A DNA stretch of 64,000 nt from an uncultured Gemmatimonadaceae bacterium (GTDB lineage: Bacteria; Gemmatimonadota; Gemmatimonadetes; Gemmatimonadales; Gemmatimonadaceae), in assembly GCA_963790305.1 (NCBI GenBank), contig CAWBOC010000005.1, positions 704,001-768,000 of the forward strand. The letters are read 5' to 3'. The notes under the pieces are model-generated. The model was not told the origin of the DNA and made no database searches. It saw nothing but the letters and a program-made list of their open reading frames with translations. Below, one piece after another: positions 1 through 64,000 of this stretch. Both the position numbers and the translations under genes were made by a program. Every line of letters starts with the position of its first letter. Positions within the stretch are counted from its first letter, which is position 1.

Positions 1-36
1 GACCCCTGACCCCTGACTCCTGACCCCCGACCTCTA
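1..36. repeat. Right arm of heptamer (TGACCCC/TGACTCC) tandem-repeat element, truncated by window edge
   Basis: gacccctgacccctgactcctgacccccgacctcta; includes the TAG stop of the S9 peptidase. Confidence 0.85.
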
Positions 37-2466
37 CGGCAGCGCGGCGCGCTGCCGCTCCTTCACGTACCGATCCAGCCACTCCACCATTTCCCACAGC
101 ACGTGACCCACCGACTCGCGCGCGCGGTAGCCGTGCGCCTCCGAGGGAAGTAAGACGTACCGCACCACCCCGCCATTTCCCTTGATCGCCGCGAACATAC
201 GATCCGACTGCACGGGGAACGTGCCCGAGTTGTTGTCGGCTTCACCGTGAATCATGAGCACCGGCTCGTTGATCCGATGCGCGAAGGTGAAGGGCGACAT
301 CTTCATGTACGTCTCCTGCGCCTTCCAGAAATCGCGCTCCTCGGCCTGAAAGCCGAAGGGCGTCAGCGTGCGGTTGTAGGCGCCGCTGCGCGCGATGCCG
401 GTGCGGAAGAGATCCGAATGCGCGAGGAGGTTCGCGGTCATGAAGGCGCCGTACGAGTGGCCGCCGATGGCGATGCGCTCGCGATCCGCCACGCCACGTC
501 GCACCACTTCGTCGACCGCCGCCTGCGCCCCCGCCACCAGCTGCTCGATATACGAGTCGTTAGGCTCCGCCGTCCCTTCGCCGACGATCGGCATGGCCGG
601 ATCGTCGAGCACGCCGTAGCCCTGCGTCAGCAGGAACAAATGCGACGCGCCCTGCGGTCTCACGAAGCGATACGGTGAGCCGCGCACCTGGGCGGCCGCC
701 GCAGCGGTCTTGAACTCCTGGGGATACGCCCAGAACAGGAATGGGAGCGGACCGCGGGAGCGATCGTATCCTGCCGGCAGGTAGAGCGTGGCGGAGAGGT
801 CCACCCCGTCGGCTCGCTTGTACTTGATCAGCTCGCGGCTGATCCCGGCGAACTGGGGGGCGGGGTCCTTGAACTCGGTGAGCGCCGTGACCCGGTTGGC
901 GCGCAGGTCGCGCAGGAAGTAGTTCGGCGCCTCGGTGACCGACTCACGTCGCGTGATCACCCGGCGCGCGTCGGGGTCGAGCACGGTGACGACGAACTCG
1001 TAATGCGGAGCCTGCGATCGCCAGAGTCGCGTCGTCTTGCCTGTCGCGAGGTCGATGCGATCGAGGAACGGACGATCGCCCTCGGAGGAGGCGCCGTCGC
1101 CAGTGAGATAGGCGAACTTTCCGTCGCGCGTCGTGAGGAGGACGGAGGTACCCAACGGTCCGGGGACGGTGACGAAGGTACCCGGCGCTCCGTACCGGTC
1201 CTCGAAGGAGCGATCGAACAGGAGACGCGGCCCGGTCGACGCGGCGGGAGTGATCGCCGACATGCGCTCACGACGCGTCTTCCACCAGCCCTCGGCCACG
1301 AGCGCGAGTCTCTCGCTCGCCCACACGACGTCGTCAATGCGATACCCAGCCTCGAAGAGCGTGCGCGCCTCCCCGTCGAACGGCGCCGCAAGCATCAGGA
1401 GACGGTCGCGACGGTCCGCGGTACCCGACGGGTCTCCTTTGTCGAGGGCTTCGGTCCAGATGAGCGTCGCTGGAGCATCCTGACGCCAGTTGGGATCGCG
1501 CGGCCCGGGAACCGTCGCGTCGCGCGCGATGGACATCTCCTCGATAAGCGCCCGATCGGTCACTCGCTTCACCATCCGGCCATCGAGATCCCACACCTCG
1601 ATGCGCTGCGGGAAGCGATCGACCGGAACCACGTACGAGAACGGGCGGTGGGATGTCGTCACCAGCAGGTAGCGGGAATCCGGCGACGGCCGCACGGAGA
1701 GATGAATCCCCGCGTCGCCAATGAGGCGCGCCGGGCCATCGGCGGAGACGATTGCAACACGGCTCGTCGCGTAGTGCTCGAAGAGGTTCTCGTCCGCGGG
1801 CGTCGCGAGCAGATCCTGATACGTCCGATTGGGCGCGGCGCGACCGGACGCTTCCTGCACGACCGGTCCCGTGGGCGTTGCCGATCGCGCCGGTTCAGCG
1901 CCGCGCTCAGAGGGAATGACCTTGCACGCCAGACGAGCGTTGTCGATCCAGCGGCAGGGCGGCCCGATCGTCGCGTTCATCGGCGGCGCGTCCACTCGAC
2001 GCGCGGCACCCGTGGCGACGTCGGCGATCCACAGGCTCACCATGCTGTCGGAAGTCACGGTGAATGCGATGCGCTTCGAATCCGCCGACCATTGCGGTAC
2101 GCCGATGCGCGCGCCCTGGGGCGTCTCGATGCGCCGCTCGCGGGGAGCGTTGTTGGCCGATGCGATCGCTCTCAGCCGCAGTCCGGTACCGGTCACTTCT
2201 CGCGACTGGCCGCCCGTCCGCGGGTTAATGCGAATCCCGGCCAGACGAAGCTCGGGCTCCGACAGCTCGGCGATCGAGGGGAGCGACGCACGCTCCGCCA
2301 GGAGTAGCCAGGCGCGATCGGGACTCACGAAAACCGCCGGCGTTTGCGGCGCGTCGAGGATGTTGGCGATGGGCGACGGCGGCTGACGATACCCTTGCTG
2401 CGCCGCCACGAGTGACGGCAGTGCGCTAATGAGGAGACCGACGGTAAGGCGCATCGAGCGAGTCAT
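34..2466 (-). CDS. S9 family (prolyl oligopeptidase-like) secreted peptidase
   Basis: Signal peptide, beta-propeller-like N-terminus, GGHSYGA nucleophile motif, HGEADNN and EAHGY catalytic segments. Confidence 0.9.
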   Translation of the reverse strand: MTRSMRLTVGLLISALPSLVAAQQGYRQPPSPIANILDAPQTPAVFVSPDRAWLLLAERASLPSIAELSEPELRLAGIRINPRTGGQSREVTGTGLRLRAIASANNAPRERRIETPQGARIGVPQWSADSKRIAFTVTSDSMVSLWIADVATGAARRVDAPPMNATIGPPCRWIDNARLACKVIPSERGAEPARSATPTGPVVQEASGRAAPNRTYQDLLATPADENLFEHYATSRVAIVSADGPARLIGDAGIHLSVRPSPDSRYLLVTTSHRPFSYVVPVDRFPQRIEVWDLDGRMVKRVTDRALIEEMSIARDATVPGPRDPNWRQDAPATLIWTEALDKGDPSGTADRRDRLLMLAAPFDGEARTLFEAGYRIDDVVWASERLALVAEGWWKTRRERMSAITPAASTGPRLLFDRSFEDRYGAPGTFVTVPGPLGTSVLLTTRDGKFAYLTGDGASSEGDRPFLDRIDLATGKTTRLWRSQAPHYEFVVTVLDPDARRVITRRESVTEAPNYFLRDLRANRVTALTEFKDPAPQFAGISRELIKYKRADGVDLSATLYLPAGYDRSRGPLPFLFWAYPQEFKTAAAAAQVRGSPYRFVRPQGASHLFLLTQGYGVLDDPAMPIVGEGTAEPNDSYIEQLVAGAQAAVDEVVRRGVADRERIAIGGHSYGAFMTANLLAHSDLFRTGIARSGAYNRTLTPFGFQAEERDFWKAQETYMKMSPFTFAHRINEPVLMIHGEADNNSGTFPVQSDRMFAAIKGNGGVVRYVLLPSEAHGYRARESVGHVLWEMVEWLDRYVKERQRAALP

Positions 2467-2556
2467 GGGGCCTCGCGGTTAGGGACAGACACGGGCGTCC
2501 AATCTACCATGGCTGATTACGCGTCACGAGGTGGCTGTGCTGGGCCTCCCACGGCC

Positions 2557-2756
2557 GGCATCCAGGTTCAAAGTTGGGACGCGGATTCGGCGGATTTAGC
2601 GGATTTGGCGGATCGCTCCTGGTGGCGTGATCTCTCCTCTACAGGAGCAAACAGCGTGTTTTTTTGCCTGCGCGAGGAGAGTTCTCTGCGCCAGGAACGA
2701 TCCGCCTGATCCGCTGAATCCGCGTAATCCGCGTCCCAACTTTGAACCTGGATGCC
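2557..2756. mobile_element. 200-bp palindromic MITE/REPIN-like element (GxxExxY-associated family, gene-less copy 1)
   Basis: Perfect 31-bp terminal inverted repeat GGCATCCAGGTTCAAAGTTGGGACGCGGATT; inner GCGGATnnn nonamer tandems; homologous to 38216-38414 and to the arms around 37761-38184. Confidence 0.8.
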
Positions 2757-2893
2757 AGCCCGTCTTCGAAAGCTGGATGCCAGACCAGCCTGGTTAATGT
2801 GCGGTAAGAGCCGACAAACCCGTCTTGCGGACTGGTGCCCGAAAGGCTTAGACAAGGGGCCAGGCGTCCACCTCTCTCACTCCGTACTGGTTT

Positions 2894-5800
2894 ATGCGCT
2901 CATTGCTGATCGCCGCCGCCGCGGCCTGCGTCGGGCTGTCCCTCTCTGCTCAGGAACAGAAAAGCGACACCACGAAGAAGGACCTTCCCCTCAAGACCGA
3001 GCGGACCGTCAAGCTCACCACGGACGAAGGGACCTGGCTCTCGCTCGACGTGTCCCCCGACGGACGCACGATCGTGTTCGAGATGGTCGGCGACCTCTAC
3101 ACGCTTCCCATGAGCGGCGGCCAGGCGACGCGCATTACCGAAGGTCCTGCCTTCGACGTGCAGCCGCGCTTCTCGCCCGACGGGAAGCAGATCGCCTTCG
3201 TCAGTGACCGATCGGGGTCGGACAACCTCTGGGTGATGGATGCCGACGGCAAGAACGCCAAGGCGATCAGCAAGGGTGACAAGATCCAGTACGTGTCTCC
3301 GGAGTGGACGCCGGATGGGCGCTTCATCGTCGTCTCGCGCAACGGGGCGCAGTTCGCGCCCATGTACGATCTCTACCTCTACCACAAGGATGGCGGCGCG
3401 GGACTCAAGATGACCGGCGCGACGCCGCCGCCGAGTGGACCACCCAACCCCTTCGCCCCGCCGCCGCCTAACAACTACGTCGGAGCGGCGTTCGGCAAGG
3501 ATGGACGCTTCCTCTACGTCGCCGCGCGGCAGGGCGCGGGTGGCTACAACCAGACGTCGTTTGGGTGGCAGATCGCCGTGTACGATCGCGAGACCGGCCA
3601 GATCTTCGCCCGCACCGACGCGCTTGGCGGCGCCATGCGTCCGGTGGTCAGCCCCGACGGAAAATTGATGGTGTACGGCACGCGCGCGGATAGTGTCACG
3701 TCGCTTCGCCTTCGCGACCTCACGACAGGCGACGAGCGGTGGCTCGTGCAGAACGTGCAACGTGACGACCAGGAGTCACGCTTCACGCGCGATCTGCTCC
3801 CCGGCTCCGCGTTCACCCCCGATGGACAGGCCCTCGTCACCTCGTTCGGCGGCAAGCTCTGGCGCGTCGACGTCGGCTCCGGGAGGACGGTCCAGATTCC
3901 ATTCACCGCCGCCATCGACGTCGGGCTCGGCCCACTCTCGAAATTCGAGTACCAGCTCAACGATTCGACGCTCACCGTACAGCAGGTGCGTGGCGCGCGG
4001 CCGTCTCCCGATGGAAAGCGCCTCGCATTCACGGCACTGGACAAGGTGTGGGTGATGGACCTGCCTCGCGGAACGCCGCGCCGCCTCACGACGACGGGAC
4101 GCGGGATTGGCGAGCATGCGCCGGTCTGGTCGCCCGATGGCCGGTACGTCGCGTACGTCACCTGGACCGATCAGGGCGGGGACGTCATGCGCGTCCGCAC
4201 CGACCGGCGCGCCCAGCCGGAACGCCTCACGACGCAGCAGGCCTTCTACGAGCAGCTCAACTACTCGCCCGACGGGCAGCGGCTTGTCGTTGCCCGGGGA
4301 CCACGGCAGCAACGCGTGGAGCACGAGGAGTTCACGCGCAATCCCTTCTCGGCCGGGATCGAGCTCGTGTGGCTCCCCGCCACCGGCGGCGACGCGCGCG
4401 TCATCACGCCGATGACGTTCTACGGCTACCCGCATTTCACGCGCGACAGCGCGCGCGTCTACCTCTACGATCCGCGTGATGGGCTCGTGTCCATGCGCTT
4501 CGACGGCACCGACCGCAAGGCGCACATCAAGGTGACCGGCAACATGGACGCGCGCCGCAATCCCCCGGTGCCGAATCCGGCAGACGAGATCCTCGTATCG
4601 CCCGATGGTGATCGCGTGCTCGCGCAGGTGGATGGCAATGTTTACGTGCTCTCTGTTCCGGTCATCGGCGGAACGACGCCCGTCGTCAACGTCGCGAATC
4701 TGGCGAACGCCCAGGTGCCGGCACGGCGGCTCACGCGCATTGGCGGTGATTTCGTCGGCTGGTATCGCGACGCGCAACGCGTGCACTACTCGATCGGCCA
4801 CGCGTACTTCACGTTCAACCTTCCGCGCGCCGACTCGTTGCAGCGCGATTCGATCGCCCGCGCCGATTCTCTCAAGCGGGTGGCGGCGGCAGCTCCGCGC
4901 GACTCAGCCCGCGTCGACACGGCGCGCGCCGGCGGTGCTCCGGCGGAGAACATCGCTCGCACGCCAGCGGATTCGGCCAAAGTCGCCCAGGCCGACACGG
5001 CAAAGAAGTCGAAGCCCGCGTACGAGCCGGAGCGCGTGGACGTGCTCATCACTGTGCAGCGCGATCGCCCGAAGGGGAGCGTAGTGCTGCGTGGTGCACG
5101 CGCCATCACCATGAAGGGCGATGAGGTGATCGAGAACGCCGACATCGTCGTAACCGACAATCGCATCGCGGCGGTCGGCGCGCGCGGCAGCGTGCCGGTG
5201 CCAGCGGGCGCGCGGGTGATCGACGTCAACGGCAAGACCATCATGCCGGGATGGGTCGATGTGCATGCCCACATGTGGCCGGGCTTCGGCATCCACCCCA
5301 TCCAGCCGTGGGAGTACTACGCGAATCTCGCGTATGGAGTCACGACGACGCGTGATCCGCAGACGTCGACCACGGACGTCCTCTCGTACGGCGACCTCGT
5401 CGAGACCGGCGAGATGATCGGCCCGCGGGTGTTCTCCACCGGACCGGGCGTCTTTTGGTCGGACGACATCAAGAGCCTCGACGACGCTCGCGATGTGCTC
5501 AAGCGATACACCGAATTCTACGGCATCAAGACGATCAAGCAGTACATGGTGGGCGATCGCAAGGTGCGGCAGTGGGTCATCATGGCCGCCCGCGAGCTCG
5601 GCCTAACGCCGACGCTCGAGGGAGGTCTCGACTTCAAGAAGAACCTGACTGAAGCGATCGATGGCTACGCGGGCATCGAGCATTCACTGCCGATCGCGCC
5701 CCTCTACAATGACGTCGTCACGGTCCTGGCGCAGAGCGGGGTCACGTATACGCCGACGCTCCTCGTCCAGTACGGTGGACCGTGGGCCGAGAACTACTGG

Positions 5801-6328
5801 TATCAGCACCACGATATCCTCAAGGATGCGAAGATTGGCCGTTGGGTCCCGAAGACCGAATTGCTTCGTCGCGGCCTTCGCCGGCAGGGGTGGTGGCACG
5901 AGAGCCAATACTCGTTCAAGCTCCTCGCCGAGCAGACGAAGAAGATCGTCGAAGCGGGCGGGCGCGTCGGGGTCGGCGGTCACGGACAGCTTCAGGGACT
6001 CGGCGTCCACTGGGAGCTGTGGTCGATCGCATCGGGAGGGATGAAGAATCACGACGTGCTCCGCGTCGGCACCGTATTCGGCGCCGAGGCGATCGGATTC
6101 GGCAAGGAGCTCGGCACGCTCGAGGGAGGAAAGCTCGCCGACCTTCAGGTGCTCGACGCCAACCCGCTCGAGAATATCCGTAACACGAATACGATCCGGT
6201 ACGTGATGAAGAATGGGCGGCTCTACGAGGCGGAGACGCTCACCGAGGTCTGGCCACGCCAGCGAGCGATCGACCGACCCTGGTGGTGGGAGCCTGAACG
6301 GCCGCTGGCAGAAGGAGCGACACCCTAG
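2894..6328 (+). CDS. Secreted amidohydrolase with N-terminal TolB/PD40-like beta-propeller repeats
   Basis: Signal peptide, many SPDG repeats, IMPGWVDVHAH metal motif, GKLADL...NPL C-terminal amidohydrolase motif. Confidence 0.9.
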   Translation: MRSLLIAAAAACVGLSLSAQEQKSDTTKKDLPLKTERTVKLTTDEGTWLSLDVSPDGRTIVFEMVGDLYTLPMSGGQATRITEGPAFDVQPRFSPDGKQIAFVSDRSGSDNLWVMDADGKNAKAISKGDKIQYVSPEWTPDGRFIVVSRNGAQFAPMYDLYLYHKDGGAGLKMTGATPPPSGPPNPFAPPPPNNYVGAAFGKDGRFLYVAARQGAGGYNQTSFGWQIAVYDRETGQIFARTDALGGAMRPVVSPDGKLMVYGTRADSVTSLRLRDLTTGDERWLVQNVQRDDQESRFTRDLLPGSAFTPDGQALVTSFGGKLWRVDVGSGRTVQIPFTAAIDVGLGPLSKFEYQLNDSTLTVQQVRGARPSPDGKRLAFTALDKVWVMDLPRGTPRRLTTTGRGIGEHAPVWSPDGRYVAYVTWTDQGGDVMRVRTDRRAQPERLTTQQAFYEQLNYSPDGQRLVVARGPRQQRVEHEEFTRNPFSAGIELVWLPATGGDARVITPMTFYGYPHFTRDSARVYLYDPRDGLVSMRFDGTDRKAHIKVTGNMDARRNPPVPNPADEILVSPDGDRVLAQVDGNVYVLSVPVIGGTTPVVNVANLANAQVPARRLTRIGGDFVGWYRDAQRVHYSIGHAYFTFNLPRADSLQRDSIARADSLKRVAAAAPRDSARVDTARAGGAPAENIARTPADSAKVAQADTAKKSKPAYEPERVDVLITVQRDRPKGSVVLRGARAITMKGDEVIENADIVVTDNRIAAVGARGSVPVPAGARVIDVNGKTIMPGWVDVHAHMWPGFGIHPIQPWEYYANLAYGVTTTRDPQTSTTDVLSYGDLVETGEMIGPRVFSTGPGVFWSDDIKSLDDARDVLKRYTEFYGIKTIKQYMVGDRKVRQWVIMAARELGLTPTLEGGLDFKKNLTEAIDGYAGIEHSLPIAPLYNDVVTVLAQSGVTYTPTLLVQYGGPWAENYWYQHHDILKDAKIGRWVPKTELLRRGLRRQGWWHESQYSFKLLAEQTKKIVEAGGRVGVGGHGQLQGLGVHWELWSIASGGMKNHDVLRVGTVFGAEAIGFGKELGTLEGGKLADLQVLDANPLENIRNTNTIRYVMKNGRLYEAETLTEVWPRQRAIDRPWWWEPERPLAEGATP

Positions 6329-6387
6329 AAACTGCGACTGCGAACGAGGTGCTCAGGGAGCACCTGGTTCGCAGTTCGCAGTTTTCT
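6327..6387. repeat. Hairpin of inverted CTGCGA(A) heptamer units; possible terminator
   Basis: AGAAACTGCGACTGCGAAC-GAGGTGCTC-agg-GAGCACCT-GGTTCGCAGTTCGCAGTTTTCT directly at the stop codon. Confidence 0.8.
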
Positions 6388-6455
6388 GTGACCCCCGGCA
6401 TGCAAAACGGGGTGCTCTCGTTGTATCCTGTGATGGACAACGCTGAGGGGGATTG

Positions 6456-6876
6456 GTGACGCTGGTGCAGCAGGCGGGAGGGATCGTTTGGCGTGCGGCG
6501 GCTGCCGGCGCTGAAGTGCTGGTAGTGAGCGCGAAACACGAGCACGAGCACTGGATCTTTCCCAAGGGAGATGTGGAGGCTGGGGAATCACCAGCCGAGG
6601 CGGCAGAGCGCGAGGTGCGCGAGGAAGCGGGCGTCGACAGCCGCGTGGTGGCGCCGGCGGGCGACCTCGAGTTCGCGCACGAAGGGCGTCATTCTGCGCG
6701 TGACCTATTTCCTGCTCGAGCTCACCAGGCGAGTGGGAGAGGGCGACGGTCGCACGGTGACATGGCGCACGATCGACGACGCGCTGGAAGCGCTGACCTT
6801 CGAGGGCACGCGGAGACTGCTGCGAACGCTGCGTCGAAAGATCGAGACGCAGGCGAGACGGGCGCGAGCGGGATAG
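6456..6876 (+). CDS. NUDIX hydrolase (frameshift near 6685, probably assembly error)
   Basis: Nudix box GDVEAGESPAEAAEREVREEAG; C-terminus continues in another frame (VILRVTYFLLE...). Confidence 0.85.
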
Positions 6877-6878
6877 CT

Positions 6879-7021
6879 GAGGGCAGGGGTCAGGGGGCAG
6901 GGAAGGAAAGGCAAACGGCGGCGCATTCGCGCCGCCGTTAGCTCATTGGATGAGGCGGCTGCGGCGAAGCCGCGCCCGCCCTTTCCACCCCTGACCCCTG
7001 ACTCCTGACTCCTGACCCCTA
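6879..7021. repeat. Inverted heptamer (GGGGTCA/GGAGTCA) palindromic element between convergent genes
   Basis: gggcaggggtcaggggcaggg ... ccctgacccctgactcctgactcctgaccccta with inner stem aacggcggcg/cgccgccgtt. Confidence 0.8.
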
Positions 7022-9355
7022 GAAAAAGACCGCGTGTCCAACGATGCCGCTCGCCCCCGGGTTGCCGGAACTGAATCCGCCGGCACCGGGCGTTCCGATC
7101 TGGAACGTGTTGTTCGGGCCGATCGTGACCGTGCTGGCCGCATTGTGGACGATGCCGATCGAGGGACCGCCGCCACCGCCACCGCCGTGGCCGCCTGCGC
7201 CACCCGTTCCGCCATTGCCGCCGCGGCCGCCCGTTCCGCCGCCACCACACCCACTGCCGCCCAATGCGCCAAGGCCGCCCGGGCCGCCGTTGCCCCCCAT
7301 CCCGCCGGCGCCGCCGGCACCTCCCGCTCCGGTGATGATCGTATTCCGATCGATCACGATCCCGGTAGAGGAGCGCACGAAGATCGCGAACGATCCAGGG
7401 CCGCCCTTCCCACCTTGGCCCAGGTTCCCACCGCCTCCGCTTGCTCCGCCGCCACCGCCCCCACCGCCAGCGCCGGCCGCCGTGCCGCTTCCACCACCAC
7501 CGCCCCCTCCGCCGCTGGCCGGGGTCCCGCTGGTTCCGTCCGTCCCATCGGCAGGGACGTAGCCCGACGCCGACACGGTTCCGATCTGGTCACCGCCCGT
7601 TCCATTCTGCCCCGCGCTGCCATTCGTGCCGTCCTCACCAGCGCCGCCTGCGGGCGTCGCCAGCGTTCCGCCGGTACCGCCCGTTCCGCCCGTTAGGCTC
7701 CCCGCCGCGGTCCCGCTCGTGCCGTTCTCTCCACTGACGCCCTGAGAGCCTCCGTCTCCACCTTCACCGCCGGCAACTCCCAACTGCGACCCCGCCGACG
7801 GCGGGCCTGGCTGGCCGGCAGCGCCACCTGCACCACCCGTCGGCGTTGCGCTGCAGACCGCGGCGGCACCGGTATCCCCCGGACGGCCTTGCACGCCGTT
7901 GGACCCGAACTGGCCACCCGAGCCACCGAGTGCATTACCGGCCGTGATCTCGCTGTTGGTGATGGTGATGTTCTGCATCTGGGTGAGAAAGACCGTGTGC
8001 ACGCTGAGACCGGTCGCGGTCGCCTCGTGAGGCGTCCGGATGCGCATGCCGTCGATGATGACGTTCGATGCGTTGAGCCCGATCACCGTGATCATGTTCT
8101 GGCCGCCGGTGAGCACCACCGGGAATTGCATCGGGTCCCGGAGCCACGTAGCGCTCTGATAGCCACCGTAGATACTCACGCCGGTCTGAAGACCGATGGT
8201 CTCTTCGTACAAGCCATTGGCGACGTAGACATCGGTGCCGCCACCCGCGGCCGTCGCGAGTCCGAGTCCGCGGACGATCGTTCTCACGGGATTGACCCGT
8301 GTTCCCGAATTCATGTCATTGCCCAGCGGGCTCACGAAGATCGCGCGAGTCTTGTCCTCCATCACGAACACATCGGTCACGGACGCCTGGCTCTGCGAGC
8401 CGCCCGGGTCCGTAACGCGAAGCTCGAAGCGAATGGTTGTCACGTCCCCCGGGGCTGTGAACGTCGGTGACGGGCCGGTCAAGAAACCGACGCCACCGGT
8501 GACATCGGGTCCAAAGACCTGCGTCCATCGATACGTGAGCGCTTGACCTTCTGGATCCGTTCCGCTCCCAGTCAGCGTGACCAGCTCGCTGCGATTCACC
8601 TCCTGGCTCGGACCCGCATTCGCGGACGGAGTCGTGTTCACGACCGTCCGGAAGGACCATGTGTAGGTGCCCTCCATTGGATTACCATCGACGTCGACGA
8701 TGCCGGAGAGGACGACGTTGTAAGTGGTGTCCGGATGCAGGAGCGAAGTTGGCCTGAAGGTCACCGAATTGCCGGATCCACCGAATGTGCCCGGGACCAG
8801 TGGCCCGTTGAGTGGCGCAAGCTGGAATGACGTCAGGTTTACCGACGCATGATTCACGGGCTCGTTGAACGTCACCATCAGCACCACGTTTCTCGGCACG
8901 CCCGACGAGCCCGCGCCGGGCACGGTCGTCGTGACTACGGGACCCGCCTCGGCGGTCGTGAACGACCACGTCTGCTCCTGGGCCAGTGCATTTCCGCCGA
9001 GGTCGGCGACGCCGTTCGTCAGTCGCGCGATGTAGGTGGTTCCAAACGCCAGCGGTGCGGCTGGTGTGAACGTCGCCGTCGTCCCGGAGGTCGTGACGGC
9101 TCCAGCGATCGCTGCGCCCCCAGCGGGCGTAACCGTGAAGGTGGTCGTCGTGACCGAGCTGCTGGCGATGGCTTCGGAGAAGGTGGCCGTGACCGTGGTA
9201 TTGCGGGCAACGCCAATGGCGCCGGCGGTCGGTGTGGTGGCGATGACACTCGGGGCCGTACGATCGAAGTCGACGCCTCCGTCGCCGCCGCCGCAGGAGA
9301 TCAGAAGGGGCGCGATCGCTACGAGCACGCCGAGGAGGCGAGTGCGGGCTTTCAT
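7019..9355 (-). CDS. Lipoprotein with two Ig-like (Big_5/SbsA-type) domains, PKD-like domain, beta-helix (DUF1565-like) region and Gly-rich PGRS-like tail
   Basis: LLISC lipobox; repeated TFSE/TFNEP...WSFTT Ig motifs; SANAGPSQEV...LTYRWTQ; IFVSPLGND...NPVRTI; long GGxG runs. Confidence 0.8.
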   Translation of the reverse strand: MKARTRLLGVLVAIAPLLISCGGGDGGVDFDRTAPSVIATTPTAGAIGVARNTTVTATFSEAIASSSVTTTTFTVTPAGGAAIAGAVTTSGTTATFTPAAPLAFGTTYIARLTNGVADLGGNALAQEQTWSFTTAEAGPVVTTTVPGAGSSGVPRNVVLMVTFNEPVNHASVNLTSFQLAPLNGPLVPGTFGGSGNSVTFRPTSLLHPDTTYNVVLSGIVDVDGNPMEGTYTWSFRTVVNTTPSANAGPSQEVNRSELVTLTGSGTDPEGQALTYRWTQVFGPDVTGGVGFLTGPSPTFTAPGDVTTIRFELRVTDPGGSQSQASVTDVFVMEDKTRAIFVSPLGNDMNSGTRVNPVRTIVRGLGLATAAGGGTDVYVANGLYEETIGLQTGVSIYGGYQSATWLRDPMQFPVVLTGGQNMITVIGLNASNVIIDGMRIRTPHEATATGLSVHTVFLTQMQNITITNSEITAGNALGGSGGQFGSNGVQGRPGDTGAAAVCSATPTGGAGGAAGQPGPPSAGSQLGVAGGEGGDGGSQGVSGENGTSGTAAGSLTGGTGGTGGTLATPAGGAGEDGTNGSAGQNGTGGDQIGTVSASGYVPADGTDGTSGTPASGGGGGGGGSGTAAGAGGGGGGGGASGGGGNLGQGGKGGPGSFAIFVRSSTGIVIDRNTIITGAGGAGGAGGMGGNGGPGGLGALGGSGCGGGGTGGRGGNGGTGGAGGHGGGGGGGPSIGIVHNAASTVTIGPNNTFQIGTPGAGGFSSGNPGASGIVGHAVFF

Positions 9356-9362
9356 TCTTGAT

Positions 9363-9400
9363 TGTCAAGGGAATGTCAAGGGGCGGCGAAACAAATGTCT
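9363..9400. promoter_or_regulatory. TGTC(A) direct repeats at 11-bp periodicity, candidate OmpR/PhoB-type box
   Basis: TGTCAAGG at 9363 and 9374, TGTCT at 9396, in a divergent intergenic region. Confidence 0.35.
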
Positions 9401-9535
9401 ACGCGCGGGGTGGCGAATCATAAAATACGGTGCAGCGAAGTCAAACCCGCGTAGTCAGCACTTGTGGGTCGAGCGGAAATGCCGGACAATCCCGGGTTAT
9501 CGTACAGTTCCACGGATTCCTCGCCGGAGAATCGC

Positions 9536-10645
9536 ATGACGCTCGACGAGCTGGAAACACCCGCCCCGGTCGTCGACCTCGCCCGCATGGAGCGCAACCT
9601 CGACGGCATGGCGGCCTACGCGGCGTCGCATGACCTCGCGCTGCGTCCCCACATCAAGACCCACAAGACGCCGTGGCTGGCCGCCGAGCAGTTGCGGCGC
9701 GGCGCGGTCGGAGTGACGTGTGCGACGCCCCGTGAGGCAGAGGTGATGAGCGAGGTCGCCGAGGACGTGCTGCTCGCGTACCCAGCCGTCGGATCCGTGC
9801 GGGCGCGCCGCGTTGCCGCCCTCCCTGCTGATGTTCGGCTCACCGTTGCGCTCGATTCTGTGCACGCCGCTGACGATCTCGCCGACGCGGCTCGCGAAGC
9901 GGGCCGCCGCGTCGGCGTTCTGATCGAGTGCGACATGGGAATGCGGCGCGTCGGCGTGCAGACGCCGGAGGACGCCGTCGCTCTCGTGAGGCACGTGGCC
10001 GGCCGACGCGAGCTGGAGTACGCGGGCATCGCTTTCTATCCTGGCCATATTCGCGAGCCGGTAGATCAGCAGGGCGATGCGCTGAAGGCGCTGACTCAAC
10101 GCGTCAGCCGCACGCTGGACGTGCTGAGGCGTGCCGACCTCGACCCGGCGATCGTGAGCGGCGGCTCGACGCCGACCGCGCTGCGCACGCACGAGATCGA
10201 GGGTGTGACCGAGATGCGCCCGGGCACCTACATCTTCAACGACCGGACGACGGCGGCCATCGGTGCCTGTACGATGAATGAGTGCGCGCTCACGGTGCTC
10301 GCTACGGTGGTGAGTATTGCGGTACCCGGCCAGGCCGTCATCGACGCCGGAACCAAGTCACTCGGCCGCGAGCCAATGCGCGGCGCTGAGGGCGATGGGT
10401 TCGGGGTGGTATACGGTCGTGAGGATGTCGTCGTGCGCGCGATGTCAGAGGAGCACGGCCTCCTCGATCTGTCGCGGACGGATTGGCGGCCCGCCGTCGG
10501 CGACCGCGTACGCGTTATCCCCAATCATGTGTGCATCGTGGTCCATCTGTTCGATATGGTGCACGGCATACGCGGGGAGACCGTCGAATCGAGCTGGCAG
10601 GTGCCCGCGCGTGGCCGGGCGGCGCAGGTTGATGTCCTCGGTTGA
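9536..10645 (+). CDS. D-threonine aldolase / D-serine dehydratase-like fold-type III PLP enzyme
   Basis: LETPAPVVD, RPHIKTHK PLP lysine, SGGSTPT, EMRPGTYIFND, IPNHVC; GGAG RBS before ATG 9536. Confidence 0.9.
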   Translation: MTLDELETPAPVVDLARMERNLDGMAAYAASHDLALRPHIKTHKTPWLAAEQLRRGAVGVTCATPREAEVMSEVAEDVLLAYPAVGSVRARRVAALPADVRLTVALDSVHAADDLADAAREAGRRVGVLIECDMGMRRVGVQTPEDAVALVRHVAGRRELEYAGIAFYPGHIREPVDQQGDALKALTQRVSRTLDVLRRADLDPAIVSGGSTPTALRTHEIEGVTEMRPGTYIFNDRTTAAIGACTMNECALTVLATVVSIAVPGQAVIDAGTKSLGREPMRGAEGDGFGVVYGREDVVVRAMSEEHGLLDLSRTDWRPAVGDRVRVIPNHVCIVVHLFDMVHGIRGETVESSWQVPARGRAAQVDVLG

Positions 10646-10702
10646 GCTTCAAACGGCGGAGGCTCAGAAGGCCGCGCGCGGATTTACGCCCGACACGGAC
10701 CC

Positions 10703-11986
10703 ATGTCTAATCCCAGGATGATGCTGAATATGCGACTGACGACTCTCCTGCTGCTCGCCGCCGTCACGCTGGAGCCATTGAGCGCGCAGGCGACGGATCC
10801 ACACCTCGCGCGCGCGCGGCGTGTGCTCCGGCAGACGCCGCTCATTGACGGGCATAACGATCTACCGTGGGCGATCCGCACCGACTCGGTCGCGCGGCAC
10901 GACGTCGAAAAATACGATCTTCGCAGGACGACGCCCGGGCACACCGATCTCGCGCGGCTCAAGGCGGGAATGGTCGGCGGACAGTTCTGGTCGGTTTACA
11001 TCCCCGCCAACGTCCGTGATTCGGGATACGCGCGCGTGCAGCTCGAGCAGATCGACATCGCTCGGCAGGTCATCGCGAAGTACCCGGAGATCGAGTGGGC
11101 CCTTACCGCTGACGCGCTGCGCGCGAGCCACGCGCGCGGACGCATCGGGTCGCTCCTCGGCCTCGAGGGGGGGCACGCCATTGAGAACTCGCTCGGGGCG
11201 CTGCGCACCTACTACGATCTGGGCGCACGCTACATGACGCTCACCCACTCGGCGAACATCGATTGGGCGGACTCGGGAACCGATTCCGTGCGGCACGGCG
11301 GCCTGACGAAATTCGGCGAGGAGGTCGTCCGCGAGATGAACCGGCTTGGAATGCTCGTGGACCTCTCGCACGTGTCACCCGGTACGATGAGCGACGCGCT
11401 CAACGTCAGCGAAGCCCCGGTCATCTTCTCGCACTCCTCCGCGCGCGCGGTCACCGATGTTCCGCGCAACGTTCCCGACTCGATCCTCAAGCGGCTTCCG
11501 CAGAATGGCGGCCTCGTCATGGTCACGTTCGTGCCGGGATTCGTCTCGCGACAGGTAGCCGAGTACGGCAGTGAGATGCAGCGCGTGAATGCAGAGCTGC
11601 GGCAGCGGTTCGCGAGTGACGACGCGGCGCGCCGCCGTGAGCTCGCCGCGTGGCGCGAGTCGCACCCCGGGCCGAAGGCAACACTCAAGGACGTTGCCGA
11701 CCACATCGATCACATTCGCCGAGTCGCGGGCGCCGATCATGTGGGCATCGGGGGGGACTTCGACGGCATCAGTGAGACGCCGGTTGGGCTCGAGGATGTC
11801 TCGACATATCCCGCGCTCTTTGCCGAGCTCTCGCGGCGGGGATGGTCCGAAGCGGATCTGCGAAAGCTCGCCGGCGAGAACCTGCTGCGCGCCCTCAAGC
11901 GCGCCGAGGTCGTCTCGGCGCGGTTGAAGCAGCAGCGCACGCCGTCCACCAGGACCATTCAGGAGCTCGACGGAACCCGAACGTGA
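10703..11986 (+). CDS. Membrane (renal-type) dipeptidase, peptidase M19; start may be 10730
   Basis: IDGHNDLP, GLEGGH, VDLSHVS, FSHSS, GGDFDG motifs; signal peptide. Confidence 0.92.
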   Translation: MSNPRMMLNMRLTTLLLLAAVTLEPLSAQATDPHLARARRVLRQTPLIDGHNDLPWAIRTDSVARHDVEKYDLRRTTPGHTDLARLKAGMVGGQFWSVYIPANVRDSGYARVQLEQIDIARQVIAKYPEIEWALTADALRASHARGRIGSLLGLEGGHAIENSLGALRTYYDLGARYMTLTHSANIDWADSGTDSVRHGGLTKFGEEVVREMNRLGMLVDLSHVSPGTMSDALNVSEAPVIFSHSSARAVTDVPRNVPDSILKRLPQNGGLVMVTFVPGFVSRQVAEYGSEMQRVNAELRQRFASDDAARRRELAAWRESHPGPKATLKDVADHIDHIRRVAGADHVGIGGDFDGISETPVGLEDVSTYPALFAELSRRGWSEADLRKLAGENLLRALKRAEVVSARLKQQRTPSTRTIQELDGTRT

Positions 11987-12549
11987 CCGAGGTCCGGCGA
12001 TGCGAATGGGCGCGACTCCCGCTCGACATCGTCTATCATGACACGGAGTGGGGCGTCCCCGTGCACGACGATCGCACGCACTTCGAGTTCATAACACTCG
12101 AGGGGGCGCAGGCCGGCCTGAGCTGGTCGACGATCCTCAAGAAGCGCGAACGCTATCGTGAGGTGCTCGACGGTTTCGACCCGGAGCGCATCGCGCGGTA
12201 CACCAGGCGCAAGCTCGACACGCTGCTCCGTGACCCAGGCATTGTACGCAACAAGCTCAAGGTCGCGTCCCTCGTCCCGAACGCGCGAGGGTTTCTCGCC
12301 GTGCGTGATGAGCTCGGCTCGTTCGACGCGTTCGTCTGGCGTTTCGTGGGTGGTGCTCCGAAGCGCAACGACCGTCGAACGCTCAAGGACATTCCCGCGA
12401 AGACGGCTGAGTCGGATGCGCTGAGCAAGGAGCTGCTGCGACGGGGGTTCAAGTTCGTCGGCTCGACGATTTGCTATGCGTACATGCAGGCATGCGGCCT
12501 CGTCGACGACCACGTGGTCGGATGCTTTCGGCGGGCGCGGCAGTCCTGA
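11983..12549 (+). CDS. tag: DNA-3-methyladenine glycosylase I
   Basis: RCEW, YHDTEWGVP, LEGAQAGLSW, GFKFVGSTICYAYMQACG, DDHVVGC; GTG start overlaps upstream stop. Confidence 0.95.
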   Translation: MTEVRRCEWARLPLDIVYHDTEWGVPVHDDRTHFEFITLEGAQAGLSWSTILKKRERYREVLDGFDPERIARYTRRKLDTLLRDPGIVRNKLKVASLVPNARGFLAVRDELGSFDAFVWRFVGGAPKRNDRRTLKDIPAKTAESDALSKELLRRGFKFVGSTICYAYMQACGLVDDHVVGCFRRARQS

Positions 12550-12555
12550 AACAGA

Positions 12556-12583
12556 GCGGGCGGAGTCTTTCGACTCCGCCCGC
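12556..12583. terminator. Stem-loop between convergent genes
   Basis: GCGGGCGGAGTC-tttc-GACTCCGCCCGC perfect 12-bp stem. Confidence 0.7.
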
Positions 12584-12611
12584 GTCATGCAAAGCTCAAC
12601 TCGTCCGGCGC

Positions 12612-14456
12612 TTACCTCACGATTTGCACCTCATCGGTGCCGACGACCTTTCGACCGTCGACCGTCAGGCCATTCAGCGTCAGCATGCCGGTCGTGCGGC
12701 TCAGATCGCCCGCCTTGATCAGGTCGTCGCGATCGAACACCACCAGCAGGTCCTTGTCTCCATCGCGGTCGACGTCGACGAGCACCGCGAGATCACCGTT
12801 GTTGAAGAAGAACTTGTTGTCGCCCCAGTTGCCCAGGTCCGACGGCGCCGAGAAGTGCGCGCCATGCTTGAGTTGCGCGACGGGAACGCCGGCGAGCCTG
12901 AGGCTCGACACGTTGACGTCCGCCGCATTGAGTCTCTCTGACGAGAGCACCGCGACCGCGATCAGCCTGTCGAACGGACCCTTCATGTAGATGCGGTTGG
13001 TCTTGTGCCACGGTTTGATGTCGATGTCGATCTCGTCGATCTTCACCACGACCTGGGCCTCGACCGCGTTGGCCGCACCCTCGTCCTTGTCGTGCAGCGC
13101 CACGCGCACGGTGTAGGTGCCGGGCTCCGTATAGCTGTGGCTACCGCGGATCGGAAGGGCAAGACTGGTCGCGTCACCTTCGTCAACACTGCCGTCGCCC
13201 CACGTGATCGAATAGTGCCAAGGCGCATCAAGCACGCCGGCATCACTCAGCGCAACCGAGACGTCGTATGGCTCGCCGATGAACCTGGTGGCGCCTTCGA
13301 GCGCGCTCAGCGAGGGAAGAGCGTTCGACACATCGACGCGCGTCGTCACCAGCGTGACGAGCTCGCCGTCGCTCACTGCCAGCGTCGCGGAATACGCGCC
13401 GTTGTCGACGAAGCGGTGCGAGACGCTCTGTCCGTTCATGTTCGTGCCGTCACCCAATGTCCAGGCGTACGTGAGTGCGTCGCCATTCTCGTCGGTGGCC
13501 GAGCCGCTCAGGTCCACGGTCTCCCCCTCGATCGACGCGTACGGTCCACCCACTTCGACGACAGGCGGAACGTTCACTGGCTCCGGCGCGCAGCTGTTTG
13601 CCTCACGATACCCCGCGCCACTCGGCGTGTAGGTGATCGCGCAACCCTGCAGTCCGAGCACCGCCGCCCCGGCGGCCGTGCGCATGTTCGCCGCGCCCGC
13701 GGCGACACCCGCGCTGGCGTTCGAGACAATCATCTGCATCTCGCGATAGGCGAACACGACTTCGCCCGTACGCTCCACCAGCTGGAGCTGGAAGCTGCTG
13801 CCAGGATACGAAAGGCTGCAGCACGGGCGCATGTCGTTCCACGTCACGACGTAGCGACGGTTACCCGGCTCGCCGACCGTGTTCACGAAGACGCGGCTGT
13901 TCTGGAGATTCGGGAAGCTGAAGCGCGACGCCGGCATCCAGTCTGCGTACGCCGGCGCGGCGAGAACGAACGCGCCGTCCGGGATATTCCAGGTGCGCTT
14001 GAAGTTGATCGGGCTGCCGAAGCTGATGTGCCCGTTCGCGCTCACGTACACGGACGAGAACGTCTGTCCGTAAAAGGAGAACGAGAACGGAAGCGCCTGC
14101 GGCGTCGTGTCATCATCAATGTACTGAAGTCCCGTTCCCAACTGGGGCACCCATGCTGCCGGTGTCACCGCCGCGAGATCGACGGCCAGCGGCGACAGCG
14201 GCGCCGCCGACAGACGAAGTCCGGCCATGGCGTCCCCGGCGATGCTTCCCGTCGACAACGATACGCCGACCGCATTCGCGCGGGCGTACATGCTGGGCGG
14301 GAGGCCCGGAGCGTACTTGGCCAGCGCGTCCGGCACCTCGACGTAGGAGTCGTTGGTAAAGTCGGGGGCGAACGGCTTGGTGGTGAAGAACTCACAGGCG
14401 CTCGTGGACAGCGTCATCGCGAGGAGCGCGACCGCGGCGTTGCGGTTCGTAAACAT
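12612..14456 (-). CDS. Lipoprotein with NIDO-like domain and two PKD domains
   Basis: TSAC lipobox; LPFSFSFYGQTFSSVYVSANG; WTLGDG..SH.F...G.Y and ITWGDG..HSYTEPGTY PKD motifs; DVDRDGDKD Ca-loop. Confidence 0.8.
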   Translation of the reverse strand: MFTNRNAAVALLAMTLSTSACEFFTTKPFAPDFTNDSYVEVPDALAKYAPGLPPSMYARANAVGVSLSTGSIAGDAMAGLRLSAAPLSPLAVDLAAVTPAAWVPQLGTGLQYIDDDTTPQALPFSFSFYGQTFSSVYVSANGHISFGSPINFKRTWNIPDGAFVLAAPAYADWMPASRFSFPNLQNSRVFVNTVGEPGNRRYVVTWNDMRPCCSLSYPGSSFQLQLVERTGEVVFAYREMQMIVSNASAGVAAGAANMRTAAGAAVLGLQGCAITYTPSGAGYREANSCAPEPVNVPPVVEVGGPYASIEGETVDLSGSATDENGDALTYAWTLGDGTNMNGQSVSHRFVDNGAYSATLAVSDGELVTLVTTRVDVSNALPSLSALEGATRFIGEPYDVSVALSDAGVLDAPWHYSITWGDGSVDEGDATSLALPIRGSHSYTEPGTYTVRVALHDKDEGAANAVEAQVVVKIDEIDIDIKPWHKTNRIYMKGPFDRLIAVAVLSSERLNAADVNVSSLRLAGVPVAQLKHGAHFSAPSDLGNWGDNKFFFNNGDLAVLVDVDRDGDKDLLVVFDRDDLIKAGDLSRTTGMLTLNGLTVDGRKVVGTDEVQIVR

Positions 14457-14491
14457 GGGTTGAACCCGAGGTTGATGTCCGTGGTGCTGCG

Positions 14492-14508
14492 TGCGAAGCC
14501 CCTGCCAG
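14492..14508 (-). promoter_or_regulatory. Candidate sigma-54 -24/-12 promoter for the PKD lipoprotein
   Basis: Minus strand CTGGCAGGGGCTTCGCA with correct GG-N10-GC spacing, 35 bp upstream of ATG. Confidence 0.5.
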
Positions 14509-14801
14509 GCAGGCGGGGGTATCCTATGAGATGACGGACATCACGGGAGGGTGGTAATCATTAGAAACGGTCGCTGGTCGTTAGGCTTTTCGCCCTCCCG
14601 AAGCTTCGGGTTCGTTATGCACCTAACCGCTTGGTGGCGTGGATGTTCACCTGTGTGCCCGAACCGTAGGAATGGATGGCCGTGGACTTGCGTTGGCGCG
14701 TGAGGTTGGCGTCGCCGAAAGCGCCCGAAAGTGGGCGAAAACACACCGTTTCGCGTGGCCGGAATTCAGGCCAAAAAGGCAGGGAATGCGGAAACTATTT
14801 C

Positions 14802-15656
14802 CTACTCCTCGACCTTTGTTCCTTCTCGGCGCTGCAGAAGGATGACCGCGAGCGCGATGAGCGCTCCTCCGGCGAGGGTCGAGGAAGGCAGGGGCTGCGT
14901 CAGAACGAGGGCGCCGAGCAGCGTGGTGAAGAACGGCTCGATCGTCGACACGATCGCCGTACGGACCGGGCCGAGCACGGCCAGGCCGCCGAGGAAGAAC
15001 AGAAACGCCACCGCCGTCCCAATGATCGCAAATCCGGCAATGGCGACCCATGCGGCTGGGTCGAGCTGGACGGTGAGGGTCCGTGTCACCAGACCGGTAA
15101 TGACGTGAACGATGCCCGCTCCGAACGCCACGTACGCTGACATCACGGTGGGGCGGATTCCCTCCTGCATGCGACCGATCGTAGGGATGTACAAGCCGTA
15201 GCACGCGGCGGCGGAGAGCGAGAGGAGCACGCCCACGAATGGCACATCAGTGGACTCCGACCATGGAGTGCCGACCATCGTGGCAGTCCCGGCGAAGGAG
15301 ATGGCGAGCGCCAGGAGTCGGCGCGCATCGACGCGCTCGGTGCTGCTCACGAAGGAGAACACCGCCACCCACGCCGGATACGTGTAGAAGAGGAACGCGT
15401 TCGTGCCGGCGGGGAGATGATCGAGCGCCCGCAGCGCGAGAAACGAGATGAGAGCCTGTCCGCCGCCGCCAATGAGAAGCACTCGCGCCGCGAGCGCACG
15501 TGGAATGCGAAGGGCGCGCACGCCGCCGGCTGCGGCAGTGAGAAGCACGGCCGCGAAGAGAAAGCGCCACGCGAGTATCGACGTGAGCGGCGCGCCGGTG
15601 CGTCGAGCGAGGACCACGAAGATCGCAATGGCGCCGAAGCAGCATGCGCCGAGCAC
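14802..15656 (-). CDS. EamA/DMT family transporter (start uncertain)
   Basis: About 10 hydrophobic segments; FLFYTYP, STIEPFFT...GGALI motifs. Confidence 0.9.
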   Translation of the reverse strand: MLGACCFGAIAIFVVLARRTGAPLTSILAWRFLFAAVLLTAAAGGVRALRIPRALAARVLLIGGGGQALISFLALRALDHLPAGTNAFLFYTYPAWVAVFSFVSSTERVDARRLLALAISFAGTATMVGTPWSESTDVPFVGVLLSLSAAACYGLYIPTIGRMQEGIRPTVMSAYVAFGAGIVHVITGLVTRTLTVQLDPAAWVAIAGFAIIGTAVAFLFFLGGLAVLGPVRTAIVSTIEPFFTTLLGALVLTQPLPSSTLAGGALIALAVILLQRREGTKVEE

Positions 15657-15794
15657 GATGAAGAGCGTGGCGCGCGCAGTGGAAGGCGGTCGTCCCGGCG
15701 TAGTGTCTCTCTCTTGTGGGTCTGTGGCCGGGGATTCTATTTAGGCTTGTGCGTTTGAACAACGTCTCTCTGCTCCATTCGCGCAACGAGTTTG

Positions 15795-15889
15795 ACTGCA
15801 TCACCACAGAGGCATAGAGGGCACAGAGAACTTCACACGCTTTTTGGACGACCTCCTCTGTGCCCTCTGTGCCTCTGTGGTGATGCAGT
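15795..15889. repeat. Palindromic CACAGAGG-nonamer element
   Basis: ACTGCATCACCACAGAGGCA...TGCCTCTGTGGTGATGCAGT; same ends as 21632-21734. Confidence 0.9.
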
Positions 15890-15931
15890 TCGGCTCATTG
15901 CGAACGCGACCCGACCTACCGTCATCAGGTC

Positions 15932-17624
15932 ATGCGAATTCGCCCCGTCACAGCCCTCGTCGCGCTTCTCACTCTCCTCTCGGCATGCGCCTCGGCGGGC
16001 GCGCGGCGCGGCGATGACGGGGGGTTCAATGTCGTCATTACCGGCGGGCGGATCGTCGACGGCAGTGGTAATCCATGGTTTTATGGCGACGTCGGTATTC
16101 GGGGAGACCGCATCGCGCGCATCGCGCCGCGTGGCGCGCTCGCCAGCCGGTCAACCCGGCAGCGCATTGATGCGAGCGGCCTCGTCGTCGCCCCGGGATT
16201 CATCGACATCCAAAGTCATTCGCGCGGCGCCTTTCTCACCGGCGACAGTCGCGTCGTCAGCAAGGTGACGCAGGGCGTTACCACGGAGATACTCGGCGAA
16301 GGATCGACGAACGCCCCGGTCAACGACCTCACCCTAACGGGCGCTGACAGCGGCTGGCGCCGGCTCCACGAGCCGTTTCGCGGCGCCCGGGGCTTCGACG
16401 CCTGGCTACGCGCCATCGAGGCGCGCGGTGCGTCGACCAATTTCGGTTCGTTCGTGGGTGCGTCCACGATCCGCATGTACGGAAAGGGAATGGCTGAAGG
16501 CGCCGCCACGCGCGCTGAGCTCGACACCATGCGTGCGGCGATGGCGCGAGCGATGGAGGACGGGGCCTTCGGGCTCGCCTCCGCGCTCATCTATCCACCC
16601 GGTATCTTCGCGTCCACCGATGAGCTGGTCGAAGTCGCACAGGCAATGGCGCCCTACGGCGGTGTCTACATCACACACATGCGATCGGAAGCGGATCAGC
16701 TGCTGGAGGCGATCGACGAGGCGCTGACCATCGGCCGCCGCGCTGGCGTGCCGGTGGAGATCTATCACCTCAAAGCCGCGGGGCAGCGGAATTGGCACAA
16801 GGCGCCACTCGCCATCGCGAAGATCGATTCAGCGCGTCGGGCGGGGCAGGACGTCACCGCCGACATGTACGCGTACGTCGCTGGCGCGACGGATCTGTCG
16901 TCGTGCCTGCCGCCGTGGGCATCCGCCAATGGGAAGCTTCTCGACAACCTTCGCGACTCGGTGATGCGCGCACGCATCCACGCCGACGCCTCGCGCGAGT
17001 TCACCGAGTGGGAGAGTCTGTGCCGCCTCGCGACGCCCGAGGGTGTGATGGTGGTGTCCTTCGCGAAGGAAGAGAACAAGCCGCTCGAGGGGCTGCGCCT
17101 CGCGGACATCGCGACGCGGCGCGGAACCGATTGGGTAAATGTCGTGATCGACCTGACGATCGAGGAAGAGGACGGCATCGGCGGCATCTTCTTCATTGCG
17201 TCGGAGGAGAACCTGATGCTCCAAATGCGACAGCCCTGGATGAAGTTCGGCACCGATGCTGGCGGGCACGACCCCGAGCGTGCCCGGGGCATGACCCACC
17301 CGCGCGCGTACGGCAACTATCCGCGCGCACTCGGCAGATACGTGCGCGAGCACGGTGTGATGTCGCTCGAGGAGGCGGTCCGGAAGATGACGTCCGCGGT
17401 GGCGACGCGCCTGTCGATCGCTGACCGCGGCGTGCTTCGTGAGGGGACATTCGCGGACGTCGTCGTGTTCGACCCCGGAACGATCATCGATCGCGCGACC
17501 TACGAGCAGCCCGCACCAGGTCTCGGAGGGCGTGCGGCATGTTCTGGTGAACGGCGTCCCCGTCGTGAGCGATGGGCGACACACCGCTGCCACGCCCGGA
17601 CGCGCGGTGCGGAAGGAGAGGTGA
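15932..17624 (+). CDS. N-acyl-D-amino-acid deacylase (D-aminoacylase); frameshift near 17510
   Basis: DGSGNPWFYGDVGI, APGFIDIQSHS, THMRSE, HPRAYG; C-terminus HQVSEGVRHVLVNG...PGRAVR in shifted frame. Confidence 0.9.
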
Positions 17625-17627
17625 TGC

Positions 17628-18608
17628 ATGATGATCTTTCTCGACGCGTCGACTATTCGCGAGCTGCTCTCGATCGAGACGTGTATCACGGCGGTCGAGC
17701 AGGCGTTTCGTCTTCACGGAGAAGGGAAGGCGCCGCAGCCTGGCGTCCTTGGCATTCACGCCGAGCATGGCACCTTTCACATCAAGGCGGGCGTGCTCGA
17801 GCTTGGCCGGAACTACTTCGCGGCGAAGACGAACGCGAATTTCCCGGGAAACGTCGAGCGCTACGGGCTGCCGACGATTCAGGGCGTCATCGCCCTGTTC
17901 GATGCCGACCGGGGAACTCCGCTGGCGATTCTCGACTCGCGCGAGATCACCAGCCTCCGCACCGGCGCCGCGACGGCGGTGGCGGCGAAGTATCTGGCGC
18001 GCGCGGACGCTTCGGTCGTGACGATCTGCGGATGTGGTGTGCAAGGTCGCACGCAGCTTGCCGCGGTGGCGACGGTGCGAAAGATCGAGCGCGTGTATGC
18101 CGTGGACCACAACGCCGAGACGGCGGCGCGGTTCGCCAGAGAAATGTCGAACGAGCTCGGCGTTCGTGTCATCGCCGAGCCTGATTTGGCGGTGGCGGCG
18201 CGCGCGAGCGACATCTGTGTTACCTGCACTCCGTCGCGTAAAGCGATCCTCGGTGCCGGCGACGTGAATCCCGGCGCCTTCGTCGCCGCTGTTGGAGCTG
18301 ACAATCCCGACAAGCAGGAGCTCGACCCGGCGTTGCTCGCGCGCTCAGCGGTCGTGGTCGACATTCTCGATCAGGCGGTGACGTCGGGCGATCTGCATCA
18401 TGCGATCGCCGCTGGCGTGATGACTTCCGAGGCCGTGCGCGCCGAGCTCGGTGCCGTAGTGGCCGGCAGGAATCGCGGCCGGCTGCACGACGATGAGATC
18501 GTGATCTTCGACAGCACCGGCACGGCACTTCAAGACGTGGCAGCTGCGGCGGCCGTCTACGAGAGAGCGATGACGGAAGGGTTGGCTTCGAGGCCATCGT
18601 TCACGTAA
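17628..18608 (+). CDS. Ornithine cyclodeaminase/mu-crystallin family protein
   Basis: ITSLRTGAA, GCGVQG, AVGAD, FDSTGTALQDVAAA. Confidence 0.92.
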   Translation: MMIFLDASTIRELLSIETCITAVEQAFRLHGEGKAPQPGVLGIHAEHGTFHIKAGVLELGRNYFAAKTNANFPGNVERYGLPTIQGVIALFDADRGTPLAILDSREITSLRTGAATAVAAKYLARADASVVTICGCGVQGRTQLAAVATVRKIERVYAVDHNAETAARFAREMSNELGVRVIAEPDLAVAARASDICVTCTPSRKAILGAGDVNPGAFVAAVGADNPDKQELDPALLARSAVVVDILDQAVTSGDLHHAIAAGVMTSEAVRAELGAVVAGRNRGRLHDDEIVIFDSTGTALQDVAAAAAVYERAMTEGLASRPSFT

Positions 18609-18613
18609 GACAA

Positions 18614-18644
18614 CTGCGAGCTGCGAGCAGCTCGCAGTTCGCAG
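18614..18644. repeat. Inverted CTGCGAG heptamer hairpin between convergent genes
   Basis: CTGCGAGCTGCGAGC-a-GCTCGCAGTTCGCAG. Confidence 0.8.
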
Positions 18645-18648
18645 CGCT

Positions 18649-19065
18649 TTATCGCCAGGCGCCGATAATCGCCCCCATGAGGATGACGTGCACGAGCTGG
18701 TAGCCGGCGTCGATCATGAAGGCCGCGGGGCGCTTGTTCGAGTAGAGGTTGCTGTTGAGCCCGATCGTGAACCCGAAGCCGAGCCACGCGAGGACGGCGA
18801 GGACGATCCCCTGCACAGCGGTGGTGGCTCCGGTGAGCTCCATCAGGAGCGCGATCACCATCGCCATGATCACGTAGGTAACGAACGAGAACGCGTAGGT
18901 CTTGCCCATGCTCGACTGCAGCCCGGCGAGCTGCTCGGGCGTGTATCCGTGTGCCGCCATCCATTGTCGTCCGAATAGCGACCGCGAATACCACAGCGCG
19001 CCGAGCGCGAACGCCGCGATGGCGGCGACGAGGATGGCGAGCCAGTTCACGTCGTTCTGCAGCAT
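18649..19065 (-). CDS. DUF1761 family membrane protein
   Basis: VNWLAILVAAIAAFALGALWYS..FGRQW; IDAGYQLV; four TM segments. Confidence 0.85.
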   Translation of the reverse strand: MLQNDVNWLAILVAAIAAFALGALWYSRSLFGRQWMAAHGYTPEQLAGLQSSMGKTYAFSFVTYVIMAMVIALLMELTGATTAVQGIVLAVLAWLGFGFTIGLNSNLYSNKRPAAFMIDAGYQLVHVILMGAIIGAWR

Positions 19066-19114
19066 GAGACCTCCGGCATCAGGGTGAGGGTGGCGCGCCG
19101 TCGCGCCAGAGCTA

Positions 19115-19207
19115 CCAAGGTCGTCGAGGCTGTCGAGGATGTCCAGGTGAACGAACTGAAGTCTCTTCGATCACTTCGACGACCTCGATTACCTGGACGA
19201 CCTTTGG
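19115..19207. repeat. Palindromic GTCGAGGnn nonamer element
   Basis: ccaaggtcgtcgaggctgtcgaggatgtccagg ... cttcgacgacctcgattacctggacgacctttgg. Confidence 0.8.
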
Positions 19208-19732
19208 CTACAGGTACTTTTCCCGCAGCACACGCTCATGGTGCGCCACGTGGCCCGCGATCACGTAGGCCATCGCGCGGACGGAGACGACGAATCCGCT
19301 CGCGCTGCCGCGGCGGGCCAGCGCCTCAGGGTCGAGGTGATAGTAGAGATCGAGCGTCCCGGCGCGGAGGTGCGCGAACTCATCGGCCAGGCTGGCGAGG
19401 GTACGTGCGTTGAAGTTGCCCATCGGGACGTACTGGTCCTGCTCGAACGAGGCGAGCGGCGTCTCGTCGCCGCGCGCGAACCGGAGCGCGCGGTAGCTGA
19501 ACACGCGCTCGGTGTCGTTCACGTGCCCGATCATCTCCTTGACCGTCCACTTGTCGGGCGCATAACGATAATTGCCGCGGCCCTCGCCAAGCGACGTGAC
19601 GAGCTCTGGAAACTCGGTACCCTGCCGGGAGAGGATCTCGAAAATGTCGCCGTCGGGAACGCTTGCGACGTATCCCTCCTGATAGGGGGCGTACTCGCTC
19701 GCCGGCGGCCGCTCCAGCGTCACATGCGGCAT
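19208..19732 (-). CDS. DinB family protein
   Basis: YRYAPDKWTVKEMIGHVNDTERVF; IAGHVAHH. Confidence 0.9.
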   Translation of the reverse strand: MPHVTLERPPASEYAPYQEGYVASVPDGDIFEILSRQGTEFPELVTSLGEGRGNYRYAPDKWTVKEMIGHVNDTERVFSYRALRFARGDETPLASFEQDQYVPMGNFNARTLASLADEFAHLRAGTLDLYYHLDPEALARRGSASGFVVSVRAMAYVIAGHVAHHERVLREKYL

Positions 19733-19739
19733 GTCGTCC

Positions 19740-21573
19740 TCACACCCGTTGCTTCTGGCGCGCGACCCACTCGCGAATGCGCGCATCGAGGATTCCCAGC
19801 GGAACGGCACCGGCGCCGAGCACCTCGTCGTGGAAGGTCCGCACGTCGAACGCGTCCCCCAGCTCACGCGTCGCGTAGTCGCGCAGCTCCCGAATCTTGA
19901 GCTGGCCGACCTTGTATGCGAGCGCCTGGCCGGGCCACGAGATGTAGCGGTCGACCTCCACCGTGATGTCGTGCAGAGGCTTGCTGCTGTTCGCCGCGAA
20001 ATAGTCGATGGCCTGCTGACGCGACCATCCCATGGAATGAAGCCCGGTGTCGATCACGAGCCGCACGGCACGCCACATGTCGTAGGTGAGCGCGCCGAAG
20101 CGCGAATACGGATCGGCGTACAACCCGAGATCATGTCCGAGCGATTCCGAGTAGAGTCCCCACCCTTCCACGAATGCGGTGAAGCCGAGAATGCTTGCGG
20201 AACTCGGGAACGTGCTCGAGCTCCTGCGCGATCGCGATCTGGAGATGGTGCCCGGGAACCGCCTCATGGACGGTGAGCGCCTCCATCTCCCACTTCGGGC
20301 GCGCCTTCAGATCGTAGGTGTTCGCGTAGAAGTATCCGGGCCGCCCCGCCTCGGGGGAGCCGGGCATGTAGTACGCGGTGGTGACATTGCGCTCGGAGTA
20401 CGCGGGCACCGCGATGACTCCGTACGGCATTCGTGGCAGACGACCGAACAGTCGGATGAGACCCGGATCGATGCGCTTCGCAATGTCCCGGTACTCGCGC
20501 AACAGGCTCGCCGTGTCCGTGAAGTAGAATCGCGGATCGGTCCGCAGGAACTGAATGAACTCGCCGAAGCTGCCCTTGAATCCCGTCTGGACCATGACGC
20601 TGTCCATCTCGCCGCGGATGCGCGCGACTTCGCGGAGGCCGAGCTCGTGGATCGCGCTCGCCGGCATGTCGGTCGTCGTGTACTGGCGGACGGCGAAGGC
20701 GTACCATCCTTCGCCATTCGGCAGAGCCGACAGGCCGATGCTCTCGCGAGCGCCCGGGACATACCGGTCAGCGATGAACCGATGGAGCTGACGCCAGGCA
20801 GGAAGCACCGAATCGCGCACCAGCGCCGTTCCGTGCTCACGCAATCGCAGACGTTCGGCTTCCGGAATCGCGGCCGGGAGTCTCGTGAGAGGCGCCATCA
20901 TCGCGCTCGTGGCGGGATCGTCGACGATCTGTCGTCCCACGGCATCGGCCACGCCGTGCAGCGTGACCCGCGGTGGTGTAATCCCGCGGGCGAGTCCCGT
21001 GTCGAGCAGGGCGATGACCTGCCTCACGAGCCTCGGGAACGTCTGCAGTCGTCCGAAGAGCGCATTGGCATCTTCGGCACGGTCGATCTTCATCAGCGAG
21101 ACGACATCCGGGATGTCGCGCTGAATACCGCTGAGCGCCGTGACCTGCAGGAGCTCGCCCGGAAAGCGCGCCTGCTCCGCCGCCATCTGGCCTTCATGCC
21201 GGAGCAGGTCGTAGGTCAGCCGGTCTGCCGCAGAGAGCCGTTGCCGATCGATCGTGTTGAGGACGCTGAGCGTTCGCCCCGCTTCGCGCTTGCGCCGCGC
21301 GATCGCGCTCGCGGAGAGGTCCGTCCACTGATGATCGTGTCCGGGATGCCCGATGAACGTCGCGAACTCCGGCGACTCCGTGACCTGCCACTCGAAGTAC
21401 AGCTCGGCCAGCTGGCGCAGCCGCAGTGAATCGTTCGAAGCGCGCGTGCGCTGGACCTGACCCAGCTCGCGGAAGCGCCGCTCCAGCTCAGCAAGCGATG
21501 GAGGGCGATGTTGGGCGGCGACCTCTGCCTGGAGGGTGACGAATAGCGCGAACGCGAGGAGAGCCGGGCGCAT
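19740..21573 (-). CDS. DUF885 family protein; frameshift near 20195
   Basis: HEAVPGHHLQ, AFVEGWGLYSE, RLVIDTGLH, EVDRYISWPGQALAYKVG across two frames; signal peptide. Confidence 0.9.
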
Positions 21574-21631
21574 GATTCGGGAAAGGCTGCGGTTTCCGAG
21601 AGTCTCGCGCAAGGGTCACGAACGAGGCCGA

Positions 21632-21734
21632 ACTGCATCACCACAGAGGCACGGAGGACACAGAGGAACCGCAAACTGCTCAAACAGCGGTTCGCGGTTC
21701 CTCTGTGTCCTCCGTGCCTCTGTGGTGATGCAGT
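21632..21734. repeat. Palindromic CACAGAGG-nonamer element
   Basis: ACTGCATCACCACAGAGGCACGGAGGACACAGAGGAACCGC / exact inverse arm. Confidence 0.9.
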
Positions 21735-21810
21735 CAGGCCCATGCGCGCCAGCCAAGCCGCCCCGAAGCACCCTTGCCCGCATCAGCGCCACCGCCACAA
21801 CCTCTACCGC

Positions 21811-23361
21811 ATGACAACCTCGAGCTGGACTACGTGCCTCATCACCGCCGCGATGATCTCGGCGCCCGCGGCCCTCGACGCGCAGACCCTCGACTCCGCG
21901 CCGCCGGTTCGCCGCGAGTTCCGGGGCGTTTGGGTCGCGTCGGTCGCGAACATCGATTGGCCTTCGCGGCCGGGACTCTCGACGTGGGAGCAACAGGAAG
22001 AGCTGCTTCGCGTGCTCAACCGGGGCGTCGCGCTCGGACTCAACGCCATCGTCCTCCAGATCCGTCCCGCCGCTGACGCGCTCTACCCCTCGCCGCACGA
22101 GCCGTGGTCCGAGTATCTCACCGGACGCCAGGGCGTTGCTCCGGAGCCCGCCTGGGATCCGCTCGCGTTCGCGGTCGAGGAGGCGCACCGGCGCGGCCTC
22201 GAGCTGCATGCCTGGTTCAATCCCTTCCGAGCGCGCCACCCGACGGCGACGTCCGAGCCCGCGCTCACCCACGTCGTACAGCGACAGCCCGAGCTCGTGG
22301 TCAGCTACGGAAGGCACCTCTGGCTCGATCCGGGTCTGCCAGCGGCGCGGACGTATTCCATCCGCGTCATCTCCGACGTCGTGCAGCGGTACGATATCGA
22401 TGGCGTGCAGATCGACGACTACTTCTACCCCTACAAGGAGCGCGACTCGTCAGGCACGCTGCTCGAGTTTCCGGACAGTCTCAGCTGGGCGCGCTACGTG
22501 GCGGGCGGGGGCGCGCTCTCGCGCGACGACTGGCGCCGCGGCAACGTCGACGCCTTCGTGCGCGACCTCTACCGCGCGATCAAACGCACCAAGCCACGAG
22601 TCAAGTTCGGTGTGAGCCCGTTCGGAATCTGGCGTCCGGGAAACCCTCCGACGATTCAAGGGTTCGACCCCTACGAGCAGATCTATGCCAATGCCCGCAA
22701 ATGGCTCGTCGAGGGGTGGGTCGACTACTTCGCTCCGCAGCTCTACTGGCCCATCCAGCCCCCTGCGCAAAGCTACCCCACGCTGCTCGCCTGGTGGGCC
22801 CAGGAGAATGTGAAGCGCCGTCACCTGTGGCCGGGGAATTTCTCCAGCCGTGTGGGCGCCGCCGACTCGACGCGCCGGTGGATGACGGGGGAGATTCTCG
22901 AGCAGGTGCGCCTGACGAGAGAGCATCCCGGCGCAACCGGCAACATCCACTTCAGCATGAAGGTCTTTCTCGAGAACCGGGACAGCATCGCCACCCAGCT
23001 CGGTCGGGGCGCATACGCCGAGCCTGCCCTCGTGCCATCGACGCCATGGCTCGACAGCATCCCGCCGCGCCGACCGACCGCTGTGGCGCGAACCGACTCG
23101 GTGACCGGGGGACTGAGCGTGCGCATGCTGCCGGCGGGGAAGGAGGGGATCTGGCGATGGATCGTGCGGATGCGCACCAGCGGCGCGTGGGTGACTCACA
23201 TCCTTCCCGGATGGCAGCGGTTGCATGCGGTGACGTTCGATGCGGTCTCGCCGCGACCCGACGAGATACTGGTGAGCGCCGTGGATCGTCTCGGAAACGA
23301 GAGTCGCGTCGTCCGCGTGCCTGTTCCCTCCAGGACCGGGACGACGCCGTCCGCCCCGTGA
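21811..23361 (+). CDS. Glycosyl hydrolase-like 10 (DUF187/YddW-like) protein
   Basis: REFRGVWVASVANIDWPS, ELHAWFNPFR, YDIDGVQIDDYFYPY, PQLYW. Confidence 0.9.
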   Translation: MTTSSWTTCLITAAMISAPAALDAQTLDSAPPVRREFRGVWVASVANIDWPSRPGLSTWEQQEELLRVLNRGVALGLNAIVLQIRPAADALYPSPHEPWSEYLTGRQGVAPEPAWDPLAFAVEEAHRRGLELHAWFNPFRARHPTATSEPALTHVVQRQPELVVSYGRHLWLDPGLPAARTYSIRVISDVVQRYDIDGVQIDDYFYPYKERDSSGTLLEFPDSLSWARYVAGGGALSRDDWRRGNVDAFVRDLYRAIKRTKPRVKFGVSPFGIWRPGNPPTIQGFDPYEQIYANARKWLVEGWVDYFAPQLYWPIQPPAQSYPTLLAWWAQENVKRRHLWPGNFSSRVGAADSTRRWMTGEILEQVRLTREHPGATGNIHFSMKVFLENRDSIATQLGRGAYAEPALVPSTPWLDSIPPRRPTAVARTDSVTGGLSVRMLPAGKEGIWRWIVRMRTSGAWVTHILPGWQRLHAVTFDAVSPRPDEILVSAVDRLGNESRVVRVPVPSRTGTTPSAP

Positions 23362-23489
23362 TCGCGGGCTTTCGCGCGGCGTCCGAAGCGGTTCGCCCCG
23401 TTGTGCGGCGCCCTCACCGCACGGCGCGCGGCCCTCGCGGCAGCCGACGCTACCTTGCATCGTCGTCGACCCATGGAGGATTCGTTCGC

Positions 23490-24059
23490 ATGTTGGAGGC
23501 GCGCGACCGCGCGGTCGCTCCCACGGGATCGCTGTCGATCGATTCGCGTCGCTCGCGCCTCGCCTTCGACGTGCGCTACTTCGGATTCCTCCGCGTGCAG
23601 GGCGAGTTCCGCGACGTACGTGGAGAGATCTTCGGCATGGACCCGCACGCGCTCTCAGCCGAGTCGGTCACCGCGGTGGTGCCGATCGCCGGGCTCGCGA
23701 CCGGGATCCGGCTTCGCGACTGGCATCTGTGCAGCGCCGGCTATCTCGCCCTGCAGAAATGGCCCGAAGCGACCTTTCAGAGTGAGCGCATCGTCCCGGA
23801 CGGGCGCGCCGGGGCACGGGTCATCGGGACGTTGATCCTGCGGGGAGTGTCGCGCGAGGTCGTGCTCCACGTCGAGGAATGTCGATACAATGCCAGCGCA
23901 CGCCGGATGCGCGCTCGCGCCCGCGTCACCCTTCACCGGTCGGATTTCGGTGTCGGCCCATCTCGCCGCGCGCCCTGGTGGGACCCGCGCCGATACCTCA
24001 TCGACGATGAGGTGCGCCTCCTGCTCGACGTCGAAGCCGTCGAACGCGACGAGGTCTAG
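23490..24059 (+). CDS. YceI family lipid/polyisoprenoid-binding protein
   Basis: SRLAFDVRY.G..V.G.F, TG...RD.HL, GTLILRGVSREV, RSDFG; GGAGGA RBS. Confidence 0.8.
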   Translation: MLEARDRAVAPTGSLSIDSRRSRLAFDVRYFGFLRVQGEFRDVRGEIFGMDPHALSAESVTAVVPIAGLATGIRLRDWHLCSAGYLALQKWPEATFQSERIVPDGRAGARVIGTLILRGVSREVVLHVEECRYNASARRMRARARVTLHRSDFGVGPSRRAPWWDPRRYLIDDEVRLLLDVEAVERDEV

Positions 24060-25341
24060 ATGAACGAGGAGGGCATGCAGAGCGCCGCATCGGCTCGTCA
24101 CCTGCTGGACGTGCAGCGAGAGCGCGCCGAGCGCCTGCTCAATGGCGTGCGGGCCGGGGTGCTCGGATTGCTCGCGGTTGCGGCGCTCGCCTACGCACCG
24201 AGCCTCACGCCGGCGCTGAATCGCGTCAACGTCCTCGTGCTCACGCCGACGCTCGCGTGGACGGTCGGGCAGTTCCTGATCTTCTATCGACGGGAGCGGC
24301 TGCCGAGCTGGCTCTCCATCGCCAACCCGCTCGTCGACATCACGGCGGTGAGCGCAATCATTCTGGGATACGCGCTCGCGCAGTCGGCGGCGCTCGCGCT
24401 CAAGACGCCGATCTTTCTTTCGTACTTCGTCATCCTCGCCGCGCGACCGATCGCGTCATCCACCGCACGCGCAGCGCTGGTGTCCGCGCTCGCGGTGACG
24501 CAGTACGCGCTCCTGGCGCAGTTCTTCGTCATCTCGGGGCGCATCACCACGACATCGCCGCTCGCCGCGCCGGGTGGCTCCGGAGTTTCCCTGCTCGACG
24601 AGAGCGCGAAGCTGCTGTTGCTCGCTCTCGCCGGGGCGGTCGCGACGTATGCGACGGCGTGGCACGAGCGACTGGCGATCAGCTACTTCCGCCAGGCCCG
24701 AGACCGCGAGCAGCTCGAGGCTCGCCTGGCGCGTGCCCAGCTCCAGACGCTCAAGCTTCAGCTTCAGCCGCACTTTCTGTTCAACACACTCAACACGATT
24801 ACCGCGCTCATCGGCGTGGATCCACGTGTGGCCGAACGCATGGTATCGGGCTTGAGCGAGCTCCTGCGACTGTCGCTCCGGAATGCCGGCGAGCAGGAGG
24901 TGCCGCTGTCCCGCGAGCTCGAGCTCCTCGAGCACTATGTCGAGATCCAGCAGATCCGGTTTCGCGATCGCCTGACGGTGACGCTCGAGGTCGCGCCCGA
25001 CACAATGCAGGCGCTCGTCCCGAACTTCATTCTCCAGCCGCTGGTGGAGAACGCGATCCGCCACGGCATTGGCCCGCGTGCGGCGCCGGGACATGTCGAC
25101 TGTGCGTGCCTATCGAGAAAACGGCTCGCTGCACTTGCGCGTCGCCGATAATGGCGTCGGCGCCCGCGCACGACGGTCCGAGCCATCGGGCGAGGGGATC
25201 GGACTGGGCAACACGAAAGCGAGACTCGAGCACCTGTACGGCACCGATCACGCCTTCAGTGCGCAGGGCGGCACCGAGGGCGGCTTCGTCGTCGACATCG
25301 TCATCCCATTCCGCCCGCGCGCCGAGTCCGCGGGCGCCTAA
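24060..25341 (+). CDS. LytS/YehU-type membrane sensor histidine kinase; frameshift near 25100
   Basis: QLQPHFLFNTLN, LQPLVENAIRHG; VADNGVG and GIGLGNTKARL in shifted frame. Confidence 0.92.
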
Positions 25342-25353
25342 CAGCTGGAGTAC

Positions 25354-26127
25354 ATGATGGAGCAGATTCGTACGCTGATCGTCGATGATGAGCCTCTGGC
25401 GCGCCAGCATCTGCGTGGCCTGCTCGCGGACGATCCCGACATCGCCGTGATCGGCGAGTGCGGCAACGGCCGCGACGCCGTGGAGGCGATTCGCGCCCAG
25501 CAGCCGTCGCTGGTGCTCCTGGACATCCAGATGCCCGAGCTCAATGGGCTGGCGGTCGTCGACGAGGTGGGGGCCGAGTCGATGCCGGCGACCATCTTCG
25601 TCACCGCGTTCGACGAATACGCGGTCAAGGCGTTCGACGCGCACGCGCTCGACTACGTGATGAAGCCGGTGAGCCGCGCCCGCTTCCATCAGGCCATCGA
25701 GCGCGCGAAGACGCAGCTGCGCGACCCGACGCCGGCGGCGCGTCCGCCGCTCGCGGCGCTGCTCGATCAGCTGCGCGTCGAGGGCACGGCGGTTCCGCGC
25801 CGCATCGCGCTCAAGCGTGATGGGAGGCTGCTCTTCGTGCGCATCGAGGACATCGACTGGATCGAGGCCGCTGATGACCACGTCGTGGTGCACGTCGGAC
25901 GGGAGCTGTACCGTCAGCGCGACACGCTCACCCGGCTCGAGCAGCGGCTGCCGCCGCACAAGTTCCTCCGCGTGCACCGCTCATCGATCGTCAACGTCGA
26001 TCGCATTCGCGAGATGCAGCCCTGGTTTCAGGGCGACTTCGTGCTGATTCTCGTCGACGGAACGCGGGTGACGACGGGGAGGAGCTATCGGGAGCGCGTG
26101 AGGGAGTTCATCGACCGGTCCATGTAG
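25354..26127 (+). CDS. LytTR family response regulator
   Basis: VDDEPLAR, LDIQMP, TAFDEYAV, FLRVHRSSIVN. Confidence 0.95.
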   Translation: MMEQIRTLIVDDEPLARQHLRGLLADDPDIAVIGECGNGRDAVEAIRAQQPSLVLLDIQMPELNGLAVVDEVGAESMPATIFVTAFDEYAVKAFDAHALDYVMKPVSRARFHQAIERAKTQLRDPTPAARPPLAALLDQLRVEGTAVPRRIALKRDGRLLFVRIEDIDWIEAADDHVVVHVGRELYRQRDTLTRLEQRLPPHKFLRVHRSSIVNVDRIREMQPWFQGDFVLILVDGTRVTTGRSYRERVREFIDRSM

Positions 26128-26253
26128 GGGTCGGGAGTCAGGAGTCAGGGGTCAGGGGGGGTCAGGGTGAAGGTTCGAGGGGACTGCTCGCGCAACTCCT
26201 GCAACCTCTCCCCTGCCACCCCCTGACCCCGGACTCCTGACTCCTGACCCCTA
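26125..26253. repeat. Inverted heptamer (GGAGTCA/GGGGTCA) palindromic element between convergent genes
   Basis: TAGGGGTCGGGAGTCAGGAGTCAGGGGTCAGGGG ... CCCCTGACCCCGGACTCCTGACTCCTGACCCCTA. Confidence 0.9.
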
Positions 26254-27569
26254 TCGCGCAGCACCATTCGCATTCCATACCGGGTTCTCAGCGTAATCAT
26301 CGGCTTCATCGCCACGCGCTGACCGGGAGCGAGCTCCACACGCCAGCGCTGCGCGAGCGTCGCCAGCACCAGCATCCCCTCCGTCCACGCGAACTGATCG
26401 CCGATGCACATCCGCGTGCCGCCGCCGAAGGGGAAATAGGAGAACTTGGGCCGAGACGCTTGTGCCTCTGGCGTCCATCGACTCGGGTCAAAGCGCTCCG
26501 GGTCCGGGAACCAACGCGCATCGCGCTGCGTCACGAGGGGGCTCACCACGACGAGTGATCTCGCCGGGATCGTGACGCCGGCCACCTCGTACTGCTCGAG
26601 CGCTTGCCGCCCAATCGCGTATGCCGGCGGGTAGAGCCGCATCGACTCCGAGAACACCATGCGCGTGTAGGAAAGGGCGGCGAGATCCTCGACGGTGGCA
26701 CGACGGTCACCGAGGACACGATCGATCTCCTCGTGGAGCCGTGCTTCGACGTCCGGATGCTGCGAGAGCAGATACCACGTCCACGTGAGCGCGTTGGCGG
26801 TGGTTTCATGACCGGCGAGAAACAGGGTCATCGCCTCGTCGCGCACCTGCTCGTCCGTCATGCCACCCCCGTCCCCCTCCGGGTCCTGCGCCGACAGCAG
26901 CATCGACAGCAGATCCCCACGTGCGTGCCCCCGCGCGAGCTCCGAGCGGCGCTCGGCGATGAGGCGATAGATGGTCGCGTCCAACCGCCCGCGAGCGCGA
27001 GCGAATCGACGCGTGTGAGGAAGCGGAAGCCGGTCGAGCAGCTGCATGCCGGGAATGAACACGGTCTGGAACAGCTCCAGCACGTCGGTCAGCGCGCCCC
27101 CAATCTCGTCTGCTTCCGCGTCGACGTCGGCGTCGAACAGCGTGCGCGCGACGATGGCGAGCGTGAGCGCCATCATCTCGTGATCCATGTCGACCGTGCC
27201 GCCATCACGCCAGCGGTTGCCAGCGATCCAGGCGCGATCGACCATGATGCGCGCGTATTCGGCGATTCGCTGGCGGTGAAAGGCCGGCTGCACCAGACGC
27301 CGCTGTCTCAGGTGGAAGTCCCCCTCGCTCGTCAGAAGTCCCTCGCCGAACAGGATCTTCGCGCGCTGGAGGACGTGCCCTTTCATGAACGTGCGCTGGT
27401 GCGTGACGAGCACGTCGCGCACATGGTCGGGGTGTGCGAGGAGGTGGACGCGAAGGTTGCCCAGCCGCGCGCGCGCAACGTCTCCCTGGTCGCGATGCAG
27501 GCCGAGGAGAAACCCTGCGAGATCGCGTCGCGCTCGCACGACGTTGGTGAGACCGGCAAGAAGTCCCAT
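26145..27569 (-). CDS. Cytochrome P450 (true stop may be TAG at 26251-26253)
   Basis: AGHETT I-helix, [20 protein letters not shown] heme motif. Confidence 0.95.
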
Positions 27570-27662
27570 GGCACATGTATGCAGCGAGAGCGGGTCGCGC
27601 GCCAACCCCTTGGCCTGCGGGCCCGCGACAACTAGAATCGGGGCACCTACTTCACCGTCGCC

Positions 27663-27890
27663 ATGGCCAATCGCGCACGCATACCGCTCCTCGTCGTCGG
27701 ATGGCTGATCGTCATCGGCCTGCTCGTCGCCACGTTCATCTTCTACGGCGGGACGCGGTTGTCGCAGCCGCACCGGCTCACCGGATTCCCGCGGATGCCC
27801 CTGTACGGCGCGATCACCTGGTGGTTCTTCCTCGCCATCCCGATGATCGGTCTCACGTACGGCGCGTTCAACGAGTGGCGAAAGAAATGA
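27663..27890 (+). CDS. Small two-TM hypothetical membrane protein
   Basis: 75 aa with two hydrophobic segments, followed by a terminator. Confidence 0.65.
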
Positions 27891-27921
27891 GGCTGTTGCG
27901 GTTAGACTGAGTGACTCGAAT

Positions 27922-27952
27922 CCCCGGCAGTGTCGCTGCCGGGGGTTTTTTT
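27922..27952 (+). terminator. Rho-independent terminator
   Basis: CCCCGGCAG-tgtcg-CTGCCGGGG followed by a T7 tract. Confidence 0.85.
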
Positions 27953-28042
27953 CTGAATACGGCCGCGCCGGAACTTTTCCGACGGCTGCCCGTTGAGTCT
28001 CACACGCGGTTGTAGGTACGCACTTGCTCTGACAGGCCTCGA

Positions 28043-28062
28043 AAGCAAGTACTCACTTGCTT
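28043..28062. promoter_or_regulatory. Candidate TetR operator overlapping the -35 element
   Basis: AAGCAAGT-actc-ACTTGCTT palindrome; TTGCTT-N16-TAGACT-N7-ATG. Confidence 0.65.
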
Positions 28063-28091
28063 ACACACTTGTTTCCGGTAGACTCGGCCCC

Positions 28092-28745
28092 ATGAACTCC
28101 ATTCGTGAACGCCTCCTCAATGCCGCCGCCCGCGTCTACGCCGAAACAGGCTACCGCGGCGCCACCACTCGGCGCATCGCCCAGGAGGCCGGCGTCAACG
28201 AGATCACGCTCTTCCGGCACTTCGGGTCGAAGACCACGCTGATCCTCGAGGCCGTCCGCCAGGCCAACCTCCGCAGCGACTGCCCGACCGTTCCGGCTTC
28301 GCCCGGAGAACCGGTGACCGAGATCCGAACGTGGGTGCGCGGGGAGCTCCGGCATCTCACCCAGCTGCGCTCGATCATTCGCACCAGCCTCGGCGAAGTC
28401 GAGGAGCGTCCCGAGATCCTTCCCCTCATCGGCGAAAAGCCGCGCGATGTGATCCTCGGGCTCTCGGCGTACGTGGAGCAGCTCCAGCACGAAGGCAGAG
28501 CATCGGTCGACATCGATGCGCGCACCGCCGCGCTGACCTTTTTCGGGACGCTCTTCGCCGACGCGATGGGTCGCGACGTGATGCCCGAGCTCTATCACGA
28601 TTCGCTCGATGAGTCGGCCGATCGATACGCGAGCGTCTTTCTCCGCTCGATCGGTGTGTCGGAGGAAGCAGGTGATGGACTCCGCGCCACCAACGGTCGG
28701 CTCCATCGGAGGAAGGGGAGGGTACGCGGTGCCGTCGCTCCGTGA
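28092..28745 (+). CDS. TetR/AcrR family transcriptional regulator
   Basis: GYRGATTRRIAQEAGVNEITLFRHFGSK HTH. Confidence 0.93.
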   Translation: MNSIRERLLNAAARVYAETGYRGATTRRIAQEAGVNEITLFRHFGSKTTLILEAVRQANLRSDCPTVPASPGEPVTEIRTWVRGELRHLTQLRSIIRTSLGEVEERPEILPLIGEKPRDVILGLSAYVEQLQHEGRASVDIDARTAALTFFGTLFADAMGRDVMPELYHDSLDESADRYASVFLRSIGVSEEAGDGLRATNGRLHRRKGRVRGAVAP

Positions 28746-28773
28746 CTTTCAGATTTCCAGAACCAGGATCTCG

Positions 28774-30412
28774 ATGATGTCTCGTACAACGACTCTTTCG
28801 GTCCTCGCCGCGCTCACACTGGGAAGCGCGTCGCTCGAGGCACAGCAAACCGCGACCGGCCGTCAGCTCTCGCTGGAGGAAGCGCTTCGCATTGCGGAGA
28901 CGGCGAGTGAAGACGTCGGTATCGCTCGCGCCGCGGCGGATCGCGCGCACGGTGAGCAGATGCGCGCGCGCAGCGAGCTCTTTCCGCAAGTCTTCGCGTC
29001 GCTCGGCTACACCCGAACGCTCGCGTCGCAGTTCGAGGACATCGCCGAGAATCTGCCGCCGCGGAATCCGCAGGCGCTCGATCCGATCGACGACAATCCG
29101 AACGACGCGTTCGGACCGACGTGCTTCAACTATCTCGATCCCGGCGGAACGACCACCGAACGCCTGGCCGGTCTGGAGAACGCCGCTCGCTGCACGAGCG
29201 CCGGTTTTGATTTCGCCGCCCTGCCGTTCGGCCAGCGGAACAACTGGACGCTCGGACTGGATGTTCAGCAGACGCTGTTCGCCGGCGGGCGTGTGACCGC
29301 CCAGACGCGCATGGCGGGCGCCGGTCGCCGCATCGCCGAGACGTCGCTCGCGTCCACGCGCGCGCAGCTCGTGCTCAACGTGATCGAGGCCTACTACGAT
29401 GCGGCCCTCGCCGATCGCCTCGTCTCGATCGCGGTGTCGACGCTCGAGCAGGCCGAAACGACGCTGCGTCACACGCAGCTCGCGCGGCAGGTGGGGAATC
29501 AGCCCGAGTTCGAGCTGCTGCGCGCGACCGTCTCGCGTGACAACCAGCGCCCCATACTCATTCAGCGGCAATCCGATCGCGACATCGCGCTCATGCGGCT
29601 CAAGCAGCTGCTCAACCTCCCGCTCGATGCGCCGCTGACGTTGACGACGCCCCTCGACGACACGACCGCCGCGATCCCGGCGCGCCTGACGAGCGGACCG
29701 CTGACGCGCTCGGACTCCGTCGTGCCGTCCGACCGCGCGCCGGTTCGTCAGGCAGCCGAGGCGGTCGAGGTCAGTGCCAATGCGCTGCGCATCGCGCGGT
29801 CGCAGCGGCTGCCTCAGGTCAACGTCAACATGCAGTACGGGCGAGTCGCCTATCCGCAGACGGGCCTGCCCGGTCTGGAACGACTTCAGCACCAACTGGA
29901 CGGTGGGCGTGGCGTTGCAGGTTCCGCTCTTCACCGGTGGACGCATCACGGGCGATGTGCGCGTGGCGCAGGCAGATCTCGAGGAGGCACGGTACCGCCT
30001 GACCCAGGCGCGTGAGCTGTCCGAGCTCGACTCGTACGCGGCGATGGCGCGGCTCGAGGCAGCGGAGGCGTCGTTCGCCGCGAGCGCCGGAACGGCGCAG
30101 CAGGCCGCGCGCGCGTATCAGATCGCCGAGATCCGCTATCGCGAGGGGATTTCGACGCAGGTCGAGTTGTCCGATTCCCGGATTCTGCTCGAGCAAGCGT
30201 CCGCCAACCGTGCGCTCTCCGCGCGTGACCTGGCGGTTGCTCGGGCGCGCGTCGCGCTGTTGCGCGACCTCCCGTTCGGCGCGATCGGGGCGCCCTCGTC
30301 AGGCGCTCCCATGACCCAACCGCAAGCGCAGCAGCAACGGCCGTCCGCACCCCAACGCCCCCAGCAGGCGGCGGCACTCACTGGAAGTCAGCCCGGAGCC
30401 TTCGCCCCATGA
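28774..30412 (+). CDS. TolC family outer membrane efflux protein; frameshift near 29870
   Basis: LSLEEAL, ARSELFPQV, QQTLFAGGR, QVPLFTGGR, RYREGISTQVEL. Confidence 0.9.
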
Positions 30413-31524
30413 GTCCCCAGCGCCCACTCATCCAAGGAACTCTCCTCGTTGCCCTCACGCTGGCCGCGATGACGGGTTGTCGCCGCGATAACGAAGCGAG
30501 CGCAGAGGAGAACGCGACGCCGGTCATCGACGTCGGGGTGGAGAACATCGCGGTCGCCGAGCAGACGATGCTGCGCGTTGGGCCGCTGCTTTCGGGATCG
30601 CTGCAGGCAGCTCGCGAGGCGGATGTCCGCGCGGAGATCACCGGGACCGTCGTCCAGTCACTGGCCGACAACGGACAGGCTGTGCAGAAAGGACAGCTGC
30701 TCGCGCGCATCGACGATACGGCGATTCGCGATCAATGGCTCTCGGCGAGGTCGCTGGTGACGGCGGCGCAGAACGCGGCGAACGTGGCGCGTCGCGACGA
30801 GGAGCGGTCGAAACGACTCGCCGAAGCCGGCGCGATCGCCGAACGTGAGCTCGACGCCGCTCGTCAGGCGCGGATTGCCGCCGAGGCGCAGCTCGAGGAC
30901 GCCCGTGCGCGCCTCTCGCTCGCGCAGCGGCAGCTCGACAACACGCAGATCCGTGCTCCGTTCGCGGGACTGGTGAGCGAGCGTGCGGCGAGCGCCGGCG
31001 ATGTCATGCAGCCGGGGTCGCAGATGTTCACGATCGTGGACCCATCGAGCATGCGGCTGGAAGCATCGGTGCCCGCCGAGGCATTGACGGCGCTGCGCGT
31101 CGGCGATCCGGTGGAGTTCTCCGTCAACGCGTATCCGGATCGCACCTTCACCGGTCGTGTCGAGCGGATCAGTCCGGCCGCCGACCCGACCACCCGGCAG
31201 GTGCGCATCTACGTCGCGATTCCGAACGTCGGCGGCCGCCTCGTCGCGGGCTTGTTCGCGGAGGGTCGCGTGGCCACGGATGCGCGCAGCGCCGTGGTCG
31301 CGCCAGAGAACGCCGTGGACGTGCGCGGGATTCGCCCGACCGTGGTGCGAGTGAAGAACGGGCGGGCGGAGCGCGTGGAGGTCGTTCTCGGTCTGGAGGA
31401 CGACGCGAGCGAGCGCGTGGAGATCCGCAGTGGATTGGCGGCCGGTGACACGCTGCTGGTCGGGGCCGCGTTAGGCGTCACACCCGGATCGCAAGTGCGT
31501 GTGAAGCCAGTCAGCGATCAGTAG
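30409..31524 (+). CDS. RND efflux periplasmic adaptor subunit
   Basis: Lipobox MTGC, VQKGQLLARID, IRAPFAG, ISPAADPTTR. Confidence 0.93.
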   Translation: MSPQRPLIQGTLLVALTLAAMTGCRRDNEASAEENATPVIDVGVENIAVAEQTMLRVGPLLSGSLQAAREADVRAEITGTVVQSLADNGQAVQKGQLLARIDDTAIRDQWLSARSLVTAAQNAANVARRDEERSKRLAEAGAIAERELDAARQARIAAEAQLEDARARLSLAQRQLDNTQIRAPFAGLVSERAASAGDVMQPGSQMFTIVDPSSMRLEASVPAEALTALRVGDPVEFSVNAYPDRTFTGRVERISPAADPTTRQVRIYVAIPNVGGRLVAGLFAEGRVATDARSAVVAPENAVDVRGIRPTVVRVKNGRAERVEVVLGLEDDASERVEIRSGLAAGDTLLVGAALGVTPGSQVRVKPVSDQ

Positions 31525-31553
31525 GGCCGCGCACTCAACCGAACGAGTATCCC

Positions 31554-34500
31554 ATGGTCATTTCCGATTTTGCCATCAAGCGCCCCATCATCACCGTCGT
31601 CAGCATGCTGGCGCTGGCGATCTTCGGCATCTTCGCGCTGATGCGGTTGCAGACCGACGAGTTCCCCGATGTGGCACCGCCCGTCGTCACCGTTGGTCTG
31701 ATCTATCCTGGCGCATCGCCGGACGGCGTCGAGCGTGAAGTCCTCGATCCCGTGGAAGAGGCGATCTCCTCGATCTCCGGCGTGAAGAAGGTCTGGGGGA
31801 GAGCGGAGGACGGGTTCGGCAGCGTCGTCATCGAGTTCGAGTTCGCCAAGCCTCTGGCGGAAGCGACGCAGGACATTCGTGACGCCATTTCCGGCATCCG
31901 AGCCGATCTGCCGACGGAGCTGGAAGAGCCGATCATCCGGAAGTTCAACGACACGGACCTGCCGATCGTCTCGCTCGCGCTCTCGTCGACGTCGCTGACG
32001 CCGGCCGAGCTGACGCGCCTGGCGGATCCCGGGATCACGCGCCTGCTGCGATCGATCCCTGGCGTCGCCGAAGTTCAGGTCTCGGGAAACGTCGAGCGAG
32101 AGCTGACGGTGCAGATCAAGCCCGAGGCGCTGCAATCGGCGGGGATTGGCGTGTCGCAGGTGGTGCAAGCGCTCCAACTGCAGAATCTGGCGGCACCGGT
32201 GGGCCGGGTGACCGGTGAGCTCGAGGAGCGCTCGATCCGCCTCAAGGGCCGCCTGGAATCTCCAAGCGAGTTTGCTCAGCTGGTGGTCGCCGAGCGCAAC
32301 GGTCAGCTCATCCGTCTCGGCCAGGTCGCCGACGTCTTCGATGGAGTCGAAGAGCAACGTACGGCGGCGATCTACAATGGACGTGAAGCCGTTGGGATCG
32401 ACGTCAAGAAATCGAAGGGGTACAGCACGACGACCGTGGGCGATGAGATCCTCGAGCGGATAGACAGCCTCAAGGCGACGTTGCCGGCGGGAACGACGAT
32501 CGACGTGGTGAAGAACAGTGGCAACGAGGTGCGCAACTCCGTGCGCAACGTGCAGGAGGCGCTCATCGAGGGCGCGTTGCTGACCGTGCTCGTCGTTTTC
32601 CTGTTCCTCAATTCGTGGCGGTCGACGGTCATCACCGGCATCGCGCTGCCGATCTCGGTGCTCGCATCGTTCATCGCGGTGTGGGCGCTCGGATTCCGGC
32701 TGGAGACCATGTCGCTACTGGGTCTCTCGCTGGCCATCGGTATTCTGATCGACGACGCGATCGTGGTACGCGAGAACATCGTGCGACACGTCGAGATGGG
32801 GAAAGATCACTACACCGCGGCACGCGAGGGCACCGATGAGATCGGGCTCGCCGTTGCCGCGACGACGTTCTCGATCCTGGCGGTGTTCGTGCCGATCGCC
32901 TTCATGCCCGGCGTCGGCGGTCAATGGTTCAAGCCGTTCGCGCTCACGATCGCCGCCTCGGTGTTCGTCTCGCTCTTCGTGTCGTTCTCGCTCGATCCGA
33001 TGCTCTCGGCGTACTGGAAGGATCCGCACAAGGAAGAGCACGAGAAGGCGTGGATCACGAAGAAGCTGGACCGCTTCAACGCCTGGTTCAATCGCCGGTC
33101 GCAGGATTACAAGCACGTGATCGCGTGGGCGCTCGACCACCGTCTCCCGGTCGTCGTGATCGCGATCGGCACGTTGTTCGGGGCTTTCGTCCTGCCGGTG
33201 AAGGGGCTCAGCGGGTTGGCGGTCGTGCTATTGGCGCTCGCGGTCGCCGTCGTGGCACTGGTGCGTTTTCGGCCCTGGTATCTGAGACTGGCGAGCATCG
33301 TGGTCGCGATCGCGATCGCGGTGGTCGGCGTGCAGGCCGTGCCCGCGGCGCGGATCGTTGGCGTCGGCTTCTTTCCCGAGGACGACAACGCCGAGCTGAA
33401 CATCAAGGTCGAGACGCCGCCGGGATCGAACCTCGAGTACACGAGGCTCAAGGCCGAAGAGGCCGCGCGTCTCGCCCGCACGCATCCGGAGGTGCGTTAC
33501 ACCTACACCACGCTCGGCGGGGGCACGTCGGGCGCGGTCAATGTCGGCAACATCTACGTCAAGATGGTGCCGAAGGCCGACCGCGACATCAGCGCCGAGA
33601 AGTTCGCGGCGATGCTGCGCGCGGAGACCCAGCGCGTGTCCGGTGCGACGCTGGCCGTCTTCGCCACCGACTGGGCGGGCGGGATGAAGCAGCTGCAGAT
33701 CGAGGTCCGCGGAACCGACCCCGTCGCGGTGAACGCAGCGGCCGAGCGGGTGCTGGCGGAGGTCAAGCAGGTTCCGAACGCGGTGGATATCAGCCTGTCG
33801 AGCAAGGGACAGAAGCCCGAGCTCAACGTCGAGCTGCACCGCGGCGTCGCCGGATCGTTAGGTATCACGGTGGGCCAGGTCGCCCAGGCCTTGCGGCCGG
33901 CATTCGCCGGGATCGACGCCGGCGACTGGGAGGATCCAGGGGGCGAGGTACGGGACGTCGTCGTTCGGCTGGCGCCGGAAGCACGCCGTCGCGCGACGGA
34001 CCTGCGGCAGCTCCCGCTCGTTGTCACGGGGCCCAACGGCGAGCCGACGACGGTGCCGCTGGGGCAGGTGGCGGCCGTCGAGCAGAGCGTCGGGCCGGCG
34101 GTCATCAATCACCTCGATCGCGACCTGGTCGTCAACGTCGAGGCGAACGTCTCCGGCCGGTCGACCGGCGAAGTCATCAACGACATCACCGCACGGATCG
34201 CGACGATTCAGCTTCCCCCAGGGGTGCGGATCACGCAGGGTGGCGACGCGCAACAGCAGGCCGAGGTGTTCGGCGATATCTTCTTCGCCCTCGGCGTCGC
34301 GTTGCTGTTGATGTATCTGATTCTCGTGATGCAGTTCGGCTCGTTCCTGGATCCGCTCGCCATCATGCTGTCGCTGCCGCTGTCGCTCATCGGCGTAATG
34401 CTGGCGCTCGCGATCTCGGGCGGGACGATCAACATCATGAGCCTCATCGGCGTCATTCTGCTGGCGGGCATCGTGGCGAAGAACGCGATTCTGCTGATCG

Positions 34501-34841
34501 ATTTCGCGAAGTGGGCGCGTGAGCGGCGTGGGTTGCCGTTGCGCGAGGCGCTGATCGAGGCGGGCGCGATCCGCTTGCGCCCGATTCTCATGACGACCTT
34601 CGCACTCATCGCGGGCATGATCCCGGTGGCGCTGGGCCGCGGCGAGGGAGCGCAGTTCCGCGCGCCGCTCGGAATGGCGGTGATCGGGGGCGTAATCACG
34701 TCGACGCTGCTGACCCTGATCGCGATCCCGACCTTCTACGAGATTCTCGACGAGTGGCGCCAGTCGATCGCGCGAGTGTTCGGCTTCACGCCGAAGCAAA
34801 TGACGGCGGAGATGCCGATCCCGGAGCCAGCCGGGGACTAG
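31554..34841 (+). CDS. RND efflux permease (AcrB/MdtC family)
   Basis: ISDFAIKRP, GILIDDAIVVRENI, KNAILLIDF, RLRPILMTT. Confidence 0.95.
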   Translation: MVISDFAIKRPIITVVSMLALAIFGIFALMRLQTDEFPDVAPPVVTVGLIYPGASPDGVEREVLDPVEEAISSISGVKKVWGRAEDGFGSVVIEFEFAKPLAEATQDIRDAISGIRADLPTELEEPIIRKFNDTDLPIVSLALSSTSLTPAELTRLADPGITRLLRSIPGVAEVQVSGNVERELTVQIKPEALQSAGIGVSQVVQALQLQNLAAPVGRVTGELEERSIRLKGRLESPSEFAQLVVAERNGQLIRLGQVADVFDGVEEQRTAAIYNGREAVGIDVKKSKGYSTTTVGDEILERIDSLKATLPAGTTIDVVKNSGNEVRNSVRNVQEALIEGALLTVLVVFLFLNSWRSTVITGIALPISVLASFIAVWALGFRLETMSLLGLSLAIGILIDDAIVVRENIVRHVEMGKDHYTAAREGTDEIGLAVAATTFSILAVFVPIAFMPGVGGQWFKPFALTIAASVFVSLFVSFSLDPMLSAYWKDPHKEEHEKAWITKKLDRFNAWFNRRSQDYKHVIAWALDHRLPVVVIAIGTLFGAFVLPVKGLSGLAVVLLALAVAVVALVRFRPWYLRLASIVVAIAIAVVGVQAVPAARIVGVGFFPEDDNAELNIKVETPPGSNLEYTRLKAEEAARLARTHPEVRYTYTTLGGGTSGAVNVGNIYVKMVPKADRDISAEKFAAMLRAETQRVSGATLAVFATDWAGGMKQLQIEVRGTDPVAVNAAAERVLAEVKQVPNAVDISLSSKGQKPELNVELHRGVAGSLGITVGQVAQALRPAFAGIDAGDWEDPGGEVRDVVVRLAPEARRRATDLRQLPLVVTGPNGEPTTVPLGQVAAVEQSVGPAVINHLDRDLVVNVEANVSGRSTGEVINDITARIATIQLPPGVRITQGGDAQQQAEVFGDIFFALGVALLLMYLILVMQFGSFLDPLAIMLSLPLSLIGVMLALAISGGTINIMSLIGVILLAGIVAKNAILLIDFAKWARERRGLPLREALIEAGAIRLRPILMTTFALIAGMIPVALGRGEGAQFRAPLGMAVIGGVITSTLLTLIAIPTFYEILDEWRQSIARVFGFTPKQMTAEMPIPEPAGD

Positions 34842-34843
34842 AG

Positions 34844-34897
34844 CGAATACGGAATGCGGAATGCGGATTCAAGTGTCAGGTCCGCATTCCGCATTCG
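34844..34897. repeat. Inverted GGAATGC heptamer hairpin between convergent genes
   Basis: cgaatacggaatgcggaatgcgga ... tccgcattccgcattcg. Confidence 0.85.
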
Positions 34898-34898
34898 T

Positions 34899-36530
34899 TC
34901 ATTGTTTCTTGAATCGCAAGTCGCGAACGCGACCGAGAAAAAGGCTCATCTCCGTCACCTTGCCGGCGTCGTCGCGTATGAAGCGGACGATGTCGCCCGT
35001 GGGCACCTCGAACACATCGCGATAGGCGGGGCGCAGCTCGAACGACACCGTCGGGCGCTGTCGCAGATGGAGCTTTCCCTCCTGCTGGGCGATGGTGAAC
35101 GTCGTCGCTGCCTCATCGCTGACGTACGTCCCGGCAAATGCTCGCAGATCGTCGGGTCCCGGCGCGTAGGCTTCGACGGGGAGGAAAAGCAGCGTGTCTC
35201 CGTCCTCCTGAAGCAGTCGCATCGCCCTCGTGCGCCCATCCGGAGCGAGCTCGAAAACGGCCTGTCCACCGTTGGCGTTGCGAAACACGGTCGCGGAGAT
35301 CGGCACCGCCTCCGTGCCACCTTCATCGACGAGCTTGCCATCTCGCACCGAGATCCGCAGCGGCTGCCCGGTGACGGCGTTGCGGTAGAGTCCTGCACGC
35401 GCGTTCAGCACGGCCGGCGCGAGCGTCACCGCGGTGGGTGCGGCGGGGTCCGTCGCCGCCGACCCGAGGTAGAGATCCGCGACCCGGTGCGCCAGCGTGG
35501 CGGCGGGCGCGCCACCGTGATTGCACAGCACGGCGATCGCGAGGCCGTGCTCGGGATATCGCGTAAGAAACGCGCGATATCCCGCCGTCGCGCCACTGTG
35601 GCTCACCTCGGCGACGCCGCGATACCTCGAGACCGAGAGCCCGGCGGCGTATTCGATCTCGCGCCCACTCGTCAGGCGGCCCGGCCGAACCTGCTCGCGC
35701 AACAGCGTCGGTCCGCCGACCTGCCCGCGGTCGAAGTTCGCGCTCCAGCGCAGGAGGTCCTCGACGGTCGTCAGCAGGCCGCCGTTACCGTGGACGTTCT
35801 CGAACGGCATGTTGAGGCGGAAGCCGTTCCGCGTCGGTGCGTAGGCCGTGGCGCGTCCTTTCACGACGCGGGTGTAGTCATCCCTCCATGAGGTGCGCGT
35901 CATGCCGAGGGGCTCGAAGATCTCGGTGCGCGTGAAGTCGGCGAAGGGGCGGCCGCTCACGCGCTGCACGATGATCGCGAGCAGGTTGTAGCCGGTGTTG
36001 CTGTAGAGGTATTCGCTGCCTGGAGGGAAGTTCAGCGAGCGCTGTCGCGTGACGATGTCGAGGACATGGTCGTGCGTGTGCACGCGAGAGCCGCGTGGCC
36101 ACCCCTCGACCGCCGCCACCGTGCCCCAGTCACGCAGCCCGCTCGTGTGATTGAGCATGTGACGAATCGTGAGCGGCGCCCCGTAGTTGGGCAGCTCCGG
36201 AATGTGCTTTCGCACCTGATCATCGACGGACAGCTTGCCCTGCTGCGCGAGCAGCAGGATGGCGGCGGCGGTGAACTGCTTCGCCACCGAGCCCGCCTCG
36301 ATGATCGATTCCGGCGTGAGTGGCACGTCATACTCCAGGTTCGACATGCCATAGGCTTTTGCCAGAACGGTCCGGCCGTGTCGCGATGCCCCGATGGCGC
36401 ATCCGGGGGTCGTGGCGGTGAATCGCGAGAAGACGCTGTCGACCCGCGCCACGGTATCCTGCCGCGGCGGGGTTTGCGCCTGCGCGACGTGACCGGTGAC
36501 GAGAAGCGTTATGAGGAGGCAAAGGCGCAT
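34899..36530 (-). CDS. Serine hydrolase, beta-lactamase (AmpC/CubicO-like) family, with C-terminal extension
   Basis: SVAK (SxxK), LNHTSG, YSNTGY, HSG motifs; signal peptide. Confidence 0.9.
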   Translation of the reverse strand: MRLCLLITLLVTGHVAQAQTPPRQDTVARVDSVFSRFTATTPGCAIGASRHGRTVLAKAYGMSNLEYDVPLTPESIIEAGSVAKQFTAAAILLLAQQGKLSVDDQVRKHIPELPNYGAPLTIRHMLNHTSGLRDWGTVAAVEGWPRGSRVHTHDHVLDIVTRQRSLNFPPGSEYLYSNTGYNLLAIIVQRVSGRPFADFTRTEIFEPLGMTRTSWRDDYTRVVKGRATAYAPTRNGFRLNMPFENVHGNGGLLTTVEDLLRWSANFDRGQVGGPTLLREQVRPGRLTSGREIEYAAGLSVSRYRGVAEVSHSGATAGYRAFLTRYPEHGLAIAVLCNHGGAPAATLAHRVADLYLGSAATDPAAPTAVTLAPAVLNARAGLYRNAVTGQPLRISVRDGKLVDEGGTEAVPISATVFRNANGGQAVFELAPDGRTRAMRLLQEDGDTLLFLPVEAYAPGPDDLRAFAGTYVSDEAATTFTIAQQEGKLHLRQRPTVSFELRPAYRDVFEVPTGDIVRFIRDDAGKVTEMSLFLGRVRDLRFKKQ

Positions 36531-36537
36531 AACGACT

Positions 36538-37607
36538 CTACTCGATGATGACCTTGGTGATGCGGCCGGTGGGGCCGACCGCCCAGCCCGCGCGCCCGCT
36601 CCGCGAGAATCCCACGCTCCAGTACGCGAGCGTATCGAGCCGGTTCCAGGAAGTCGCGTCGTCGGTGGACCAGTCCATTCCCCCTGGCCCCACCGCAATC
36701 AGCGCCGGTGTCCGCGGGACGTACGCAACGCCATACACCGGCCCCGCCATCGCCGGACGTCCCCCCAGCGTCCACGTGCGGCCCCCGTCGCCGCTGACCG
36801 CCACCCAATCGCCGCGCTCGTTAGGTCTTCCGACGGGACCGCCCATGGCGACGCCGTGCAACGTGTCGCGGAAGGCAATCGTCGCCGCACCCGCACCCTC
36901 GCCGGCTGACAGCGGCGTCAAGAACACGCTCCAGCTTCGCCCGTAGTCGGCCGTGTAGAGAATGCGGGACTCCGAGGGTGCATTGCCGGTGGGGATCCAG
37001 GCGCGGCCGCGTGGGCCGGTGATCACGCAGGTGCCGCTGGCGGCGAATGCGCCCTCTCCAGCCCGTGCTGGTGGGAGGGCATCGTCAGGCACGCGTGTCC
37101 AGGTACGCCCGCCGTCGCTCGTCGTCAGAATGTAGAAGCGCCCGTCCACCGCATCGCTGAAGGCGAGCCCGCGACGCGAGTCCCAGAAGTCGAGGCAATC
37201 AAAGAACCCACGGGGCTCCGCGTTGCGGAACTGCAGTGTCCACGACTGACCGCCGTTGCTCGTGTGGTAGATGCGTGAGCGATCACCATCGCCGGCCGCG
37301 AGCAGCCACGCGGTGCGCTCGTCGAGCGCGTAGACGTCGCGAAACTGAAGCGAATCAGCCTCGGGGACGACCGCCGAGCGCCAACTCTCCCCCCGTCGGT
37401 TGTGATCGCATACGTGCCGCGATGCCCACTCACCCACGCCACTCGCGCGGTCGGCGCACTCACCGCCTGAAGGAGCACGGTCGTTCCGCTGCGCTGCGCG
37501 GCGAGCACGGGTGGGCTGGTTGGCGCGCGGTCGAGCTCTGGCCCCGCCGAGCGGAAGCACGCCGCGACAAGGATCAGCGCTGGAATGCGGAGCAGTGTGG
37601 TATTCAC
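36538..37607 (-). CDS. BNR/Asp-box repeat (Ycf48-like) beta-propeller protein; frameshift near 37390
   Basis: Repeated T/S-x-DGG-x-(S/T)W motifs; AFAASGT. Confidence 0.85.
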
Positions 37608-37629
37608 CGTTTGGGAGTCGGGGTTACCT

Positions 37630-38195
37630 GCATCCAGGTTCAAAGTTGGGACGCGGATTGCGCGGATTCAGCGGATGACGCTGATGGATCAGTGAACGAT
37701 TTGCAATCGGCTCGCAATAACTTGGTGATTTGCCATTGCCCGATCTGAGTATCGTCTCGCATGACGAAAATCCAACTGCTTGAGGAACGGCTCACGCGGT
37801 CCGTTATTGGCGCCTTCTACGAGGTGGACAACACTCTTGGTTTTCGGCTTTCTCGAGCACGTCTATATCATGGCTCTCGAGCGCGAGCTACTCGAACGCG
37901 GGCATCGCGTAGCGCGTGAGGTGAGTACCCATGTGACGTACAAGGGACATGTCCTCGCTGTGCAACGAATCGATATGATCGTCGATGAGCGGCTCATCGT
38001 TGAGACGAAAGCGACATTCGAGACTCCGAAGGCAGCTCACCGGCAGCTCCTCAACTATCTCCGGGCGACGAACCTCGAAGTTGGCCTCTTGCTGCATTTT
38101 GGACTGGAGGCGCAATTCCATCGAGTCATTTCTACGAACAAGCGCAGTATTCCGCATGATCCCCTGAATCAGCGTTTCGTTTAAACCTGGATGCC
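37630..38195 (+). mobile_element. Putative autonomous element: repeat arm + GxxExxY gene + degenerate repeat arm
   Basis: Left GCATCCAGGTTCAAAGTTGGGACGCGGATT; right tccgcatgatcccctgaatcagcgt...tttaaacctggatgcc; visibly lower GC than flanks. Confidence 0.65.
37761..38184 (+). CDS. GxxExxY protein (PD-(D/E)XK nuclease-like); frameshift near 37842
   Basis: MTKIQLLEERLTRSVIGAFYEVDNTLG[F]GFLEHVY...RIDMIVDERLIVETK...QLLNYLRAT...GLLLHFG. Confidence 0.92.
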
Positions 38196-38215
38196 TTCGG
38201 CTGTCCGGCGGGCGA

Positions 38216-38414
38216 GCATCCAGGTTCAAAGGTGGGACGCGGATTACGCGGATCTAGCGGATCGCGCCGATTGTTCCTGGCGCATTGAGCACTCCTCTAC
38301 AGCCAAAAAAAACAAGCTCTTTGTCTCGCGCGTGGAAAGCTCTCGTCGGCAGGAGTTATTCGCGTAATCAGCTAAATCCGCGAAATCCGTGTCCCAACTT
38401 TGAACCTGGATGCC
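38216..38414. mobile_element. About 200-bp palindromic MITE/REPIN-like element (gene-less copy 2)
   Basis: GCATCCAGGTTCAAAGGTGGGACGCGGATT...AATCCGTGTCCCAACTTTGAACCTGGATGCC; interior (CTCCTCTACAG) alignable with 2557-2756. Confidence 0.8.
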
Positions 38415-38489
38415 AGAATGCCGACCAGCTCGTTGGAAGATGATGCCGACCATACCACAGAACGTCCAGAAACAACGCGCCCGGACTAG

Positions 38490-38726
38490 CTAATCAGCGC
38501 GCGGGGGACGGGTCTGGCGGTTCACCTCAGCCTCGAGGGTGCGCGCGGCGTTTTGCGCGCGGAGGCTGGCCTCGCGGAGCCGCTCCACGGCCACCGCCAA
38601 TCGCTCGAAGGCGACGCGTGCCCGCAACAGCGAGTCGCGCGCCGACAACAGGTCGGCGACCGTTGTGCGCACGTTCGGCGCAAGGAGGGCGTCTACGTCC
38701 TCGGGACGGAGCGGCTCGGTGGGCAT
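38490..38726 (-). CDS. Small hypothetical coiled-coil protein
   Basis: 78-aa ATG ORF downstream of ABC operon, heptad-like pattern. Confidence 0.5.
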   Translation of the reverse strand: MPTEPLRPEDVDALLAPNVRTTVADLLSARDSLLRARVAFERLAVAVERLREASLRAQNAARTLEAEVNRQTRPPRAD

Positions 38727-38771
38727 CGAGGTCAGTGGTCGTGCAACGATCGTGCGCGAACGGGGATCGCG

Positions 38772-39860
38772 CTAGCGCCAGCGGAACAGCGCCAGGGCCG
38801 CCGTGAACCCCACCACTAGCCACGCGCCGAGGATCCCGAGCTCTCCCGCCAGCACGCCCAGCGAGGCCCCTTCCAGCAGCGTCGCGCGGAGCGCATCGGC
38901 GGCGGCCGTGAGCGGAAGCGCCTGAATGAATGGCTGCGCCGCATCCGGGAAATTGGACGCCGAGAAAAAAACGCCGGAGAAGATCCACATCGGGAGCATC
39001 ACCAGATTCATCAATCCCGACGCGCCCTCCATCGTGCGCACGCGCGATGCGACCAGGAGACCGATCGCGCTGAAGGCGAGTGCCGAGATCAACGTCACCG
39101 CGATCAGCGTCCCGGGAGACCCTCGCGCCGGAACACCGAACACCCAAATGCCGAAGCCGAGCAAGCCGCCGACCTCCAGCACCAGCATCGCGAGTCGCGC
39201 CAGAATGAACGAGGCGAGGTATTGCGAGCGCGACATCGGCGTCGCCACGAGACGCTTGAGCAGTTTCTTCCGCCGCGACTCGACGATCGTAAAGCCCACT
39301 CCCCAAATGCCGCTGCCCATCAGGTTCATCGCCAACAGTCCCGGAATCACGAAGTCAATGTATCGCGCGCCTGGCTCGCGCACGTGCCGATCCCGCACCG
39401 TCGCGACATCCTGACGTCCGCCCGCACGTTGTATCGCGTCGTCGACGAGCAGGCGGGCGTTCTGCGCGTCGGGACGCGTGTCGTCGTACCGATACTCGAC
39501 CGTTCGGCCCGCGCGTGGAACCACGAACAGGGCAATGCGCCCGGTCCGCAACGCGTGCATTCCCGCGCTATCATCGAGCGGAACGACGTCGAGCCGGGCA
39601 TCACGCGCCACGGCATCGCTGATCACGCCCGCATGCTCGTCCGACACGAGCACGCCGACCTTCACGACTTCCGGTGCGCGCTGACGAAAGGCGATCCCGA
39701 GCCCCGCCGCGAGCAAGATGGGAAAAATGAAAACCCAGAACACCGCCTCCGGCTCGCGCCAGAACTCCAGGAAGCGCACCATGACGAGCTGGGCGAGCGG
39801 ATGCTCCCGCAGCCCGCTCCGCCGCCGGACGATGGGTGTGGCCGATGCCGGTGCGCTCAT
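38772..39860 (-). CDS. ABC-2 type transporter permease
   Basis: REPEAVFWVFIFP, YIDFVIPGL, LKRLVATP, FSGVFF, LPLT. Confidence 0.92.
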   Translation of the reverse strand: MSAPASATPIVRRRSGLREHPLAQLVMVRFLEFWREPEAVFWVFIFPILLAAGLGIAFRQRAPEVVKVGVLVSDEHAGVISDAVARDARLDVVPLDDSAGMHALRTGRIALFVVPRAGRTVEYRYDDTRPDAQNARLLVDDAIQRAGGRQDVATVRDRHVREPGARYIDFVIPGLLAMNLMGSGIWGVGFTIVESRRKKLLKRLVATPMSRSQYLASFILARLAMLVLEVGGLLGFGIWVFGVPARGSPGTLIAVTLISALAFSAIGLLVASRVRTMEGASGLMNLVMLPMWIFSGVFFSASNFPDAAQPFIQALPLTAAADALRATLLEGASLGVLAGELGILGAWLVVGFTAALALFRWR

Positions 39861-40789
39861 GCCCCCTCGCGCAGATGCCGGCCCGTGAGCGACACGAACA
39901 CATCCTCGAGCGTCGCGGAGTGCGTGCGGAGCTCAGCCAACGTCGCGCCCCGGCGCTCGACTTCGGCGAGGATCGCCGGGAGCGCCACGTGCAGCTCCGC
40001 CACCGTCAGCGACCAGGAGCCATTGTCACCCCGGACGCTGCGCACCCCTTCGAGGCGCGACAGCATGTCGGCGCCGAATGCTCCAGCGCCACCTAACGCG
40101 AATTCGACCACGTGGTCGGCGCCGAGTGACTGGACCAGCGCGCGCGGGGTGCCGAGGGCGATGGCTCGCCCATGATCGACGATGGCGACGCGGTCGCACA
40201 GCCGCTCCGCTTCTTCCATGTAATGAGTCGTCAGCACGATGGTGCGCCCTCCGGCGCGAAGCTCACCGATGAGCTCCCACAGCTGGCGGCGAGCCTGCGG
40301 ATCGAGCCCGGTGGTGGGCTCGTCGAGAAAGAGGAGCTGCGGGTCGCCGACGAGCGCGCACGCGAGTGCGAGCCGTTGCTTTTGTCCCCCGGAGAGCGAC
40401 CCCACCCGCGCGCGCGTTTTTTCCTCGAGCTGCACGAGCGCGATGACCTCTTCGAGCTCACGACCTCGATCGTAGAAGCTTCGAAAGAGGCGCACCGTCT
40501 CCCGGACGGTGAGCTTCTCGCCGAGCTGCGTCTCCTGAAGCTGAATGCCAAGCAGCTGACGAAGCTCGCGCTCATCCGACGACCAGCGTCGCCCCAACAC
40601 CTCGACTTCGCCCGACGTCGGCTCGAGCAGTCCCTCGCAGATCTCGATCGTCGTGGTCTTCCCCGCGCCGTTCGGCCCGAGCAGCCCAAAGCACTCGCCC
40701 GGTCGCACCTCGAGATCGAGCGCTTCCACCGCCACGACATCGCCATAGCGCTTGTGGAGCTGGCGAACGGCGAGGGCGGGCGTCGTCAA
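39857..40789 (-). CDS. ABC transporter ATP-binding protein
   Basis: GPNGAGKTT, LSGGQ, LFLDEPTTGLDP, TTHYMEEAE. Confidence 0.95.
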   Translation of the reverse strand: MTTPALAVRQLHKRYGDVVAVEALDLEVRPGECFGLLGPNGAGKTTTIEICEGLLEPTSGEVEVLGRRWSSDERELRQLLGIQLQETQLGEKLTVRETVRLFRSFYDRGRELEEVIALVQLEEKTRARVGSLSGGQKQRLALACALVGDPQLLFLDEPTTGLDPQARRQLWELIGELRAGGRTIVLTTHYMEEAERLCDRVAIVDHGRAIALGTPRALVQSLGADHVVEFALGGAGAFGADMLSRLEGVRSVRGDNGSWSLTVAELHVALPAILAEVERRGATLAELRTHSATLEDVFVSLTGRHLREGA

Positions 40790-41100
40790 CGACGCACCCA
40801 GGGCCGGTGTATCACGAACGTCGGTGCCGACGTGGGCGTGGCGTGCGAGGCGGTGACGAGCCTGCGCCGCGCCAGCGCACCCAGCGCGTTCTGCACCGCG
40901 CGCTTCGAGATCCCTGTCCCCTCCGCGATCGTGCGCAGCGGGATCTCGTCGCTCCGAGAGCGTCCGGCGTTCGTGTGACGCCAGAGATACAGGTACACGA
41001 GAAAGGCCGAGGGGCGCCGGTCATGCCCGACGAGATCGGGCATCAGCGTATCGAGGACGTAGGGATCGAGTGCCAGACGGGCTATGGCACTCATTGCCAT
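40786..41100 (-). CDS. Small winged helix-turn-helix domain protein
   Basis: LRTIAEGTGISKRAVQNALGALARRRLV; stop overlaps ABC start. Confidence 0.75.
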   Translation of the reverse strand: MAMSAIARLALDPYVLDTLMPDLVGHDRRPSAFLVYLYLWRHTNAGRSRSDEIPLRTIAEGTGISKRAVQNALGALARRRLVTASHATPTSAPTFVIHRPWVRR

Positions 41101-41180
41101 GGCACCGCTTGCACGGCTGGACGCGCGCGGCCAGACGACCAAGATTTCCCGCGACCAATCATGCGTGCGAGGAGACCGAC

Positions 41181-41543
41181 ATGATAAAGGGTATCAAATT
41201 CGCCAGCATCCCCGTTCGCGATCAGGATCGCTCGCTTGCGTTCTGGCGCGATCACGTGGGACTGACGGTCGCGACGGACCAACCGATGGGCAAGCAGCGC
41301 TGGATCGAGCTCCGCATCCCGGGCGCCGACACGCGCCTCGTGCTCTTCACCCCCGACGGCCACGAGAATCGCATCGGCACCGACCAGAATGTGGTCTTCT
41401 GGACTGATGATGTCGAGAAGACGTGGAAGGACTTGTCAGCGAAGGGGGTGACGTTCAGCGGTCCTCCGAAGAAGGAGCGGTGGGGAACGTACGCGACCTT
41501 TCACGATCCGGACGGGAATCGCTTCGTGCTGGGGACGAAGTGA
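41181..41543 (+). CDS. VOC/glyoxalase family protein
   Basis: IPVRDQDRSLAFW, TDDVE, WGTYATFHDPDGN; GAGGAG RBS. Confidence 0.92.
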   Translation: MIKGIKFASIPVRDQDRSLAFWRDHVGLTVATDQPMGKQRWIELRIPGADTRLVLFTPDGHENRIGTDQNVVFWTDDVEKTWKDLSAKGVTFSGPPKKERWGTYATFHDPDGNRFVLGTK

Positions 41544-41544
41544 C

Positions 41545-41650
41545 AGAGGCGCTAGAGGCGCTAAAGGCGCTAGAGGCGCTGAAGACGAAAACCCTTTAGC
41601 GCCTCTAGCGCCTTTAGCGCCTCTAGCGCCTCTCGCGCCTCTCGCGCCTC
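41545..41650. repeat. Palindromic TAGAGGCGC nonamer element between convergent genes
   Basis: About 4 units agaggcgct followed by about 6 inverted units agcgcctct, filling the gap between the two stops. Confidence 0.9.
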
Positions 41651-42062
41651 AGGTCCTCCACGGCACCTCACCACTCGCGCCGCGATACTCGATGCCCTCG
41701 AGCGCGCCGCCGCCACGCACTTCCCAGGTCGCGCCGCGCCCGCGGGGCGCGCAGCGCAGCTCCGACCCATCCCCGAAGCGAAGCGTGATCTCGCCGGCGC
41801 GCACGATCTCGAGCCACTCCAGCCGGCGCTGAAGCAAGCCAAGCAGGGGCGCGAGTCGCTCTGGCTCGCCGGGATCGATCGCGCGCTCGGAGCCATCGGG
41901 CTCGCGATAGCGGAATGGTGCCGCGATACGCACCTCCGCCGACGCATCGAGCGTCCAGGTCTCGATGCGCATCGCCGAAGGCTCGACGCACAGGCGGGTC
42001 ACCCGGTGCGCGTCGAAGGTCCACCGGTGACGGTCGGCTGATTCCTCGAGCGTCGCCGTCAT
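41649..42062 (-). CDS. Hypothetical protein (DUF6188-like)
   Basis: IAAPF...LAPLLGLL...GEITLRFGDGSEL...WEV pattern. Confidence 0.6.
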   Translation of the reverse strand: MTATLEESADRHRWTFDAHRVTRLCVEPSAMRIETWTLDASAEVRIAAPFRYREPDGSERAIDPGEPERLAPLLGLLQRRLEWLEIVRAGEITLRFGDGSELRCAPRGRGATWEVRGGGALEGIEYRGASGEVPWRT

Positions 42063-42075
42063 GCGCGACCGCCGC

Positions 42076-42621
42076 TCAGACCGACAGCCGCTCGAAGTGC
42101 ATCTTTCGCAGCTTCGCGATCTTGGGCGCGATCACCGCTTGGCAGTACGGCTGCCTCGAGTTTCGCGCGTAGTAGTCCTGGTGATACGTCTCGGCGGGAT
42201 AGAACTTCGTCAGCGGCTCAATGGTGGTGACGATCGGCTCACGCCAGACGCCGGTTGCCTCGAGCTCCTTGATGGCACGCTCCGCTTCGGCGCGCTGTTC
42301 CTCGTTGTGCGGGAAGATCGCCGACCGATACTGCGTGCCAATGTCAGCGCCCTGGCCATTGAGCTGAGTCGGATCGTGGATCGTGAAGAAGACGTCGAGC
42401 AGGTCACGGTAGCTGATGACGGATGGATCGAACGTCACCTGCGCGACCTCGGCGTGGCCGGTTGCGCCCGTGCACACTTGCTCGTACGTCGGGTTGGGGC
42501 GCGCGCCGCCCGCATATCCCGACTCCACCTTGATCACGCCCTTGAGCAGCCGAAACGCCGCGTCGAGGCACCAGAAGCATCCCCCGGCGAGCGTTGCGAG
42601 GTCGTGTTGGGTCTCGGTCAT
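42076..42621 (-). CDS. msrA: Peptide methionine (S)-sulfoxide reductase
   Basis: [36 protein letters not shown]. Confidence 0.97.
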
Positions 42622-42693
42622 TCTGGAAGGCTAAACGACGTCATACTCCACCGCTACGTCCGGGGTCGCGACCGCGACCGTGCCGTACAGCGG

Positions 42694-43080
42694 TCACCGC
42701 TTCTTGAATTGCTCGATCAATCCAGCGGCGCGATCGCGGGAAACGCCGGCGAGCGTGAATCGCATGCGCACCGTGTTGAAGAGCGTCACGTCAGGGCGCA
42801 CTGGGCGGCTTCGATCGACGACCGCCTTGATTGTGACCGCAACATCCGGCACTGGCAACGACTGCTCACGCGCGATGACTTGCACGAGCTCGACGCCACA
42901 TGCCGCGACGCCGGAGAGAAACGCCTCCGGTGGCGTGAGCTCTTCACCCGGACAGCCATTCGCGACCGGGCCGTCGATAATGAAGTGATGCGTTCGCGCG
43001 CTGCACATCACGCGCCCGAACGTGGCAGTGGAACGCGCGTCGACCGCGTACTCGCGAGGGGGAGAGGGAGCGGCGGTCAT
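42694..43080 (-). CDS. OsmC-like protein
   Basis: DGP...G...TPPEAFLSGVAAC; ATG overlaps upstream TGA. Confidence 0.75.
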   Translation of the reverse strand: MTAAPSPPREYAVDARSTATFGRVMCSARTHHFIIDGPVANGCPGEELTPPEAFLSGVAACGVELVQVIAREQSLPVPDVAVTIKAVVDRSRPVRPDVTLFNTVRMRFTLAGVSRDRAAGLIEQFKKR

Positions 43081-43431
43081 AGCGTGGTAATGCGGAATCC
43101 AGCTTTGTCCTTGAATTGGCCGGTGACGAGCATGATGAGGTCGACCACCATCCGAGATGCCCAACCCGCCGAGCGTGATGAGCTGGAGAAATCCGGTGAC
43201 GTATTTGCCGACGTAGAAGCGATGCGCGCCGAAGACGCCAAGGAAAAAGCAGAGCAGCCCCGTCGTTAGGGCGCGCTTCTCGCTCGGGGTGTCGCGCATG
43301 GCGAGGGCACTGCTCCGGCTATCGAACTGCTCCACGCCGCAGTACGGACACTCACGCGCGATCGCGGAGATCTCCATGTCGCACGAGCGACATGGCATTG
43401 TTGCGGTGATGGGTGAATGCGGTGAGGTCAC
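43077..43431 (-). CDS. TM2 domain protein with N-terminal zinc ribbon; frameshift near 43152
   Basis: CxxC...CPYCG; LGVFGAHRFYVGK...LGGLGI then [W]MVVDLIMLVTGQFKD in shifted frame. Confidence 0.85.
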
Positions 43432-43488
43432 GAATCCTCCGGGAGATGGCCTACCTTAGTGCCGGCGGGACGTGGCCGCAACGCCGCG

Positions 43489-43758
43489 TCAGCGGAGAAA
43501 GCGTTCGGCGAGCTGCTCGAGGCGCTCGTCCTTCTCCTGTCGCGCACGCGCGAGGATGCGCGTGACGTGCGGGTGCAGCCGTGGCTCGCCCCAGCGATAT
43601 CCTGTCGCTTCCTCCGCATCGCCGGTCAGGCCGTCGCGCGCGGCCTCGAGCAAGGCCGCGGCGGCCGCGGCATCGAACTCGGGGTCGTCACGGGCGGGAA
43701 GGGAAAACCGTCGCCGCGGGCCGCCGGAAGCGTCTTCGTTGACGAAAGCGCGCGACAT
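43489..43758 (-). CDS. Hypothetical protein (MSRAFVNED N-terminus)
   Basis: 89-aa ORF; N-terminus resembles that of some GreA/GreB-like proteins. Confidence 0.6.
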   Translation of the reverse strand: MSRAFVNEDASGGPRRRFSLPARDDPEFDAAAAAALLEAARDGLTGDAEEATGYRWGEPRLHPHVTRILARARQEKDERLEQLAERFLR

Positions 43759-43792
43759 TAGGCGAAAAGGTGCTCGAGCACCTCCTCCTGGT

Positions 43793-44431
43793 TCACACAA
43801 TCTCCTTGGACTCGATGATGCGTACTCCAGCCTGATCCTCGACCGCGGCCCGAACCAATGTGCCCGCCACCGCGCTCGCCTGTACTGGCTGGTACGTCTT
43901 CGGCACTATTCCCGCGAAAAGTTTGCCGATCTGCTCGCCCAGGCGGAACTCCGCGCGCTCGCCCAGCAGCAGCGATGGGCGTACGATCGTCACGCTTCGA
44001 TAGGGCAGCGCGCGGATTGCGTCCTCCACTTCCCCTTTCACTCGGCTGTAGAAAACGCGCGAGCGCGCGCTGGCGCCGAGTGCGCTCACCAGCAGAAAGT
44101 GTCGCGCCCCTTCGCGCAGGCCCAGGCGTGCGGCGGCCAGCGGGTAGTCATGATCGACGCGGCGAAAGCGCGCCTGGCTGCCGGCCTGCTTGATCGTCGT
44201 TCCCAGGGCACAGACGATGTGCGACGCGCGGAAGTGGACGGCCGCGTCGTCGAGGCGCTCGAAGTCGATCACGTGCGTCTCGACGCGCGCCGCCTTCGTG
44301 CCGTGAAGCGGACGTCGCCCAAGCGCAACCACGCGCGAAAACCGAGGCGACTCGGCGAACTGACGCACGCATTCTGAGCCGACCAGACCGGTGGCGCCGA
44401 GAACGAGAACCGAGTGTGGTGTGTCCGCCAT
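43793..44431 (-). CDS. NAD(P)-binding oxidoreductase (TIP30/YraR-like)
   Basis: GATGLVG, CALGTTIKQAGS, YSRVKG, RPSLLLG. Confidence 0.9.
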   Translation of the reverse strand: MADTPHSVLVLGATGLVGSECVRQFAESPRFSRVVALGRRPLHGTKAARVETHVIDFERLDDAAVHFRASHIVCALGTTIKQAGSQARFRRVDHDYPLAAARLGLREGARHFLLVSALGASARSRVFYSRVKGEVEDAIRALPYRSVTIVRPSLLLGERAEFRLGEQIGKLFAGIVPKTYQPVQASAVAGTLVRAAVEDQAGVRIIESKEIV

Positions 44432-44441
44432 TTGCGACCCG

Positions 44442-44648
44442 CTACTCAGTCCCCAACGCGCCCACCGACAGGCTGAGATCACGCCGCAGCGCGGCATCGC
44501 CTGAAATGATGTCGCGCCAGGTGATCTCCTGGCCTTTGCGCTTTCCCTTCTCGGTCACTTTGATGCCATCCGGAGAAATCGTGATCGTGTAGCGGACCCC
44601 GTCGAGCTCGAGCTCGCGCTTCATGGGGCGGTCGAGAGCGGTCGTCAT
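44442..44648 (-). CDS. Small hypothetical protein
   Basis: 68 aa MTTALDRPMKRELELDG...KGKRKG..W; globular composition. Confidence 0.7.
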   Translation of the reverse strand: MTTALDRPMKRELELDGVRYTITISPDGIKVTEKGKRKGQEITWRDIISGDAALRRDLSLSVGALGTE

Positions 44649-44692
44649 GGGAGGTGTGTGTGGGTTGATCGAGGAATTCCGCATATCCAAGG

Positions 44693-44727
44693 CCGCGACT
44701 GCGCAGCTCGCAGTTCGCAGTTCGCGG
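44693..44727. repeat. CTGCGA/TTCGCAG heptamer element (asymmetric)
   Basis: ccgcgactgcg-cagct-cgcagttcgcagttcgcgg. Confidence 0.65.
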
Positions 44728-44778
44728 TCTCCCCCGGGGTGTTGACCCCGCGCTGGACCGGTGCACATTCCCCGGGCG

Positions 44779-45688
44779 ATGGAATCCGACACGCTCCCCG
44801 AACCCAGTCCCGCCCCGCAACGCACGCTCGAGCGACTTCGTGTCGCATTCCAGGGAGAATTCGGAGCCTTTGGTGAGGAGGCGATCCACCTTCTCTGGCG
44901 CGGGGCGGCCGAGCCCATTCCGAAAGCGACCTTCGAGGACGTGATGTCGGCCGCGGAATCTCGCGACGTCGACTACGGCATGCTGCCCATCGAGAGCACG
45001 CTCGTCGGCGGCCTCGATGTCGCGTACGATCTCCTCAGTCTGCACGACGGCCTGAGGATCGTGGCTGAGGTCATCGTGCCGGTGCACCTCTGTCTCCTCG
45101 CGGTGCCGGGCGCGACCATCAAGTCACTGCGCACGCTCGCGAGCCATCCGGTGATGCTCGGCCAATGCTCGCATTTTCTCAGCCGCTATAAGCACATCAC
45201 TCCGCAGCCCGCCTGGGACACCGCCGGTGCAGCGCGCGACGTGCGAGACGCCGGCGATCGCACGCGCGCCGCGGCCGGAACGCGGCGGGCCGCCGAGCGG
45301 TTCGAGCTCGCGGTGCTGATGGACCACATCGAGGATCGGCCCGACAGCCAGAATGCGGTTTCTCGCCGTCGCTCGCGATCCGGCGGCGCTCAAGGAGAAC
45401 ATGCCGGTGCGTACGGCGTTGCTCGCGGTCTTTCCACACGAGGCAGGCGCGCTCGTGTCGGCGCTCGGACCCATGGCCGAGGCGAAGTTCAACATCTCGC
45501 ACCTCGCGTCTCGTCCCACTCGCGAGCCGTGGCGCTACCAATTCTTTCTCGAGTTCGAGCACACTGCCGGTGACCCGCGCGTGGACAATGCCTTGGCCGC
45601 CATTCGTCGAGCGACGGATGAGTTTCGATCGCTCGGCACCTACCCGCGGTGGATGAAGCAGGGGGCGGATCGCACGCCGCGGTGGTAG
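44779..45688 (+). CDS. pheA: Prephenate dehydratase with ACT domain; frameshift near 45350
   Basis: AFQGEFGAFGE, LPIEST, SHPVMLGQC, DTAGAA; RFLAV...SRP...WRYQFFLE...LGTYP in shifted frame. Confidence 0.9.
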
Positions 45689-45771
45689 CGCATACTGGCA
45701 GCAAAGAGCCGAGCGCCATATCGTGTGGTGCGTCCGACGCCGGGCGCGACTCATCAGAGACGGGAGGAGTC

Positions 45772-46293
45772 GTGCGTCGCTCTTCAGCCATGGCCATGAC
45801 CGCCCTCGCCCTCGGCGCGGCGACGGCGCTTGCGTGGCCAATCGCGCATCGTCAGGCATCGCAGGGCACCGCCCTCGGGCAGCTCGGGTGGTTCACCGGC
45901 TGCTGGGCCTACACGAGCCCTCGCGTCATCATCGAAGAGCATTGGACGAGCCCGGCGGGCGGCACAATGCTGGGCGTCAGTCGCACCCTGCGGCGGAATC
46001 CCGCCGGCGACAGCACGATCGCGTGGGAGTTCATCCGCCTGTATGAGCGCGGCACCGACCTGGTCTATGCGGCGCAACCGCATAATCAGCCCGCGACCGA
46101 GTTCGTGTCGGAGAAGGTGAGCGACGCGGAGGCGGTCTTCGCGAATCCGGCGCACGACTTCCCGCAGCGAATCATCTATCGAAAAGTGCGCGGCGACTCG
46201 TTGCGTGCTCGTGTCGAGGGAACGCAAAACGGACGGACGCGTGGCAGTGACTTCCCCTACGCGCGTGTCGCTTGCGATTCGTTACGGCGCTGA
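45772..46293 (+). CDS. DUF6265 family exported protein
   Basis: LGWFTGCW, EEHWTSPAGGTMLGVSR, FANPAHDFPQRIIY. Confidence 0.8.
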   Translation: MRRSSAMAMTALALGAATALAWPIAHRQASQGTALGQLGWFTGCWAYTSPRVIIEEHWTSPAGGTMLGVSRTLRRNPAGDSTIAWEFIRLYERGTDLVYAAQPHNQPATEFVSEKVSDAEAVFANPAHDFPQRIIYRKVRGDSLRARVEGTQNGRTRGSDFPYARVACDSLRR

Positions 46294-46305
46294 CGAGCTG
46301 ACACA

Positions 46306-46812
46306 ATGGATCTGCTCGTCGTTCGCCATGGTGCGGCCGAGGACAAGGATGCGTTCGCGCGGACAGGACAGGACGACGATCTGCGGCCACTGACTCCCGG
46401 CGGTCAGAAAGAGATGCGGGAGGTGGCACGCGCCCTTCGGGAGCTCGTGCCGGAGATCGACGCCCTCACGACCAGTCCACTCGTCCGCGCCGTGGAGACC
46501 GCCGAGATCCTCGGCAATGCCTACCGTCGAGAGCCAGTGCCGGTCGAGTGGCTACGGCCCGAGGCGTCATACGAGGACTTCGCGCGGTGGGCGACATCGC
46601 ATCGAGACAAGAAGACGACCGTGATCGTCGGCCACGAGCCGCACCTGAGCGGGCTCGTCAGCTGGCTCACCGCGGGCTCGAAGCGGTCCTTTCTCGAGCT
46701 GAAGAAAGCCGGCGCCTGCCTGCTGGAGATGGAACGGTCGTCGGGTGCCGGATCGAGTACCCTGCTCTGGTCGATGGGCCCGAAGCAGCTGCGCGCCATT
46801 GGGGGGAAGTAG
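46306..46812 (+). CDS. sixA: Phosphohistidine phosphatase SixA family
   Basis: VRHG, RPLT, SPLVRAVETA, VGHEP. Confidence 0.85.
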   Translation: MDLLVVRHGAAEDKDAFARTGQDDDLRPLTPGGQKEMREVARALRELVPEIDALTTSPLVRAVETAEILGNAYRREPVPVEWLRPEASYEDFARWATSHRDKKTTVIVGHEPHLSGLVSWLTAGSKRSFLELKKAGACLLEMERSSGAGSSTLLWSMGPKQLRAIGGK

Positions 46813-46930
46813 GCGGGAGCAGGGCGTCGCGACAGAGTCGCACAGCTTCCTTACAACGCGTGCACATGCAATGCGCTCCGGTTCGAGCGGCCTCGCCGTA
46901 TTTTTTCCGACCCGCTCACCGGAGCCTCGA

Positions 46931-48766
46931 GTGCACCTCTCGCTTGCCCTAACGATTGCGACGGTGTGCGCCCTCGCCGCGCCCCTTCGCGCGCAGATCA
47001 CAATGTTCCGCGGCGGGCCGAGCCACACCGGTGAATACCGCACGCGCGGCGTCCCCGCATTCGGCGGCCTTCAGTGGCGAGTACAGACGAATGGCCCGGT
47101 GCGCTCCTCGCCCGTCATTGCCGGATCGACGATTTACATCGGCAGTGGGGACGGAAGCCTTTACGCGGTCAACGCCAACACGGGCGTCGTACGGTGGCGT
47201 CACGCGACGGGAGCCGCCGTCGCCTCGACGCCGGCGGTCGCGAACGGTCTCGTGTTCGTGAACGCCAACGACGGGCGATTCCGCGCCCTCCACGCAGCCG
47301 ATGGACGGTTGGCGTGGTCGTTCGCGACCGGCGCTCCTGTTCCGCTCAAATGGGGCTACGAGAGTGGGGAGATCTACACGTCGTCGCCCGCGATCAATGG
47401 GGCGGTCGTGGTCTTCGGATCGCAGGACGGTCACGTCTATGCGCTCGACGCGCGCAACGGACGGGAGCGCTGGCGCTTTCGCACCGGCGGCCGCGTCTAC
47501 GCCTCGCCGGCGATCGCGGCCGGAACCGTCTACGCCGCCGATCAGGCGGGAAGCGTCTTTGCGCTCTCCCTAACGAGCGGCCGCCAGGTCTGGCGGTTCG
47601 ACACCGAAGGCACCCGCCTCAACTCCGCGGACTGGGGATTCGACCGTACGACGGTGCAGTCATCACCCGCGGTGGCTGGCGGCGCGGTGTACGTGGGCGC
47701 TCGCGATGGATTCCTCTACGCCATCGATCGCGCCACCGGGACGCAACGGTGGCGTCATGATCACAAGGTATCGTGGGTGAACAGCTCGCCGGCGGTGAGC
47801 GGCGGCCTGGTATACGCCGGCACGTCGGATGGCCGCTTCATTCAGGCCGTCGACACCGCCACCGGTGCCGAGCAGTGGCGCGCGAGCGCACAGAGTACGG
47901 TGTGGGCCTCTCCCGCTGTCGATAGCACGCTCGTGTACATCGGCGAGGGCGACGGGACGGTATATGCGCTCGACAAGCGTACGGGGAAAGAAGCGTGGCG
48001 CTATCGCGTGGGGCAACGCGTGTTCTCGTCGCCGCTCGTCCACGATGGGCGCCTCTACTTCGGAAGCGATGACGGTGGCATCTACGCGGTGAACGCGGCA
48101 CGTGCGGAACCTCTGCGCCGCGCCGTCTTCTTCGACTCAGCGGTCATCGGATCGGCCATCGTCAGCAGTGAAGCGCTGCGAAGCTACCTCACGAGGCGCG
48201 GCTACGAGGTGCTCGACACGACCTCGCTCGCCCGATTCCTGAACGAGCGCGTGCGCGACCGTGCGCCGAGCGTGGTAGTGTTCGCCATGGACTATCTGCC
48301 GCGCTCGGTGGCGCCGGTCGCCGCCGATACCGTCCTCTTTCGACGCTACCTCGAGGCGCGCGGCAAGGTCGTGTGGATCGGGACGCCACCACTCCTCTGG
48401 CCACCACCGGACTCAGGGCGACGTACGCTCAAGGGCGTCACTCGTGAGGCGACCGCGAGACTGCTCGGCGTTCGCCACGAGCGCGGCAACTTCGACCTCA
48501 TCGGCGTGTCGAAGGTAACCGCGCAGGCGAAGCAGCTCGGCCTGGCGGATTGGTGGCTCGACAACTGGGGCGCGAATCCGGAAGACGTCACCCACGTGCT
48601 GGCCGAAGACGAGTGGGGCCTCGCCGCCGCCTGGGTGAAGCGCTATGGTGGACCGAGCGGAAGTGGCTTCATACGACTCTATGCCGGGGAGGGAACGCCC
48701 GGCCGTCCGTCGTCGATGATCGCGATCCAGACGGCGGCGGAGGTGTGGCCTCAGGAGCAGAGGTGA
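46931..48766 (+). CDS. PQQ-like (BamB-type) beta-propeller repeat protein with extra C-terminal domain
   Basis: Eight SSP...G.VY.GS.DG..YA.D..TG...W repeats; signal peptide. Confidence 0.88.
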   Translation: MHLSLALTIATVCALAAPLRAQITMFRGGPSHTGEYRTRGVPAFGGLQWRVQTNGPVRSSPVIAGSTIYIGSGDGSLYAVNANTGVVRWRHATGAAVASTPAVANGLVFVNANDGRFRALHAADGRLAWSFATGAPVPLKWGYESGEIYTSSPAINGAVVVFGSQDGHVYALDARNGRERWRFRTGGRVYASPAIAAGTVYAADQAGSVFALSLTSGRQVWRFDTEGTRLNSADWGFDRTTVQSSPAVAGGAVYVGARDGFLYAIDRATGTQRWRHDHKVSWVNSSPAVSGGLVYAGTSDGRFIQAVDTATGAEQWRASAQSTVWASPAVDSTLVYIGEGDGTVYALDKRTGKEAWRYRVGQRVFSSPLVHDGRLYFGSDDGGIYAVNAARAEPLRRAVFFDSAVIGSAIVSSEALRSYLTRRGYEVLDTTSLARFLNERVRDRAPSVVVFAMDYLPRSVAPVAADTVLFRRYLEARGKVVWIGTPPLLWPPPDSGRRTLKGVTREATARLLGVRHERGNFDLIGVSKVTAQAKQLGLADWWLDNWGANPEDVTHVLAEDEWGLAAAWVKRYGGPSGSGFIRLYAGEGTPGRPSSMIAIQTAAEVWPQEQR

Positions 48767-48768
48767 GT

Positions 48769-48859
48769 GAGGTCGTCGAGGATGTCGAGGTGGTCGAGGC
48801 GAGGCACCGACGTTCCCTCGATCACCTCGATGACCTCGACGACCTCGACGACACCTCGA
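48769..48859. repeat. Palindromic GTCGAGGnn nonamer element between convergent genes
   Basis: gaggtcgtcgaggatgtcgaggtggtcgagg ... cctcgatcacctcgatgacctcgacgacctc. Confidence 0.85.
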
Positions 48860-48865
48860 GCACCC

Positions 48866-49594
48866 TCAGGTGTAAACCACACACCCCCGCTCCCTGAGCT
48901 CGTCCAGCCACGGCGTCTCTCCCAGACCGTTCCACCGCACGTCGAGCTTCTCCAGAGAGTGCAGCCCGCGGATCGCTTCGGGGAGGGAATCGAGCTGATT
49001 CTCGCGCAGGTCGAGGTGCATGAGCTGGCGCATATCGCCGATGGCGTCGGGGAGCGTCGTCAGGCGGTTGCCGCGCAGGCGCAGGTGGGTGACGCGATCG
49101 AGGCTGCGAATCGCGCGCGGCAAGGAGATGAGCGCGTTCCGGCCCAGGTGGAGCACCCGCAGGCTCGTCAGGCGGCCAATGGAATCGGGAAGCTCCTGGA
49201 GTGCGTTTCCGTCGAGGTGAAGCTCGCGCAGCGTCGCCAGCGCACCCATGGAGTACGGGAGAGACTTCAGGCCGTTGTCGTGCGCCCGGAGCTCCACGAG
49301 TGAGCCGAGAGCGCCGATCGTCTCCGGAAGCGCTGTGAGCGCGTTGCCGGCGACGTTGAGATAGGTCAGCGCCTTGAGCTTACCGATCGAGTCGGGCAGA
49401 CGTGCGAGCTTGTTGTTCGAGACGTACAGAAACTCGAGCGCGCGGAGCTCCCCAAGCGCTTCCGGCAGATCCGTCAGCTGATTGTAGCTGAGATCGAGCG
49501 TCGTGAGCTGGCGCTGCGACGTGACGTCGTCAGGCAGCGCGCTCAGCGAGCTGCCGTGCAGGAAGAGCCGTGTCGACTCGAAGTCGGCGGTCAC
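48866..49594 (-). CDS. Leucine-rich repeat protein
   Basis: About 9 repeats of LxxLxLxxNxLxxLPxxIG at 23-aa period. Confidence 0.95.
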   Translation of the reverse strand: MTADFESTRLFLHGSSLSALPDDVTSQRQLTTLDLSYNQLTDLPEALGELRALEFLYVSNNKLARLPDSIGKLKALTYLNVAGNALTALPETIGALGSLVELRAHDNGLKSLPYSMGALATLRELHLDGNALQELPDSIGRLTSLRVLHLGRNALISLPRAIRSLDRVTHLRLRGNRLTTLPDAIGDMRQLMHLDLRENQLDSLPEAIRGLHSLEKLDVRWNGLGETPWLDELRERGCVVYT

Positions 49595-50253
49595 TCCTCG
49601 TACTCGTCGGACCCCTGGACCCGGATGAACGACTGGATGTCGATCATGTCGCGCGGCTTCAGGTCCCGCACATCATCGCGCACCCTGTTGGCGAACGCCA
49701 GCAGGCTCGCGTAGGTCTTCCACTGTGGACGGGACTCATACTCGAACTCGCATCCATACTCCCGGGCGGCGATCCTGGTGACGTTGGGCTTGAGAAAGAT
49801 GTGCCGGTCGGGTGTCGCGAGGAAGCCGAACACGGTCACGATCGGCCAGGTCAGCACACGGGTCTGCTTGCGTGGAAGCTGGGAGACGACAGTGCACCAC
49901 TGCTCGAACTTCCGCTCTTCGCCTCCCCGGCCGTACAGGAACTCGTAGAGCCCCTCGGCGAACGCACGAGCGCCCGCTGGGGATTTGACGGCATCGCGAA
50001 GGGCCATCTTCTCGAAGGAAAAGAGAAGGTTCGTCCGGGATTCGATCTGGACCGCCCGCGCGGCCACCTCGCTGAAACGCCCCGAGCTCAGCTTGGCGCG
50101 GAAGGCGTTGCGACCAAGCGAGGCTTCCCAGCGCTCGTGCGCTTCCCACTTGTAGTTCCGCTCCCAGTCGAGGTAAGTCTCGTCGTGAAAGCCGTCGGGG
50201 AAGAAGCGCAGGAACTTGCGCCGGCACCGCGTCGCACTCGGCGCTCGCGTCAG
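49591..50253 (-). CDS. Conserved hypothetical protein (start uncertain, possibly CTG)
   Basis: FLRFFPDGFHDETYLDWERNYK...HIFLKP...PRDMIDIQSFI; GGAGG 5 nt upstream of CTG 50253. Confidence 0.75.
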   Translation of the reverse strand: MTRAPSATRCRRKFLRFFPDGFHDETYLDWERNYKWEAHERWEASLGRNAFRAKLSSGRFSEVAARAVQIESRTNLLFSFEKMALRDAVKSPAGARAFAEGLYEFLYGRGGEERKFEQWCTVVSQLPRKQTRVLTWPIVTVFGFLATPDRHIFLKPNVTRIAAREYGCEFEYESRPQWKTYASLLAFANRVRDDVRDLKPRDMIDIQSFIRVQGSDEYEE

Positions 50254-50729
50254 GGTCGCCTCCCACCGGCGGTGGGGGTCCGCGGAGTCGCGGTGCCTAA
50301 CGTGCCAGGCAATGAGGGCACTTGCCCTCGCGCCGAAGCCCGGGCCAGCCACAGAAGCTGGAGTCGTGTGATGCAGCCTTCGGTGACTATGTAGCGGCCG
50401 ACGTCCCGCGCGGCCAGCATTGTGCCCACGAATCCAAAGCCCAGGGCGACTATTCCGACGCCGGTGAGCGCCAGCGCGGCAGCGACTGCCACGGTCGCGC
50501 CGCCCATCGTCAACGCCGACGAATGATGCCGACGCAGCGGACCGAACTGTGGAATGAATTCCACTCCATCCTCGCCGAGCTTCACCCGCACGCTCGCGAA
50601 TTGCGGAAGCCGCACGCACAGATGATCTCCGTGGGGAACGACGACGTAGCCCATCTCCTCGAGCCCGGCACGAAACTCGGCCAGCTCGGGGACCAGGGTA
50701 GCGGCCGGCACCTGCCCGTCAGGCGTCAT
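50250..50729 (-). CDS. Hypothetical membrane protein
   Basis: 159 aa ATG ORF with a TM hairpin, coupled to downstream genes. Confidence 0.6.
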   Translation of the reverse strand: MTPDGQVPAATLVPELAEFRAGLEEMGYVVVPHGDHLCVRLPQFASVRVKLGEDGVEFIPQFGPLRRHHSSALTMGGATVAVAAALALTGVGIVALGFGFVGTMLAARDVGRYIVTEGCITRLQLLWLARASARGQVPSLPGTLGTATPRTPTAGGRRP

Positions 50730-50822
50730 GCGTCAAGGTTGCGGATGGCATACCGGCGGCGCCATGGCGCTGGCGTCCTCGGCGATGATCGCAAAGAGTA
50801 CATAGAGCGTGCCGTGGCAGCC

Positions 50823-50910
50823 GAGGTAATCGAGGTCGTCGAGGACGTCGAGGTGATCAAGGTGAAGTCGCATCGATTACATGGACATCCTCGACGACCT
50901 CGGTCACCTC
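50823..50910. repeat. Palindromic GTCGAGGnn nonamer element
   Basis: gaggtaatcgaggtcgtcgaggacgtcgagg ... catcctcgacgacctcggtcacctc. Confidence 0.8.
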
Positions 50911-50931
50911 TTCATTAACTGTGGAGGAAGC

Positions 50932-51411
50932 ATGGCGCTAACCCTCGAGTCATCCGTCTTCACGCAAGGCTCGGCGATCCCTCGCCGCTACACCTGTGAT
51001 GACAAGGACCTTTCACCGCCACTCCGGTGGTCCGGGGCTCCCGACAAGACGCGAAGCTTTGCGCTCATCGTCGACGATCCCGACGCGCCCGATCCGGCGG
51101 CGCCACAGCGGGTGTATGTGCACTGGGTGCTCTACGATCTTCCACCCTCCGTCACGAGCATCGAGGAGGACGGAGAGGGGCACGCGGTGAAGGCGGGCGC
51201 GCGGCAGGGCAAGAACGACTGGTCCCGCACCGGCTACGGCGGTCCGTGCCCGCCCATCGGTCGCCACCGCTACTTCTTCAAGCTCTACGCGCTCGACACG
51301 ATGCTGGGGGACCTCGGAAATCCGACGAAGAAAGATCTGGAGAAGGCGATGAAGGGCCACATTCTCGGCCAGGCCGAGCTCATGGGGACGTACCAGCGCG
51401 GCGAAGCCTGA
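50932..51411 (+). CDS. YbhB/YbcL family Raf kinase inhibitor-like (PEBP) protein
   Basis: DDPDAP, HWVLY, YGGPCPP, HRYFFKLYALD. Confidence 0.95.
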   Translation: MALTLESSVFTQGSAIPRRYTCDDKDLSPPLRWSGAPDKTRSFALIVDDPDAPDPAAPQRVYVHWVLYDLPPSVTSIEEDGEGHAVKAGARQGKNDWSRTGYGGPCPPIGRHRYFFKLYALDTMLGDLGNPTKKDLEKAMKGHILGQAELMGTYQRGEA

Positions 51412-51417
51412 GCGTGC

Positions 51418-51876
51418 CTATTCCAACGGCGCGACCGAGCGCAGCCGCTCGAGAAATCGCTCAGGCTGCTGCGGTGTGAGCATGACGCTGTAGCCGTTGC
51501 GCGTCGGCACGTACACGGTGCGACTCGTCTCGGTGAGATAGACGAGCGCCTTCTCACCGTTGCGGAGACGAAACCAGCCTGCGCGATAGCCGGGAAGGGC
51601 CGTCCCCATCGTGCGCCATCGCGGCTGAAGGTCAGGCGAATTCGCCAGATCGACAATGCGTGCCGCACCTCCGCGCATTGAATCGGCCGGAATCATCCGG
51701 CCGTACAGGTCGCCTCGCAGGCGAAGCCCGTCGTCCGACAGCTCGAACCGGCTGCCGCGGGCGCCGCGTACTGTCGCCAGCAATACTGTCGCGGCGATCA
51801 GCAGGATTACGACAATGACAGCGAAAAACACCCACAGCCCTCGCGACGGCCCCGGAACGATGGCGAAGGATTCCAT
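51418..51876 (-). CDS. Bacterial PH domain membrane protein
   Basis: N-terminal TM; RTMGTALPGYRAGWFRLRNGEKA. Confidence 0.75.
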   Translation of the reverse strand: MESFAIVPGPSRGLWVFFAVIVVILLIAATVLLATVRGARGSRFELSDDGLRLRGDLYGRMIPADSMRGGAARIVDLANSPDLQPRWRTMGTALPGYRAGWFRLRNGEKALVYLTETSRTVYVPTRNGYSVMLTPQQPERFLERLRSVAPLE

Positions 51877-51888
51877 GAAGCGGCTGGC

Positions 51889-52089
51889 TCAGTCGCCCTC
51901 GGGAATGACGAGCCAGAGAATGATGTAGACGATCGTTCCCGGGAAGGCGGCCGAGAGGATCGACGCGACCACGAAGATAACGCGCGCGAGCGTCGGATCG
52001 ACCGACCAGTATTCCGCGAGACCGCCGACGACTCCGGCGATCATGCGATTCGAGCGGGAGCGACGCAGCGGCTTTCGCATCTCGACCAT
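51889..52089 (-). CDS. PspC domain protein
   Basis: LRRSRSNRMIAGVVGGLAEY..VDPT..R...YIILWLVIPE. Confidence 0.92.
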   Translation of the reverse strand: MVEMRKPLRRSRSNRMIAGVVGGLAEYWSVDPTLARVIFVVASILSAAFPGTIVYIILWLVIPEGD

Positions 52090-52154
52090 CGCGTGCCTCC
52101 AATAGGGTCTACATCAACTTCGAGGGACGCTCCGTCAATGTCCAGAGATGGTGC

Positions 52155-52616
52155 TCACCCTTCCCACGTGACGGCGTCTCCGACACGAATCGCCGCGCCT
52201 TGCAGCACTTGCGCGAATGCACCGCCGCCCCACTCAGGTGATAACGCCCTCCGCAACCCGGGAAGTACCTCTTCCATTCGCTCGCACGGTGTGGTCTCGC
52301 CGCCGATGACGACGAGCGCCTGGCCAATGCGGAGGATGCGCCCTCGCGTGTTGGCGAGTGCTATTCCGCCGAGGAGCAGGTTCGCGCGGCGCGAGGAGGG
52401 ATCCGCGTCTCCGTGAAGCTGATTCATGACGCGCTCCCACGTCTCGCGCTCGATCAGCGTGACCTGTCGTCGTCGGCTGCGGTCGACGTTTCCTACCAGG
52501 CCTCGACCTTCGACGAGCTGCGCCTCTTCGACGGCGTCCATGACGCCACGGTGAGCGCGCTTGATCCAGATCGCCTCGAGCTGACCAGGCGCATCTTCGC
52601 GCTGGTGCACACTCAC
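52155..52616 (-). CDS. MOSC domain protein
   Basis: [25 protein letters not shown]. Confidence 0.9.
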
Positions 52617-53107
52617 CCTTTCCAGCCCTCATCCGCGGTGGGTCCGTACATCCCGGGAAGCGGGACGTCGAGCAGACGGAGATACACCGTGAGCTGTCCG
52701 CGATGATGGATGAGATGATTGATGTGCGATCGCACCACCGTTCCCCGCGGCGCCGAAAACAGAACCTGCTCGCCGTGCTTCAGCGACCAGCTGACGTCGA
52801 AATCCTTGTCCTTGGCCGAGGCGAGCGCTTCACGTGCTTCGCGCACGTGCTGATCGAATTGCGAGAGCAGCGTGTCCGTCTTCTCGAACGAGTAGCCGGC
52901 CGATTTCGAGAGGTCGATCTCGGTGCCGCGCACCGTCCTCGTCAGCCATCCCGGCATGATCGAGACGAGCTGCGCGAGGTGGCCGAGCGGAAATGACTTG
53001 GGATGCGGCTTCCACTGTCCCTTGTCCGATGGGACGCGCTCGAGGAGGCGCCGCGTAGATGCCATTTCCAGGTCGAATTCAGGGAGCAGCGATTGGCCAA
53101 TGCTCAT
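52613..53107 (-). CDS. DinB family protein
   Basis: [28 protein letters not shown]. Confidence 0.92.
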
Positions 53108-53206
53108 TGAGGCGAGATTGCTCGGGTCAAGAAGGGCGGACTCAACGGCTTTCGCGGAATCTACGACCAGTGGCGACCTCGCGCAGGCGACGGAGCATGG
53201 GCGATT

Positions 53207-53222
53207 CGGCACCGGGATTGCT
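53207..53222 (+). promoter_or_regulatory. Candidate sigma-54 -24/-12 promoter
   Basis: CGGCACCGGGATTGCT matches TGGCAC-N5-TTGC, 32 bp upstream of ATG 53255. Confidence 0.65.
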
Positions 53223-53254
53223 CTTCCGGGAGGCGAATTCCGCGAGGAGAACAT

Positions 53255-53857
53255 ATGGTGAAGCACCGGACGGTTCTCGGGACGGCAATGGCCTGTTTGC
53301 TCATGACGAGCGCGGCATGCAGCCAGCTCGGCAGCATTCTCGAGGGCGTCGGCGGCGCCGGCTCGCCGCAAGGCGGCAGCCAGCTGAGTGGATATGTCGA
53401 AGGTGTCGACACGCGAACGCAGCAGATCGCGATTCAAACGTCGGGCGGACAGCGCGTGATGCTGCTGTTCGACAATCAAACCGCGGTCGTCTACCAGAAT
53501 CAGAGCTACCCGGTTACGTCGCTCGAGCGGGGCGATCAGGTGACGGCGCGCGTGCAGAGCACGAGTGGCGGTGCGTACTACACCGATCTGATTCAGGTCG
53601 ACCAGTCGGTGTCGAGCAGCGGGTCGAGCTCGGGATCGGGCAACGTGCAGTCGCTTCAGGGCGTTGTTGGGCAGATCGACAGAACGAACGGAGCATTTCG
53701 TCTGGACGGCAACAACGCGTCGGTGATCGTATCCATGCCGTACAACCCTCGCCAATCGGACGTCAACCGGTTCAACAGTCTGCGCGTGGGTGATCAGGTG
53801 CGCTTCTACGGCGTGTTCCTCAACAATTCGCGCGTAGAGCTTCGTCAGTTCTATTAG
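53255..53857 (+). CDS. Hypothetical lipoprotein with two OB-fold-like repeats
   Basis: SAAC lipobox; duplicated G.V..(V/I)D...SL..GD.V motif. Confidence 0.75.
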   Translation: MVKHRTVLGTAMACLLMTSAACSQLGSILEGVGGAGSPQGGSQLSGYVEGVDTRTQQIAIQTSGGQRVMLLFDNQTAVVYQNQSYPVTSLERGDQVTARVQSTSGGAYYTDLIQVDQSVSSSGSSSGSGNVQSLQGVVGQIDRTNGAFRLDGNNASVIVSMPYNPRQSDVNRFNSLRVGDQVRFYGVFLNNSRVELRQFY

Positions 53858-53983
53858 GCACTACGTGATCGGCGGCGGGAGCTACGTCACACGACGTATG
53901 TTTCCGCCGGCCGGTCGGTCCTACCCTGGGCTTCCCCGCACGACGCAGCGCATTCGCTGCTGTCCCCGAGCCCAGAGGTCACC

Positions 53984-55117
53984 ATGTCCCGCACTCGCTA
54001 CCTCCTCGCCGTCATCGCGGCCGGGACTTTCGCATCGGCGTGCGACAGTCTCTCACCGACTGGCATCGGCGGTCCGTACTTCAAGTCCGAAAACGGGGAC
54101 GGAGCCGGCCAGTTTCTGACGCTGATGACGCAGAACACGTTGCACGGCACGCAGATCGGCATTGTTCTCAGCGCGCCGGCGGCGCAGGTCCCGCTCGCGG
54201 TTGGCCGCGCCTACGCGCTCGTCCCAACTTCGGAACCCGCCGATCGGATGAGCCGGATCGCCGATCAGATCGCGGTATCCAGGCCGGATGTCGTCGGCTT
54301 GCAAGAGGCGGTGAAGTGGCTGGCGCAGAGGCCGGGTGACTTCCTCGTTGGAAACCCCGTTCCCGCGACGACCGTGGAGTTCGACCTCGTCGAGCTCATC
54401 GTCGATGCGTTACGCGCCCGCGGCGCGGACTACCGCGTGGCGATCATCGTCGACAACACCGACATCGAGCTCCCCGGTCTGCCGCCGAACACCCTGCCGC
54501 TGCCGCAGAACTTCTTCGACGTGCGGCTCGTGGACCGTGTGGCGATCCTCGTGAGGAGCGACGTCGAGTTCTGGAATGCGCAAGGCGGAAACTACGACGC
54601 CGGCCTCCAGCTGCAGATTGGCCCGGTGCAGAGGAAATTTCTGCGCGGGTGGGCGTCCATCGACCTGAAGATCCACGGTCGCACGGTTCGGTTCCTGACG
54701 ACGCACCTCGAGACGCAGGACGCGCCACCGGTGCAGGTCGCGCAGGCGAACGAGCTGCTCGCGATCGTCGAGCGATCGCCACTCCCCGTGGTCATGGCCG
54801 GCGACTTCAACTCGGCCGCCAACGCATCGGCGCCGGCGAGCACGAAGACGGCCACCTATGGGACGCTACTCTCCGCCGGCTTCCAGGATGCATGGACGGA
54901 TGCCTATCCCGGCGATGAAGGTCTCACCTGCTGCCACGATGCATCGCTCGTAAACCCTGTCGTGAGCTTCGATCAGCGACTCGACCTCGTTCTCACGCGC
55001 GGGTTTGGTACCAACGGCGAGGGAGCGGTCGTCTTCGAGGAGCTGCGTGATTTCGCCGTGACGAACCGATGGCCGTCCGACCACGCGGGCCTCTTGATGG
55101 CGGTGCGGCTGCCGTAG
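53984..55117 (+). CDS. Endonuclease/exonuclease/phosphatase family lipoprotein
   Basis: MTQN, PDVVGLQE, THLE, AGDFNS, RLD, PSDH. Confidence 0.9.
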   Translation: MSRTRYLLAVIAAGTFASACDSLSPTGIGGPYFKSENGDGAGQFLTLMTQNTLHGTQIGIVLSAPAAQVPLAVGRAYALVPTSEPADRMSRIADQIAVSRPDVVGLQEAVKWLAQRPGDFLVGNPVPATTVEFDLVELIVDALRARGADYRVAIIVDNTDIELPGLPPNTLPLPQNFFDVRLVDRVAILVRSDVEFWNAQGGNYDAGLQLQIGPVQRKFLRGWASIDLKIHGRTVRFLTTHLETQDAPPVQVAQANELLAIVERSPLPVVMAGDFNSAANASAPASTKTATYGTLLSAGFQDAWTDAYPGDEGLTCCHDASLVNPVVSFDQRLDLVLTRGFGTNGEGAVVFEELRDFAVTNRWPSDHAGLLMAVRLP

Positions 55118-55125
55118 ACCCGAGG

Positions 55126-57076
55126 CTACTGCCTCACGATTCTCCACACCTGTGTGCCGGCGACCATGTAGAGCTCGCCGGCACCATCGCGCCCGAACGA
55201 CACCGTGCCTGGAAGCGTGACGCCCACCCAGGCGCGGTGCTCGGTCGCTGCGCCGCCGGCGGTCGATCGAAAGCTGCGCAGCCATCCCCGGCAGTAGTCG
55301 GCGTAGAGGTAGTGACCGGTGAGCTCGGGGATGGCGGTCCCACGGTATACGTATCCGCCGGTGACGGAGCAGCCGTCCGAGTGGAGATACTGATGCGCCG
55401 GAAGGGTGAGCTGCCCGGTCGGATTGCAGCTCGAGGTCGGATTGTAGCAGGCAGTGCCTTCCATGAGACGCCAGCCGTAGTTGAGTCCGGCAGCGTTCGT
55501 GGGTGACACGTTGATCTCCTCGCGCGTATCCTGCCCGACGTCGCCGATGTACAGCAGCTCGGCCGGTGCATCGAACGAGAAGCGCCACGGGTTGCGAAGG
55601 CCCGAGGCCCAGATCTCCGGCCGCGTGCCTGGGCGGTTGACGAAGGGATTATCGGGCGGCACGACGTACGGCGCCGTGCGAACGTCAATGCGAAGCACCT
55701 TGCCGAGCAGCGTCCCCGAGTTCTGTGCGTTGTTTTGAGGATCGCCGCAGCAGCCTCCATCGCCGGGAGCGACGTAGAGCATGCCGTCGGGTCCGAACGC
55801 GATGAGCCCGCCATGGTGATTCTCGCCCCGATGAAGGAACGCGATTACGGTTCCCGCGGTCACGCCGGCGACGTCGCTTCCCGGCGTCGAGCTGAACCGC
55901 TCGACGACCATGTCGCCGAGCAGGTCTACGTAGTAGACGTAGAACGTTCCGGTGACGTCGTAGGCCGGATCGAACGCCATGCTCAGCATGCCGCGCTCGC
56001 CGGTGAAGTTGACGCGGCTCCGGATGTCGAGAAACGGGGTTGCCAGCAGCGCGCCATTCTTGATGATGCGGATGCGCCCGTTGCGTTCGACGACGAACTG
56101 TCGCTCGTCGCCGTCGGGAGCGGCGAGAAAGACTGGCGCCGTGAATCCTTCGGCGACGAGCTCGACGGCGAGCTCCAGTGGCGTGCTTCCATACGCCACG
56201 GTGGCGGCGGTCTCGACGCCGTCGGCGATGACGACCGTTTGACTCGCCGTGGCCGGAGCGTGCGTCGTCAGGTTGCTGCCCACCGTGTCGGCGGTGACGG
56301 TGTACGTTCCGGCCTCGAGATGCTCGAGCGTCGCCGACGCGGTGACGGTTCGCGCAAATCCGTTGGGGCCGGTGACCGAGACCGATCCGCTGGTGCCGGA
56401 TGGCAAGCCGGAGATCGTTAGGTTCAGGGTCGCGCTTCCCGACCCGTAGTCGACGGTCGCTGCGGTGGGGACTGCCGATGCGGTGAGGGACAGCACCTGG
56501 GAGAGAGGCGCCGGCCGATACGTCTTCCCGGCGGCCTGTACCTCACTCGACGTAATGGTGTAGACGCCCGGCGCGAGCAGGTCGATCTGCTGGCTTGCGG
56601 TGACCATCCGCGTGTAACCGCCGGGGCCATTCACGGTGATGTTCCCGGGTGTGCCCACCGGAAGGCCAAGCACGGTGAGCGCAAGTCGTGCCGTGCTGAT
56701 CGCGTAGGTGATCGGGGTAGCGGTCGCGAGCGCTGCCGACGTGACGACGACCGTCTGCGTCGCTGGCGTCGCCGTATAGCGGACGGTGCCACCGGTGGTC
56801 ACGTCCGCCGCCGGTGATGGTGTACGATCCGGGGTCCAACCCCGCGAGCTCCCGCGAGGAGCCCGTGAGGAACTGGAACCCGCCGGGGCCGGCGATCGTC
56901 ACCGCGGCAGATGCGCCCGCTGGAAGACCGGTGATCGTGACGGCGAGTCTGCCCGCCCCAGGCCCCGTGGACCCGCCCTCCCCGCACGCCGTGACGGCGG
57001 CGATCAGGCCCACCACGGCCGTTAGGCGGGCACCCCTCTGTCGCCATGCGCGCCGGTCAGATATGCTTCTCGACAT
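55126..57076 (-). CDS. PQQ-dependent glucose/sorbosone dehydrogenase lipoprotein with three N-terminal beta-sandwich repeats; frameshift near 56805
   Basis: GERGMLSMAFDP, NHHGG..FGPDG.LY, GLRNPWRFSFD, DVGQ..EEI; three GLP.G.....GP.G...L.PG.YT repeats. Confidence 0.88.
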
Positions 57077-57091
57077 CCTCTGAACTCTCAC

Positions 57092-57361
57092 ATGTCCGGT
57101 TACGACGATTTCGAGCCTAACGGCGACTCCGATCTCGAAGCCGATCTCGACGATGAGTTTCCTCTCGGCGACGGCACGGTCGACACCGAGGCCACCGTGG
57201 TCTGCCCCTACTGCGCGGAGGTCGTCGCGATCGCGCTCGATCCCGGCAGCGGAGCGGTCCAGGAGTACATCGAGGACTGCGCGGTGTGCTGCCAGCCCTG
57301 GACGGTCCTCGTAAGCTACCACGATGGGTTGGCGGAGGTGGAGGTGCGAGCGCTGGAGTAG
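57092..57361 (+). CDS. CPXCG motif cysteine-rich protein
   Basis: CPYC...QEYIEDCAVCCQP. Confidence 0.88.
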   Translation: MSGYDDFEPNGDSDLEADLDDEFPLGDGTVDTEATVVCPYCAEVVAIALDPGSGAVQEYIEDCAVCCQPWTVLVSYHDGLAEVEVRALE

Positions 57362-57387
57362 CTCGTTCCGGCGCGAGCTTCTTGAAA

Positions 57388-57536
57388 AAAGCGGTCGCAC
57401 AGAGACACACAGAGACATGGCACAGAGACTCACAGAGGAGCTGCACACGGCAACATGCCTTGGAAAAGCTTTTGCCGTTGACGTTCCTCGGTGTGTCTCT
57501 GTGCCATGTCTCTGTGTGTCTCTGTGCCACCGCTTT
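57388..57536. repeat. Palindromic CACAGAGA tandem element
   Basis: aaagcggtcgcacagagacacacagagacatggcacagagac ... gtctctgtgccatgtctctgtgtgtctctgtgccaccgcttt. Confidence 0.9.
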
Positions 57537-57627
57537 ACGCCTCGTTGCGTGATGAGCTAGATGGCCGGCGACTTCACTCCCGCTCCGCCAGCTCCATTAT
57601 TGACATCAGCCCTCCCGGAGGAACCCC

Positions 57628-58636
57628 ATGTCCGTCCGCGTCTGTCTCGCGCTTGTGGTGCTGGTATCCCCCGCCGGTGCCCAGCAGGAAGCTCGCCCTC
57701 TCCGCCCCGTCGCGACCTACTCCATCGTCGCCCGCGATTCCGTGACCGGGGAGATGGGCGTCGCCGTGCAATCCCACTGGTTTTCCGTTGGTGCGCTCGT
57801 GTCGTGGGCGGAGGCCGGCGTTGGCGCGGTCGCTACGCAATCGTTCGTCGACCCCCGCTACGGCCCGCTCGGCATTCGAGCTCATGCGGCTCGGCCGCTC
57901 CGCCCCGGAGGCATTGCGGGCGCTCGTCGGCAGCGACGCCGATTCCGCCGTTAGGCAGGTGGCGATGATCGATGCCCAGGGTCGCGTCGCCGCGTTCACG
58001 GGGAAGAGGGCGATCCGAGCCGCGGGCCAGCACGTCGGTGCTCAATACTCGGTGCAGGCGAACCTGATGGAGAAGCCCAGCGTGTGGCCCGCGATGGCGC
58101 GCGCGTTCGAGACCACCAGGGGCGATCTCGCGGAACGGCTGCTCGCGGCGCTCGAGGCGGCGGAGCGCGAAGGGGGCGACATTCGCGGTCGTCAGTCGGC
58201 GGCGATACTCATCGTGGGTCCGACCAGCACCGGTCGTCCCTGGAGCGATCGCCGGTTCGATCTGCGCGTCGAAGATCATGCCGCGCCGGTTACGGAGCTG
58301 CGGCGCCTCGTCACCCTGGCGCGCGTCTACCAGAAGCTCAACGAGGGCGACGAGTGGGTGACGAAGAACGACATGCCGAAAGCGGTGCAGGCCTATGGGG
58401 CGGCTACCAGCATCCTGCCCGATGCTGCCACGAATGGCGAAGCGGTCTTCTGGACCGGGATCAGCCTCGCCAGTGCCAAGCGCGTCGACGACGCGATTCC
58501 GTACCTTCGCCGCGCGCACGCCGCGGATGCACGGTGGGCCGAGCTCGTGACCCGACTCCCCGAGGTTGGGCTCCTCCCCAACGACAGCGCGCTCGTCAGG
58601 CGGCTCGTGACCGAGATGAAGCGCCCGGCACGATGA
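57628..58636 (+). CDS. DUF1028 (Ntn-hydrolase-like) protein with TPR-like tail; frameshift near 57875
   Basis: [39 protein letters not shown]. Confidence 0.9.
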
Positions 58637-58861
58637 TCACGCGGCCGGCGGTGGTGGCACCAGCGAAATCTCGCCGTCGACGTGAAACTCCTTCAGCACG
58701 CCGGGGATGGTGAGCGTGGCGCGAACCGGTAGGACCTCCGTTCCCCGCAGGGCCCCGGTCGCGAGCGCGCTCTCGACGGCGGTTTCGATCTCGCGTTGTG
58801 CCGTCACGCCAAAGCGCTTGAGGAACTTCCGAAGCTCGAGGTTGAAGACGTCAGGGTCCAC
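58637..58861 (-). CDS. DUF6494-like small protein
   Basis: FNLELRKFLKRFGVTAQREIE; GGAGG RBS. Confidence 0.75.
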   Translation of the reverse strand: MDPDVFNLELRKFLKRFGVTAQREIETAVESALATGALRGTEVLPVRATLTIPGVLKEFHVDGEISLVPPPPAA

Positions 58862-58885
58862 GGGTGTCCTCCATGTCGTCGCGCC

Positions 58886-59590
58886 TCACTTCTGCGCGGG
58901 CGTTAGCTCGAGCATGCGAAAGGCCCGATCGGTGATTTGACCGTTGCTCGCGCGCTTGGCCTCGAAGTAGAGCAGGGTCCGATTGTTCGCTTCCAGCTTC
59001 CCCAGGACGAAGCTGGCCGCGACGCCGTTGCCGGTCGCCTCGTCGACATCGGTGAGCTTCCATTGCGATCCGGTCCACCGTCCGGTGACCCGCTGGTCGT
59101 CGTTCGCCTCGACGAGGCTGAAGTCGCCCAGCTGGCCGAACTTCGTGCGCACCACGCGCGCGACCGTGTCGATCTCGACACCGTTCACTTCGGGGAACGC
59201 CGTTCCGCCCTCGAGACGCCACCCGTTAGGTATCGTCGCCACCCGAAGCGTGCCTGTCCCGCCGCGCTGAACGACGAGGGTTTCGGCCAGCGATAGCATT
59301 TCCTTGTACTCGGCCTCCGAAATACCCATCCGCGCATCGTACGCCATGGGCTGTCCTTCCGGCGTCGCCTGCGCGTGTGCTCTGAACCACTCGGTGTTGG
59401 CGCGAGCGGCCGCCTGAATCCGCGTCGCGAGCTCCGTGAAACGCGGCGGCGCCCCCACCTCGAGCACTGTGACCTCCACCGGACCGACGGAAAGCAGCTC
59501 GCGAAACGCAACCGTACGCGTCTGTGCGGAACCGAGCGAAGCCGCGACGACGAACAGCGCGGAGTGCAGTGTGATGGCGAGACCTCGCAT
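58886..59590 (-). CDS. Hypothetical exported protein
   Basis: GGAGG RBS; signal peptide MRGLAITLHSALFVVAASLGSAQ. Confidence 0.7.
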   Translation of the reverse strand: MRGLAITLHSALFVVAASLGSAQTRTVAFRELLSVGPVEVTVLEVGAPPRFTELATRIQAAARANTEWFRAHAQATPEGQPMAYDARMGISEAEYKEMLSLAETLVVQRGGTGTLRVATIPNGWRLEGGTAFPEVNGVEIDTVARVVRTKFGQLGDFSLVEANDDQRVTGRWTGSQWKLTDVDEATGNGVAASFVLGKLEANNRTLLYFEAKRASNGQITDRAFRMLELTPAQK

Positions 59591-59612
59591 GGCGACCTCC
59601 GTGGTAAGTGCG

Positions 59613-60023
59613 CTACACGACGCGATCGGCAGACTGACGCAGCCGCGCCGCGAGGATCTGCACGCGCTCGTTGAGATGTGGATGCGCGACGAGATTGAAA
59701 TGGGTGAGGACTTTGGCGTCGGTGATGTCCCGATCGGCGGCGAGCTCATCGGCGATCGCGCGCGCGAGCTTCGGCCATTCCTTGATCCCAATCGGACCAG
59801 GCGGCCAGCCGTGGTTCCGCGCGTGCACCCAGCCGTCCCAGAACGTGAGCGCAATGTGCAGCCGCCCGAGCTCCGGCGCCGTCCCGCGTGGGAATCGGTG
59901 CTCGAGCGCGTCGAAGCGGCGGCCGACCGCGTCGTACTGCTCCGCGTCATGTGCCGTGGCGTCCTGACGGAGCTGCGTCACGAGCGCGTCGCGCGCTTCC
60001 TGATAGGTCATCATCGAAGCCAT
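59613..60023 (-). CDS. Hypothetical protein
   Basis: 136-aa ORF with IALTFWDGW.....H.W motif, co-oriented with neighbours. Confidence 0.65.
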   Translation of the reverse strand: MASMMTYQEARDALVTQLRQDATAHDAEQYDAVGRRFDALEHRFPRGTAPELGRLHIALTFWDGWVHARNHGWPPGPIGIKEWPKLARAIADELAADRDITDAKVLTHFNLVAHPHLNERVQILAARLRQSADRVV

Positions 60024-60126
60024 CGCGCGCCGCCAGGAAAAGGGCCCTCGACCCGTCGCTCAGGTAGAACAAAGCGGCCGCCGGGCATTCCCTCAAGTAT
60101 ACAGCCCCAGTCAGCTACATTTCATT

Positions 60127-61416
60127 GTGCCCTTTGGATCATTCAAGCTCCACCCCGATCTCCTGCGAGGGGTGAAAGAGCTCGGCTTCGTTCGTCCGAC
60201 GCCCATTCAGGCGGACGCCATTCCACCGGCGATCGCCGGCCGCGACGTATTGGCGTGCGCAATGACCGGAAGCGGCAAGACCGCTGCCTTCCTGCTCCCT
60301 GTTCTCAACCGGCTCCTCACGCGGCCGCGGGGCGCTACGCGCGCGCTGGTCGTGACTCCCACGCGCGAGCTGGCGGCGCAGGTGCTCAAGGAGCTCGAGG
60401 ATCTCGCCGTCCACACCCCACTCACGGCGGCGGCAATATTCGGCGGCGTTGGAATGGGGCCGCAGGAGCATGCCTTCCGCAGCGGCGTCGACGTGCTCGT
60501 CGCTACTCCGGGACGACTGCTCGATCATCTCACGCGGCCGTACGCGAAGCTGGACCGCATCGAGTTCCTCGTCCTGGATGAAGCCGACCGAATGCTCGAC
60601 ATGGGCTTCCTCCCCGACATCCGGCGGTTGCTCCGATATCTGCCCCGCAAGCGGCAGACGCTCTTCTTCAGCGCGACAATGCCGGATCCGATCCGCATCC
60701 TTACCCAGGAGATGTTGCACAATCCTGCGACGATCAATCTCGATCGCAAGGCAGCGCCCGCGGTTGGCATCACCCAGGCGGTCTACCCGGTGGCGCAAGA
60801 GCTGAAGTCGCGCCTTCTGCACGAGCTCCTTCGGCGCGGCATCATGCGCGAAGCGCTGGTGTTCACCCGAACGAAGCACCGCGCGAACCGGCTGTGGGAG
60901 TTTCTCGGCAAGCAAGGGATCTCGGTAGCGCGCATCCACGGCAACCGCTCGCAAGGTCAGCGCACCGAGGCGCTCGATGGGTTCAAGAACGGTCGTTACC
61001 GCGTGCTGGTCGCCACCGATATCGCGGCGCGCGGGATCGATGTCGAAGCGTTGGGGCACGTCGTCAACTTCGACGTCCCCGCCGCCGCCGAGGACTACAT
61101 CCACCGCGTTGGCCGTACCGCGCGCGCCGAGCTGACGGGCGAGGCGTTCACGTTGGCGTCGCCGGATGAGGCCAATGAGCTGCGCTCGATCGAGCGTGCC
61201 ATCGGGAAACCGCTGCTCCGCGTGACACTTCCTGATTTCGACTATGACGCCAAGCCCACCGCAAAGCTCGAGGTTCCGCGAGGCGAGCGCATTGCTGAAA
61301 TTCGCGCGCGGCGCAATGCGGAGCGTGCGCGGTCGAAGGCGAAAGCGGAACGCGCGGTAGTGGCGCCGGCCGCCGGATCATCTCCTCGCGGGCGACGTCG
61401 GCGTCGGCCGCGCTAG
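60127..61416 (+). CDS. DEAD-box RNA helicase (RhlE-like)
   Basis: PTPIQ, TGSGKT, PTRELA, DEAD, SAT, HRVGRTAR. Confidence 0.95.
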   Translation: MPFGSFKLHPDLLRGVKELGFVRPTPIQADAIPPAIAGRDVLACAMTGSGKTAAFLLPVLNRLLTRPRGATRALVVTPTRELAAQVLKELEDLAVHTPLTAAAIFGGVGMGPQEHAFRSGVDVLVATPGRLLDHLTRPYAKLDRIEFLVLDEADRMLDMGFLPDIRRLLRYLPRKRQTLFFSATMPDPIRILTQEMLHNPATINLDRKAAPAVGITQAVYPVAQELKSRLLHELLRRGIMREALVFTRTKHRANRLWEFLGKQGISVARIHGNRSQGQRTEALDGFKNGRYRVLVATDIAARGIDVEALGHVVNFDVPAAAEDYIHRVGRTARAELTGEAFTLASPDEANELRSIERAIGKPLLRVTLPDFDYDAKPTAKLEVPRGERIAEIRARRNAERARSKAKAERAVVAPAAGSSPRGRRRRRPR

Positions 61417-62093
61417 TCGAAGATCAAGCGCGCAACGTCGGTCTCGAGATTCCAATAGATGATCGCGAGCGCCGTCAGGTCGAACGCGGCGTGAGCCCAC
61501 ATCAGCATCCATAGGCGGCCGGTGATCGCGTAGATCGTTCCGAACACCAGGCCGACGACCACTCCCTGTTGCACGCCGGGGATCCCCTGCTCGAGATAGT
61601 GGGCCAGACCGAAGGACGTCGCGGTGAGCAGCACGATCGCCGCCTTTGCGCCGCGGCCATGTCCGAAAAGCCTTCCTAGCCGCTCGAACAGATATCCCCG
61701 GAATACGGTTTCCTCGCCCCAGCCCGCCCCGACCGTGACGGCGAAGATCATTCCGGGGAGCGCCGCCGTATTTCCGACGAGGTAGTGGTACGCCTGATTG
61801 ATCGGATCGGCGCCGAGCAGTGGCATCACGACCGCCTTCATCAGGAGCTTGAGCGCGGCGCCGAAAACGAGCCCGACGACCGCGTCGCCGATCCAGCTCC
61901 TGGGGCGAACGTATCCGATGTCGCCCCATGGCGTGCGCGACAGATGGACCCACGCCAGCACCAGAACGGCGCTGAGCGGAGCCACGACCAGGTTCCCGGC
62001 GAGGATGGCGAGAATCGCGAGGATTCCGACCGGTCCGAATCCCCGAAGGCGGGCGGCGGCGGCATCGTCGGCCGACGCGCTCACGTCATGCAA
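61413..62093 (-). CDS. CPBP (Abi/CAAX) family intramembrane glutamic protease
   Basis: EETVFRGYL, FGLAH, HAAFD. Confidence 0.9.
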   Translation of the reverse strand: MHDVSASADDAAAARLRGFGPVGILAILAILAGNLVVAPLSAVLVLAWVHLSRTPWGDIGYVRPRSWIGDAVVGLVFGAALKLLMKAVVMPLLGADPINQAYHYLVGNTAALPGMIFAVTVGAGWGEETVFRGYLFERLGRLFGHGRGAKAAIVLLTATSFGLAHYLEQGIPGVQQGVVVGLVFGTIYAITGRLWMLMWAHAAFDLTALAIIYWNLETDVARLIFD

Positions 62094-62186
62094 TGCTCAT
62101 GGATTGATAATCCAACCATCAGCAGCGCCTAATCCGAAGCCCGTAAGATTGCGTCGTGGAACGAGACCCTTCCAAGGGGGCAGAAG

Positions 62187-62348
62187 ATGCGGCCGAAGCT
62201 TGCACGCATTCTGGTGGCCGTAGTGGCGGTCTTTCTTTTCTACATCATTCTGCGGTCGTCCACGACCCCGAGGCCATCGACCGCCGAGGTTCCGCAGGAC
62301 ACCATGTGCTTCGCGTCGCGCATCGGGCTGCCGTGCAATCCTGACTAA
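62187..62348 (+). CDS. 53-aa small membrane-anchored protein (not in ORF track)
   Basis: AAGGGGG RBS; MRPKLARILVAVVAVFLFYIILRSSTTPRPSTAEVPQDTMCFASRIGLPCNPD. Confidence 0.6.
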   Translation: MRPKLARILVAVVAVFLFYIILRSSTTPRPSTAEVPQDTMCFASRIGLPCNPD

Positions 62349-62725
62349 ATGGGCCGCCGGCGCACGCGGATCGCGCGCAGGGCGGCCGCGACCAGCAGGG
62401 CGATGACCAGGTAAATGGCGACATCGGCGAGAAAGCCACTCAGGTGAAAAAGATCCTCGCCGAGCAGGGCACCAACGAGCGACGCAGCATTGCCGACCGA
62501 GATGCCGTGGTAGTCCGAGATGTAGGGCACGGGGAATCCCAGCACGAGCATCGGGCGGGCGCAAGAGGCGGGGACGGGGGGACAGTCCCAGTCCTGCACT
62601 TCGAGGCGTGTCCCCTGCACGGCGCTGGACGCGAGCGTCAAAGCAACGGCAACGGCCAGTAACGCCACGAACCGTCCGACGCGGCGCATCGCTCGCCGCC
62701 TCGCGTCGTGATTCTGGTGGGACAT
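62345..62725 (-). CDS. Hypothetical membrane protein
   Basis: Two TM segments; CPPVPASC...GFPVPYISD loop. Confidence 0.65.
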   Translation of the reverse strand: MSHQNHDARRRAMRRVGRFVALLAVAVALTLASSAVQGTRLEVQDWDCPPVPASCARPMLVLGFPVPYISDYHGISVGNAASLVGALLGEDLFHLSGFLADVAIYLVIALLVAAALRAIRVRRRPI

Positions 62726-62753
62726 TCGGCTCTGCTCATCCTCCGGGGAATCG

Positions 62754-63320
62754 TCACCCGTCGTTAGGTGGGAAGCATGGGTGCTCTCTGATGCGCAGCA
62801 CCTGCGCGCGGTGCCGGTCGAGATGAAATCTCAGGAACTCGAGTCGCTGGTGGGCGTCGAGCGGGCCAGAGATCGGGTGGGGATACACGATCGCCGTCAG
62901 CCCGGTTCCCTGCGACTCCGCCAACCTGAGCTCCTTCGCGAGCGCCTCGAGCAAGGGCTGACAGCTTCGCAGCGCCGCGGCCCAGAACGCGACCGGTCCA
63001 CCCCATCGCGGAGCCGCGATCGGCGGCACCTGCTCGCGGTCCTTCCACGTCGATCCAATGACCTCTTCGATCGGCCGCCCCCGGTGCACTGGATCGCCGG
63101 TCCACACTGGACGGCCCGCACGAATCCCCTCGAGCGCCCGCCAAATCCCGTTGATGCCGACGTGCTCGGCGAGCGTGATGTGCTCGACGTTCTCGGTGAT
63201 CGACCACGCGCCGGACTCGGGCCGGAACTCCGCCTGGTCGGCCGACGGCGTGCCCACCGCGTCGAGGAATCGCTCGCGCGCCGCTGCGACATCGCGCAGG
63301 AGACGATCGATCTCACTCAT
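62754..63320 (-). CDS. DinB family protein
   Basis: WSITENVEHITLAE, HPISGPL, FHLDRHRAQV. Confidence 0.88.
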   Translation of the reverse strand: MSEIDRLLRDVAAARERFLDAVGTPSADQAEFRPESGAWSITENVEHITLAEHVGINGIWRALEGIRAGRPVWTGDPVHRGRPIEEVIGSTWKDREQVPPIAAPRWGGPVAFWAAALRSCQPLLEALAKELRLAESQGTGLTAIVYPHPISGPLDAHQRLEFLRFHLDRHRAQVLRIREHPCFPPNDG

Positions 63321-63442
63321 ACGATCTCCCGGCTAAAGGATCTCGCCTCGCGCATCGAGGAACGGCTATATAGCTATATGATCATACGGCCTGCCAGAGA
63401 CGCGCCGGACGATCGAACCCCGTGCCGGATGGAGGATCGGGT

Positions 63443-64000
63443 ATGATGACGAAGCGACCATTGCATTTCGCCCTCGCTGCACTGGGCTGCGCCATCCTCG
63501 TGGCCGCGAGCTTCCCGGGATCGGCGGATCGCGATCCGTCGGATGCACGCGTTACCGCGGCAGAGAACGACATCGCGGGCGTCGTCACCGGTCCCAAGGG
63601 GCCAGAGGCCGGAGTTTGGGTGATCGCCGAGACGTCGGACCTGCCGACGAAGTTCGTCAAAATCGTCGTCACCGATGATCGCGGACGGTACGTCATCCCC
63701 GAGCTTCCCAAGGCGAACTACAGCGTCTGGGTGCGCGGCTATGGGCTGGTCGATTCGCCGAAGCATCGCGCTGCTCCGGGCGCCACGCTCAATCTGACTG
63801 CCGTGGTCGCGCCGGATGCGCGCGCGGCCGCCGAGTACTATCCGGCTGGCTACTGGTACTCGCTGATGCGTATTCCCGACAAGAGCGAGTTCCCCGGGAC
63901 GGGACCCGACGGCAACGGCATCTCGCCTAACGTGACGAGCCAGGCGCAGTGGCTGCGGAGCGTGAAGTCGGGCGGCTGCCTGGCCTGCCACCAGCTGGGC
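63443..64000 (+). CDS. Secreted carboxypeptidase-regulatory-like domain protein with CxxCH motif (truncated by window end; not in ORF track)
   Basis: GGAGG RBS; signal peptide; GVWVIAET...VVTDDRGRYVIPELP...VWVRGYGLVDS; CLACHQLG; frame open to 64000. Confidence 0.8.
   Translation, partial: MMTKRPLHFALAALGCAILVAASFPGSADRDPSDARVTAAENDIAGVVTGPKGPEAGVWVIAETSDLPTKFVKIVVTDDRGRYVIPELPKANYSVWVRGYGLVDSPKHRAAPGATLNLTAVVAPDARAAAEYYPAGYWYSLMRIPDKSEFPGTGPDGNGISPNVTSQAQWLRSVKSGGCLACHQLG

Follow-up and report, generated by a model that had tools for sequence, protein, structure and literature searches.

The window, meaning the whole stretch of 64,000 nucleotides analyzed here (G000:C5:704001-768000, where G000 is the genome of an uncultured Gemmatimonadaceae bacterium), carries a GxxExxY gene enclosed by inverted arms, hereafter the cassette, as well as gene-less palindromes. 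The features are as follows.

Positions 37630 to 37690, plus strand: left arm of the cassette, repeat family A; a terminal 16-mer, then three to four CGGAT-type units with a 9-nt period.
Positions 37761 to 38184, plus strand: GxxExxY gene (TIGR04256 / PF13366 PDDEXK_3), frameshifted as assembled.
Positions 38143 to 38195, minus strand: degenerate right arm, within which the gene's final codons and its stop fall.
Positions 38216 to 38414, unstranded: gene-less family-A palindrome beside the cassette, shared in part with congener G004.
Positions 2557 to 2756, unstranded: gene-less family-A palindrome; the site also holds family A in G004 and G008 and a decayed copy in G002, whereas in G001 and G006 a different repeat family has taken its place.
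Positions 15782 to 15902, unstranded: gene-less family-B palindrome built of CACAGAG units; the word of this family also flanks the GxxExxY gene at G000:C5:638951-639298.
Positions 21626 to 21740, unstranded: second gene-less family-B palindrome.
Positions 26125 to 26253, unstranded: gene-less palindrome with 7-nt units, whose word flanks the four-helix-bundle gene at G000:C5:70671-70991.
Positions 41545 to 41650, unstranded: gene-less palindrome with 9-nt units, whose word flanks the four-helix-bundle gene at G000:C9:787730-787987.
Positions 57388 to 57536, unstranded: gene-less family-E palindrome made of AG-type units, with 5 sites and no cognate gene found in G000.

The initial annotation placed the gene between a left arm starting at 37630 and a degenerate right arm ending at 38195, and both arms are present in the sequence, with the final codons and stop of the gene (38182 to 38184) lying within the right arm as it described. 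The left arm is 84% identical to the arm of the copy at 2557, and its 9-nt tandem period also occurs in sister copies. The right arm matches its own left arm with an identity of 0.67 in G000, compared to 0.81 to 0.89 in the congeners G001, G002, G007, and G008, which hints at some decay of the G000 cassette. The gene is also more AT-rich than its surroundings, as had been noted, with a GC content of 0.54, whereas the flanking genes have 0.70 and 0.67 and the window as a whole has 0.66. The cassette is flanked by protein genes and not by an rRNA helix. In G001, G002, G006, and G007 (loci L053, L054, L057, and L058), an additional gene of ~1.1 kb lies between the gene for a BNR-repeat protein and the cassette site; it is absent in G000, G003, G004, and G008.

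The gene had been presented as one open reading frame from 37761 to 38184, a reading that we had to correct, since the frame of these 424 nt is broken by one surplus base within a stretch of T's around 37838 to 37841. The surplus base is absent from a 179-nt short-read contig of another sample, which has one other difference, and likewise from the congeners, so that the frameshift is likely an assembly error, albeit unproven for this strain. The BNR-repeat protein gene (36538 to 37623 of the window, minus strand) is also frameshifted in the assembly, near 37388, where a second short-read contig supplies the missing base. The assembly thus holds single-base errors, and the GxxExxY gene of the window is probably intact in nature. 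No transposase was found among the 57 ORFs of the window scanned (E ≤ 1e-8), in agreement with the initial annotation, and the scanned ORFs included no CRISPR genes. A search for a sigma-70-like promoter found none, and there was no Rfam match over positions 37400 to 38600.

The assignment of the encoded protein to the GxxExxY family was borne out: the 3' frame in the window scores 88.8 bits against TIGR04256 (cut-off, 35) and P0001, the intact orthologue from congener G004, scores 112 bits, PF13366 being matched as well. PDDEXK_3 is the only Pfam domain found in the protein, with no GIY-YIG domain (cd10448). The D...ETK motif is in place in the window gene, and the proposed membership of the PD-(D/E)XK superfamily agrees with a model of P0001 (pLDDT, 87.8), in which a restriction-like core fold is combined with conserved acidic residues and a lysine; the predicted fold is thus PD-(D/E)XK and not HUH/Y1. 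The best Foldseek match of the model is Cas4 SSO0001 (E, 6.7e-4; TM, 0.54). The VIA comparisons gave Z values that are middling and are evidence of fold alone: 8.3 with BpuSI (rmsd, 2.9; 95 residues aligned), 8.0 with SSO0001 (rmsd, 5.1; 105 aligned), and 6.9 with Hjc (rmsd, 3.3; 85 aligned). Residues E32, D71, E81, K83, and Q95 are retained in 133 to 135 of 135 homologues, and the E, D, ExK, and QxxxY residues of P0001 are ones that we take to be Cas4/RecB-like motifs. Based on the in silico fold and the conserved active-site residues, GxxExxY is a predicted single-domain nuclease of the Cas4/RecB-like PD-(D/E)XK type. P0001 has the core fold in common with Cas4/RecB-like nucleases (SSO0001, 4ic1) but differs from Cas4 in its length of only ~140 residues, in the lack of a cysteine cluster, in an identity of just 20%, and in the lack of CRISPR genes in the window. 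PADLOC returned only weak Cas4 matches, and no sequence homologue was found in the PDB.

GxxExxY genes occur in 55 of 151 genomes of the phylum. All six pairs among four intact congeneric orthologues have dN/dS values of 0.05 to 0.13, showing that the cassette gene is under purifying selection. Concerning function, a table in PMC3424549 enters PDDEXK_3 as "Unknown," and the passage on GxxExxY in PMC8934634 concerns a gene beside a reverse transcriptase. We found no mention of TIGR04256 in the full-text literature, from which subscription journals are mostly absent.

The two gene-less family-A copies reported at 38216 to 38414 and 2557 to 2756 exist and are 77% identical to each other, and both fold as DNA hairpins (z = -9.4 and -16.2 versus 200 shuffles). 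Their 16-nt end pattern is found 52 times in G000, compared to 0 times for the reversed control, and the arms and copies are therefore non-random, far above chance. A genome-wide count of copies yielded 22 complete gene-less family-A elements of 180 to 217 bp, with a median pairwise identity of 0.775 and a maximum of 0.946. Their arms consist of the terminal 16-mer and CGGAT-type units with a 9-nt period, and they enclose a conserved, polar inner core. It had been suggested that the gene replaces the hairpin loop, which is true insofar as the outer 55 to 60 nt are common to both kinds of element; however, nothing in the interior of the cassette matches the polar core of ~85 nt in both window copies, and the gene-less copies thus form a population of their own. 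With the ends as we set them, none of the 22 copies is abutted by a direct repeat of 2 to 10 nt, but the true ends may lie further out.

Homogenization between the two arms of single gene-less copies was not seen in G000 (identity of 0.839 within copies and 0.825 between copies) and was modest in congeners, whereas a cassette arm has its own partner as best match in G001, G007, and G008; in G002 the partner ties with another arm, and in G000 it is not the best match. An outer end motif common to different families was found in some copies only, and the idea was dropped. Some elements (L119 in G002:C55, L122, L129, and positions 2757 to 2780 of the window) have tandem extra copies of the terminal 16 to 23 nt on their outside, up to three per end, which suggests that events may have occurred repeatedly at the element's own ends. 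Minimal palindromes of 38 to 39 bp, made of two termini only, were seen at G000:C9:684479-684516 and at L109; their sites hold a full element in a congener or in G000, and they are possibly deletion scars. At L086, L097, L101, and L102, family-A elements are nested in hairpins of a four-helix-bundle family, beside a terminator-like stem. In the window, a gene for a leucine-rich-repeat protein (48869 to 49672, minus strand) adjoins a gene-less palindrome.

The cassette lies at the same locus in five of eight congeners. The gene is intact and has both arms in G001, G002, and G007; it is intact in G004, where the right arm is merged with the adjoining gene-less copy, and it is frameshifted in G008. 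The locus holds a gene-less palindrome with other ends in G006 and only an arm-like remnant in G003, while the G005 contig stops short of the site. G003, which has no cassette, is the sole congener of the eight without the family-A end pattern, whereas the incomplete assembly of G005 has 27 matches to the pattern and no gene found. The cassette gene thus keeps one locus for the life of the genus, between arms carrying its cognate word. None of 23 paralogue pairs from nine genomes exceeds 88% nucleotide identity, and P0001 has matches in 8 of 72,556 plasmids and in none of 50,697 phages. This fixed-locus, single-copy profile resembles what is reported for RAYTs and not that of insertion sequences. 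In deeper time the cassettes did move, as the 120 loci with enough flank fall into 75 gene neighborhoods. The congeneric GxxExxY genes L063, L064, and L071 form a small clade with a common locus and no detectable arms, and they are possibly fully domesticated.

The palindromes, for their part, turn over between congeners, as seen from their presence or absence and from family swaps at congener sites. Of 54 congener loci that we fetched, 14 lacked paired ends and 1 was short of flank; from the remaining 39 we obtained 41 elements: 15 with a family-A copy in G000 too, 15 without (at 12 distinct G000 sites), and 11 without collinear flanks. Half of the 30 elements with collinear flanks thus have no family-A copy in G000, but no clean empty-site junction could be read at flank identities of 76 to 90%. 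About 9 of the 12 G000 sites carry, as judged by eye, a hairpin of another family.

The cassette has counterparts elsewhere in G000. The genome contains four GxxExxY genes and six four-helix-bundle genes, all within arms of ten different repeat families, each of which also has gene-less copies; for the GxxExxY gene at C5:72, the upstream flank is cut by the contig start. Counting cassette sites, the GxxExxY words occur at 28, 33, 18, and 8 sites genome-wide, and the four-helix-bundle words at 100, 20, 114, 15, 54, and 114 sites, the count of 15 (family k) being unreliable given a control of 11. All ten cassette genes have a low GC content (0.53 to 0.63), and the four-helix-bundle gene of the cassette at G000:C10:203200-203840 appears split into two frames. 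Four small families (5, 3, 7, and 19 sites) have no gene that we could find. In relatives, four-helix-bundle genes have arms at 25 of 29 scored loci, versus 3.6% of mismatched pairs, one locus having been dropped for a short flank. The four-helix-bundle proteins have no known nuclease activity, yet their genes share the layout of the GxxExxY cassettes and have larger repeat families in G000; gene and repeat may therefore be linked by something other than cutting, and caution is in order. The four-helix protein matches the XCC0516 structure and, weakly and below the cut-off, Avd; the latter likeness prompted us to consider a retro-mechanism, which gained no support, since G000, a genome 94% complete, has no reverse transcriptase match (RVT_1), and it likewise has none to Y1_Tnp (PF01797), IS110, or DUF559. 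G000 has two GIY-YIG matches, located elsewhere in long frames. Two 1.47-kb units with family-A ends (C12:2440-3911 and C7:4640-6112) were considered as autonomous copies, but each proved to have an IS3-like element inserted into its loop. G000 has three IS3-like copies in total, the third being C10:1-1361, and every one of them lies inside a family-A palindrome; those on C12 and C7 have identical flanks and insertion points with the IS in opposite orientations, which points to two strains or an assembly duplicate.

Arms flank the majority of the GxxExxY loci sampled. From 160 matches we kept 135 loci, after dropping 25 (9 with a short flank, 8 duplicates, and 8 partial), and 82 of them have arms (inverted-arm score of 18 or more), the corresponding rates being 1% for mismatched pairs (n = 1500) and 0% for random windows (n = 1500); the other 53 score under the threshold, and without L023, from G015, arms are found at 81 of 134 loci. 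The sample leans to the focal clade, since 80 loci were fetched by their likeness to P0001. A co-phylogeny of protein and repeat, which the initial annotation had suggested testing, is supported by a FastTree tree, on which repeat type follows clade. Of the 61 rows that could be given an arm label, those on the 44-row side end in AG in 21 of 22 cases, and those on the 91-row side, which takes in records from Acidobacteriota, Chloroflexota, Bacteroidota, Planctomycetota, and Pseudomonadota, end in AT in all 39. The labels change 11 times on the tree, a bare count with no shuffled control beside it, and a match between arm and clade is also expected from plain linkage.

Repeat type also follows protein clade at the level of whole genomes. 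Among 121 genomes of the family, at least 10 CGGAT-array matches were found in 30 of 61 genomes with a focal-clade gene (28 of 59 when G000 and G015 are left out) and in 3 of 60 without. We then crossed the two clades in 119 genomes, leaving out G000 and G015 and taking the focal clade as the AT clade. Genomes with the AT clade only (30) are rich in AT-type repeats, that is, CGGAT arrays, in 14 cases and in AG-type repeats in 4, whereas those with the AG clade only (21) are AT-rich in 1 case and AG-rich in 11; with both clades (29 genomes) the numbers are 14 and 16, and with neither (39 genomes) 2 and 1. The Fisher P values of 0.0014 and 0.0044 are overstated, the genomes being kin, and the clade calls rest on E-values against single proteins, with the reversed control of the AG pattern non-zero in some genomes. 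Within-genus contrasts gave 7 for, 3 against, and 1 tie. CGGAT arrays without a TIGR04256 match were seen in G208, G245, and G109, which are incomplete assemblies. Of note, G183 and G220, from one genus, have 686 and 413 CGGAT-array matches, about 10 times the G000 count.

Altogether, a partnership between gene and repeat is supported by the arms, by the match of clade and word on the tree and across genomes, and by presence and absence between congeners. We lean, with somewhat more confidence than doubt, toward a domesticated nuclease/hairpin pair that would work like Ssn/NTS or RAYT/REPIN and not like an insertion sequence. The initial annotation had drawn an analogy to both IS/MITE and RAYT/REPIN pairs; the latter fits, whereas the former fails on the shared locus in five of eight congeners, the low dN/dS, the lack of paralogues above 88% identity and of target duplications, the rarity on plasmids, and the lack of matches in phages. 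We propose that the GxxExxY protein would recognize the 9-nt-spaced CGGAT units on an extruded or single-stranded hairpin and nick in or beside it, and that host repair of such nicks might occasionally copy the ~200-bp palindrome to another intergenic site, where it would often enter or replace an older hairpin. Every paralogue would maintain its own repeat population, which would fade once the gene is lost. To our knowledge, PD-(D/E)XK nucleases have no strand-transfer step.

Closest to this proposal are the Ssn nucleases with their NTS/SRM hairpins, whose small genes are, in the account of Chenal et al. (2025; PMC11893778), flanked by their own hairpins, which the proteins cut. A small single-domain nuclease gene with its own flanking hairpins, many dispersed gene-less copies, and homologue-specific variants is common to both systems, and cognate hairpins do flank the GxxExxY gene and also occur at dispersed sites. 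Two-sided flanking is given there for 42% of Ssn homologues, versus 61% here by a different test. The differences are that Ssn is a GIY-YIG and GxxExxY a PD-(D/E)XK protein; that SRMs measure 20 to 50 nt, whereas the arms here measure 55 to 100 nt and are built of tandem 8- to 10-nt units in doublets of ~200 bp; and that site-specific cleavage of single-stranded DNA is demonstrated for Ssn (PMC11893778), whereas GxxExxY is a predicted nuclease only. With RAYT/REPIN, as described by Bertels and Rainey (10.1101/2021.07.10.451892), the system shares a single-copy gene that is inherited vertically, stays at one site, and is seldom found on plasmids, and hairpin doublets that turn over slowly and differ in presence between kin; here too there is one gene per repeat family, at the same locus in kin and rare on mobile DNA. 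RAYTs, however, are HUH/Y1 transposases able to transfer strands (10.1101/2021.07.10.451892), and unlike in RAYT/REPIN, no GTAG/CGTC tag, the type of repeat covered in PMC3733652, is apparent by eye at the family-A ends. We found no description of a pairing of GxxExxY or four-helix-bundle genes with palindromes in the full-text literature, in which subscription journals are mostly outside the scope. Since a nuclease with a cognate hairpin is of an already known kind, what is new here is the PD-(D/E)XK fold and the tandem-unit arms, to which the locus adds a genome with ten pairs and a cross test of clade by word.

Other explanations have to be weighed against the nuclease/hairpin pair. The shared job of the GxxExxY and four-helix-bundle proteins could be binding and not cutting, each reading its tandem word on a DNA or RNA hairpin, with one host process, or one protein for all families, spreading the hairpins. 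The one-to-one assortment of ten genes, of two unrelated folds, with ten repeat families in one genome speaks for this idea, as do the hairpins of different families that occupy or nest in the same congener sites, the lack of Y1 transposase, reverse transcriptase, IS110, and DUF559 matches in the 94% complete genome, and the resemblance of the four-helix protein to XCC0516 and weakly to Avd. The near-invariant catalytic residues nevertheless point to real hydrolysis, and the genome-level match of repeat and clade requires specificity per clade, so that we regard binding alone as possible but rather improbable. It is unlikely that the elements resemble the intervening sequences (IVS) of 23S rRNA, RNase III cutting the long stem from transcripts and thereby making insertions tolerable, with the gene as cargo and the gene-less copies as cassette left-overs. 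ORF-bearing IVS (S23p) do consist of terminal inverted repeats around one small gene, which encodes a four-helix bundle, and RNase III does remove them (PMC4990558); likewise, the stems here are long and stable; the protein family of the IVS is also the one that fills the six sister cassettes of G000. However, IVS sit in rRNA helices (PMC4990558), whereas these cassettes lie between protein genes, as do the gene-less copies, which form dispersed families and have a conserved polar core unlike the cassette interior, and excision would explain neither the spread nor the clade-specific words.

We consider an active autonomous/non-autonomous IS/MITE pair, with the cassette as the mobile unit, to be quite improbable. 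Gene-bearing and gene-less units do have terminal inverted repeats in common, as in IS/MITE pairs, all ten cassette genes have a low GC content, and the 75 neighborhoods of the 120 loci indicate that cassettes moved over long times. Yet there is no transposase fold, the locus is fixed within the genus, no paralogue pair (23 pairs, nine genomes) exceeds 88% identity and no recent gene-bearing copies were seen, the 22 gene-less copies show no target duplication and a median identity of just 77.5%, and matches are rare on plasmids and nil in phages. Least probable of all, to the point that we give it hardly any weight, is the spread of the palindromes by some enzyme unrelated to the cassettes, for example the IS3 transposase, with small genes landing in them by chance. 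The location of all three IS3-like copies within family-A elements would fit, but the IS has ends of its own that differ from the family-A ends, congeners hold the same element without the IS (L085, L103, and L111), and no pairing of clades with words would be expected if genes landed at random.

If the nuclease/hairpin pair is taken further, the cassettes could represent a class of transposase-free bacterial repeat replicators. Two unrelated small proteins, one a Cas4-like nuclease and the other a four-helix ring similar to Avd, would then recognize a single tandem word apiece on a hairpin, with ten orthogonal pairs in one genome maintaining several hundred palindromes. The nucleases would constitute a naturally occurring set of word-specific enzymes of ~140 residues that cut hairpins, and the palindromes would spread by a new route. 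We put this forward as a speculation that we consider rather improbable. The correspondence of clade and word gives the GxxExxY family a specific candidate substrate, and the four paralogues of G000, each with its own word, provide a built-in specificity control. Should the cognate hairpins be cut, PD-(D/E)XK would be the third fold to pair with bacterial palindromic repeats, after HUH (RAYT) and GIY-YIG (Ssn), and the pairing would explain why intergenic hairpins abound in a genome in which no RAYT was found. The four-helix-bundle cassettes, in turn, bear on the old question of the role of IVS-encoded proteins.
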